From positions 24,056,001 through 24,120,000 of the forward strand of contig CM119385.1 in assembly GCA_051294905.1 (NCBI GenBank): a stretch of DNA of 64,000 nucleotides. The letters are read 5' to 3'. The stretch comes from Botryllus schlosseri. Taxonomy: Eukaryota. The notes under the pieces are model-generated. The model ran no database searches, was not told the origin of the DNA, and was given only the letters and a program-made list of their open reading frames with translations. The position numbers and the translations under genes are program-made. Of this stretch, positions 1 through 64,000 are shown in pieces; positions within the stretch are counted from its first letter, which is position 1; every line of letters starts with the position of its first letter.

Positions 1-138
1 TCCCTCTTTCCCCCAACCCTAACATCCCCCTTCCAAACCCTAATATCCCCCTTTCCCCAACCCTAATATCCCTCTTTCCCCCAACCCTAACATCCCCCTT
101 CCAAACCCTAATACCCCTTTTCCCCAACCCTAATATCC
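1..138. repeat. Pyrimidine-rich minisatellite of ~22-23 bp units containing AACCCTAA, arranged as a 3-unit higher-order repeat of ~68 bp; truncated by the window start
   Basis: TCCCTCTTTCCCCCAACCCTAACATCCCCCTTCCAAACCCTAATA starts at 1 and again at 69. Each monomer carries one CCCTAA. Confidence 0.9.
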
Positions 139-516
139 GTCTCTCCAAAAAGCACAAAAAAAAACAATTTATTTTGACGTTGATAAATTTTTGTTCGTGT
201 TTATGGGAAACGTTTATTGGCGATCCAAAACTTCGTTATTGCATAAAACACAGATATCCATCTTCTCAAAAGTCGTCCGTCCGTCCCATGCCAAGTCAAA
301 TCAACACTGAGCCGACCACGCGTGGTCGATGTGCGAACGTCGCGTATCTCCCGCGCTTGCGCAATCCGTGATCACGTGATCTAATCACGCCGTGACTGTG
401 TGATCTACGCATGCCCTGACCTCCTTACAAGATTGCCAATCACTTGATAATACTATTATTAGTTTAATGATTCATATTAATAGCTGTTAATACACTTTAT
501 TACAAAATTTCCCGAT

Positions 517-625
517 GTCCGAGTTCACCAATGGCCGAAGTCACCAATGGCCGAATTCACCAAGTGCCGAGTTCACCAAGTGCCGAGTTCGTCCGGCCGA
601 ATTCACCAAGTGCCGAGTTCACCGG
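517..625. repeat. Tandem ~16-bp repeat (consensus near A(T/G)(G/T)GCCGA(G/A)TTCACCA), probably the subterminal array of a non-autonomous DNA element
   Basis: About six or seven adjacent copies of CCGA(G/A)(T/G)TCACC with no unique spacers, ending in GAGTTCACCGGCAACC. Confidence 0.8.
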
Positions 626-787
626 CAACCGTCATAAAATATGGGAATATACAGAATTTTTCATTTAAACATCACCACAGTCAGCTACGTTTGACGTACC
701 AGGATCGATTTTCGCCACATGCCACCCCATTTTGTCGCTTGCATCTTATATTCTCTGCATTACTTTTCATTCAGTGTGCATAGGCTA

Positions 788-916
788 AGGTGGGTGTCTG
801 ATCTTAATGGCTACTCCAAGTTGTTTCGACACCCTCCTATCTTTTCATTGTATCGCAGTCTTGTGATGTTTTGAAACGATGAAAATATTAATAAACCTGA
901 CTGACTGACTGACTGA
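788..916 (+). mobile_element. 3' end of a non-LTR retroelement (LINE/SINE-like) with AATAAAC plus (CTGA)n tail
   Basis: AGGTGGGTGTCTGATCT...GCAGTCTTGTGATGTTTTGAA...AATAAAC(CTGA)n. A homologous inverted copy lies at 1707-1818. Confidence 0.6.
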
Positions 917-1190
917 GTAGAAACATAGCCTGTATAAAGGCTATGGTAGAACGTTCCGCAGCAAGGATGTTTATCTGGGCTCCTTCTCCCCCGTGTCCAC
1001 TGTCCATAGCCTATAAAAAGACCCGATGCAGGATGAATTTAAAGAAACGAATGAAAAATAGCTGAGACGAGCGTCTAAAGAAAGACAGCCAAATATAGAT
1101 TAACACCGAACACTTGTTACAGCTGGCATTAGGACGACGTGGATGCCAGATTATTATACGGTAGCTGGTCGTTTCGGCATTCTCTTATTT

Positions 1191-1420
1191 GTTCATTACA
1201 TCGCATTTTGTCTTGTGTATCCAATGATATATATACATATATCTATATATGTATGCGATATATATGCGATATATATATATCATTGTGTGTATCGCATTGT
1301 GTGTGTCTTGAGCGGATGAAAATTTATAATCTGACGATTCAATAATAATAATCAATAATCGTTGGCTTATATGTTTCATCTGAACAAGTCACACACAATG
1401 CACAATGCGATGTAATGAAC
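1191..1420. repeat. Inverted-repeat (MITE-like) element with an (AT)n-rich core
   Basis: Perfect 17-bp inverted pair GTTCATTACATCGCATT (1191-1207) and AATGCGATGTAATGAAC (1404-1420), plus internal GCATTGTGTGTG repeats. Confidence 0.65.
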
Positions 1421-1706
1421 AGATAGGAGGATATCGAACGACACGCAGTTGCGATGCTTTTAGTCTGCATCCACCTCGACCTAGTCCTAGAGTGCCCGAT
1501 GTAACAGTTCTTTTCGATGTTAATCTTTTTAAACCGCGGCCCTTTCTAGTTCTCTCCATTCCTTGTGAGTGTTTTCTTTCGTTTGGGCTTCGGGAGAAGA
1601 GGAGCCAAGACGAGCCTCCGACGGGAATCGATTCGTAGGCGCCCCATTCGTAGGCGCTTACCGTCACCACTACGCTATCTCCCCCGATTATTACAGTAGA
1701 GTTTGA

Positions 1707-1818
1707 TTTCAAGTTCAAGTTTATTCACAAAATTTCATGACTTCAAAACCTCACAAGACTGCAATGAAAGATAAGTAGATGCCGACGAAACTTTGTATTT
1801 GAGATCAGACACCCACCT
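1707..1818 (-). mobile_element. Second copy of the LINE/SINE-like 3' end, with AATAAAC plus (TTGAAC)n tail
   Basis: Reverse complement reads AGGTGGGTGTCTGATCT...GCAGTCTTGTGAGGTTTTGAA...AATAAACTTGAACTTGAAATC, matching 788-916. Confidence 0.6.
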
Positions 1819-3257
1819 GGGTCTCTAGGCGATCTAAGAAGAATAGGGTCATTTGCCTACATAGTTAGAATTTCGAGAACCTCGTGATAGAAGCCTCAAA
1901 TGAACCACATGCGATGTTTCAGGCAAATTACTCGACGTGACGATTTATTTGTTGTGAAATCGCGAAGATTCTCTGACGTCACGTAATGACGGGCATGAAG
2001 TTTTGTTTACTGATTATGAGGTGGATATAAATTGGCCATGTCAGAAATGTCGGCGATGTCACCATATGCCATGGCGATGTCATATAAGGTTATGTTAGCG
2101 AGATATATTGTATATTGTAACTGCCAATCTGTCTGTTAGTGGGTGAACCTTGACTCTTACATAACTCCGAACCCTACCCTACCCTAACCCAACATGACGT
2201 CGCTACAATACATGCTGATATCACCAATTTATAATCACCCCTGATTCTGGGTACATTTTATTTTTCTGCTTTTTTTGTCAAAAACAGTAGTTGCAATCTA
2301 AATTCATAATTTCGCTATGTGGTCCAAATCTAGCATCTAGGGAGCTCCCGTAGATTTTCGACTTAACTGCATTGAAGGAGATGTGTGACAGTGACAGCAA
2401 CGTTTTCAGTCAGCAGGATGGATTTTATTCCCAAGTTGAAATGACAGAAAATTGGCTCACTGGTTAATAGAAATTGGGATATTTACGGAATGGATAAGGA
2501 GTAATGAACCAATATGAAAAGAAGTAATTAAATGGAACCATCAACAAGTGAAGTGAGTGTGAATTGTCAATATGCAGATAAAATACACAGGCTCAGGCAG
2601 GAAACCGTTAGGTTATGAAAAATTGTCATTTCAAGTCACAGGCTATTCTTGCGGCAGAGTTATATCGGCATGGCTGTAGATTCTAGTCGATATGCCGCAA
2701 TGTTTGTATTCGCTTTTGAAAAAAATCCCTAATACATAGCTTACTTTATAGAGCCAATAGCAGACCTATAGCTATCCTATAGCTTTCACACCTTATTTAA
2801 CGTCCACTTGCGAGTGGAAAGAAATATAACGTTCTTTGTGTCTTTGTTTGCGTGGGCCAAGATAGTGTTACAGTTAGTCAAGTAGAATGATGAAATATTT
2901 CCTGGTAAAGTCAGGATAGTAGCAGACATCAATGCTTCTCCAGTAGAATAGTTGGCGACATTGACGATTAATACAATGTATGAAATTTAAACCTTTGTAT
3001 TATACCTTCATTACAACACTGCCCGACTGGAATCTCGGTATGTTTTGCCCAATATAACAGGTGGGCAGCGATGATTCTCCAAATAATTTAATAAAAAATA
3101 AAATAAGGAATTTTGTGAGCACAGGACACCGATTCCATGCAGGCAACACTGACCTCATCATGTTGCTTGTAATGTTTAAATTTCGGTTGCTGTTTTTCAG
3201 TCTCGTACATCGATGCTATATTCATACTGATTTGAAGTTTTTCTTGAATATTTTGCA

Positions 3258-4082
3258 ATGGCGGCTGCAGCTCCACAGCCTACAGAGACGACTAATTATG
3301 GTTCGCTTCAATTAAAAGAGACACGTCGCGGTAAAGTATACGTCGGAGAGCTATCTGCCGAATTTTTGCGGATTCCACCCCCTCAACAACCGATGGGAGG
3401 TCATATGCCTGTTTCACAGCAACAAATGTACGCACACCCTCAGGCAATGGTGACTTCACACAGGTTAACTGTAACTGTCATCGAAGCAAAGTTGAATAAA
3501 GGCTACGGAATGACAAAAATGGATCCGTACTGTCGATTAAGAGTTGGGCACGGTATTTTTGAAACACCTACTGCGACCAGCGGAGGAAAAACACCTTATT
3601 GGGGCAAAACTTGGTCATCGGTTGTGAATCGTGATTTGAAAAGCATTGAAGTCGAAGTTTTTGATGAACGAGCATTTTCCACAGATAGTCGCATCGCCTG
3701 GGGCCGTGTTGTTTTATCGCAGGATGTAAAGAAAGGGAAGAGCGAAGACGATTGGTGGCCTTTATCAGGGAAGTTAGGGGATGAAAAAGAAGGGATGATT
3801 CATCTGCAAATAACAATGAAGAAAGAACAGCGACCCGCGTACCCCCAGTTTATGATGCCTCAGATGATGATGCAAGCACCCAGTTATGTGATACCTCCCG
3901 GTATCCAAATAGGAGGGATGACGCCAGCGCCAAGGCCGCAACCTCCTCCCGTCACAGAGGAAGATGTGAGACAAATGAAGGAAATGTTTCCAAATACGGA
4001 CAATGATGTTATAAAGACTGTGCTTGACGCGAGTGGCGGTAACAAAGATGCAGCGATAAATTCGCTTCTCACAATGCAATGA
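3258..4082 (+). CDS. TOLLIP: Toll-interacting protein (N-terminal Tom1-binding region, C2 domain, C-terminal CUE domain); single coding exon, 274 aa
   Basis: RGKVYVGELSAEFLRI N-terminal motif, KGYGMTKMDPYCRLRVGHGIFETPTATSGGKTPYW C2 core, and MFPNTDNDVIKTVLDASGGNKDAAINSLLTM CUE domain. AATAAA lies at about 4218. Confidence 0.96.
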   Translation: MAAAAPQPTETTNYGSLQLKETRRGKVYVGELSAEFLRIPPPQQPMGGHMPVSQQQMYAHPQAMVTSHRLTVTVIEAKLNKGYGMTKMDPYCRLRVGHGIFETPTATSGGKTPYWGKTWSSVVNRDLKSIEVEVFDERAFSTDSRIAWGRVVLSQDVKKGKSEDDWWPLSGKLGDEKEGMIHLQITMKKEQRPAYPQFMMPQMMMQAPSYVIPPGIQIGGMTPAPRPQPPPVTEEDVRQMKEMFPNTDNDVIKTVLDASGGNKDAAINSLLTMQ

Positions 4083-4674
4083 CATTCATTTTTATCTGAT
4101 CTGCTCGGATAGTATCATTACATGCTTGGCAAAATCGAGTACCCGTGTGATTTGATTCTGAATCGAGTATTAGGCTTCCAGTAACACTCATTGTGTAGTG
4201 TCGCTGTGAAAGATTCAAATAAACGACGATAAAGAAAACAATGCCAGTTTTATATCACATTAAAGATGATTCTGTGTTTTTTGGACCATACCTATTTCAT
4301 TGCACTTGTGGCAATGCTGTGCTAATTTAGATCGCAACTTTACATTACAGAGATGTCACATTTATGCTAACGTTTGTAGCCTTTTACTACATGTTTCGAA
4401 TACTGCAATACGATTAATCGAAGTTTCAAGGATTCCACGACTGGAAAATTGTATAAAAACTATACTTCCCGCTTGACTCAAATTGTCGTGCCCAGCCCAA
4501 ATTATCATGAGATGCCTTTGCTCGATTGTGATCATATTTCTAATTTCATAATCATTAATATTCTACAATTTGAAACTGCTTTTGAGATTTTTATTCCAGC
4601 GTCTTACTTTATACGTTAACTCCATCGTAATTGTATTTAGACAAACAATTATGATCTCATAGGCTGCTACAAGT

Positions 4675-5881
4675 ATGCTGGAAGAATCGGAAGTCCTGAA
4701 GGTGGTCCTTATTGGAGATGGAGGAGTTGGAAAGAGTTCTCTCATGAGCCGTTACATCACAGGGAAATATGATGCAGACTCCTATCACACAATTGGTACG
4801 TTCCACTAAACAAGTTTCGGTTTCCGAATCAGCTCAGGTGTGGAATTTCTAAAAGTTTCGGTTTTAGGATTATATGATTTCTCCTCAATTCAAGCGTGAA
4901 ATTTCTTAGCGAAGTTTCAGTTTTAAACTGTCTCATTTTGGGTTAGGACATTCTAAACCAAAGTATTCTGTTTGCAATTTGTCTGATTTCTCATTTCAGG
5001 CGTGGTATAATAGCCTATCTAACCTAAAGTTTGTGTGTATAGTTGTCTGATTTCTCATTTCAAGCGTGGAATTCCTCAGCAAGTTTCAGATTCCAATTTG
5101 TCCTTCATTTCGGGGATGGAATAATTTCTAAACAGAAGCTTGAGCCTAAAATTGTCTGATTTTCCTTGTTTCGTGCGTGGAATCCATACAAAGTTTGCTT
5201 TCCGAATGTTCTCATTTCAGGCTTGGAATCTCGAATTGTCTGATTTTCCTCATTTCAAGCGTGGAAACTCTAAATATAATTTCAGTTTTCAAATTGACTG
5301 ATTTCTCCTCATTTTGGGCTAGGAATTCTTAAACCAAAGTATTCTGTTTTCAAATTGTCCGGTTTCTCATTCCAGGTGTTGAATTTCTTAACAAGAACGT
5401 CACGATCGGCAGCAAAAACTTTGCGTTACAAATTTGGGACACGGCCGGCCAGGAACGCTTCAAAAGTCTGCGAACCCCTTTTTATCGCGGCGCCGATTGC
5501 TGTTTACTTGTTTTTTCCGTGGATGACGAACAGAGCTTCCATAATTTAGAATTATGGAAAAAGGAATTCATGTTTTACTCAAATATCGAGGATTCATCGT
5601 TTCCGTTTATAGTTATTGCGAATAAATGCGATATCGCTCCGAATGAAAGACAAGTCACTTCGGACGAAGCTAAACGATGGTGCAGTAACAATGGCGGACA
5701 TACGTACGTTGAAACTAGCGCAAAAAACGCAAACAATGTCGATTACTGTTTTGAAAGAGCAATAAGAAGCATCATTCGCTCGGACCAAGAGGGAGTGAGC
5801 ATCAGTAATCTCACAAGCGAGACTCCTAGCATCGATTTAAGAGCAATGGCTCATCAGAAAAAGTCTGAAAGTTGTTGCTGA
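4675..5881 (+). CDS. RAB9: Ras-related protein Rab-9; two exons 4675-4795 and 5376-5881, 208 aa
   Basis: Splicing the phase-1 GT(4796)..AG(5375) intron gives KVVLIGDGGVGKSSLMSRY...HTIG|VEFLNK...IWDTAGQERFKSLRTPFYRGADCCLL...WKKEFMFY...NKCD...ETSAK...SCC. SLRTPFYRG, WKKEF and the terminal CC are Rab9 features. Confidence 0.93.
4796..5375 (+). repeat. RAB9 intron composed of degenerate tandem copies of the 3' splice site plus the start of exon 2
   Basis: Ten copies resembling TTGTCTGATTTCTCATTTC(AG|AA)G(C/T)GTGGAATTTCTTAA precede the functional TTCTCATTCCAG|GTGTTGAATTTCTTAAC. Confidence 0.85.
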
Positions 5882-6369
5882 AAATACATTCTGCTAGCTT
5901 CAGCCTGGAAGTCGTCAGCTCTTGAGCTGTATCAGTGTTGGAGCCTTGCCAGTGATTATTTTCATCCATAAGTCACTAAATATTGCTTACTATGTTTGAT
6001 GCATTCGATAAGTGTGCTCTCCGAAAAACACTTTCTCAGTATTTTGTGATTCTCGCTATTTCGTTCTGTGCTAATTTTAAACTTTCTATCATGCTGCAAG
6101 ATATATTTATATTTATCCCGGTGACGTTACACAATAATAATGTGCATATGGAACCTCCAGTTGTTCATGAAACAAAATCTTTTTATTGCTACATGGGAAT
6201 GGCAGCGAAATGAAGTTCTAATCTTAGCGAAAAACCGTCACTTTCACACAAGATTGTCCGTTTGTGAACATTTAGGGCTGCGACACTTGAGCATATAAGG
6301 TTGAAATTATAGTTTGGACAATGCACTGCACATCTACGGTAGAAAATTTTGATATTTTTCAAATTATAC

Positions 6370-6700
6370 TACAATTATCGCCATAGATATTTTCACATTA
6401 GAACTAGAATGTCTGAATCACAAAAGCGTGGAAATTGAATTTCAAATTAGAAAGAAATACAGATAAAGTTCAGTTCCTATCAGATCAGAGTTGATTCTCC
6501 TTGATTCTCATAAGCACAAGAATGTCAAATGTCTGTGCACTAAACCTGGCTCCTTTAGCACGATACAGTTCTCCTGTAGCATTTTCAGGAAAACCAGATA
6601 TAAGAATTACAGTGAGAGCGTAGAAACATTTCACGAATCAGATTACCAGCATTTCGCATTTTAAATTACCTAATTGTCCAAGGCTGGTGGTAATTTCAGG
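6370..6700. repeat. Abundant dispersed repeat family (representative copy)
   Basis: Core TTGATTCTCATAAGCACAAGAATG...CTGTGCAC...GGCTC...GATACAGTTCTC..GTAG...TTCAG.AAAACCAGA recurs near 12.6-12.8, 28.9-29.4, 43.2-43.5 and 59.6-59.7 kb, and inverted near 46.2-46.6, 51.7-52.0, 52.6 and 62.9 kb. Boundaries are approximate. Confidence 0.7.
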
Positions 6701-6803
6701 TTTAGAGTTAGTTGGTTAATTTCAGGGTTAGGGTTAGTTTGAAATTATAAAGTCAAACGCTAATGTGTCGCATTCTCAAATACCGGGCGACCGATATTAC
6801 CAC

Positions 6804-8678
6804 TTAACTATCAACAACAGCTTTCGACATGTTCCTCGCCAAACTCAAGCGAAGTTGGTCCAAACGAGTTCCCATCTCTGCATTTTTATGGCCGGACATG
6901 TCTATCCCATTCAGAGAACAGATCAGGTCACCCGTTTCTCGATAATCGAAAATCAATTCATCACACTCCAACAAAGACGTCGCTTCAGTCAGCAATGAAG
7001 GTCGGAATGACTGAGGCGCAACGTTGGAGGTTATCAGATTGTAAAGCAATTTTCCTGCACATTTCATCTTGCTTTCGCCGAGCAATTTGTGAAAGTCCCG
7101 ATATTTGGCAAGAAACGTCAATTGTTCCGACAATAACACATTCGGCCCGAGGTAGTCCAGAATATCGACGTACGCAAATTCACCGCTTACAGCGTACTTT
7201 GTCAGCATTTCCTCAGCAATCTTCATAGCCAGCGTGGAATCGTTTGATCGCAATGACCACATCAACGCAGTACCAAGCTGTCCCTCGCGACGGGCCGAAA
7301 CACTCATTTGCCGACATATACTCCGCATTTCCGGATGAAGCTTTCTTTTCTTACAAATCTGCAGGACTTTGGCCGCTTTTTTCTCGCTGGTTAGAGGAAT
7401 TTTTTGTATAAACAGCGGAACAAAATTATTCCCGTTATCCGAGCAAGCCGCCAAGTAATCGATAGTCACTTTCCAAAAGCTCTGATGAGCCATAAGCCCA
7501 TTCGCGTATTCCAGCACGAGATGCTCGCGAAAATCAAAGTCTGATTTCTTATGCGCTATAAGTCCGGCGTGATGGAATAAGTCAGACAAATGAGCAGCAA
7601 GCCACCAATTGTTGAAACGCAAACTGCATTCTTTGATTACGAGGTAAGGATCGAGTTCAAATGCAGCCATGAGTATTTCATCAAACGCACCAATGTTATT
7701 TCTGCCTCCAAACACATCAACCGATACCTTGCTGTGGTGTTTAAGCTCCATCGAACTCACTGTTGGTTTCGTGTAAATCAGACGTGCCACCATCATTTCA
7801 TACCACCCGCCGAATTCCGGGTTTTCAAAAACATCCAATTCTCCACATAAAATCATGGCTAATTCCTCCAAATTATCATCTCCGCAAAATTCCCCGTCTT
7901 TATATCTACGAACGCATTCTCCTTGCCAATGCCTCCATTTCATCTCAAATTCGACTAGAGATTGTCCACGGCAGAACGAGAAACTGGGCATTTTCCTTAG
8001 AAGTTCCTCCATGCTCGTGTATGGATTTTCTTCCCCCCGACACAAAGGATGTAGTTTCAATAAATTCTTGGCGTCATCTGTACGACCTTGAAGCACCAAG
8101 CATTTGATAGCGCTCCAATATAAGATATGAGTGTGCGGGTGATCTGTCTGTATGCATTCTTCCGTGAAATCATCGGCCCTTGTGAAATGCCATTTAACCC
8201 ATTCTGCTAAACAACTCAAAATCACTCCTGGCGGAGAATTTTCAAAGAATAATATTTCGCACAAGTTCCAAATAATCTCCATTAATTGCAGAATTTCCAT
8301 TTGCTGCCGACTTGCCTCGTCTTCCACGATATCCGATTCTAGGCATGATTTCAATTCGCAGACCGAAGCTCGTAATATGGATCGATATTTTCTGCTTAAT
8401 TTAATAAGCAGCGGTCTAGAATGTGTGTTGCTCTGTTGTACTTCCATGAATACTCGATGTGACTCGTTCATTAACTTCCTCATGATGTCACTGTGCATGC
8501 CTTGGTTCCACTTCACTTCGTGTATGAAAGATGGGTTTGAAGCCCCTTCTGTCAGACCCACATTTCCTGCGACGACTGCGAGATGATTACCCGCACCCCA
8601 ACTGCATGTCGCACCGTTTATATCCAATGACGAGTCATCTAAATCGATCTGGTTTACATATCTGTCAGACACCTCCAT
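6804..8678 (-). CDS. NUP85: Nuclear pore complex protein Nup85; single coding exon, 624 aa
   Basis: RKLMNESHRVF, LSRKYRSILRA, WWLAAHLSDL, REHLVLEYANGLMAHQSFW, IPLTSEKKAAKVLQIC and GQLGTALMWSLRS match conserved Nup85 blocks. Confidence 0.95.
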   Translation of the reverse strand: MEVSDRYVNQIDLDDSSLDINGATCSWGAGNHLAVVAGNVGLTEGASNPSFIHEVKWNQGMHSDIMRKLMNESHRVFMEVQQSNTHSRPLLIKLSRKYRSILRASVCELKSCLESDIVEDEASRQQMEILQLMEIIWNLCEILFFENSPPGVILSCLAEWVKWHFTRADDFTEECIQTDHPHTHILYWSAIKCLVLQGRTDDAKNLLKLHPLCRGEENPYTSMEELLRKMPSFSFCRGQSLVEFEMKWRHWQGECVRRYKDGEFCGDDNLEELAMILCGELDVFENPEFGGWYEMMVARLIYTKPTVSSMELKHHSKVSVDVFGGRNNIGAFDEILMAAFELDPYLVIKECSLRFNNWWLAAHLSDLFHHAGLIAHKKSDFDFREHLVLEYANGLMAHQSFWKVTIDYLAACSDNGNNFVPLFIQKIPLTSEKKAAKVLQICKKRKLHPEMRSICRQMSVSARREGQLGTALMWSLRSNDSTLAMKIAEEMLTKYAVSGEFAYVDILDYLGPNVLLSEQLTFLAKYRDFHKLLGESKMKCAGKLLYNLITSNVAPQSFRPSLLTEATSLLECDELIFDYRETGDLICSLNGIDMSGHKNAEMGTRLDQLRLSLARNMSKAVVDS

Positions 8679-9849
8679 TTCAAACCGAGTCTATAGGTTC
8701 GGCAGTGACAGATTGAGGTTCAAATCAGCAGTTCACAAAAAGTGACATCCAATCTAATTGTCAATCTGCAATGCATGATAATGTTCTACATATTAAGATT
8801 TATATAAAACTAATGTATCAATGATGGACTTGAAAATGAGAGTGAAAACGCTTTCTGATGATTTTCATTTCCATCTCGATAAGATAGAATGATATATATT
8901 TTATCGTTGTGGTGGAATCAGAGTATGTCCATTTTACATATTTTAAAAGAATTTAACTTCTGTAAAGTTATAAATTTTTCTGCCATGATAAACTTTGAAA
9001 CAATGAGACGACCATAAACATAGGCAAACACTTGATTTTCTGTTCAATTGAAAAATGGACATAGCAATACTTTTGTACAAGAGCGACAATATGTAAGATA
9101 TATATACTTCTATCTCTCCAAGATAAGAACGTGCCCTATCTTCCATGTGTCAAAGGGTTAGGGTTAGTAATGCATGGTGCTTTATAGTGGGAGTAATTAT
9201 ATACGCGGTAAATTGATAATTTCGACTTCGATATCACAATTTCCTTTTTTGGTGACAACATATAATACGTCTGCCTCTTTGATTGCAATTCAAATCGATT
9301 CAATGTCAATCACTGATTAGTGATGACCAGATGGAAGAAATCTGAAATCAATGAAACAGTGATTTTACGTTGAACCCTGTAAGTGTAAGCTGCTGTAAAA
9401 TTTGGGGATGTGGCAAATGACTTTGATAGGAATAGCCAAGTTTTAAAGTTAAATTTGAAATATGATGTTCAACAAAATTTCATATGAGTCAGCGAAGATA
9501 TACCAGTACTGGTTATCCAGACAGGAATCGGTGGTTGTTTTCGACAACATGTTGTGCGTGACAGACGAATTTCTCGCGTGATTGGAACATTTCATCCGCG
9601 TGACAGAAGCATTTTTCTCTGATTCAATACTGAATTACTTATTATTATTAAACGACACAATGTGCTAAAATAGACCTGGTATACTCAGGACTATAAGGGT
9701 TACGCCGTTGCGCAAATGCCACGCTTGCTTGCGTTCACTGTAAAGCGCAAGCGTCTTATTCTGGATCTGGACTCTGGTATCATTTGTGATGTCAGCATAC
9801 TTCTTTAATCGGCGTGATCAGATGTAAATGCTCGCGTGACGTTGCCACA

Positions 9850-10314
9850 CACTACAAAAAAAAATTAGACAAGTTTGGTCTCAAATCGATTTTTTAGCAG
9901 AAAAAGTCTTAAAGACAAATTGGTCTTACCAAGTACTTTCTGTACTTTCTGTCTTAAAAGTAATACCGGAACTGATCGAAAATAGTAGGGGTGCTTTGGG
10001 GGCATCCATTTCAATGTTAGGGTCTGAGCGAAGGGGAAGCATGAGAGAGACCAGAATTTGCAGTGTTGGGATGATACTGTACTAAGGAGTTTACTAGATA
10101 TTCACTAGATATAGTTATCAAGGTACATGCCACTTACTACTCACATGCACTATTCAGATCAATATATATATGGTTGCCTGAGTCGAAAATAGCATTTATG
10201 GTGAGTGGGTGGTAAAATGGGACCATCAGTGAGACTGAAATTGTTGAAAATGAGACCAAATCCTCCTCATTTCTTAAATTTGAGACCAAATTTGTCTAAT
10301 TTTTTTTTGTAGTG
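9850..10314. mobile_element. CACTA-ended (CMC/EnSpm-type) non-autonomous element, 465 bp
   Basis: 37-bp TIRs CACTACAAAAAAAAATTAGACAA(G/A)TTTGGTCTCAAAT with one mismatch. The 2-bp flank CA is present on both sides. Confidence 0.85.
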
Positions 10315-10953
10315 CAGATTCCACTCTGACCGGTTACATAGTTTAAGGGCGGCATATAGTTAGACCGGTGAATGGTAATGTATTTTCACATTGACGTATA
10401 AAAATGCTGAAAATCCACTAACTTCGATCATGACTGCTCTAGAACATTATGATAGTTATATAAAATGTATACCGTATTGACTTGACATGTTCTATTCAAT
10501 TCAGTATTCATCATCAATGCTTCAGTCAGTTGAGTAATTGAGTTGATGATTTATTATCCGTGCATACCTGTTTTTCTTCTCTATTTTAGATTATTTCTCG
10601 TATTTAGTAATATACTATACGAATTTACTAATATACTATACGAACTATATCATCACTCGTCTGCATCGCCTAGTTCAGTCTTCATTCTCGAAGTTGGAAA
10701 CGCGCCATTAGATTTATCGGTAAAATCTAAATAACGCCGGCACGCATGTCGCATGCTGGACTGCTGGTTCCCTCCTTCTATAGATTACTAACCGTAACGT
10801 CATTTCCGAGAGCTTGGACGATACGATAGGCTTGTAAAGTGGCCGTGGCGCTGACTGCAAATCAATGCTCAAAGTATTACTTTTCAACTATGTTGGTAGT
10901 TTGTTCTTGATCCAAGCGCATTTTGGTTCTATGGTTACTGTTTACGTTTACGA

Positions 10954-11237
10954 TAGGGTTACCATATTTTGGAAATCTGAAAAGACGACACTTATTCAAA
11001 ATTTCAAAACAGGAGGAAAATCCTGAAAATATGGTAAATTTCTCCCACTCCGGCTCAGCTCCCGAAATACCCGCCAGAGCGTTACTGCGGTGCTGATTTA
11101 AAGCATCCAAGCCGAATTTGGCCGTAAATTGGACCAAAATTCTCAAAAAAGAGGACAAAATCTCAAAAAAGAGGACAGTTTCAAAAAAGTAAAAAAAGAG
11201 GACAAATCCTCTTAAAAGAGGACGTATGGTAACCCTA
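10954..11237. mobile_element. hAT-type MITE, 284 bp
   Basis: TIRs TAGGGTTACCATA / TATGGTAACCCTA. The 8-bp flanks are GTTTACGA / GTTTACAA (7 of 8 match), with subterminal AAAAGAGGAC repeats. Confidence 0.85.
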
Positions 11238-13687
11238 GTTTACAAGTATAATTGAATAACTGGTTGGTGGTACAAAATCTGAATAGGCCTATACGTTCAA
11301 TACGGTTACCATACTTCCTCCTTTTAAGAGGTTTTATCCGCCTTTTACAGGTTTTTGAAAACGTCCTCCGATGACGAATAATGCCCTCATTTTTGGCAAT
11401 TCGTTCTCCTTTAAAGCTTTTAGAGCTAAGACAGTGGATAGATTCGAGTTCATACGGGCATAACTGACGTAAAACAGGAAATTCGTGGTTCGAACGAAAG
11501 TGACGAACTTTTTTGTCAACCGACGTACAGTGTGAAAGTAAAACTGTATTTCTGGAGCTGAGCCGGAAAGTTGACCTTTTTTTCTTTTTTATCTTAGTCA
11601 ACCATACCGCAAAGATTGTTCTTACTTACATTATTTTCTCAGGTGATCATTATTTAGAGTATATTCCCTCTTATACTTCACAGTTTTCAGTTTTAGGCAA
11701 AACTGGGCCTATATACAATACTCACTCTTCTACTGACTTGGAAATGGCTACTTCTAATTGTACTTGAGCGGAAATGTACAGCATTAATTCTACTTCTACT
11801 TGATTATTAACGAAAACCACTTTGACTAGCTCTGGACTTGACCGCCTTCAAGTCTAAATAAAAACAGGTTTAACTGCATGGACATTACAGATTGAGATTG
11901 TGATTGCTGGATCGATTTTTACACACAGGTTTTTCCAGTGAGTGGTTTGATTGATGACTTGACTGCACTAAGTCGTTTCGAATGACTCCTTTTTCCCACT
12001 GTATCAAACTCTTGTAGCATCTTGAATTGATAAAAATGATCACGAAGTACGCAAAGGCTTCTCTTATTACTACCCACCTACGTCACAAAAGTAAACCCGA
12101 CTCCTTGATCTCAGAGGCATTAGCACAATGATTACACATCAGTCGCCTATACTGTGAACTCCACACAGATATCGCGGCCCTTCAAATACACTCAAACGCC
12201 TAAGGCGCACACAACTCGCCCTGCGCTACAGATCTATTGTTTGCTTCGCGCGGATTTACGACCAAAACCTAACTTCAGGGTTCGCACATTTAGACTCAGC
12301 TGCTCGTGATATCCCCGAGCAGTGAGCATCCTATGCACCGAAAACCCTTTTTTTTCTTTCACGACAAACCACCCTTCTTGTTTGTCAATAATTCTCACCT
12401 CACAAAGACCACAATTATCACCTCAGTGCTAATAACTGAAGGCCAACTATTATGGGATATTTATTCGAAACAACGATATTCAGAACAATGGAGAAGAATC
12501 GCCAAAGGAAAACGATCACGTGATAAAGACAAAGAGAGGGATATTAATCAACGTTCGATAGTTCGCAAAACGATCCGATAATTTTTATAATTTAGACTTG
12601 GATAACTACAAAATTTTATTTTTTCGAAATCAGATTAGAATTAGAATTATATAGCTGCACAGGTTTTTCCAAACTAAATTAAAACTTAAATTATAGATAA
12701 ACAGTTTTTCCAAAATAGATTAGAATTCGTGAATTCGTGAATTCGTGAAAACTTGGAAATTGAACGAAGTACGTTCATTCAATTCAGAGTTCATTCCGAT
12801 AAGCACGAGAATGGCAAATATCTGCACAGTCATACAAATATAATACGTTATAACAAAAAGCGATATTAGCAAAGGCAATAAGCGAAATGTATTTCATGTT
12901 CTGTTAGTCACAACCAGTGGGAGGATTGACATTCATCTTTATTGCTTGCCAGTTCTTGTAATCTTGGTTCGAAAGTGATTCACTGGTCATGCGGACGCGA
13001 CATCTATGTTCTCTGTGAAGTTCACGTTTGAAAACGCTGACACGCTGCACAATGTTTTTTCGCAAATCAACGATAATATATTTGGCTTTGTCAAAAAGCT
13101 AAGCAAATACTAAGCCAGAAAGGTCCAGATTCAACTCCAATCCGCCAGTTGAGTAGCCATGGTCGGCCTGTAGGCTTACTATATAGGCTATAAACTCGAT
13201 ATTCTCAGAAACTTGCAGCCTATTCGCCTGGACAACTTATATAATCTCAAACTATTCACCAAAAATCTTCGGCAAATAACAAAATTTCAGCCTCAAATCA
13301 ATCTTTTATAATCCCTGCGATCGATATCTGTATTATCTGACGTACACATCGCGTCTTTTGTCCTGTCACAATACTAACATCACCCCCGCATTATTAAGAG
13401 CCCGATTTTGAAACATGAAATGAAGTGTCCGCTGTCGCGTCGCTCTGTAAGCAAACAATGGCTCAAGTCGCATCGTGGCGCGAATTCGCGGCGAATCGAA
13501 CCGAGTGCAATTGAATAATTCATGGAATCAGTCCGAGCTCAAAAATTCCCCGGTTTTTGCCTCCATCGCAATTCCACTGAGATGACAACTGTTTTAATTG
13601 AACTCTGTGACATAATATTCAAAGAGGCGGGTCCAGGACTTCAATCTACAACTGAATAATAATATACCCAATACCTATATTGAAATA

Positions 13688-13723
13688 TACCCGAAGATTT
13701 TCGGCTGACACTCGTAAGGGGTA
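13688..13723 (-). ncRNA. Degenerate minimal type-I hammerhead ribozyme motif in a dispersed repeat
   Basis: Minus strand reads TACCC CTTACGA G TGTCAGC C GAAAATCTTC GGGTA. Helix I (TACCC/GGGTA) is intact and core G5 is changed to T. Confidence 0.55.
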
Positions 13724-13929
13724 GGCTTCGAGTCGAGGAAAGATTTTACGGGACCACAAAGAATGCAATCTCAGTTCTACTTGACGCAGCTATGGAGTTT
13801 CACTAAGATCAAGTAATATTAGTACCCCTTGCAAATTCAATTCTTTTCGCCGCTTTTCGTCTTATATCAGACCTTTCAGGCCAGACAGCAAAACGCAAAT
13901 ACACAAGGTTTGGTCTGTCAATATAAGTA

Positions 13930-14448
13930 CAGTTAACTACCGGTTAAGTACGCACCCGTTTAAGTTCGCATCCCAAATAAGTACGCAAAAATTCTTCACA
14001 AATTCTGGGTTCAACTTTTTCAGCAATTTTTTTCATTTCAACAGCAACTACATTAACTGGAAAACTTGAACGTCAATTAAACAATAGTTCAATGCTTGAA
14101 CATGTCGTGTAAAGTGATCTGATTTTGCACTCTTTTGTATATTTTGCACTCTTTTCTGCATATGGCTTCCAACGTCACCTGTTTCAGTTTTCGCTGAAAG
14201 CATTCAAAAGTGCTTTTGGGATCGGAAGCATGTCCTGCTTGATCCTGTGAGGCATGACACAGTAAGTGATCCTCAACTACAGGCACTTTGTTGGGCAACG
14301 TATCGTCAATGACGTATAAATGCAAAATTTGTGCTTAGCTGCACGCATATCTTCACTAGGTGGCTGCATATCTGCTAAGTACGCACTACCACATAAGTAC
14401 GCACAAACTACTCAGGATCAAGTTGCGTACTTAACCGGGAGATGACTG
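13930..14448. mobile_element. Tc1/mariner-superfamily (pogo/Tigger-like) non-autonomous element, 519 bp
   Basis: TIRs CAGTTAACTACCGGTTAAGTACGCA / TGCGTACTTAACCGGGAGATGACTG, with TA on both flanks and internal AAGTACGCA repeats. The internal minus ORF ends KRVQNQITLHDMF, reminiscent of pogo transposase C-termini (weak). Confidence 0.8.
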
Positions 14449-17400
14449 TATATTGAAGGTAATTCTGTATTTTTTCGACAATCCCCATTTCATAGCGGTG
14501 ACAGTGCAGTGGATTGATCGCGACTTTACAGAAATGTCATTTCCACTAACGTGGAAAAATATATACAAACTATAATTATCGTTGATAAATTGACTTTTAG
14601 TGGCAAGGATCGTATTTCCACTCGAATGATAATACCCGAGTAATTGAAACAGTGTGAAGAGTCCTCAAGGCGTAATCGTGAGCAACTTGTACATATTTGA
14701 AGCAAACTTTGTATATCAACAATCGTAAAACATCATCGGCATGAAAAAGATAAGAATAAGCGAGGCGAACAGATGTCGGAAACTCAATTACTAATGTCGG
14801 ATTACACGCGAATTCCAGCCTTTATGAGATAATTATAAATTGACGGTACGAACTTTTCTCCTGAATATCTCACGAACAAATTTGCAGCAAAGCAGCTTCT
14901 GAACAAAGAACTAATAATCTCTACTTGTACTTTTATCAAGTCCGTCGTTTCGTTATCGGTTTACCGAAGCCAGCGGGTTTACATTCGTTCGTCACAAGGG
15001 CTCCTGATTCGGATTCCGCAGACATTCGGATTCCGCTCAAGTCGATGTCTTGAATATCGAACATCGCATTATGACAATGACACGACAACGTCTGTGTTAT
15101 CAAAACAACTAGAACGATATTTTTGCTCGAATATTTCCTGTTTAGCCTTGGGGTCGACTCTAATTATTACATAATAACGCTAATAGCACGAAAACATCGC
15201 ATTAACGCGTGATAATAGGTTATGTTCCTCCATCGTCCATTTTTAGAAATGAAAGAAGTTGTATTGCGGCTCGTCACATTGACTTTAGGTCTGTAGAATT
15301 TAACAGACATGTACTCAACACAAAGCAAACCATATCATATATAACGCAGGCTACATGTGAAGTAGTGGGTCACAACACAAAGCACAATCATTCTCGATAA
15401 TATCCTACGAGAGGAAATATGCTGGCAATTGTGATTAGTAACTCTCAAATACCAGGTTATTTAGTTTATCCTTCTGACCAGAAATCATCAAAGGATGTCT
15501 GTCTACTGTGTACATACTCAGTTACTCCCTCTCAAAAGTGGCACATAAAACCTCTATCCCAGATTTCGATACGCCGTGTCTTGCACGATGAACCAAACAT
15601 TGTGTATCATTTGCTTTTGTAATCATTAGTTTCGAATTCCTCTGTTATTTAAAACGCTGCTGTTACTGTTGTAGCTTATTTGACGCTGAGTTTAACTTAG
15701 TAAAAGCCTACGCTACAACCGTCTTCTGTTTACTGGTACAAGAGAGACTTTTACTATCCAAAAGTATGCGCATGAAGCAAGTAATCCACATTTTACATGA
15801 ATTGTAATAACCTCTGCATTTGTGGAAACATTGCGTACATCTTCGGTATATTCGGAGTGAAGGGCGACGAAAAATTTCGAGATTTGTCAAAAGTACATTT
15901 GCATCGAGAACTCGGAGATATAGAACCATTGTTCTACTATAGAGCTACATAACCATATGAGAACTATAGTACCAATTATATAGGCTACATTTCAATTCGG
16001 CGCCCCCATATCGGCCCAAATCGCTGGCGCTGTCCACAAGGCTTAGAACCACTGCTTGCACAGATGTTAGGCATGTTATTTTTAGCCACCGCGTGATTGG
16101 TCTTATCGCGGCATACGAAAATGTAGTGTGATCAGCAACATTGTCAAAAAGTTCATTGAAATAGGTCGCATAAACGGTAATTATTTTCTCTTTCCGCATC
16201 ATTCATTCTAGATTAATGCGCGAATACTTGACGCGATCCAGAACCGTATGTTGCTCAGCCCTACTCCAATTACGATCACTTTAGATAAAGTTTGTTGCAG
16301 AAACGAAAAAGCAATCCCAGTCATCAGTAGTTGGCGCTATCCGGTCAAAATCCCGGGAACATTTGTGGCATGTTTTCTTAAATTGGAATGTCTTTCACGA
16401 ATCGAGTGTTTCCGAACTCAGCAATCGCCAGAATTATTAATGCTTAGAGATTTTGCAAAAGTCAGCTGGTTACGAACAACGGTCTGACTTCGTGGCGCAC
16501 TTGAAGCTCAAGTTTGCAGACTTTGTGACTTTGTTCGACGATCAGAATATAGCCTTGGGATGCGGTCTGGCTCGAGTGTCGATATTTTGCGTGGGTTCGC
16601 GAAATATGATCACTTTGAAAGCGACCTTTCTAGTTTCAAGGCAGAAAGTTTCTGGCGCGTTAGTTTTAACAGCGTCTGTTGTGTGTTGTCTGGCGAATTC
16701 CGCTTCAGTATTGCTGTTTAACAATCTCGCCGCGGTCACGCTTCTGTGCCGTCATTAATGCATTCCTCGCGTTCGATATTCCGAGGCTCAAATTTCGGCT
16801 CCATCTTAATCTCTGGAACTAATTGGCGTTTCTCGAGTACGTTCTACATTCAGACATCAGCAGTTTTTGATTCAGTCTAGTCGATTTGAGACGAGCTGTT
16901 TACGGTATTGGAGATGGGTTTGGTTGTTCGTGCTCGAGATCTATTTCAAGAGATTTGGCCGCAATACTTGACTGGAGGCAATCCAGGTTTAGATCAGTCA
17001 GCGCTAGCTAAAGGCCGTTGAATGGTGAAGTTAGTGAAGTGAAGCCTTACCTTTGTTTACATTTCATGTTGGTTTACCAGCCGTTCGTTGCTTGTCCTCA
17101 CCCGGACAGAAATCGAACGAAGCGAAAAACTGAAAATCACACGCGAAATTCCGCAATCAGCCCTGAAAACTTTAATTTGCAACATCCCACGAATTAACAG
17201 TGTGAATAAAATTTGGGGGAGCGCCACAAGAACTAGTCCCGATTATTTCAGGACTAGGGCTGCGCCTAATGATTCACGTACTCGAATACGAATCCGAGTA
17301 TTAAAATGATAGTTTCGATGCTTTTTTACAACGTGTATGTCTTGAAACCTTAATCGGTCCAATGATATGTTGTATATTGATATCATCGATTGCCCGATTG

Positions 17401-19081
17401 GTCCTTGGCCGTATCGCAGCATGCGAAACATGTAGTACCAAGCTACGTACGTTAGTGAAAATGACATTTCTCTGTCGTCGTGATCAACCCACACTCCCAC
17501 AGCATCATAGTCGAAAAATACCTGATTGTCTTTAGTGTGATGTAGAAATAGCATTATATTCTTCGTGGTGAAGGTACATATTTAAACTTTCCATATCATC
17601 CATACGCGGGAGTATTATGACATTGTTTTGACGGCAGAAGGTTCCCAACTCTTAATAGGATGACAAGTGAGTTGTTTTAGGCGGCAAACATAATCGATAC
17701 AAGTCGACAGTTTCGTAACACGACAGACAAATGCGACCTTATTGCGGCGAAAATAAATAATTCAAAGTGCATGATATCGTAATAAGCGATGTTTCAATTC
17801 CTGAGTTGCGAAAATATAGACCGTTGATATTTATTCCTCCTGTCAATTTTCATGGTTTGACACCCCCAGTTTTAAGAGCAGTCCCAAAGCCGATGGGTAA
17901 GGGTCAAAGTCGGGTCCGTTTTTCGAGCTTGGTTTACTTTGGAAAATAGATTGCCGCCCGAGTATTTCCACCAAATTAAAAATCGCCTCCTTGGGGGGAA
18001 GGTGGTTAAGAACCAGCGATATGCGTCCAGACTCGTGAAATTCGTGCTTCATTATCGCTCTCTGTTCTCGGGCGCATCAATAATTCATGTCCTCATAAGG
18101 CTTTGACTGATAGACAGGGATGTTGATTCGCATAATTTTTGGGCGATTTTCTGAACTATACCCTCAGTTTCCCACTCATTTAGAAAACTGCAGAGTAGGT
18201 GATATGTCAAACAGGAAATATACACAAGAAGGGTTCTTAAACTGGGGTTCAGGGACCGTTTAGGGTTCTAGTTCTTAGTCATAGGGGGTCCGTTTTAGAG
18301 CGATGATGAACTCTGCATCATTAAGAAAGAACTAAACCAGATTATTATCCTTTGACAATGACGCCGTGAGTGTGATTGCCTTGTCTAGTAATTATAGTTA
18401 GCTTATTGTAGGTATCGAATAGCCTACGTACAGTTGAGCTTGATGTGATGGCCTAGGTTTCTAGATTGATATAAAACATTCATCCAAAATCAAGATTGGA
18501 CCACAAAATGAAGACAATTTTTGTGGGTACAAACAATCGCTCAGCGATTATAATAATTAAAAGTTGTAGTCCCCTGCTCTATGGAGTGTGAGGTAGAGTA
18601 ATCGGATTAGTTCAGTTCAGTTGGTAGTAATTTGGTTGAATCCGACAAGTGGCGATAAAATTTTAATTCGGAAACGGATACTCCGCTGAAAAACTCCTGA
18701 CCCTAGAAATGTATGATGTAATGGCACCTAAATTATTCAGCAACAGCTGAGAGACGTACGATTGTGAGGTAACAAGTCAAGTTTGGGAAAGGAAAGAAGT
18801 TCACGAAGGTTTTCGGTCTGCAGATGTTGTCCTGATCTCGTAATGGTGTCGGATTATTATTACGGGTCAGTTCGAGGCTTGTGCTTGTGAAAAGCGAAAT
18901 TTGACGGGATTTGGTTTCTTCGCTAAGAAAGCCGAATGGTGTCAGGTCTACGCAACTATAACTATAACAAGACTATAACAAGACTACTGGATTTTGAAAA
19001 TGCGCAACTAGAACTAGAACTACTTACTTTTCAAAATCCACAACTAGACCTGCTCAAAAAGTATTAGTTAGTTGACCAGTT

Positions 19082-21134
19082 CAGTTGTTCTCAACCTTTT
19101 CAACCTCGCGGACCGGTAAAACTTCACAACAAATGCTGCGGACCGGTGAACCCTAAAAATAACCCTAAATTTACGACAAATGTATGCAACTCAAATATGA
19201 CATTGGAAACTTCATTTGATGTTGTTTGGTTGTGATGCGATGCTACTTTTGTTATTTGCTATTGCGTTTTATTATACTGTCAAGTGCCGCTTCATTGCAC
19301 TGTCAGAATCTAACGAAATTTGTTAATAGTCTGCGTAGCTTTCCTATATAACTTGTCCAAAACTAGTTTTAGCTCCTTTTAATCGGTCGCCGCCTTTTTG
19401 CAACCAAGAGCTAGTTCTTGAGTACTTATTGAAGCGACGGGCTATACCATTTACTCCCGTCGTTTACTCTTCCCATACTGAATTTCCGCTTTGATATTCA
19501 TAGCACTGAGCAGGAATCACATTGCGGTAACACTTCCAAGAGTCTTTTGAATCAAACAGCTCATTTCAACTAAGATTTTTATAAGAAATCATGAATTGCT
19601 TCGCATCATGTTTGTATAAATTATACAACAACAGTCAACTCAATTTTTAAAATAAATCATGTCACACTTTAGACATGTTATCTGTTTCTATATCAATCAG
19701 TGGGAAGCCTGGTGGTATGGCATGCTATCAAATGGTGTAACTTGACACTACAACTCTGAGTGAGTGTTCCATGTGCATCAGTGAGGCGTGTTCTATGTTT
19801 GTTTTTGATTAAGTTCATGTCCGAAAAGGCTGATTCACAACGATAGGTTGAACCAAACACGCTTGCAACCTTCATAGCTGCTGCGCATATACACCACTAT
19901 ACTTTTCCGTGTCAACAAGGCACCCAAACTGTGCTGGAGCCTGGTGGGCTTTGAGGTGGAGGTTATTTTGCAGTGTTACAATTTCAATCTCTAATTGATC
20001 AGCATCCAGACATGACAGATTTCATTATGCCGGACAGCAACGATTTACAGAAAGTTAGAAACATGGTACTAAACTGCGTTTGCGTTGAGTGAGAAACATG
20101 GTACTAACTGCGTTGAGTGTAAGAGAACCAAGCTGTGTCAAAAGATGCAATACGTAATGGACATAGAGATATTGAAAATATGCTAGTACTTCACGACTAT
20201 CTGCTACGGAATAGTGATGTTGCTTACTACTTTGGCATTGTTCTGGACGTCGAGCTAGCATAACAGAACCTGCCGGATAACAAACCCGCAATAATTTTTG
20301 ATGTGAATTATGAGAGATCAGGTTTCAAGTTTCGATCCATCGGTACCACATCTCCCCTACATAGTGAGGGACATGGAGATAATATATCTGCTTATTTCAA
20401 ACAAACTAAATATTGCTTTGATGATCCCGTACACGCGTCAGAAACAGTGGCGAGATTTTATTGGCTGGTCGACCTCAATAACCAATTTGTCAAAACTAGG
20501 GATGAAAGTCGGTTGTCCCGATTCGTAGAACAGGATTGAAATTCAAATCTGTGAGCAGCGATCTGTTCAGAGATTTGCTCAGTTTTGTTCAGTTCCATGA
20601 CACACAATGCTGACAGCATCATAACCATGTTAGCTTCAAACACGCTTCTGGAGTAGATAAAATAGGAATAGCCTACTTCTACGCAAAAGAGAACGAATCT
20701 ACCTATTACACCGACGAATCGTTTTTCCAGGCACAGCACTAAAATTAATAAAGTTTCCTGGTGTTGTCAGTCTGAAATCACACTCGTGATCCGAATTATG
20801 TCAATCCCGTGTAGGATTTCTGTGATGCCGTTGAAACCTTTAAAAAGGTGTAGTCCTTGAGGTCGGGCTGTCGCGCCAGAAATTAAACATAAAAAAATAA
20901 TACATACCTTGGAAGTATATAATGGTGAAATATATAAAGAAAAAATTTGATCAAGTCCCTGCAGTTTTAGTACGCATTTTAGCAATATTTTTAACAATTT
21001 ACAAAAGACTTTTGCGGGCCGTAGTTTACCCACCCCTGATCTAACAAACATTGGTAAATGCTGCTATTCGATCTATATTTAGAACAGGCTCGCGGGCTAC
21101 CTGGGGCCCGCGGGCACCGCGTTGGTGACCCCTG
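19082..21134 (-). mobile_element. Decayed hAT (Charlie/SPIN-like) element, probably with nested insertions
   Basis: hAT-Charlie-type ends CAGTTGTTCTCAACC at 19082 and GTTGGTGACCCCTG ending at 21134, with a transposase remnant inside. A further hAT-type end ends at 21038. No TSD was found, so the two ends may belong to different elements. Confidence 0.5.
19693..20030 (-). pseudogene. Frameshifted C-terminal fragment of a hAT transposase (GTF2IRD2/SPIN-like dimerisation domain)
   Basis: QLEIEIVTLQNNLHLK...EKY, then a frameshift to AMKVASVFGSTYRCESAFSDMNLIKNKHRTRLTDAH, matching the FGSTYxCExxFSxMxxxKxxxRxRLTD signature. Confidence 0.85.
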
Positions 21135-21274
21135 CTATAAACTCTCTATGTGACGCCAGGCATAAAAATACTGGTATTGGCCATGTATTGGGCCACTAGC
21201 TAAAATGTCGATGTGATCTCTCACAGATTAGATGTCAACGTTATGCGGGAACTAATGACTGATGACCTCGCTTT

Positions 21275-22741
21275 ATGATGTCACTTCCTGCCGTTCGGCC
21301 AGCAAGCAAGTCGTCGAAAAGGTGTATTTCTTTTAATCGTCAAATATTCTCAAATAGTCTCATATTTTGTGTGTCTCGGCAGAACGCTGGTCAACCAGAA
21401 ATCGTACACGGAGCCGGAGAGTATCCCGATGTTACGCATACGCACTGAAGACCACTCGAGCTCGAGCAATTCCAGTAAATTCCCGTCGATGGACAGTGGA
21501 ACGAGCAACCGTTACAGAAGCGGAGATTCAGAAGCACCTAGTCCTACTGGTATGACCGCACGAATCGTTTGATATCAATATAAGCCATGTCGTGACATAG
21601 CTCAAAGCTGAGTTGATGACACAATCTTCCTATATGGTAATGGATCAATCTGACTTTCGAGGTTGGGTGATGATCTGGTAAATTCAGCGTTTTGTTTCGA
21701 ACCCAAGACTTGGAGGCTCAGAACTTGAGGATACAGTCGAATAATAAATTGATATTGAAATATAACAATATCCGGCTTACAGGCTAATCGTCAGCAATTG
21801 AATTCTCTACTAGTTACTGACGACGCCCCCTGACAGCCGAACATATTTGGGGTTATTACAAAATCAACATATGATTCCATAGCATAAACAACTTGCTATT
21901 GTATTTCAATCAAAACCCCATCTCAATTCCAATAAAGTGCCGGAACCATAGTACGGAAGAAATCAAAACCGCCCGAACTTAGAATGATAACCGATAACGA
22001 GTATCAAATAGTTGCTGTCCGTTAGCGTATGTCGTCTAATTTTCGATAATGTGAAAAAAGAACGCGCCCGATAAGGGACTTGAACCCTTGACCGTTGGAT
22101 TAAAAGTCCAACGCTCTACCGACTGAGCTAACCGGGCCGTCGAGTGCGAGAGTTGTATTGATGCAATACAAAGGTTAGACGTATTCGAGAGAACAACTCG
22201 TCGAATGCCGAGCGCGGCAATGAAAAGGAAGGTCCGTACTGAGGACGCAATTAGATCATTGCCGTTGCCACACACAAAGCTGCGCGCCACTTCTGTGGCG
22301 CTGCGATCAAAACATTGCCAAAAAAAATGCTTTGCTAGTGCGACGACGACTCCCCAACGTTGGTCTAAAGATGACGTTTCAGGTTCCGCTCGAGCGCCGA
22401 AGGATCGCTACAAAACGACGGCCTCAGACAGAGACGCGGACCTAGAAGTGAGTTCGTTGCGAATCGAATCGAGCATTTTCAATCGAACCGATTTTTGCAG
22501 GTCGTCGAAATTCTCTCTTGTCGCGACTCCGCCCTCTGGCGGTCCGAGGACGACGTCAGCGACGCGACGTGCAAGACCACGTCGGGTGATTCCCCCAAAG
22601 GCGTGCGTCACAGGCGTGAGGTGGGCGAGCTGTTGCGTCAGAAAGACAAGCGACGAGCGACTGTGACGAAGAAGGGGTCGCCGTTCAGCGTGGTGGTCGA
22701 CGTCGCAGGAGTGACGAAATCTGCGCACGATCCGAGTCAAG
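21275..22741 (+). CDS. Candidate 5' coding exons (21275-21321, 21383-21549, 22383-22447, 22501-22741), probably the N-terminal intracellular region of the teneurin
   Basis: All introns are GT..AG with matching phases (2, 1, 0), including 61- and 53-nt AT-rich introns. The spliced peptide MMSLPAVRPASKSSKRTLVNQKSYTEPESIPML...HDPSQG is open. The final phase-1 donor matches the phase-1 acceptor at 38313. Confidence 0.55.
22065..22137 (-). tRNA. tRNA-Lys (anticodon UUU), 73 nt
   Basis: GCCCGGTTAGCTCAGTCGGTAGAGCGTTGGACTTTTAATCCAACGGTCAAGGGTTCAAGTCCCTTATCGGGCG. Stems pair, A and B boxes are intact, and a T6 terminator lies just downstream. Confidence 0.95.
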
Positions 22742-23761
22742 GTTCGTTTTAAACCGTTCGTAAAGTTGCTTTAGTTGGGAGGCGGTGGGCAACTTGCCAT
22801 TTAAAGACCGCTAGATGGCGCCAAATAGTTAGCAGATCGCACGTTACCACTCTGGCAATTTTAACGCCTCGCGACTGTCGGCTCGATATCGCGAAACGAA
22901 AATCAGTCGCGGGAAGTGAAAACGCGTCTTTCGTGCTGTCACAACATAGGGATCTCTGTCTGTGGTCAAAGTAGTCTTCAGCACCAGTGGGTGTAAAAGT
23001 TACGGCAGGGCTATCACGTGACTCCGACACCCTGTCACAGAGGTCGGACTTGACTTCGACTTATTCACTCGGACTAGGCCCGTTTCGACCTGACTCTAGA
23101 CTAACATACGCCAATCCCATGACTTTCGCATATCGTGTCGTGAATATATCGTGTCGGATTGAAGATCAGATGTCGGTTGTACTCTAAAAGTCACGTTTCG
23201 TGGCTATCTAAGGCATGAGTACGAACTGTTACCTCACATTGACTGCGAGATCGGGTCTTATTACGTCGTGTACGGTTTGCTTTATTCCCAAAAGTTTCGT
23301 GTTATGTTTGACAAGTTGCCACACCACGTGCTTTCAATAGCCGCTACACAATGCCTAATTGTTACGAGATACTGTCCCTCCTATTTCTCAAAGCATATCG
23401 TGTTTTCCCTCCCATTATGGGCTGCTTATTTTGGAGTCGTATTGTGATGCGCTTCCTACCGGTTATGAGGGACAATGAGTTGTTTTGAGAGGCGGGCAAA
23501 AGGGTGGGAATTCTTGTTCGACATGCGACGATTAATTTGCTCAGCGATATCCGATTGCGGGCAGGAAATATTCCGATATCTGCCGAAGCGAGACATTCCT
23601 GTGCGACCAGATAATTCGATGCTCAAGACCAGCTCTGATAATTAGTCCGCTCAAGAACGGCCCGCACTTTCATCGGGCCTCGAGAGGATTCGTGAGCAAA
23701 CACTCGATCGTGTTGAGCAGTAGTTCCTCGACTTTTCAGTTCGTGGCAAGCTAGGAAGCCT

Positions 23762-24115
23762 GCGCGGCACACTTGGAAAAGACGTTGGTTGTTAACAAAT
23801 ATGCCCCATTTCGTTCTATAAGCTTACTCTTTTGCTGTGGTGTTTGTCTTTCTTTGGGTGTACCATACCTTTGTCCAAATACTTTTCCTTAGCTGCCTTG
23901 ACATTTAGGACTATATATAGTCAGATGTCAACTAATAAAATCCTCAAACTAGCCATTCATTATTATCATGGGCGCACTTAGAAAACCGTTGGTTGAAGAC
24001 AAATATACGCGGATTTCGTCGTATATGCTTAGGCTTTTGCTGTCTGTCTTTGGATGCAACCTACTAACTTTATCAAAATGTTTTTCCATAACTAGTTTGA
24101 CATTTAGGAATACAG
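23762..24115. repeat. Diverged tandem duplication of a ~200-bp unit
   Basis: GCACACTTGGAAAAGACGTTGGTTG...CTTTTGCTGT...TTGACATTTAGGA is repeated as GCACTTAGAAAACCGTTGGTTG...CTTTTGCTGT...TTGACATTTAGGA. Confidence 0.7.
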
Positions 24116-24959
24116 CCTAATACGCATTATTCGGACAATCGATTGATTTGGCGAACATGCTCGATGAACGGAGCAAAACTAAAAATTGCACGTTGAAAGT
24201 ATCAGTGAATATAATTTAGGTACCGGATTGCTTGGTTCCTCTCACAACGCATGGTTGCCCATATCAAATATTTCATCACAATAAATATGCCCTACCATAA
24301 TTTTGGGACTACCGTTTCGAAATCTAGCAATTACTTATCATACCGTAATTTAGCAGCCCATGCGCATGATCCAGCTTTTTTGAACGTTACACCTGTTTTA
24401 GCAGATCACCTTTGAAGCTTAAATGAAATATCTTTTCCGCTTTTTAGAAGTGGTATTTGTATTTCACGTTCAATTGCGAGTATCATATCTTGAGTTCTAA
24501 TTACTTTCAGTTCTTTTGTCTGCAGAACATACATGTTGAAGCATAAAAGCAAGTGGAGTAATTATGACTCTATTTTCCGAAAATATAGCTACACCGACAC
24601 TAATTATAACTTTTGCGATCCGAAATATTTTTTAGTAACGTTTACTAATCGCGCAAAGTGATGAAACTGTATCCGATACAACTTCTAAGCATTGCTCTTC
24701 GCCTAAACTTGGGGCCTTATAATATGGGGGAGGGCGCCATGCCATGATATTCTCTAAAAACGGGGTCTTCTAGTAAACAAAGGGTTAGTATCGCATTTTC
24801 ATAGCAATACTAGAATTTGCATCCCATTATGCGAAACAATGCTTCTTCTGTCGAAAATTGATACCTCCAGGGATGCATCAGAATCAAGCTCTCTGAACCC
24901 GCCGCATACCTCAATTCGCAGCTTTAGACAGTCCATGCGAACGAATTAATACTGTGTTT

Positions 24960-25132
24960 TCAAAACTACTGACTTACTTGAGTAGATTTAAAGTCAGGCA
25001 ATTCTACTTCTACTTCAAGTAGTTTTAGGTGGGTTTTTGAAAAAAGTACTTCTACTCGTACTTGAGTAGATTTTTTCGTCACTACTACTACTTCAACTTG
25101 AATAGCTTTCTTGACTACTTTGACCACCTCTG
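24960..25132. repeat. Dispersed TACTTGAGTA/TACTCAAGTA-rich repeat family (representative copy)
   Basis: CTACTT/ACTTGAGTAG arrays ending in TGACCACCTCTG. Related copies lie near 11.7-11.85, 26.2-26.3, 45.6-46.0 and 61.2/62.0-62.1 kb. Boundaries are approximate. Confidence 0.6.
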
Positions 25133-28100
25133 ATCTGTACTATACAATACAACTCACTTCAAGGATATCTCTTGCGCGTTTTATGCGATCGGTGCCAATT
25201 GCTGCAAATATATCGCTGCTGCAGTTCGGTATTTTTAATGCGTAGTGCTCCATTACGCGTGACTATGAAACGTGCAATATATTATCCGCTTAATCCGGAC
25301 AAAGGCAAAGTTTTCGAATTAAGCGGAGTCGAATGTATATAAAATGAGATATCAATTAATACTAGATCTACTCGAAACTAGTAGTATACTTTACCGTCCA
25401 ATAACTATAGACATGTAGCTTGTCTGTTGTCCGCATACATTTATATTGCATATTTACACAGTTCTTCATTCCAAATTACAAAAAGATTCGCGGCAGTCAA
25501 TTTGAGAATCACTGATTAAAGCTCTGTACCCAAAAAAGAATCACTGATTGTTCAGCCCCACGTGATCTAACTTGTAGGGTTCAAGAGTTTTTGTTATTTT
25601 TCGGCAAATCGGTTGTTTTTCTATTACTTTTGTTGACCGCTGATTGTTTGCGATGTTTTGTGCTCAACACTCGACTCTCGATCGCGTTTCAAATTTCGGA
25701 GCTAAAATTCAATTCGATTTTCCGACACCAAATCCTCGCGTGACATCATAATGAATCTAAATGCCACTTAAATTGGGTTTGGCGCTCTTTTCATCCTATT
25801 TCTCATAAATCTGTTTTCATTTCGTACCAACAAAATCGGGATTGTGATGTTTGCAAATCCAGACTCGCATTACTCACGCGGAGTGATACTGAGCCTTTAA
25901 TCCCAATGTTTGTATTCATCCGCCAACCTAATATGATTCATTATCGTCCTGCATAGTGACGTACAACGCTCGCACTGAGCCGGAACCAAACTCTTAGGAT
26001 TTCGATTTTGCGGACATGGTTGCCACAACGGAATAATCATATTCATAACTATTGGTAGAGTCCTTTCGATTATCGCTAATATCGCGTCAATATCACACTT
26101 TCAAATAAAAAAGTAATCGACAGGGAGTCGGAGAACTATAATCTCTGGCTGATATACTGGAAATAGTGTTCTACTTCTTATAGCATACAGCTAGACGTGG
26201 TCCAAGTAATGATCGTTACTCAAGTAGAAGTAGAAGTTGTGTTGTAAATTTATGCTCAGAAGTAGTGATTTCAAAGTAGCTAAAAGTTAGCACTCTACGC
26301 CTAGTTTTGCACGAAAAACTGAAAAGCGTAAAGTAGGCTAGATGCATCTTTTGAATATCGGCCGAACATATCGAGGTTATCAGGTGCTAGTTATCGGTCG
26401 GGCTATAATTAAATTATTGATGCGACCGGATTCTTTTGTTCCGACAAGATGGATGTCCACTCGAGTCACTTGCATTGTTTCCGTGTGACGTAACACACTC
26501 GGTAGCCGGTATCTGGCGCGCAGGAAATCCTATTTAATCCCCAATGTCGGTGATTCAGGAATAAAACGCTGATTCACAATCGATGACACAAAACCTGGAC
26601 GCAGTGTTCACTTCCACGCTCGTGCAAGGATATCAATCAATGAGGTTAGTTGCGTGAAATAGGGAACACTTGGAGTAGATATTGTTTACAATAGGCTCGG
26701 ACACCTTTTTAACATTTTTAGGGGCAGTGTGTGTGATAGCAGGGATTAGTTGTGTACATATCGTGTTGTGAGAATCGGTGATTTGTCGCGATGCGCCCCA
26801 TTGAAGGCTCGCGGAGTGGCGTTCGTCTCGGAACAAATGTTTGCAATGTTAATACCTTTGACTGGCTTATGATTGAGTCATAATATGATGTCACGGTTGA
26901 ACGGATCAATTTCAGACCTCTTATCACGTAATTGGGGTAATTATGGAGCCGCGAATGTAAACTCTTATCGACCTTTCTCTGCAGTTTACAGCAAACATCG
27001 TTTTGCATCCGTACGACTGTGCTGTTTGGCTTTGTTCATAAAGAGCGGTATACTTAGTGATACCATTGTTGATACACCAAGTTCTTTGCAATTCTCTACT
27101 AGCTGCTGACGATCACCTCTGCATATTCGGGTTTATTTCAATATCAATACACTATTCGGTTGTATGCTGTAGTTCTGTACTTATTAGAAGCTCCACAAAC
27201 GACTGTGCTGCGCGGCTTTGTTCATAAAGAGCGTCAAGGTTGAGCGCACGAGCAGGTGATCAAGTGGAATGCGATCATCCGTCAAGATTTCCGAATAAAA
27301 CCAACTTTTTGTCGGTTGAAATCACAAATCAAACTCGGAAATTGTTCAGTTTTCAAACAAATGCCTCAACGCGACCCGCGTCACAATCAAATTTGTGAAA
27401 ATGACAATTACACGGACCTGATCTGATCAATTGGTAGCGCATAATCTCATCTCGTAATCATCCCTATACCAGTTGTCCGAAAGCATATTAGTTGAGTTAA
27501 GATTGTCTAGCGAATAAAACTGCGCGCATCTCTCTTGTTTATTTTGTGGGCTCTCAGCAAATACGAATCTATGTCAACGCTGGTTAGTACTCGGAGCTGT
27601 CTCGTCTCGTATTACGGCCGTTGTAAAATCAGCGGTAGGCTTGTATTTGCATCAACGCAGAAGACGATTGCGCTTCGATATAAGGCCGTTCTCGTTGATG
27701 ACGCTGTTAGTTGAGATTTGTACTTCAGAGAGGAAAAACGAGAATCGTTTTATTAACCTGGAACTGTAAGCTTGCTAACGACAGGTAAATAGCAGACAGA
27801 GTCAATATTGACCGAACTTGCACCGGCCTTGTTCAATGTTCATAGCCCGCCATTTTTGACAAATTTCTGTAAAAATCAGTGTCACTCGTCTATTTCTAGC
27901 AAAGGTCCAGTCAAAATTGGATTATTGATTATATTACTATCTATATTGAAGTTCTGTACCCCCAAGATGCTCCCCGTTAAAACTCGTATGAAATATGTTA
28001 CAAATGTAATACACGGTATGACTATACAGTATACACAGAATCCGGTAAAGAGGTATGTTAGCAAAGCAATAAGGGAATGTATTTATTGTTGTGTTAGTCA

Positions 28101-30912
28101 CAGTTAGTGGGAGACTTGGCATTCTTTATTACTTGATCCTTGTCTACATCTTGGTTCTAAAGTGGCGAGAGGAAGTTGACGGTTTTCACTGGTCGCACAG
28201 ACGCGAAATCTAATCTTCATAGGGTTCATGTTTGAAAACGCTCACTCTCAGCTGTAAGTAGACCCAAATCATCGATAATGGATTTGGTTTTGTTAACAAA
28301 CCAAGTAAATAGTGAGACGGATAAGATCCGGATTCAACATTGAAAAGTTCCGCCAGTTGAGTAGCCCCGGCCTGTAGATGATCCAAAACTTGCCGACTGG
28401 TCAAGGAAGGTCAACAGTTGAAAGCGTATTGTTTGGAAATATCGCGATATTATTTGAAGCCTCTATATTTGTTTACATTGATAGCGCTGGCTGTCGGCGG
28501 TGACAGGCTACTTAAGATTGTTCATTGTCGCTGATTAAACCCCCCGAATATATGGCAACAGTTCGTACGTGAGGAGATTAGCGAGAGTCGTCTGATTCCG
28601 GGCATTATTGCGCGCCGTGTTTTCAGACGATTAACCGAAAACGTGAGGAGATTAGAAGCGGACGGGTTGGTGTTGAAGGCAGATTCCGTTTTGTGAGAAC
28701 CGTGCTTACCTGACAACGCCACCCAAAGCGGTTGATGGTTGTGCGTTAACAACCATTTTCGTGCATAGTGAGAGATTCATAGAATACAAGCGTGGTAGTC
28801 GCTGTTAGTTTGATGGTTTGATTGCAATCCTACTGGTTACAGAACCTTGACTGCTATAGACACAGATTGGCACAACTAGAAAATTGTCAAGTTTCCAAAA
28901 CTATATTGCAATCAGAATGATAGCTACACTCCTTTTTCCAAATTACATTATAATTATAATTATGGACTACTTATAATTGAATTCACTTCCGAATTCGAGT
29001 AGATTCTCATGAGCACGAGAACAACCAATGTCTGTACACCAAGCTTGGCTCCTTGTAGCAGTTTCAGCAAAACCATATAGTAGATTTGAATTAAAATGAG
29101 AGCCTACAAAATATCATAAATCAGATTAGAAGTAGATTTCCGGTATTTCGCTCTAGTTATTATACAAGTAAAATAATAGTTGAATTTGAATTCATAGTGG
29201 GTCGCTAACTAGGACATTGAATGCAATTCCGAATTAGAAGAGAATACGATAAAAATCAAGTTCAGTTCATATCAATCACCTAAGCACGAGAATGGCAAAC
29301 GTCATTTTGAAAGAAAGCAGAAAATTGGATTAGAATTCAAATTAGAAAATCGGCGCATTTCACAAATTAGATTAAAATTAGATAACCCGCATTTCGTTCT
29401 AGTTAGTCTAATTGACAACTAGAATGATCTAGTTTTCCAAGTCCGTCGAGACAGAATACATTGTTACCGATATATTCATTTTTTTACAAGCAATGTACTA
29501 TGCCGTGACATTTACTTATGAAGGCATACAAGACAGGCGTGCTTTTTCTAAAATCCATCGTCAGTGAGACAATGGCCGCTATCGATTCTGGGTGACATTT
29601 CGGCATTTGTCAGATTGCGAGGCCTTTGAATCCCTCTCGACTTTTTGCCATCGTAGCTTCTAATCTCAAGTATATAGAATTGACCTTGATCTGCTCGACA
29701 TCGCACGTGTTCAAACATCTCGGATCTGGGCGACCTATTCGCGATAAGCCGATATTTTTTGTGACTTCACGAGGTCGGTTTCGAATTTCATTTTCAACTC
29801 CACTTATCAGCATTTTGTGTTCTTAAGATATCGCGCAGCAAACACAGTCGCCAGGTAATCGGTTTATAATCGTCCAACAGCAATATGGCAGCAGGGTTGA
29901 TTGTAGTAGGTCCCGGCCGGTATTGATTGTATGAGCCGATACCGATAACTAGCTTCTTCACCGATATTCAGATGATGTAGCGTCCGCATGGCCAAAACTT
30001 CGGAGCATTTATAAGCACAGCTCTGCAGCCATCGCTATACGGTTGGACGGGAAATAAACCAGAAATGTTGCATCTGGACGCCTGTAAGCTATAAGAAATA
30101 GATCAATATTCCCAGTGTAGCAGGCGCAGATTATAGTTCTCTGACACCCTATCTGTCGACCACCATGATGAGAGTTCACGAAAATTGACGATAATTTTTA
30201 CTGTAACGGCCGATACCGATGTTTGTTTGAAAGTTCGATTCAATTTGATATGATCGACGATATAATAATCGGTTGGACTTTGGATTGAACACCGTGACCG
30301 ATTGTTTCGTAGACAAACCTTCGCGGGAAAACCATAATCACTTCAATATGACAGCCGCTTCTGCGTTCGATCTCGCGCGTCAAATCCTGTTACGCGTTGA
30401 ACTATTAGTTTGGAAAGTCTGAGAGTTGTTGCGTTCAGCATATGTTATCTGGACTCCGTAACATTATATGATCTTCATTATGACATGAGAGATGTTATGA
30501 TTCATAAAAATATGTTCTGTGAGACACCCAGCACTCGCATTTCATGAGCTTTTCGTGCCAGGCCTCACCTTACCCATGCTATCCACTTTTATTGATTCAC
30601 ATTGGCCTTGACAACGACATTAGCTAGCTACATCTTCACGATATCACGACAGTGAATAGCGGTTGTGGAAATGCAGGCTTTCCGTTACATCAGACTAGTA
30701 ATGGCGTGATAGGCAACTGATAGGGCACGAAAATGTATTAAAATGGCATGGAGTATTGTTAAAGTGTGCAAAATTGTAATTGTTGCATGGATTGATGAGC
30801 TGATGTTGATCTTTTAGAATCCGAAAAATAACGTATTGATTAACGGATGCTAATTGTATACAGCTGATCGGAGAAGCAGTATTGGCATATAGTCTTTGCA
30901 AAGCATATGGTT

Positions 30913-31421
30913 AGGGCTGGGCGCAATGATTCGAGTACTCGAATCTGAATCGAGTATTAATTTTAATGATTCGAGTCGAGTAGTAAAATACGATTTTTTC
31001 GAGTACTGAAATTACACGCTTCTCGCAACTGAGTGTTAATTTATCAACGAGAATTATAGTTTCGGTACTAATTTTCACTGTTGAAGCCTTGAAACTTTGG
31101 TTGGCGGTATCGTGGCATACGAAACATATAGTACAAAGCTACGTATAGGACATTTCCGAAGTCATGATTATCTCACAACATTGTCACCAAGTGGAATGAA
31201 ATCGGTATGGTCCAAAAATACTAAAGTATCATTTATGAGATGAATAGCAGGCATGATATTCTTTGTAGCGGCATAAACGGTACAGGGTATATATTTGAAC
31301 TTTGACGTATTGCATTATGTTATGACGTCATAATGGGTGATGCTCGATTACTCGACTCGACTCGAAGCATATTACGTGATTCAGAATCGAATCACCCAGT
31401 TACTCGATTTTGCCCAGCCCT
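30913..31421. mobile_element. MITE with AGGGCTGGGC termini and GATTCGAGT/ACTCGA subterminal repeats
   Basis: Perfect 10-bp TIR AGGGCTGGGC / GCCCAGCCCT. TGGTT flanks both ends; an 8-bp TSD could not be resolved. Confidence 0.7.
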
Positions 31422-31632
31422 TGGTTAGTGTTATATTTGATTGATACCTTTACAGAACAATATTAGAGTGCTACCAGTCCTACCCCAAGCTGTCTAACTG
31501 TTCGGGTTTGGTTATCTAGTTGAAGACTTTTTCTTTAGGTTTGTAATCAAACCAATGCGGAAGAAAATCTGAAATAGAATCCAACCCGAATCCGACTAAT
31601 GCTCATGTCATGCCGTTCCATGCCATACCACG

Positions 31633-31748
31633 CAGACTTTTGCAAACTACTGAATTTTCAAAATGCGCAACTAGAAATAGAACTACTCAAAAATGCAGTA
31701 TAGTTAGTTATCTTTCAACCAACTAGATTAGTAGTTCGCAAAAGTATG
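31633..31748. mobile_element. Short MITE of the CAGACTT(G/T)TGCAAACTAC / (AACTAG)n family
   Basis: Termini CAGACTTTTGCAAACTAC / GTAGTTCGCAAAAGTATG with an internal CAACTAGAA array. Relatives lie near 19.0, 44.5-45.1, 55.1-55.3 and 63.8-64.0 kb. Confidence 0.6.
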
Positions 31749-33838
31749 ATGTTGCGGTGTGAAGGTGAAGTCGTGACATCAATCGAAATGTCGGCAACTC
31801 TCCCGGGAAATCTCTGGTGAGAGGTAGCAGATTGTGAAGTCATCATAGAAATGATATTGCGATTAGCATTGAACTGCCAGGAAGTTTCATAACCTGCCTT
31901 CGGAAAGTTTTTTTTTTCGATTAAGGTCGATCAGGGGTGTGTGCATGTTTGTGACGCTATGAATGACAGCTAAAGAAGGGCATTGTGACAGCCACAATAT
32001 CCCAAACAGTCATCGAGATCCCTACGGAATCTCCAGCTGGTTTATCGACCAATTCTAATTACCGAGCTTTCATTTTTCCGATTGTTGAGTATTAATTTAT
32101 CGCCAATATGGCCCGACACGGATCCGATCAATCGCAGCCTTTTTTCTATCGCGTTTCCCTCTCGTTTACGCACCGACTTCGACTCGCTCGCTAGCCGAGA
32201 TTAGATGCGAGTTTTGGGCGGACAACCGCTTTGTGTGTGCGATGGGTGCAGCTGCATTTAACTGTAGTTGAATCGATTCTTGGAGGTAGAGAACTTCAGT
32301 ATACAGTTGAATAATATGAGGATATTATTCAATCAACAGTAGTGTAAGAGTAGATACGCCGAGAATAATTCACAGTTTAAGTTCGAAATTACGAGTTTTT
32401 ACGAAGTGCAAGATGCATAGAAAATGATTTATTTCAACTAGCAAGGGTTGATCCTGAATTAAGATCGATATAATGACGAAGCTACTGAATTTCGGATCCT
32501 AGAAGTTATGTGTTATCCGCAAATCAGTGACAGCTTTCAGAGGGATACGCGCGTACTTAGCGTCACCCAGAACATTGCCATTTCTTTTTGCGAGTTACTT
32601 TCCACGCATGAGCCGGTTATGCGTACTAACAGGATTGGCAAACCATCAACGTATCAAGTTATGTTCCCGTAATCCACGCCGCTGTTATGAATTATAGATA
32701 AGATTGAGTGAGGGGGAGTGAAATCTCGGTGAACAAGCGGGTTTCGGTGGATATTTTGGCTTTATTTTGGAAACTTCATTTCCCCGCGGGATTATTTCGT
32801 ACACAGGTGCGTGCTTGCGACTGATTATGTTATCCAGGAAATGCAGCGGGCTCTACCCTCCCCAATCGCGAGGAATTCGAATCGAAATAGTGGATTTTTC
32901 CGACGATGTAACAGCAGCCGTGACGACGTTAGAACAGTCCATTAGGAGTATGCTATAATCTAATTATTAACAAGTATTTCTTTCGACTTAAATCAAAGCA
33001 AGCGTGAAGTTATCGCCACCGGAAGCATCGGACCTTTTAGAAAGTTTGGAAGATCAAATCGCAAATCGACTTGAACTAATATGAACGTGAACAGTGACTT
33101 TTCAACGCTTGATTTGACGCGAGCCATTAGCGCCATGCTCTCAGTCACTGTTCAGTGTCAAAGAGGATGTGTTTCATTGAAGTCGTTCAAAGATGGCGCG
33201 ACTGATTGTTTTCAATCTAGTTTTCGACTGAGTTTCAATACAGTTGCAAGTGTATACGTTTTTGATGTGCATGACGTCACTTAACTCACTCAACATCAGT
33301 GAATAGCCTTGCCGGGAAGCTCGCGACTCCTGTCCCGCAAAACTCGATTCTTTTCTCCGGCCGATGAATTGCGGTTTTGAGGCCGCCAATCTGTTTAATT
33401 TTAAGGATTCTAAAAGCAAATTCCGCGGTATTTTCTCCCGCCCCGGTTCGAATATTTCACGGAAATCTGTAATTTTTAAACCGTGTTTGTTGTCGGTCAC
33501 CAACATTAGTTTCAGCGCTTAATCCGATTTCTGTTCTAAAGTATTTCGATCCCGACGGCAATGATGACCAGAAAAAGGGATCCTTTAGAAATAAAATTTA
33601 TTTCTAGTATTATTCCGTGGCAATGCCGCTAGCAGCTTACGGTACGCGTGCAGCAAGGGTAGGGTATCTTGGAAATAACTTTTCCAAATTTCATCGGATA
33701 GTTGTAGAAAATTGTTAGGTTGTCTAAAAATGCTGCACACAAAATTTATGTGAATTCCAACCAGTAGAAGCGAAGTTATTACAGTCGAATATTTGAACAG
33801 TATATATTCTTTCCCATTCTCTACTAGTTGCTGACGAA

Positions 33839-33873
33839 TACCCCTGACGAGTGTCAGCCGGAAATATTCGGGT
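33839..33873 (+). ncRNA. Minimal type-I hammerhead ribozyme motif (best-preserved copy; one core substitution)
   Basis: TACCC CTGACGA G TGTCAGC C GGAAATATTC GGGT: CUGANGA core, 1-bp helix II with a 7-nt loop, palindromic AATATT helix III, UC cleavage site and CCC/GGG helix I. A13 appears changed to G. Confidence 0.6.
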
Positions 33874-34147
33874 TTATTTCAATATGAATATACTATTCAA
33901 TTGTATATTGAAGTTCTGTACCTCCAAAAAGCTCTTCAGTCGAATATTTGAGATTAAAAAAAAAGAGCATAGTGCGTTGGGAAATTCTATCGTTTAGTTG
34001 TGCCGAAAAATTATTGCTCAGTATGTGTAAACGGGAAGTAATGCTTGATGTTTATTATTTCCCGGAATAAAGTAGTATTACCGTGCATTTGAAGACACTC
34101 TTTGACGTATTAAACTTCAATATACAATTGAATTCATATTGCAATCA

Positions 34148-34182
34148 ACCCGGATATTTTCTGCTGACATTCGTCATTGGTA
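34148..34182 (-). ncRNA. Degenerate hammerhead motif copy, inverted relative to 33839
   Basis: Minus strand reads TACCA ATGACGA A TGTCAGC A GAAAATATCC GGGT. Confidence 0.45.
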
Positions 34183-36683
34183 ATCGTCAGCAACTAGTCG
34201 AGAATACAAAAGACCTTTATACATTAACATGCATACTTGAAATGAATTTGACACCGATTCCGTGGAAAGAAGTACATTGAGATAAACAATTGAATATTAT
34301 TTTAAAATAAACCTGAACATTTCAATATGAATCAATATGAATTTCAATGTGAAAATATTATTCAATTGTTTATTGAAGTTCTGCACCTCCAAGAGTCTCT
34401 CCGAAGTAAAGTAAGTCATAGCAACATTGTGCTATCAGCAATTTCACGATCTCGGCAGTGAAATGTATAAGATAAAGCTATTTTTGAACAAACCTATTGT
34501 CGAGATAATTCGGCATCGTAATCAACGCTTTGTCGCATTTCGAACGCTGACTCGGTAGTCTCAGCACTACATGTAACCGCGGCCGTATCTCCCCGATAAT
34601 CAAGTTTGTATACACGGCATTCCTGCCATATTTCGTGACCGTCAGGCAAAGGTGAGCTGCGCGTTCGCCCGAAGGAGTAGAAACAGCAACACGAACCGAG
34701 ACGATCTGGCGCTCAATGTTTACCGAGAGCGTCACAAGCGAACAAGTCTCTGAAATTTCGCAGACGGCGGAAATTCGTGGCGGGTTCTGTTACCCAAGGT
34801 GTGCTGTTGGGATCGTTACAGCGAGAATCAAATTTCATTGATTTATAGGATTTGGCGCAATAATTTGAGTGTTCGAAGCTGGATCGAGTTTTAATTCAAA
34901 TGGTTCGAGTCGAACTGTGAGAGATCATTTTTATCGAGTACATTGCGCGCTCCTAGCCAGTGTTTCGCAGCATACGAAACATGCAGTACAACGGTATTCA
35001 CGTCAGCGGAAATGATATATTTGTGAACCCACAGCTGCAGCATATAGTATAATAAATAGGCATTGTCGAAAAATACCAAATTATCTGCAATGTGATGTAG
35101 AACCGGGATTGTATTCTTTGTGGCAGCATCTTTCGCACTGATTTTAATGAAATGATGAGTGATCTTGGACTCTAAGTATTCTAGTATTCTACTGAGAATC
35201 GGTGAATCATGTAAATGTGAGTAAATCATCTTACATGTGATGTAAAGGTGGCATTATATTCTCTCTGGCAGCATACAGTTCACGCCTATTTCATACGGTT
35301 TATTGTGAAGTGATAATGGGTGACGCTCTACCCGAAGCCTAATATTGTGCTCAGAATCGAATCATTCGGCTAAATTGTGTGAATTATCGTGTTTTCTCTT
35401 CCCGTGACTCGATTTTAATGGACCGGAAGCTTCATTATCACGATGCAAAACCGTTTCCTGACGTGATTGCGCCGTTTCCGCGACATGACAGACGTCGATT
35501 CCAAATTGCTTCGTTAGCCGAGATTCCTCGACGTTTTTCTGTGGCGGCAGAGAATATTTGAGGATAAATATTAACAATTAAAAGCCAAAATAGTTTGTAA
35601 TTGAGGTAATGACGAATTCTAGTCGCCTCTCAGCGAGATGCCCCAGGCGAATCATTTCTTAGTTCTGTTTTCGTAGCAAAAAGCAAGGATACTGTGTTGT
35701 CGTGTCGTCGCGACCTGAATCTGCGTTACCGAAAGAAATCTCGTTGAATACGCGTTTCTGTCTACAGTAAAGTTGGCTTATTCGTTGAAAATAGGGTGAT
35801 ATATATTTAGCGCCGCTCGGATCTGAGTCATGATTTAGTTTTAGTGAACAGTGGCACCCCGCTGCTGCCGCCATTGTGATAGAGCAGTTACTGCCGCGCG
35901 CGATAGCGAAGTTACTTTTCTGGTTTCGCGAAAATATCGATTTTTAGGGTGCGATTCCTTGCTACAGTGTGAGGTCATTTATTGATTTTCATTGAATTAC
36001 ATTTTCTGGACTCCATTGTCTCGTTTGTAGAACTGCAATGCTAGGTATTGTTACTCAAAAATAGAACCGAATCATAATAGAATTGCTTCGTGCGAGGCAT
36101 GAAGGTTGAGGCGAACGGAAATCATATTATGCGCGAGCAAAAGACGAACGGAATCGGATATACTGACACAGCTTCCAGTGGTGAGTTTGAAAATACCGCG
36201 GATTTACAGTTATATAATTGAATAAAATATCCAATATGAATATGTCCTGAGTCCTGAGAGCCGTGAGCACATGCCCTGTTGCTATAATTATGCGTGTCGA
36301 GACATATGTTTATCAATAATCAATCTGCAACAGTGCCCGTTCTGGTGTTTATCCAAATGACAGCTATTTGACACCTTTCTAATCTACAAATGTAATTGTG
36401 ATATTGTTTTAGAGCATCTGTGACTTCACAGAAGGGCAGCCCCTTGAGAACCGCGTAATTACGTATCTCGGGATTACGCGAACGCTGATTTTTTGCGGCC
36501 TCGCGATCCGCGGCTAATCGTTTAAGCCTCGCAATTCCTACGTCACCAAGGGTGTTATTACGACAGCGTGTTGGTGTCAGTGGTACACGATTTATAATAT
36601 GGAAAAATGGAAAATGTCAACTGGCGTCTCAATGATATACATGACAAATTTGTTCTCAATTCTGTACTAGTTGCTGACAATTA

Positions 36684-37095
36684 CTCTCCTGACGAGTGTC
36701 AGCCAGAAATATTCTGGTTTATTTTAAGAAAAGATTGACAAGATTGTTGTCAGCCCTCCGCAAAGTGCGCGATCTGACTTACAGGTTGCATAAAATTTAG
36801 TAGGATATCCATAATTGTTAGTAACTATATTACACAATTGAAAACATTGCGTTTCGTGTCAACAGTCATAGTTATATTCACCAAGTTATTTTCTATTCTC
36901 TACTAGTTGCTGCTAACGATTACCTCTAACGAGTATCAGCCGAAAATATTTGGGTGTATATCAATGTTAAGATATTGTTCAATAGTCTATCTAGTTCTGT
37001 ATCTCCAAGTTATAAGAATGTTGATATACAAAGTTCTGAAAGTTCTATAATAGTTGATGGCGATGAACCCTGATGAGTGTAAGCTGAAAAGATTA
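36684..37095 (+). ncRNA. Tandem cluster of three degenerate hammerhead motifs (cores at 36689, 36926 and 37070)
   Basis: CTGACGAGTGTCAGCCAGAAATATTC, CTAACGAGTATCAGCCGAAAATATTTGGGT and CTGATGAGTGTAAGCTGAAAAGATTA. Each is preceded by a TTCT(C/G/A)TA(C/A)TAGTTG leader. Confidence 0.55.
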
Positions 37096-37180
37096 TAGAA
37101 CTTTCAGAACTTTGTATATCAACATTCTTATAACTTGGAGACACAGAACTAGATATACTATTGAACAATATCTTAACATT
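36963..37180. repeat. Near-perfect inverted repeat: 89-bp arms (36963-37051, 37092-37180) with a 40-nt spacer
   Basis: The arms differ at two positions. The spacer contains the third hammerhead core. Confidence 0.92.
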
Positions 37181-38312
37181 CAATTCGATTGTATGCTGAA
37201 GATGTGTACTTCGAAGGATGTATAAAATATGACACGGTCATGCTCCAAGATGAATGACCGAATCTTGAACCGCCAAACCTCTTGATCAGACCTTGGCTAT
37301 ATGTTAATCTCATTTTTGACGCTGCAGTCGTATGAGATTACCGGTGGAAATCCGAAGTTTGCTCTCATGACTAAAATAGGTTACATGATACTTCATAGAC
37401 ATTAACAGAGCTGAGTTATGGCTGCCGTATTTGAGGTTGAAATAAAATCGTTTGGTAACGACGCCTTGAGCAAATGGCGCAGTGACGATAGAACTAACTT
37501 CACATCGCTGTCCCTTTTCCAAGATTATGATTTGCCGTTAATCGCTTTTAATTGGTTTGTAATGAACACACGCTTGAGATGAAGTGATTATCCGAAAAAG
37601 CCCTGTTTGGTTCGCGTCGGCCTTCAACAAGAGTTGAACCAGCTGACGGCCACTGGTTTTCTAAATAGTTCTACTTGTAGATGCGCATCAACTAGAAAAC
37701 ACGTCGTCGTTTGTGAGATCGCTTAGGATTTCAGCGAGGTTTTTAAAGGCCGTCAGTTATTGAAAATGTTCGTAGTTCAAGTCGAAATCCAGTTGCATCT
37801 TTTGCCAAGACGTGGAGTTCACGTACATCGCCGGTCGTCATTGCCGCGCGTACGAATTGCGGAGATCTCGGAGCAAGAGTCTGCGGCAGACCAGACTGAC
37901 GCGCACGAGAACTTTCCACGGAGGTAGCCTCGTTGTGCGGGAGTGGTCAGCGATGGAGTAGAAGTAGCTCAGTTAGAAGTAGACTCTAAGACTTGGGGGT
38001 TTTGTGGCAGTCCCCCGGGGACAAAAAGGTTGAGAACCATTGTTCTAAGACATGCCGTTGGTAGTTGTAATAGAAGGAGAGAATGTCAAGCGAGTTGTTG
38101 AAATGTAAATTCCGAAACTGTTTTATTATTTCTGGGTTCGTTTCCTGAAAGAAATGAAGTAAATGTTCGTGCTGACCACTCTGTGTGTTCGGTGTCGTCA
38201 CAATGTAGCCCTGTTTGTGTCCATGGTCGTTGTGACGTCATCGTGGAGTTGAGCGTGTCGTGACGTGATCGCCCTTGCGCCAAACATCGTGACGTCACGT
38301 CCGTATTTCCAG

Positions 38313-41300
38313 GAGTGTCGTCGAACGACACGCGTCGATCTTCGATTCGCTACGAGCCGGTCGACACGCCCCCTTCTCCGGACCTACGTCATCACAGACA
38401 CGACGTGATGACGTCGCGCCACACGGACGACGACGTCACAGACGAGGAGGAGCGCATGGAGGAGGTCGATGACGTCACGAGCATGGAGGGCAGGAGCGCG
38501 GAGGAGACGCGACCTTTGAACCCGCGACGCAGGATGTCGTCACCCGTCGTCATAGAATATCCTCCCCGGGACCAGTACCTGAGACGTGACGTCACTTCCG
38601 TCCTGGCCAGGACGAACTCCGGAACCGTTTATTCCGAAGCCAGACATTCCAACCGGACGAGACTGCATCCGCAAGGTGGCGCCGCGCAGTCGCAGGCCAA
38701 CAGCCTGTACAAACCCAAGGTCTTTGTTTTTATTTCTTTTATTTTTCTGTTTCTTTATGACGCGCTCTCCCGCAGATGAACACGATCGTGACGTCACGTC
38801 TGCCCGCGTCGCAAACGACCCAGTTCGACCCGGTGGTGATGACGTCGATGAACCCCGCCCACGAGGCCGACCAATCGGAATGGAGCTACTTGGGAGGGTC
38901 CAACGTCAGGTGACCAATAATGAATTGCAAAAATGATTTCCATTAATACGCGCCTTATCGAGATCGATTTCAAGCCTCGCGGGAAATCTTTTCAACCCAA
39001 TACGATATTAAGAGGTAGCGAGGAGGTGAAAGGTCGTTGCAAAAATAACAACAGACTCCTAACAGATCATTGTTATGACATATTCACTAAACAGTGACAT
39101 CAACTATAGTCGATGATCATCAGAATTATCTGAATCCTCGTAATAATCTTAATACTGAGACATTACGTCAACGGATATTCATATCATTTTCATTTGCGGG
39201 TTTTTAGCTCTAAAATCTAAAACAGACGTTGGCGTTCATTCATTAATTTGGATTTTTGTAGTTTATTGTTGTTTATTTTCATAATTTTTCAATCTATCGT
39301 TGCCATACCGATTGGATGAGTCGCTGTGTGAGGTCACAGTCGACGAAGCGATTTAAAACGGCCGTTCGAACTTGTTTGGCCGCGTGCGTGTGACGCAACA
39401 GCGCCTCTCTATGTCAAAGCCAGACTCGCTCTATGACTCATAACGCTCGGAATGCGGTTCTAAAACGAAATGGATTCGTAGAAATGACGGTTTTGGTTTT
39501 TGGCCGAGAATTTTTCTTCCCTTAATCCGAGATCGCGTTTCGTGAGCCGCGTCTGTTTGTGTTGCAACAATAACATCGCTCGCTTGGGTTCAAACGCGCA
39601 CAGACTTTTGATAACGCGCTCGTTGCCGGTGCTTGTAAACACTTTGTTCGTTGGCATTACAATATTAAAAATTTGGTCAATTTTCGGTGAACTACCGCTA
39701 TAGGAAGACCTCCGTAACAGGATTGACGTCACAGTAACTCGCACGTGGTCGCGCTCGCCGAAGCGTGCGGTTATTGTGACGTCAATCTTGACCATGGATG
39801 TCCGCGTTTGTCGCAGGAGTCCGTTTCCGTTTCCTGGCGGCGTGGCGTCCCCTCCTCTTCACCCGGGCGCGCCAACTAGCGGGGAAGACACTGCGGCTAG
39901 GTTCATGAAGCGACCTTCTCTCGCGAACGCCTACAATCACACGAGATGCATCGGGTGCGTTTTGTGGCCTAATATGGAGGAAAATGTCGTCGCTAATGTC
40001 CGATATATTTCTTCAGGAACCCGTCGTACGAAAAGTCCGGCTTGAAAACGTTGAAAAGCAAGTTTCCGTGCAGATGCTCGTGGAAATGCGCCGCTCTTTT
40101 TTTCGCTATTTTATCTTTCTTGCTTATCGCCTTTCTAGCTTACTTTTTAGGTGAGTTTATGTCCTAATTCTCCTTGTTTCCTATGCTCTGCATTGGAGTA
40201 TTTGGCTGTAGGAAGGTACTAGCCATCAACAAACATCTATATTTCCTGTTACATTCACTTATTGAACTTGTAAAAGGTCGACTCCTGTAAGTAGAGAGAT
40301 AATGGCATGGTGATCTCATTTACGGACTGTACAGTTGATAAAATCACGCACTTGGCTCCTTACAACGCCCGCTTATTCCAACGAAATACTGTTTGTGTTA
40401 AGCGGACGTTAAATAAAGCGTGAAAGCTGCAGATATGGCCGCTTTATAAAACTTCTATGTGAACGAGTTCCCCGTAGTAGACAATTCGACTTGCTCATTG
40501 CAACTTCTCATTCACTCTAACAGTGGGATGAATAAATTTTCGAATAGGAAAATATTGTGTTAGTTTAAGCAAGACCTTTACATTGTCCGCCGTTATCTGA
40601 TCGTTTGTTTTCTTGCCAGTTCAATCATTTGCCACAAATCGCGCGCATGTCAGTTGTCAAGTCACCAGCAAGCCTATAGAAGGGGCCGGTACGATTTCTG
40701 TCGTCGACAGCCAAGGTGAGTGAAGTTTGATTGTCTTAATCGCATAGGAGGGGTGGTTGGTGCCAATCATGATTGCTAGCGTGTCTTGCTCTGCGTTTAA
40801 ATCCTGTGTTCTATGTTATAATACTTGTTTATCTGATCTCTGGATTGTGATCGGATAGTTGTATTAATTAACACGAAATACGTTAGATGTGTCATGTCTG
40901 TTGTTGTTCTAACAGAACATTTCGTTCTCCACAGTATGTGACCTAACACCGCCCTTCGTGCGGTAGATATGTCGTCTATTTCTACGCGCTTCGACCCTAC
41001 ATCGGCACAACAGTTTGCTGAATAGATAGAACCAAAAACATTGGAACAGTGGGTCTGAAGTTATCTAATAACTGCCTCACCGTGAATATGAAATTCCATA
41101 TATACTTGATCATTTCCTTTTTAAGTCAGAGTATCAGTGAGCACCGAATGAATATCGATCTATTATCTGTCAAGCTCCAAATTCCGATTATTAGGGTTAG
41201 CATATTGCCACGACTGCTGGTGTTTTATTTGCTTCTTTTTCCCTGTTATTTCATATGGTTTGCAAAGCTGTTAAAATGAATGAACTGCGTCACTCCGCTG

Positions 41301-44300
41301 ATATGGTGATGAATACTAATGAGATCTTTGCAAGTCTTCCGTCATATTCATGTTGATTTTTCACGAATCAATAAGCTGTCTGCGTGTTTGTAGACACGAT
41401 CGACAAATTTGAGATGCAAACAGGGAGGAGGTCCGCGGTCCGAGCCCCTCCAAACTCGTTTTGGAGATCGTCCATTTATATTCCGAACGATGCAAACGTA
41501 AAGTTTAATTTCACCGTCGACAGAAGGTCGTCTATTGGAGTCTACGGTCGGAAAGGCATTCAGCCGACCCACACTAAGGTATCCCACTTTTCATTAATTT
41601 TTATTTTTAGTACCATACCACTGTGATGAAACTGTCATATGGGCGGCTATATGCGGCCAGAAATTGCGTACGTGAGTTATGCAACCGCGACCTATATGAT
41701 ACAGTGACCGAAAATATCGTGGAAAGAAGTATTGCAACTCCATACAGATGTAGCGCGAAGGATGACAACATTTCTGAACTTTCCACGAAAACAGTCCCTG
41801 AATTTTTCCGTCTTGGCTTATCTCTCTTATTGAAAGTACATAGAAGTAGAACTGGCGGAAAATTAGATTATTAAGTATACTGCAAGCAGGGGAAAACTAT
41901 TTGAGTGCTTAGAAATAAGTAAGCAAGCTCCTAACTGACCACATCTGCATAAAATTCAGCGATATATTCGGCACCGATTACTTGATGACTTGAAATTGAC
42001 TCGTAAATTTTGCTTCAATTCAATACTGAATCCACATTTTTGAAATGCCGAGTCGAGTCTACTCGAGTCTGACCCAACACTGGTGAACAGCAAATATAGG
42101 TTTAATTTCTACACGAACTCAAAATCCGAGTTCAAAATGCCAGCCAACATACATTCAAAAAAATCAAGCTCTGTATTTTAATGATTGAGTGGGATTCGAA
42201 GAGTCAATATGACAAAGATTCCCAACTATGATGTCTAAATCTTCCCTAAGCTTGCAAAATACAAGCGGAACGTCCGAACACCAAGCTCTCGCTTAAGCGA
42301 ACGCTGAATAGGCTCAAGCATAAGCTGTTAAAGCTGTATTATTTTGGGCGCAAACCAGGTTTTCATTACCACCTTCCGTCGACCTGAAATCGACCGCGGG
42401 TTCGAGCCCGAACAACACACCTCGATATGAACACTTCGATTGAGGATACAGTGAATTTTCAGTGCTGGCTCGTCCCTTAGGGCATCGTCTCACCAGCAAT
42501 AATAACATTAATGCATTATTTACATACGCATAGCATTAGATAATAACGAAATTCGCGTTATATTTTGTGTTTTCGCTTGTAAATGCCCAAGCCGCTATCT
42601 ATTCCCTACGTTGCAATGACTTAGTTATCGCACTAGGCGAAATTAGTTATATTTTGAACCGGTATAATTTGCAGTACGGGTCTCAGCTTTCCCGTGGCCA
42701 GTTACTGGTCAATGATTTTTCTCTGGCCGCCATTGGCAGGCCACCATTTCATACCGATTGGATATTATCTAAACCATGTATTTTCTCAGTTTGACTTCTT
42801 CGAGAAGATCGACGGCTCTTCGGTTCCCGCCAGGAGCAAACGAGCCATCGTCGACGACGTCACAGTGAGCTTCATCCGTCTGCTGAGCGGCGGAAAATGG
42901 TTCATTTCGGTTTTCAACGACGATTCGGACGAATTAGAAGCGATCGTCTCTACTAATATCATTCTCGGTCTGTCCGTCTGTCCTAACAACTGCAACCAAC
43001 ACGGAGACTGCATCGATGGAGTTTGCAAATGTTTCGCGCAATACAGAGGAACAGATTGTGGGCAAGGTGAGCGCCCTTCGATATAAGCTTAGTAACAAAA
43101 CAGTTATCCCCACGACACCAAAATAATTTTTTAATGTTCCCTTAGCGTAATCTAAACCTAACTAGAACTGGAAAAATAGAAAATTTTCAGCTTTTACGAA
43201 TTACAATCAGAATGCTAATGATAGCTGTACAGTTTTTCACCAAATTAGACTAGAATTAGTATTTAGAATTCTTTTAAATTATATTACTATTTGAATTATT
43301 GAATTGCCAGATGAAATCCAACAAAAATCAATTTCAGTTCCCGTCAAACCAGAGTTGATTCTCAAAAGCATGATAATATCTGTACAGCAAACTTGGCTCG
43401 TTTATCGCGACACAGTTCTCTTGTATTTTCAGCAAAAGCAGAAATTAGATTAGAATTAAAATGACAGCGTAGAAACATTTCGCAAAGTAGTTTAGGATTA
43501 AATTACAAGAATTCTCTCGTTCAAGTCTGCCTAATATCCCTACCGTGAAGCATAATGAATTTTCATTCTAATTCTCATACCCCAATTTTTCATCCCAGCC
43601 TCGTGCCCAGTAGTGTGCAGTGGTCGTGGTCTGTACGCTCATGGAGGTTGCGTCTGCTTCTCTGGTTGGAAGGGAGTGGATTGCTCGACTCCGACCGACC
43701 AATGCGAGGTCCCGGATTGCAGTGGGCGTGGCTCTTGTGAAGAGGGAGAGTGTGTATGCGATCGGGGATGGACCGGACTTGGATGTGAAACAGGTCAGTC
43801 TATTCTACTTGGACAATCGGATAAATCAACCTATGTTTTCACCCATGGATTCACAGTGTGCTTCGTCAAGGAATTTATGATGTTAGACTGTTTCCACAAG
43901 GTTCCGAGTCGCGAGTCACTGAGACTCTTGTAGTTTTGACTCAAATCGAGTCCATTCATTTTCAATTCCTCACCGAGTCAAATCTGAGAAATGGGTCGAG
44001 TCCGAGTCAAAGTCATAAAGTTTACTGTTCGGTGCCGAGTTCAAGTCAGGTTCAACTCAATTCTGTGAAACTCTTGGGTGATATCGAAGGCCTCGGATTC
44101 ATAATATACTCCTATTTCTCACTCTAAATATGCTTATTCAAACAGATCAAATACAGTTTTTGTGCATATATTTCAATTATCTGTCCTGATATGTCAGACT
44201 TGAATAAGTCATACCTGACCACCTCTATGTACCTTTACAGTGACTTGTCCCGATCCTTCGTGTTCAAATCGAGGAGTCTGCGTCAGGGGCATCTGCCATT

Positions 44301-47300
44301 GCGACCGCGGATGGAAAGGTCGCGTTTGTGACGCCGAGGACCCCGGGTACTTTGAGAAATGCAGCGGACATGGCTTGCTGTCCGAGGGGGGCTGTGTATG
44401 CGATGCTGGCTGGTCGGGAAGCGATTGTTCTCAAGGTACGGTGTGGCTTGCAGTAGCGTGGTAGCCATTGAATGATATTTTCATATTGTATATGACGTTC
44501 TTCAGACTTGTATTAGTTCGTTGACGGTCAACAAAAACTGTTTTTTAGTCATTCTAGTTCTAGTTCTAGTTCTATTAAAATCTTTTTCATGTAGGCCTTC
44601 AACTAGAAAACATGTGTACAATCTACTTACTTGAAGGCCAATGAACAACTGTTTTTTGAGTAGTTGTAGTTGCAGTTCTAATTCTACTTAGTGCATTTTG
44701 AAAAGTGAGTAGTTCTAGTTCTAGAAATAACTACCAATGAATCGTGATACCGGTGTTCTGTTGTGTGATGTTGTTGCAGCTATTACTAGCTCACAGTCAT
44801 CCCCACTGGCAGTGGCGTAGTCAGGGGGCAGGTTTTGGGCTCGAAACCCCTCTGATTTCAAACTAGAAATTTCGACCTGTTAAAAATGCAGATTCTATCT
44901 TCAATATTTCTGAGATCATTTGCAATAATTGAAAATCTAATTAGTTGTGTTTTAGTTGGTTAGTTGCGGATTTTTGAAGATCGTTCTGGGTCTAGCTCTA
45001 GTTTAAGTTGCGGATTCGCAAAAGTGAGTAGTTCTAGTTCTAGCTTCAGTTGCACATTTCGTAAATCCAGTAGGTTGTACAAGTCTGAGAATCTTCAAAT
45101 ACTAGCGTGGTAGCGTTTGCAGTAACACGCGTGTTTTCGTGGCTAACACATTTCACTTTTTTCTTTTCTCCTCACCCTCACCACATCATCGAATGTCATC
45201 GCTTCATGCAAACATCGCATTGTTTCGCTCCTACCCCCCTTCACCTTCACCCGTAGCTGCATGGTTTTCACCAAACTCGACCCGGACAACAACAGAAAGT
45301 GCCACCTCTCCTTCAGCTGCTTGCCTGCCCGCTTGCCACCCCCAGCACGGGAGCTGCGTGTTAGGGAAGTGCGAGTGCGACCAGGGGTGGGCCGGGGACA
45401 CTTGCTCACAACGGACCTGCCACGAAAGGTGCCAGGAGCACGGACTATGCTCCAACGGGGAGTGCGTTTGCAAAATGGGATGGAACGGAGACTTGTGCGG
45501 ATTTGGTGAGTCTGACTTCGTTTGCTACAAATAATGTCGTATATTTCGACCCAGCACTAATACAAGTAGTGATTCTCGAGTCAATATTGGAAGGGGGCAC
45601 AAAAACAGTCATCGAGTTCAATACATTTTTCCGCAATGACTACAGCCTTGAGAGTTCAGTACCGATACTCTCCTATTTAAGTAAGATAGGGGGTCTAGAC
45701 TTACTCAATCAGACAGGACCGATTTGAAGTAAAGGCATAAATTTCCACTCAAGTATAAGTAGTGATTTCAATATATTTTTGACTAACTCTTGATAAGTGG
45801 CATGAAAGAAATGTCCAAATTTAGTAACACTAGTCATCTCTTTGTTACTGACCACCTCTACATGTTGGTATGAAGAAGAAGTCGAAGCAGTGTAAATTCC
45901 TACACAACTATTAGTAGAAGTAGTGGTTTCCAAGTAAGTAAAAAATGTGTAGTCTTGCTTAGGAACCTGTGAAGTGAAGTTCTAAGTATTCTAAAATGAC
46001 CAGTCGAGTAATTACTACTTTACTCCTGACCACCTCTGACCGGAAGTCCCTTTTTATCAGAGGGTTGCCCGGGCGAGTGCGGTATTCACGGGCACTGCAG
46101 GAAAGATCCCGAGAACGCGTGGTCATGTTCTTGCGACGTAGGATGGAAAGGAGTCGATTGCAACACGCAGGTCGAATTGAATTGCGACGACGGACGAGAC
46201 AACGATCGGGGTAAATTACAAAACGTACTAATTGTCTCTAGACCAATTAAAGCAACATGTCGGGAATCTCGGCCTAATCTAACATGTTCATGTTTTTATG
46301 CTCTCTATTTAATTGTAATCTCGTTTCTGGTTTTCGTGAAAATGCTACAGCAGAACTGTATCGTGCGAAACGAGTCAAGCTCTGTGTACAGACACTTGCT
46401 ATACTCTTGCTTATGAGAATGATATGAAGTGGACTTGATTTTTGGAATTTCAATCAATTTCGGAGTTGTCCAAAATTCATCCATTATAATTCTAATCTAA
46501 TTTGGAAAGAACTATGTAGCTATAATAGTAATTGTAATCTAATTTTGAAAAGCTGACAGTTTTCTAGTTGTCCAACTCTTCTTTTCACATCCCACCTCGT
46601 TTCAGACACTCTGAGAGATTGCCACGACCCGGACTGCTGCAGCGCGGCCGCGTGTCGAGCCAGTCCACATTGTCGCAGCCCCCCAGACCCCGCGGATTAC
46701 GTGACCAAGACGGGTCGGATCCCGGCCACTTTTCACGACCGGGTTCGATTCCTCGCGACCTCATCGTTTCAAAACGTAAATCCGGACAAGTTCGATCCCA
46801 GGTACGTGTCTTATTCGCAGATTCTTTCTGGAGGAAAAGAGACAAACGCTTAGTTTTTTTGTTTGTAATATTTTATTACGCAAAAGAACCTCCTAATACA
46901 ATTGAGTAATATATTCATACGATCCCTTCGAGTAAAACACGAACAAAACTTTTTCATTCATTTAATAATATAGTAATGAAACTTTTCTGTTTCCAGACTG
47001 ACTTCAGTTGTGCGCGGTCAAGTCGTGACTCTGGACGGATCTCCGCTGGTCGGTGTCAAAGTTCAGATCCAGAACAAAGCTACGTTTGGGTTCGTTCGAA
47101 CTCGATCCGACGGACGGTGAGTTTAACATGTTTGGCTTTCAGTTGTGTTTTTTTTTTTTAAATTATAGTTTGGTTTAGTTTCAGTATAGCATACTGATGT
47201 CGCAGGAGGTGTGTGAAGTGAAATGAAATATATGAAAGTTCACAAAAATGGCCGGATGTTCACATTTTTTCATGTTTGGCTTTTCGTTTAGCTTATAGTC

Positions 47301-50300
47301 AATGATATAATGGTATAGTCAATGTTTTATCTAAGCTCATAGTTAGTACTGATCTATCTGCTGCAGGTTTGACATGTTGTTGATCGGCGGCGGATCTGAA
47401 ACGCTCAAATTTGAACGCTCATTGCTACTGACGACGCAAATCTCTGTTTTCGTACCGTTGAACGATTTCGTCGTGATGCCGATCGTCGTCATGAGAACCG
47501 GGAGCCAACCTGAACAGACCGAAAACACAATGACCGACGGTTGCGATGTCAGCGCGTTTCCTCGACCTCAATCCGCGATTCTTCCGCAGATCGTCGACGT
47601 ATTTTCGGCCGGAGATTGCAAGGAACGAGGAAATATCGTACCAGAGATTCAGGTCTCAAATCATCACTATCTTATTGATTCCTACAAAACTTACACGGTG
47701 CCAGTTATACTCATTCCTATGACGTATTAGTGCCGTTTTAGGTGGATATCCTATTTTTTATCTACATATATTTCTGATGTTCCTTACATAATTTAACTCG
47801 TCCATGGCAATATCGGGCCATAATTAGGACTGGGCGGGAGTGATAACCTTTTTATTTTAGTCGTCGGCTTCACTAATTTCAAAGTAAGAGGGTCCACAAA
47901 ACCACTCAACGAAATTTAGGTGTACACACTAGAAAATAGGTTTGAAAATAGTGCTTTATACAGTATTTACTGTCATAGCCTAATGTACGTAATATATATC
48001 GAATTACTTCCAACAGTTGCACAGTTGTACAGTTGCATTGTAAAATTATATATAACATGTAGGCCTACCATTGTACATGTTACATCGTATTTCTTTCTTG
48101 AACTACATCTATCTTGCTACGACCTTTTCAGCATCATTTGTAGTTTTCCACCAAACAATATGTTCATATCACCAAATTTATTCCACTGGAAGCTTTTTTG
48201 TTGCAATATTGACTACTTATTTCTAAAAGCCTATTTGTAGTTCGAATTACAAGTCTGAAATTATTTTTCTTTTGCGATGATGAATCATTTTGATACCTCG
48301 TGACGAAGCTATACTTATTTCGCAGGCTGTTCGAGAATCGATCGGGCTTCCGTTTTCCGAAGTCGACCTTGTCTACATGAGCAGCCGAACCTCGGGATAC
48401 AAATCAAAGATCGAAGTTCAGTTGACCGGGTCCGAAGTCCCCGGAAACCTCCGACAGACCCTGGTTCGAATATCAGTGCAAGGAACTCTGCACGAGAAAG
48501 CGTTCGAACCTCTGCCTGAAACGAAATATTCTTTTATTTGGGATCGACTGGACGCTTACAAGCGACCCGTGTATGGTGATGTCACAGCCAAAGGTGAGAT
48601 TGGCGAGATTTTTGTTGGTTTTTCGAGTAATTTTTTAATTTCATGGTCTGAAATTTTGATTGCCTCGCGTTACCGTGAACCTCGCGTTACTTATGAATCT
48701 CAAGCAACTATACTCGATATTGTTAGCTGTTAATTGTTATTCACTAGAAGCTACATTTAGAATTTGATTCACTGTATTTAGGGTTGTTATGACTTGAGTC
48801 ATGACTCGACTTGTGTTGACTCGAATCGCAAATTTTAGTTGACTCAACCTGACAATTTGTGTATTAACTCATGCGCAACCAACTCATTTGACATTCCATA
48901 TGACTCATCCAAGTCTTGATACTTGAAAAGTAGGCCCGGAAACTGTCTTTAATCTCTTTAAGTGAACGTGTTTAAGAGTGAGAAATACTTTTGAATCTGT
49001 TAGAATTCGCTTCGTGTGGTGAGAGCTCTTGAAAAGAGGTACCCAGCAAAATCTTTGAGTTATAATAAATGCACAATGCCAATGAATGATAGAACAATAA
49101 ATATATTTCGCTTGTTTCTTTTGCTAATACCGCTTTTCCTGATTTTGTATATAGTTGTCCCGTAATGCATTGTATGACTGTCGATTATTCCATAAGCGCT
49201 ATAGCTGACCTATGCAAATTTTAAACTTCCCTAGCTGGACCTTTGCTAAAAATAGTTGAGTAGCCTTGGGTATTGCAATGGATGTTGTGATGAAAAATAA
49301 TTCATTTTGTTTGCAGTCGAGATTGGCTACAAATTCGAATCCTGCGCCGCCGTTGTCTGGGATCTCCATCTGACGAAAGTCAGGGGTCAAGATCCCATCA
49401 TGCAACAGTCCATCGGCGGTTGGAGTCTGAGCATTCACCATCGCTATCATTCCGGGGTGGTTCATCTGGGTAACGGTGGGAGCATGCAGTTGAACAGACA
49501 GCCCCCGATGATGTCCACGGTGATGGGCACAGGGGCTCAGAGACACACGAACTGCGAACAATGCACGGGTGAGTTGTGGCAAATTCTCTGTCTATAGTAG
49601 AGTTATTCAAAAATAACTCATTTGCACTGTTTACCTGAAAAAAATTGTTAGGTTGCCTAGAAAAAGGATAGACATCAAATTTGGCTCAATTCCGACCGTA
49701 GAACTGAAGTTATTATAAAATTTTTGATTTCCTAACAAAATGAAACAAAATCATTGGCTTCCCAATGAAATTGTTAGGTTACCTGTTGAACGATGCATAC
49801 AAAATTAATCTCTAATATGACCCATAAAAGCGAATTATTAGTGAAGAAAGTTTTGATTAAGATTTGGTAAAAAAATAAAAATTTCAATGGCCACCCCATT
49901 ATATTGTTAAGTTATCTCGCGAAAGAAACAATACAAGCAAAACAGTACCAAAAACAGCCCCAAGCTGCTCCAAGACAAAAATCTTCTTTGTCACATACAT
50001 AGCAAGAAGTTGGTGATTACTGTCTAGCGACCATGTTGATTTCATGTCATTTTGCAGGCCCTGCCTCTGAAGCGAAACTTCTGGCGCCGGTTTCTCTGGC
50101 TTGCGACGCGAAAGGAAATATCTTCGTAGGAGATTACAATTACATCAGAAAGATTGATACCAACGGTGACGTCAGCAGTTTGCTCTTTCTGCGAAATCCT
50201 CCTCATAAGGTGACTCGATTACCTTTTACCGTGATAGTAACACTCTTAACACAACTTTTGTTTACAACCAGTATTACGTTGGTCTGCTAAACTGTACAAT

Positions 50301-53300
50301 GTATTGTGTAGCACAATTGCACTTACGTTCACATTATAGTGATTAGCACCAGCAAACTCTCAGCTAAGCGTTTGCCAAGGGAAGAGTTCATACCCGATTG
50401 TGTTCCAGTACCGTGCATCAGCGACCGTTACATTTTTTCGTGAATCTAGCGTGTGCGATCGAATAGCTCTTGTAGCATGTTGTTTAATACGTTCCTGTTT
50501 CGTGTATTCGACTTTCACATACATTTTGATGATATTTACGTAATGTGTATGCAGTCGATTATGCTTAATTAAGGCGGTTTGATCATGCTCATTTTTGAGA
50601 GAAACGGCTTTGTCCGATTTACGCTGAAAATCAATTGTTCGCTTCATGGTCATGCGTAAAGGCACGCAACGCATTCAAAATACTTTCCAACTGCGTTTTG
50701 GATTAATTGCAGCTGAACTATCTGCAGTAAAATGGTAAACGGCACAGATCGCATGAAATGCACATTAGTTATACCTTCGGGTTATTTGTACTGTAAGTAT
50801 TTCCGATGCCAGATCATCCAGCAAATTCTGTTGTGTAACTCACACGTACTGTACGTATAGTACTTTTTGATTTCCGAACCCACCACCGTAACTAACTGTC
50901 AAACTGTTCAGTGAGCAATTTCCATTTTTGTGCTACCCAATTAAAAGCGACTATATGAAGTTGGAACGGCCTTGTATGAGTTCATTGTCAATTGTTAGTG
51001 CATGGATCGTCATTGTTCGTCACTGTAATCACTCATCTTGTGTTAAAATGAACGAGGTACTGTTTATTGTGCCATAACGATAGGAATTGCGAGACTCTGT
51101 CTGAATTAACCGCAGTGTTTTACATGCAATTTTCACTTTTGTATATTGTATGTATATTAAAGTTTGCCATTGTACTTTCAGTATTACGTTGCTGCCAGCC
51201 CTACCTCTGACGGGACTCTGTATTACTCTGACCCGAACGCAAAACGAATCTACAAAATCCGCAACATGAACCCGCGACCTCGCAGCGGCCGCCAATCGTT
51301 ATCAGGCACCGACGTGGCCAGCAACATGGAGGTTGTGGCCGGAACCGGAGAAACTTGTTTGCCTCTCATGGAAGGAAAATGCGGAGATCGAGGACCGGCC
51401 CTGTCCGCCAAACTGTCCGGACCTCGCGGTTTGGTTGTGGACAGGCTGGGGCGAGTGTTCTTTGTGGATGGGACCGCAATTCGAGTTATAGGGACCGACG
51501 GAGTCATCGATACGTTCGCTGGTTCGCATAATACGGCCTCGTCTAGACCACTGCCTTGTGATGGTACGATCAGCCTCGATCAGGTATGTATTGTTTGTAG
51601 GGCTTTTTGCAGACTTGACAATTCTAGTTGGCTCATTACACAAATTAGATCGAAATGCGGGTGATACAATTCTAATTTAATTTCTGGTTTTCCTGAAAGC
51701 TACGGCAGAACTGTATCATGCGACACGAGCCAATCGTGCTGTTCAGACATTTGTCGTTCTCGTGCTTATGAGAATCCACTCTGATTTGGATATAAAAGAA
51801 TTTTATTCAATTTCCACGTTTTCACGGATTGAAAAATTATAATAGTAATCTAATTTTGAAAAACCTCTGCACCAATAATTATAGTTCTAGTCTAATTTGG
51901 AAGAAACTAGATTTAACTCTAATTGTAGTCTAATTTGGAAAACAATGTGAAGCTATCATTCTAACTTTGATTTCCTTTGGGAGCATTGAATCTCGATTGG
52001 TCGTAATAGAGCATCCAATGCATGTAGTATGGTGTTTCTTACCCTTTTTAGGGCTCATACCCCTTTAGATTTCAATAAAATTTCTCATTTAATTGCAAAC
52101 TTTGCTTGAAGGATTAAGGAATGCATCTGCGTCTGTCAAATTAAAAAGAGAATAAATACAGACTCGAAACATGAAAGTTCTTCTCTTCCAGCTCCAATTT
52201 GATTTCCCAACCGACGTGACGATGAACATGTTGGACGACTCTCTGTACGTGTTGGACTCAAACTTTGTGATTCGAATTGATACTCGAAACGAGCAAGCTT
52301 CTCTCGCGGCTGGAGTTCCGGTCGAGTGCGCTCGAAAAGCCTCGAAAATGTACGACGATCGAGACTCTAGGAGAGCGCCTTTGGTATCGCCAACCTCCAT
52401 CGTGTCATCCCCGCTGGACGGCAGCATCTATGTGGCTGAAGCTGACAACCAGTTCGTGAATAGGGTCCAAAGAATTGATCCATACGGGTGAGTATTGATT
52501 TGATATTGTTTAGTTGACTTAAATATACATTTGTGATCATAAAGTCCTGATATAAAGCTGTTGCATGCCATTTTGGACAACTGGATAATTCTATAGTTAA
52601 TTCTAATTAAACTAATTGAGCGAAATGCCAGTAATTTAATTCAAATCCAATTTGTGAAATGTTTATATGCTCGAAATATAATTATAATCGAATATCTGGT
52701 TTTCCTGATTTAATAAATATTAATTATTATTATTAACATATAGTTCAAGGTGAATTATGCAAATTGGCCATTCTGGCAATTTATTTAAGCGTGTATCAAT
52801 CTTGGCATCACTACCGAAGAAGTAGCTCTTGGTTTCCCCTCTTGGTAACCCCTGACTCCTGCAATATATCAGATTAAGCTACTTAGCATCCAGCATCCAC
52901 TGCATGGTTTTCCAAGTCAACACTGTCAATCAGCTCAAAAAGCTTCTGTTTTTAATATATTTACATGATGAAATGCATATGGTTCTATTCCACAATGTGT
53001 AATGTTCGCAGGTTCCGCATGTCCGTAGTAGCCGGGGGCAAATCCGGTTGCGATTGCCAGATGTCAGACTGCGATTGCTTCCAAGGCGACGGAGATTTCG
53101 GGAGAAACGCTCGTCTCAACACGCCTGCCGCCCTTGCTGCGAGTCCCAACGGGTCGGTTTTCGTCGCGGACCAACTCAACATGCGCATCCGGAGACTCGC
53201 TTACAATGTCCCGGATTCCGCGAGTCAGATTCGGATCGCAAACCCGGATTCAAACGAAGTCTATCTCTTCACGAACGACGGTTTTCATCGAACGACCCAA

Positions 53301-56300
53301 AACGTGATCACAGGAGAGACCGTTTACAATTTTACTTACAATTCCGACCGAAGCCTCTCCTCTATCACGGATGTTCACGGAAACCGACTGTCTATCGTCA
53401 CAGACAAAGACGACATGCCAGCCAAACTGGTGCTTCCTAACAGGAAAATACTAAAACTACAGTTCGATTCGGAAAGGAATCTGGAAAGAATCAGTGAAGG
53501 TTCGGGCTTTTGCAGTTTCATTTGAATATGATATATGATGATATTGATAATTTACATTCGAATAATATATATACTGTTATAGGAACTGTTTTGGATCTCT
53601 AATTTCGCAGCTACGCCACTCGTCATTTATGACTGCCTTGGCATGAGATTCCGTGCTTCTAAACACCTGTGCAGCTAAAAATAAAGTTCCCTCACTAACT
53701 CATGATAGCAGGACACGCAGGGTTCCGCTGTGAAAATAGTGTAAGGCCACCTGTCTTGTCATACATAATATTGCATTGGTTTTACAAGATATATGTCTAT
53801 CCTATAACCTATAGATCATTATAGATCACTTCAGTGTGCATTTTCATAATGCATCATCTATTTCCAGGTTTCTCCACGGATTTCGCATCTCTCTCGTACC
53901 AAGAAGTCGGACTTTTGCAATCCGCGACACTCGGCCGATCTCAATCTTCATTTTTCTTTTATGATGTGGACGGGAGACTCGTCTCCGCAGTATCGCCCAC
54001 TGGAGGCGTCACGAGACTGCACGCTTCAGCGAACGCGACCACGTGCGTGTTACTATCACGTCATTCGCATCATAGATGTCTGACTATAGGCTAGATTTCG
54101 GCAGCTCGGTTAAGGATTATGATTTCGTCTTAGGAAGGCTATTTTCGGGTAGTTGCAATGCCCTGGCCAGATTAAAATCTATATTTTTGAATTCAGCGTG
54201 ACATTAGCTTTCGTTTGAGACCTTTTTAAATAAGTTTGGCCTTTGGCGCTCTGGTCACAATCTATAAGACGACCATAATAGAATAGTATTACGTCACTCT
54301 TGCCATGGATTTCCGACTATAGGCTAGATGTCGGCCGGATTTTCGTTTTTTAACCGCTATTTTTGGGCAGTTGCAATACCCTGACTACATTATAAGGTAT
54401 ATTTTCGGAATCATTGCGACGGTAGCTGCCGTGCTAGACCGGTTTTAGTAAATGTTGCGCTCACTGACTAACCTGTAGGCTAGAAACTCGGAGTTCCACG
54501 AAAATTGAGTATTTTCGCCTTCTAACGGCTATTTCGGGAAGTTGCAGTGCCTTGACCAGATTATATTCTATGTTTGTGGAATCGGTGCGACTGTTTCTTT
54601 TGTTTTAGACCTGTTTTAAAAAAATTTGCGTGTGCGTGTACATGTGCCTTACGTGATGAATATATCATTATTATTACTACATACAATTTTGTTGAGTTTC
54701 GCATTTTGTATGATCGCAGACGAACCGTGACAATGACAAAAGCATCGACCTCGGTCGGCAACCCTGAAGAAAACCAAAATGGCGTTGGTTCTCGATCGGT
54801 GGTTATCGCGACGCAACCGGGCCACTTGTGCGATATCGTGACGACGCAGGAGGGCGAGATGCGGGCCACGTACGAACGTTGGAGCGACAACTCGATCTCG
54901 GTTCGATTTCTGGACGGATCCGAGCTCGTTTTGGAGACGAAACCGCATCCGGTGCTGGGTCTGACCGCGCCTTATCTCGCGAAACGGACCGTGCATCTGC
55001 CAAGCGACCCGATTGAGAACAATATCGAGTGGAGGAGAAGGAAGCAAATCGAGAGCGGAGGTCGGCAGATTTGTGCAATTTGCAAAACGCGTGACCACTC
55101 ACAACTAGAACTGCGATTGGCGACTTTTCAGAAATTTCAATTTCAAATAGAAACACACTCACTTTTCAGAATGAATTTACAACTAGAACTAGCTCACTGT
55201 AGAAAACTGGCTAAAACTAAAACTTTCCACAAATCGCAACAAGAACTTCAACTATCCACTTTTCCAAACTAGCAACTGTAACACGTGTTCCTACTTATTC
55301 GGAAATGCGAAACTACAAATAGAACGCTTTTCAAAATCCACAACTAGCACAAGAAGTAATGTCGCGCGATCTTGCCAGGCGCGCAAAACCTGCTGCTCGG
55401 AAGAAGGATGCGAGTGAACGGACGCAACATCCTCTCGCTGGATTACTCGCAAAACTACAAGATGGAGAAGATCTACGACGACCACACAAAGTTCGTGCTC
55501 CGGATCAAGGTGAGTCGGGCAAACTAAGGCTTTAACGTGATAGTTCTTTCGCACCCTCCCAATGTATTTCAGTCTTTATCATATTAGCGCAGGGCCGGCC
55601 AACCCGTGGCCCGCGGGCCACATGTGGCCCGCGAGAAGGTTTTGAGTGGCCCGCGAGGTAATTTCCGAAATTTCTACTATCATCAAAAATGGATTGCACA
55701 GATTGTGAACTTGCAAGGCCAACCAAAAATTTGATTAGTCTGGCCGCAACACTTGAGATGTGATGACTAAAATATCAGTTTCGACTCATTGACAGATCCA
55801 TCAACTATTCACATATTGGTAGCCTATATCTTCGTACACTACAATAAAGCAGAATAATTTGCGACAGATTTATCAAAGGTAAAAAAATTCTACAAGCTTT
55901 TAGCGCAATATGTTGTCACTCGATTTCTTGTTTTTAAAATTGTCGCCCTTTTGTGAAAATTGAAGGACACCCTATGTATCAGATTGAGTCTAACTATATT
56001 CGCGATTACGAGACAAAGTGTCGTTCAACATATATGCGACATTGCGTTTGCGCTCGCACTAAAACCGTCGACCGTGAAACCTAGGCACGAAATGATTGAC
56101 GCATGTTGGTCGCAGCTTTCGATATCGATATGTCCATGCGCCGAATAGCCCAGCCCTCGCAAACTTAGCCTAACGATAAACAGCAATATAGTCAAGTAAC
56201 AATATTATTGACCTATAAAACTTCAAACAATTTTCGCGCTTCGCGCGGATAGTGGCCCGCGCAAAAGTTCGTCAATCGAATGTGGCCCTTTGGCTGAAAA

Positions 56301-59300
56301 GGTTGGCCAGCCCTGTATTAGCGTCACCCGTACTACGATCAGATTTACAAACTGCAAATCTCGGGATATTGAACAGTCAGACGAATAATTGCTATCTGTT
56401 CAAGTATAAATTATTTGAACGCATTCTAATTACAATTAAAATGAGTCGGAGTATTTCATCTCAGACGACTATTTGATTGATGCGAGGCCTGAAGATTTCG
56501 CAATTATGAAGCGAATCTGTCCCATGCTTTTCCTAATTTGAAAATAATAAAAAAATTAGGTTATTACGAAGTTAGAGATTACCGCGGAACCCCTGAAAAT
56601 GCTTTGCTGACCCCCGGTTGAGAACCCCCGCTCTACACTATATGAATGTAACTCATTTCCACGGATTGCAATCGTGACAGTTCCCGGAAGTGACATTTAC
56701 CAGTCCAAAACTGCTTTGTAAATTCGCGGAAAAGACTTCCTTTTGTGTTAAAAAGTGCATTACTTACGAAAAACATCGTCATTTGAGAGGTATTAGAAAA
56801 CTGCAAGCGCTATATTTTTCTGAACAGTACAACAACCACGGACTGCCCACTCTGTGGATGCCCCCGAAAGGCATCACCCCCGTGAACGTGACCTACGACC
56901 GCTACGGACATCCCGTGACTTGGGAGCGCGGACCCAACCACGAGACTGTCACCTACGATGACGAGGGCCGCGTCACGAGTCTCACTACGGCTGACGGCGC
57001 CGTTTGGACCTTCCTCAACCAGGGAGATGTGAGTTCATTATTCATATCTCTTGTTATGCCCTAGTTTTGATTGGTTCGATAATGTTACTGTTGTTTGTCC
57101 TAAATTCCCGTTCGTTCCTTTGATTTTGTGTCAGCGTTTCATTCATTGTCTGTTATGTCATTGTTGTCCCTCAGGTGGTCCAAATGACGTCGCCAGGATC
57201 TCGATCTCGTTCCACTTTTTCTTTCGACTCGTTCGGAAACCTGCTCAGGACCACGCTGCCCTCTGGCGACACCTACCGGATCACCAGACTGCTGGCCGCG
57301 GGGTTCGTGAGGACGGTGCTGGAGACACCCAGTGGCGAGAAGACCAACATCGACCGCGACTCCCACGGCCACGTTCTGATGACGTCACGGAGCGGGGAGG
57401 GGCGGAAAGTCGTCTACCGGTACGACTCTCGCGGCCATCTAGCGGCCGTGCTCCACGACAAGAGGGCGCTGACTCTCGTTCGAGATCCGAGGAGCGGCGA
57501 GCTGCTCTCTTTGTCCGACGGTGACGTCACGACCAGACTGACGAGGAACGGGCCCCTGATCGAGAGCGTGATCGTGACGTCACGTGCGCCGGGTCGCGGG
57601 GAGGTCGCGGCCCGATTCTCGTTTCGGTTCGATTCGAACTTCCGACTGAAAAGTTCGACGGCGACGATCAATTCGACTTCGTTGGCGACGGACGAGGTTT
57701 CGTTCGACGACGTCTCGGGGAAAGTTTCCTCGTTCGGTTCGTTTTCGGTTCTGTATTATCGAACGAACTTGTACGTCGTGTCGAAGCAAGACCTCGTTTA
57801 CACGAAGGAGCGCGACTACAACGGACGACCGATCAAAGTCGAGCTCGACATTTACAGGTTCGTTCTTTCAGTCTTCATCAGCTCCTGGAACTCATGACAA
57901 CTCTGACGCACTTTATATCTGAACCAGAGTCAAACTGGAAGACGAATGGCATGTTCCGGCAACCTTGAAAACGATAGAACTATCTAAAAAACTATCTATT
58001 ACTTTCCTATCTATCAGAAACCCGGTTTTCTTGCTGATGGTTCAGTGACTGGCCACTATCATTGGCAGTTGGTCTCAAAACTACATTCATTGAAGTATCA
58101 TTTAGTGACCAGAACACTTTTTGTTTGTATTGTGCTATTTCTTTTCCGTTATTGCTTGAGGAAACAACTCTGTCTGTCACAAACCCATTGTTCTCGCCAA
58201 AGTTGTGCTCAAACTTACTTGTCACTTAGTAAATCCAACACTTTTTGTGTGTCCACTATCAAGTGTTGATCACAATTGTGTTGTCTTCAAGACAATATAT
58301 TATTTAATGATAGCCTATATTGAATTTTTATCAACAAGTGCCTCAAAGAGTCGAAACTTATGTCCAGAAACCCCATGTTCCTGCTGATGGTTCAGTACGA
58401 CGCCATGGGCCGGATCTCGACCCAGACCGTGCGAATAGGACCTCAGTCCAACGTAACAGAATCAAACTACCGCTACGAACGAAACGGACTCGTCAGCAGA
58501 GTTTCGGAACGAATCGGAAAGGAGCAGCTGATCTGGAAGTATTTCTACAACGCCGACGGCAAATTGCTCACCAAACAACGCGGATCCGCGGTCACAAAGA
58601 TCACTTACAAGGGAGGAAGGTACCCGTCATTCTTTCCGCTATTGCTCATACTTATCTAGGTGTAGGGACTGTCCTATTGAATGTTCCAAAAGTATATAGG
58701 TTCATTACTGTTTTGTGTCAAATCATACAGCGTAAAGCGTAATCAGCTACAATCATATTGTTATCTTAAGAGGGGATCGAAAACTAGATATGCTGCGAAT
58801 CAAAATGGCGGAGTCTTCCCCAGTCATATAAGGTAGTTCATGCACTAATCCACCCTAATGGGTTTTCATGTATTTACATATTGAGTATAAAATGTATATT
58901 CACATTGGAATTCCATGTTTGACATGTAAAACAACGAATTTCTCCTTTTCAGAGTTGCGGCTTGTGGCTCGATCGCGTACTCGTTCGACAGAGACGGCTT
59001 CCTTCAACAGAGGGGTGAACAATGGTTCGAGTTCGATTCTCTCGGTCATCTCGTCCAAGCCTTCTCCAAAGACGAAGCTTATCGGGTACGCGCTCGCGCA
59101 TTGAACCGCGTGCTCGAACGCCGAGTTTTTACCGAGAATTCGACTTTTCAGATCTCTTACGGATACGACGGGTTCGGACGACTGTCTTCGCGGTTGGACC
59201 AGAAAGCCAATCAAGTGCTCAAGTTCTATTACGCTGATATATCGAACCCCACGCGACTGACGCATTATTTCAACTCTTCTTCCGGTAATTGCCTATGGCT

Positions 59301-62300
59301 CTGATCTCTGAAACGTAGAAAGTAGTTTGAGAATTAGTATTAAGAATACCTTTTGTAAAATTTCAAATCTCTTTTTAAAGATTGCGCCTACTTGTAGTGT
59401 CATTAGCATTTTCAGTCCTGAAATTTCGAAGGCAGCTACCTTTTATGAACCGGTAAACCTACTGAAATTCACCTTTCAGATCTTTCATTGATATATTATT
59501 TCAAATTTATTTTCCAAGGTTGCGCCTATTTGTAGTGTCATTAGCATTTTTCAAATTAGATTATTATTGTAATTGGCAAAAAAAAATGCAGCTACACTTC
59601 AACAATAATTGAATTCGCAAGAATTAGGATATTGAATAGAATTCAGGATCAGAAAGTTCAAATCAGAGTTCATTCTGACAAGCATGAAAATCACAAACGT
59701 CTGTAGCTTGTGGTCTAACTAATGAATGCAATTGTCCAAGTCTCAACCATTTTTTGTCTATCAAGGATTGGTCGCAACATTTCGCTACGACATGGAGGGC
59801 GTTGTCATGGCCATGGATCTTAGCGACGGTGAGACTCTGCTGATTGTTTGCGATCACAATCGAAGTCCGCGTGCCGTTTTCGACGGAGTTCGCAGAATTG
59901 CAAAAGAGATTCGGTCTGTATTCTGGCTTTGCATTTTCACGGGACTCGTGTGACTCGATTTTTGACTCGTTTCCAGGTACTCTCCGTTCGGGGAGGTGGT
60001 ACGCGACTCAAACGAAGCTTTCCGCATTGTGCTCGGATATCGAGGAGGAATTTATGACCCGGACACGAGGCTGGTGCATTTCGCTGAACGCTCCACCATG
60101 CAACAGAGCCTCGGATCGCAAGAAAACTACATGTACGGAGCCGGATATTTGCCCGGTGTCGATTACGATCCGATGATTGGACAAAGCGCGACTCCTGACT
60201 ATTCGGATCTGCTCGGAAAACGACGGAGAATCGTGAGGCCTGTGCGAGACTACCAGGTAATCCCACGTTTCGCTAAAATTAATCGATTTGGTAGATATTG
60301 GAAATAACGGACACAAGTTTAGTTCTAAAATATGACAATTGAATTCTGTAGTATATCTCCATGAAGCCACTTAAAACATGAAAATGCAGTGCAATAGTAG
60401 CCTGCCGGTGATACGAGCATTAGGACATCTAGTGAGCCGGTCGCGTTATACGGTAAAGAATATGTCTAATAATATACTCAAATGTCATATGCACATGAAA
60501 TACATGTATCCCATATTTGTGTTTTAGGGTTGTTCAAAATAACTTCTTTTTCCGGATTCCGGGGATTCACCGATTACGTTGTTAGGTTGCCTAAAAAAAA
60601 TACTACACACCAAACTTGGCTCGATTCCAGCTGGTAGATGTAAGAAATGTATTTCACAATTTACTGCCCATGAAATTGTTGAGTTGTCAACAAAAACGAT
60701 GCAAAACAAATTCGACGCAATTCCAACCCGTAGAATTGAAGTGATTTGAGTTTTTCATTCGTAATTCTGGAATCCAGGCTATTTTTGCGAATCCAAAATT
60801 TTCAATTGCAATCACCCCGTTTCTACTGTTGGAAGGGAGCAAAAATGGTGAAGCAAGCATCGTTCTTATCTGCTCAATAAAAGTAAATTAAAAATATCAA
60901 AATTATTTCCAGCGGCAGACGCAAAATGATGTATGACACTACGAATGAGTGTCATTTTAGAAAAAGAACATTTGGTATTTCCCGTTCTTTCCAGATCTGG
61001 GACCCCGTGAACCCCGAGCCTCCTTACGACCAGATGACCCGAGTCAGCAGCTGGCTGGAAGCGCTCGGATTCAAACTTCAAAACGTGGCCCCGGACCCGA
61101 AGATCAACGAACGTCAAAAGGTATTTGAGTGTAATCAGAGGCTGCCAGAGTATTCATTGCCGGTATTAAGTAGAAGTCGTCTATTTTACACAAGTAGAAG
61201 TAGCGATGTCCAAGTAAGCCTAGTTTTGCCTAGATCAGAGGTCTCAAACTCAAATGTGCTCGCGGGCCAATTTCCTACTTTTTGATGGCGCCGCTGGCCG
61301 CAGCACCGATAGAGGAATTCAATGTCTTTCCAAGTAGGCCTTACTTGACGGGACTTTGCAGGCATTCCACACACATCGTGAAAATGGGATTAACTATTGT
61401 GAATTCACGCCTGGCACGAAAAAAATCAAATTTTAATATATTTGAATAAAATTGTTACTGTACTTGCCATAGTTTCTGTATATTTAGTTGTAGACACAAA
61501 AACATAGTACAAATGCATCAGTACATCGTAGAAGCTGTCGCGTTAAAATTTTGCAGCTAGCGGACTTTTGACTGTCACAATAGAATATTTTAGTAGAATA
61601 TTTTAGCAGTACAGCTTAATCCAGGTTTCGGGCATGCATACTCCTGATAACTACGGTATTCATCAATTCATTACCAAAGTCAAATTAAATCAGCGTTAGA
61701 TTTATTACCTTCGAGCATTGCAACAAATCTATAACAATTTGAATATAATGATTACTGTGCCATAGCATTACATATGTCAATTCGCCGAAGAATCCATTGG
61801 TGTTACAGCTGTGAAAGCTACGACTACTTTATACTCGCCACATTTATTGGCGATGGTAACAAGGATAAAGATACCCAAGATGACACAGAATGTAACTAAC
61901 TATACATCAAGAGGTAACATATCGCCTATGTTTGCCATGACGGGCAGCTTCGATATCTAAATAAGCTACGCAACACAAGCTAAGACCTTTTAGTCGCGGG
62001 CCGCGTGTTTGAGACCTCTGGCCTAGATACTCAAATCTCATAAGTAGAAGAATCCTAATATAACCACTAGAGTAATTAACGTAGGCAAAACCTACTTGAG
62101 TACTCTGAAAAGGTACAAGTACCTCGTTTAGGACCTCTTCTGCTTAGCGTCCAGATGTAGCCTTTCTAGTTTATTTCATGTCGAAGCAGAGCCATGGCAC
62201 GGAAGCTGTTCGAACATCTCAAGTTTTACAAATGTGCCTTCGGCTAGATGCCATATCTTTTCAATATAGAGGAGTTATGAAGCAAAGAGATTCGATTTTA

Positions 62301-63777
62301 GTATCATTTACCACAAGTCAGACGCTTTTTCGTTGGAGATATCAAACGTCAGATTTTCAACTGAATGAAAGTTTGTAACGTAATTTTCTACATGATGTGC
62401 AATAGAGAGTTCATAATCTACTGTAAACATGCGTCACAATGGTCCAAGTGTTGTACGAAACCGTTAAAAAGTAGCGTACAACCAGTTACACGTGACAGCT
62501 ACAGAGACGTTGAAACAAAATATTCGTTATTTTTCGATGACGCAATGAAACGAAACTATAGTAAGGTTGAGAAGCACTGATATAGACTAGCGGTTAACAG
62601 ATTTGTCGGTATTGGATAAAAAACTCATCAGTTGCTCATAATACAAATCCTGTATATGTATTTATTCCCGATCGGCTGGGCTCTGATCATTGCGCTATAT
62701 GCTGCAGGACAAATCTTCTGTGGAATGCCAGCTGTCTCACCATCTGCGGACGTACATCAACCTGCAGACCGTGGCTCCGTCCAGTCTCGTTCCTCAAGTC
62801 CGGACCAAATCAACCAGCGTCGCCAGTGAGTCATTTATATTGCCTTTCTTGTTGTCTAACTGAATGAATTCCAGTGAAATCACCGTGATATGTTTACGTA
62901 CTCTCGTTTGAATCTAATTTTAGGTTTCCCTGAAAATGCTACGTGAGAACTGTATCTCGCGAAATGCTGGGATTTCGAAACTTACTGAAATGAGCTTATG
63001 CAGTACGATGTTTTATCTCAAAGCGCCATTCGCATGATATCAGCTGTGTTATGGAGCAGAACTTATCGCTTCATATGATATACTCAGCATTCCTCTTGAT
63101 TTCGCTCCTTAGGTCTTGCGGAATCTAACGACAAATCCTTGTTTTCAGATGGAGCGATCTTCGCTCAAGGTCTCGTTCTTTCCGCGGACCGAGGATTCTT
63201 GTCGAGCAACGTGGCTGCGAACATCGCGACGAACGACGTTAAACGAATCGGATCCGTTTTGAACGGAGGACGAATCTTGATAGGACGACAGGCCGACACG
63301 CCCCACGCGCACATGGCCTTCACCAGCTCCGGCAAACCCGTTCTTTACGTCGCGAAACCCTCGGACAGTCTGAGAGCCGACAGAGCCGCGTTGACGATGA
63401 CCTCGTCGAGCAGGAATCTGGACGGAGGATATTCAGCGACCTCGCAGCGGACCACGATCAACGTGCGGCTCGAGGGCAATGTCATGACGCTGTCAACGCA
63501 ATCCTGCGTCGTCAAAGTCATCTACACGAGCGATGAAGATTCGGAAGGATCGAGAATCGTTGAAAACGCTCGAGCTGCGTCGGAAATCGCCGCGTGGCGT
63601 TTGCAAAAGTCTCGAGCGGAACAATCTAGGGCCAAAGGTCGTTGGAACTTGGGGCAGGTTTCGGAGTTGAGACGAGTCGGGAAAGTCTCCGGATTCCGAG
63701 CAGATTTCTTTTGGGCCGTCGAGAAATATCCGGAGTTTGCGGACTCGGCAAGAAACATGGAGTTCAAACCATCGTGA
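38313..63777 (+). CDS. TENM: Teneurin (Ten-m/Odz family type II membrane protein), 32 exons traced here; 5' part lies upstream
   Basis: Phase-consistent GT..AG exons: 38313-38719, 38776-38909, 39817-39954, 40017-40150, 40620-40715, 41394-41578, 42790-43066, 43599-43793, 44241-44435, 45257(or 45317)-45505, 46061-46210, 46606-46801, 46997-47116, 47367-47652, 48326-48593, 49317-49568, 50058-50209, 51182-51583, 52192-52487, 53012-53499, 53868-54042, 54720-55060, 55379-55509, 56828-57028, 57175-57857, 58368-58619, 58953-59284, 59766-59913, 59977-60256, 60995-61120, 62708-62825, 63113(or 63149)-63777. Hallmarks: CSWKCAAL plus TM helix, RSKR furin-type site, 8 EGF repeats, [11 protein letters not shown] repeats, YD repeats and a C-terminal [13 protein letters not shown]. 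Confidence 0.96.
40017..40150 (+). other. Teneurin transmembrane exon
   Basis: [32 protein letters not shown], bounded by TTCAG| and |GTGAG. Confidence 0.9.
42970..46210 (+). other. Teneurin EGF-like repeats 1-8, spread over five exons
   Basis: From [18 protein letters not shown] (EGF1) through [32 protein letters not shown] (EGF8). EGF2 has the usual Cys-to-Tyr change ([10 protein letters not shown]). Confidence 0.92.
49317..53499 (+). other. Teneurin NHL beta-propeller region
   Basis: [55 protein letters not shown] and [28 protein letters not shown]. Confidence 0.9.
54075..54590. repeat. Three diverged tandem copies of a ~150-230-bp unit inside a teneurin intron
   Basis: Shared (C/G)TA(T/-)AGGCTAGA...GATTTTCG...GCTATTT.GGG.AGTTGCA.T.CC.TG.C.A.ATTA core near 54085, 54315 and 54470. 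Confidence 0.7.
55590..56315. mobile_element. hAT (Charlie-like) non-autonomous element, 726 bp, intronic
   Basis: TIRs CAGGGCCGGCCAACC / GGTTGGCCAGCCCTG, a perfect 8-bp TSD TATTAGCG and GGCCCGCG subterminal repeats. Confidence 0.93.
61236..62020. mobile_element. hAT (Charlie-like) non-autonomous element, 785 bp, intronic, inserted into an older repeat
   Basis: Perfect 14-bp TIR CAGAGGTCTCAAAC and a perfect 8-bp TSD GCCTAGAT. Confidence 0.93.
63113..63777 (+). other. Teneurin terminal exon (Tox-GHH / TCAP-like region)
   Basis: [16 protein letters not shown]...[18 protein letters not shown]...[18 protein letters not shown]-stop. Confidence 0.88.
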
Positions 63778-63798
63778 CAAAACTAGTCGACTCCGCGC

Positions 63799-63971
63799 CA
63801 GACTTGTGCAAACTGCTTTGCAGATATCCAACTACGTTTCAGTGATACTAAAACTACAACGGGTCCCTTTCTCCCACTTGCTGTGCAATCGTCCTGGTAA
63901 GGTAATGCAAACACAGCACAAACCATTACTTTGCAAACAAAACGACTCGATCCGTAGTTTGCACAAGTCTG
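63799..63971. mobile_element. MITE-like inverted repeat just downstream of the teneurin stop codon
   Basis: CGCCAGACTTGTGCAAACT (63796-63814) and AGTTTGCACAAGTCTGGCG (63956-63974) form a perfect 19-bp inverted pair of the same family as 31633-31748. No TSD was seen. Confidence 0.7.
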
Positions 63972-64000
63972 GCGGACGCCCTGAACCTCGCCATGACGCC

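Follow-up and report, generated by a model that had tools for sequence, protein, structure and literature searches.

A Rab9 intron of the ascidian Botryllus schlosseri made of tandem copies of its own 3' splice junction

The Rab9-like gene of the ascidian Botryllus schlosseri, which consists of two coding exons and one intron, raises two linked questions: how did the intron come to be filled with look-alikes of its own acceptor, and do these copies take part in splicing? We analysed the locus within a 64,000-nucleotide stretch of genomic DNA (hereafter the window), together with the remainder of the assembly, sequencing runs from other samples and related tunicates. The intron is likely to be a locus-specific minisatellite that arose from the 3' splice junction of the gene itself and persists as a tolerated by-product, with no built-in splicing switch. 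The coordinates of the relevant features are reported in Table 1.

The identity of the host gene is supported by several features. Exon 1 includes the G1 motif GDGGVGKS and the switch I motif YHTIG, and its end (...ATTG/GT; slashes mark splice junctions) is also present in Ciona. Exon 2 matches the Pfam Ras family (1.6e-37), and its best database matches are all named Rab-9A/9B-like, with ascidian proteins at the top (Styela clava, 67%; Ciona, 56%). The Ras-fold G motifs, the C-terminal CC pair and top matches named Rab9, by which the Rab9 subfamily is recognised, are all present. The gene is single in the assembly, where the next paralogue is 41% identical. An apparently intron-free Rab-like frame (G000:C12:15215121-15215606, L008; 243 aa open), which is 41% identical to Rab9 exon 2, may be either a retrocopy or a Rab7/9-like paralogue.

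Upstream of Rab9, positions 3700-4240 of the window encode the C-terminus of a C2...CUE (Tollip-like) protein, with a stop near 4081 and an AATAAA signal at 4219. An RNA-like contig from run X7 extends from the 3'UTR of the Tollip-like gene into Rab9. The closest relative of exon 1 (P0121, 88% identical) is found on a 3.2-kb Logan contig featuring the same gene order, with YEATS, C2+CUE and Rab9 exon 1 in intron-free form. The Tollip-like/Rab9 order may reflect conserved synteny or a polycistronic transcript. The AIF gene, which adjoins Rab9 in Ciona and in three tunicate contigs (L004, L006 and L013), is absent from the window, in which Rab9 is preceded by the Tollip-like gene.

Table 1 Features of the Rab9 locus (window positions) and of the ASCC3-like intron array (assembly positions)
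Feature	Position	Strand	Description
Rab9 exon 1	4675..4795	+	ATG at 4675; 40 codons + 1 base; from translation
Rab9 intron	4796..5375	+	Phase-1, GT..AG, 580 nt; composed wholly of 11 tandem units (U0-U10)
Decoy acceptor 1	4835..4837	+	CAG, followed by GTGTGG; weak pyrimidine tract (0.63); predicted 60-aa product
Insertion site	4930..4931	+	10 nt (TCTCATTTCT) in X5/X6/X7; restores full-length pyrimidine tract in U2
Upstream duplication arm	4932..5008	+	End of U2, U3 and start of U4; 83% over 77 nt to 5308-5384, offset 376
Decoy acceptor 4	4997..4999	+	CAG; strongest pyrimidine tract (0.79); CTGAT branch-like motif; predicted stop after 3 codons
Duplicated stretch	5169..5188	+	20 nt, present twice in X5/X6/X7 with 38 further letters between
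Decoy acceptor 8	5218..5220	+	CAG; pyrimidine tract 0.74; predicted 47-aa product
Downstream duplication arm	5308..5384	+	Extends across the true acceptor and 9 nt into exon 2
True acceptor	5373..5375	+	CAG; joint in the contig; acceptor at the equivalent place in six relatives
Rab9 exon 2	5376..5883	+	GVEFLNK... to C-terminal CC; stop TGA at 5881-5883
ASCC3-like intron array	G000:C3 ~3571060-3572850 (L017:1060-2850)	-	~1.8 kb, period ~241

The units of the array, which range from 38 to 64 nt in length, are arranged head to tail and yield a consensus of ~57 nt (MAFFT, 11 intervals). Each unit corresponds to the final ~38 nt of the intron plus the initial ~17-20 nt of exon 2. Read along the array, a unit opens with an exon-like head (consensus GCGTGGAATTTCTAAAC), continues through a spacer and closes with a pyrimidine tract that runs up to an acceptor-like triplet; it also includes a CTAAAC or CTGAT branch-like motif located ~15-45 nt ahead of the next AG-like site. 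A first-pass annotation had placed ten junction-like units upstream of the true acceptor, at 4835, 4891, 4938, 4997, 5061, 5111, 5172, 5218, 5256 and 5314, and both extraction and MAFFT alignment with the true junction bear this out. Resemblance to the start of exon 2 also exceeds that of shuffled controls, as the intron contains three ungapped matches to the first 20 nt of the exon at 14/20 or better, against 0.04 expected from the rest of the window and 0.09 from dinucleotide shuffles. Tandem Repeats Finder failed to detect the array even at a score of 30, because the units are too divergent and too variable in length; the array was analysed by anchored extraction, MAFFT alignment and counts of ungapped matches.

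The acceptor triplets of the ten decoys are CAG and CAA (three copies each), TTG (two copies), CGG and CGT. The earlier reading that seven copies had lost the AG is correct as regards the triplets, but strict loss does not apply to the three CAA decoys, in which the AG has moved one base downstream (CAAG) and the pyrimidine tract is good. These acceptors are weakened or shifted rather than strictly lost.

Copies 2-4 had been described as resembling copies 9-11, and this held true for a single unit. U3 and U10 are by far the best reciprocal pair (score 42, versus 22 or less for all others), and their similarity extends into the flanking sequences. Four-unit colinearity of the two array ends, in contrast, did not rise above unit-order shuffles, 80 of 300 of which scored as high. 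A higher-order duplication is therefore solid for one unit and its flanks only. Similarly, the echo of the exon-2 start seen in the donor region is real from ~4806 onward, where U0 matches U7 best, but homology of the donor hexamer itself (GTACGT, 3/10 positions common with the unit start) is not demonstrable.

The array is confined to this locus. When used as a BLAST query against the whole assembly (495 Mb, 219 contigs), the intron matched only itself, and three unit patterns searched across the assembly with up to 3 mismatches were found in the Rab9 intron only. The unit is consequently not a dispersed transposon, a point on which the first-pass interpretation had been made to depend. The window does contain a dispersed satellite of 42 nt (about 41-42; core TAATCTAATTTGGAA) at 12620-12727, 46481-46549 and 51834-51940, to which the Rab9 array shows no similarity. 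The beginning of the window (1-146) is occupied by a tandem array with a period of 21/68 and CCCTAA-like (telomere-repeat-like) cores; a 16/32-nt array lies further along, at 515-623.

Individuals differ in the number of units. Four runs from other samples, each assembled independently, contain the array. Runs X5, X6 and X7, which correspond to three samples from three studies, each feature a 10-nt insertion as well as a further unit of 58 nt, the reference haplotype being one unit shorter. The extra unit is bounded by a perfect 20-nt repeat and is diverged in its middle from the neighbouring units; therefore, the reference haplotype most likely lost a unit via exchange between neighbouring copies. 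The comparison between individuals that had been proposed at the outset thus identifies the Rab9 array as a copy-number-variable minisatellite. SNP density is 1.6% in the intron versus 1.2% in exon 2, where 4 of 6 SNPs are synonymous. Divergence between units is roughly 20-30% (17% for the youngest pair) and that between individuals ~1-1.6%; measured against standing variation, the array is old.

The intron itself is ancient. In Ciona intestinalis, an intron of 139 nt (...ATTG/gt...cag/GTGTTGAATTTC) is found at the identical position and in the identical phase, and five other tunicate contigs (L004, L005, L006, L012 and L013, with L012 being closer, at 64% identity) share this position and phase, with the acceptor at the matching codon. 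Junction copies were found in none of these six relatives within 600 nt upstream of the acceptor (134 nt for L012). The array is hence a lineage-specific enlargement of an old intron. In L013, a reverse-transcriptase ORF (1207-2268) lies inside the ~5.6-kb orthologous Rab9 intron, so that intron growth followed another route in this relative. That the B. schlosseri intron grew as its 3' junction was duplicated time and again, as the first-pass annotation had suggested, is well supported: the unit spans both acceptor and coding sequences, is unique in the genome, is absent in six relatives and varies in copy number.

Transcript data come from run X7, which is RNA-like. A contig of 1849 nt (depth 62.8) joins 4795 to 5376 exactly, skipping 580 nt with GT..AG ends, and this splice is dominant. 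A separate contig spanning 4848-5310 of the intron has a depth of 7, corresponding to ~11% of exon depth, and could represent pre-mRNA, DNA carry-over, retention or decoy-spliced forms. Decoy junctions were observed in none of the contigs, which drop rare isoforms. No reads of the raw RNA run X21 mapped to the locus, and this run therefore carries no information on minor isoforms. A search with the exon-1 peptide, aimed at short products in which a decoy tail follows exon 1, returned only read-through calls from other species, which is not evidence of absence.

Some of the decoys look no worse than the acceptor that is used. As judged by pyrimidine fraction, a crude proxy for acceptor strength, the true acceptor (0.74) compares with 0.79 for the decoy at 4997 and 0.74 for that at 5218. 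Of all copies of the true acceptor unit, the 4997 decoy is the youngest; it retains the CTGAT branch-like motif, which the true unit has lost, and carries AAG in place of CAG in one other sample. As had been noted, the three CAG decoys lead to in-frame stops, with the predicted tails GVEFLKVSVLGLYDFSSIQA, GVV and GLESRIV. More generally, all upstream AGs except one weak site would yield a truncated product, as expected for an ordinary intron. The position +2 past the junction is T in 1 of 10 decoys and C or G in the rest, and decoy 1 is the sole copy in which GT follows the AG (CAG/GT). It is puzzling that the 4997 and 5218 decoys appear to go unused, as their sequence alone does not explain it. 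The likeliest discriminator may be exon context, since a real exon follows the last site only. Experiments in which duplicated splice sites compete with each other provide a classic parallel to this choice between decoy and true acceptor.

Selection removing competing AGs had also been invoked to account for the composition of the decoys. We compared 24 ungapped columns around the junction in the ten decoys. The column consensus is kept in a mean of 7.2 of 10 decoys, and in 6 of 10 in both the A and the G columns. Neutral decay would leave 5.2 intact AGs out of 10, and 3 are observed (binomial P = 0.14). Moreover, the decoys cannot be treated as independent: the CAA units form one family (D2), and the higher-order duplication connects the two TTG units. 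The losses in these three and two copies, respectively, are probably shared by descent. No selection against AG can be demonstrated, and this part of the earlier interpretation is not upheld.

The Rab9 intron is not the sole example in this genome. Two cases were found among the ~10% of the genome that was scanned, the second being an intron of a gene encoding an ASCC3-like Sec63-domain helicase on G000:C3, where 50 kb were examined. At least 4 copies of the junction and of ~35 nt of exon (31-34 of 40 positions identical) lie upstream of the true acceptor of the exon encoding motif VI (cag/ATATTCGGCAGAGCC..., encoding IFGRAGRPQFD). As in Rab9, the end of the intron and the start of the next exon were copied upstream of the true acceptor. 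In contrast to the Rab9 array, the ASCC3-like array has a period of ~241 instead of ~57, is built around the dispersed 42-nt satellite, which accounts for most of it, and retains CAG in all four verified copies. The two arrays share no sequence similarity. Since the two cases are independent and involve different genes and different units, sporadic duplication fits them better than a dedicated device.

Alternative readings of the array were weighed against these data. The decoys might capture a share of the pre-mRNA, acting as poison acceptors or through intron detention, and thereby lower the Rab9 level, with the array working as a tuning device. The survival, with good pyrimidine tracts, of CAG in three decoys and of a shifted AAG in three others, all of which lead to an early stop, is in keeping with such regulated unproductive splicing, as is the intron signal in X7, and human erythroblasts provide examples of decoy splice sites that promote intron retention (PMC6097662, PMC7373989). 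We nevertheless consider this reading unlikely. It meets neither a decoy junction in the contigs nor a truncated protein of this species in the peptide search, although the latter is not evidence of absence; the array it requires is missing in six relatives and polymorphic in copy number; and the AG columns feature neither special constraint nor special loss. Because GT follows the AG in one decoy only, the array does not offer decoy exons bounded by two splice sites. According to the exon-junction complex model, exon-junction-dependent NMD needs an exon junction downstream of the stop. The Rab9 coding region consists of two exons, and therefore every decoy-induced stop is located in the last coding exon and, barring an intron in the 3'UTR, is followed by no further junction; this objection would not apply to EJC-independent decay. 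The NMD-coupled poison acceptors envisaged in the first-pass annotation thus find no support, given the position of the stops, the absence of decoy junctions from the contigs and the lack of conservation of a polymorphic array. A broader proposal, according to which the surviving decoys divert a regulated share of pre-mRNA, array length serves as a heritable dial and 3' junctions are recurrent seeds of minisatellites in this ascidian, is decidedly unlikely.

The repeats could conversely help splicing, the CTAAAC-like motifs and pyrimidine tracts serving as reiterated branch or U2AF sites, or CAG/GT at 4835-4839 serving as a recursive splice point. Such a role can draw on the branch-like motif found in each unit and on the juxtaposition of an acceptor and a donor at 4835-4843 (CAG/GTGTGG), but the relatives manage to splice this junction with no array, Ciona having a far shorter intron. 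Recursive splice sites are typical of very long introns, whereas the Rab9 intron spans only 580 nt; GTGTGG is also a poor donor, and the recursive-site form (Y)nCAG/GTRAGT is not found here. The array has no excess RNA structure on folding (z = -1.25) and matches no Rfam family. Altogether, a splicing aid seems very improbable. Hardly credible is an artefact, whether a misassembly or the chance resemblance of a transposon or satellite to the exon. Dispersed satellites do exist in the genome, as exemplified by the 42-nt family, but the Rab9 unit patterns are unique in the genome and unlike that family, the four runs from other samples assemble the array independently, and what was copied is conserved coding sequence of Rab9.

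The reading that we favour, i.e., a minisatellite derived from the gene's own 3' junction and tolerated within the intron, is compatible with the following history, in which both the order of events and the role of microhomology are what we infer. The starting point would be a short ancestral intron at the conserved position, in which a tandem duplication of ~57 nt took in a stretch beginning ~38 nt ahead of the acceptor and ending 17-20 nt inside exon 2. A short repeat (CTAAACAAG / CTTAACAAG) that brackets one unit probably helped this initial duplication. The unit may then have multiplied via slippage or unequal exchange, and the acceptor unit would have been recopied by a later, larger duplication, until the intron measured 580 nt in the reference and 648 nt in the longer allele. 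In the mRNA, exon 1 is joined to the last junction, the sole one with a real exon behind it; the upstream copies may be pseudo-acceptors that decay roughly neutrally in an array in which units are still gained or lost. The direction of copying can be read from the repeats themselves. The exon part of the decoy consensus (G/GC GTG GAA TTT CTA AAC) encodes the peptide GVEFLN, a conserved Rab9 coding sequence, and differs from the live exon (GGT GTT GAA TTT CTT AAC) at third codon positions only; copying therefore ran from exon to repeat, long ago.

The Rab9 intron thus represents an unusually clean natural record of intron growth, the exon-derived part of which still reads as a Rab9 peptide. It is also a natural instance of competition between duplicated splice sites, in which three intact look-alikes lie upstream and the dominant mRNA uses the last site. 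Together with the ASCC3-like case, it offers material to assess how frequently junctions are duplicated and how spliceosomes ignore good decoys. On present evidence, the array does not reveal a new regulatory mechanism.

Three known systems may be compared with the Rab9 array. Decoy-exon retention and AS-NMD rely on conserved cryptic exons with both splice sites, mostly located in introns longer than 1 kb and documented by junction reads (Parra et al. 2018, PMC6097662; PMC7373989). The Rab9 array is similar in that splice-site look-alikes inside an intron could engage the spliceosome unproductively, but its copies have no donors and are not conserved, the intron measures 580 nt, and decoy junctions are found in none of the contigs.

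Tandem duplication of exon or junction segments, with one copy subsequently removed by splicing, is an accepted route of intron gain, known as the Rogers model (Hellsten et al. 2011, PMC3265369; Lehmann et al. 2010, PMC2891723; reviewed in PMC3443670, citing Gao and Lynch 2009). Under this model, both the donor and the acceptor stem from a single duplicated AGGT. As in gains of this type, local tandem duplication placed exon and splice-site sequences in a non-coding position in Rab9, the coding sequence was preserved and splicing removes the extra copy. In contrast to such gains, no new intron was formed, because the intron position is ancestral; an old intron was enlarged ~tenfold, and most of the copies have lost the AG.

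Intronic minisatellites and internal tandem repeats are reportedly able to alter gene structure, as is said to have been described by Zhuo et al. in PNAS in 2007. Repeats of this kind were also analysed by De Grassi and Ciccarelli (2009, PMC2812944), and the Rab9 repeats differ from those of PMC2812944 in that the contigs contain no alternative splicing derived from them. The Rab9 array nonetheless resembles intronic VNTRs in several respects, as it is locus-specific and variable in copy number, is made of head-to-tail units of tens of bases and can carry splice-site-like sequences. What distinguishes it from other VNTRs is that the unit derives from the acceptor and coding bases of the gene itself and fills the whole intron. 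The Rab9 array can hence be defined as an intronic VNTR with the gene's own acceptor junction as its unit, and it is notable for its completeness, as the whole intron consists of junction copies.
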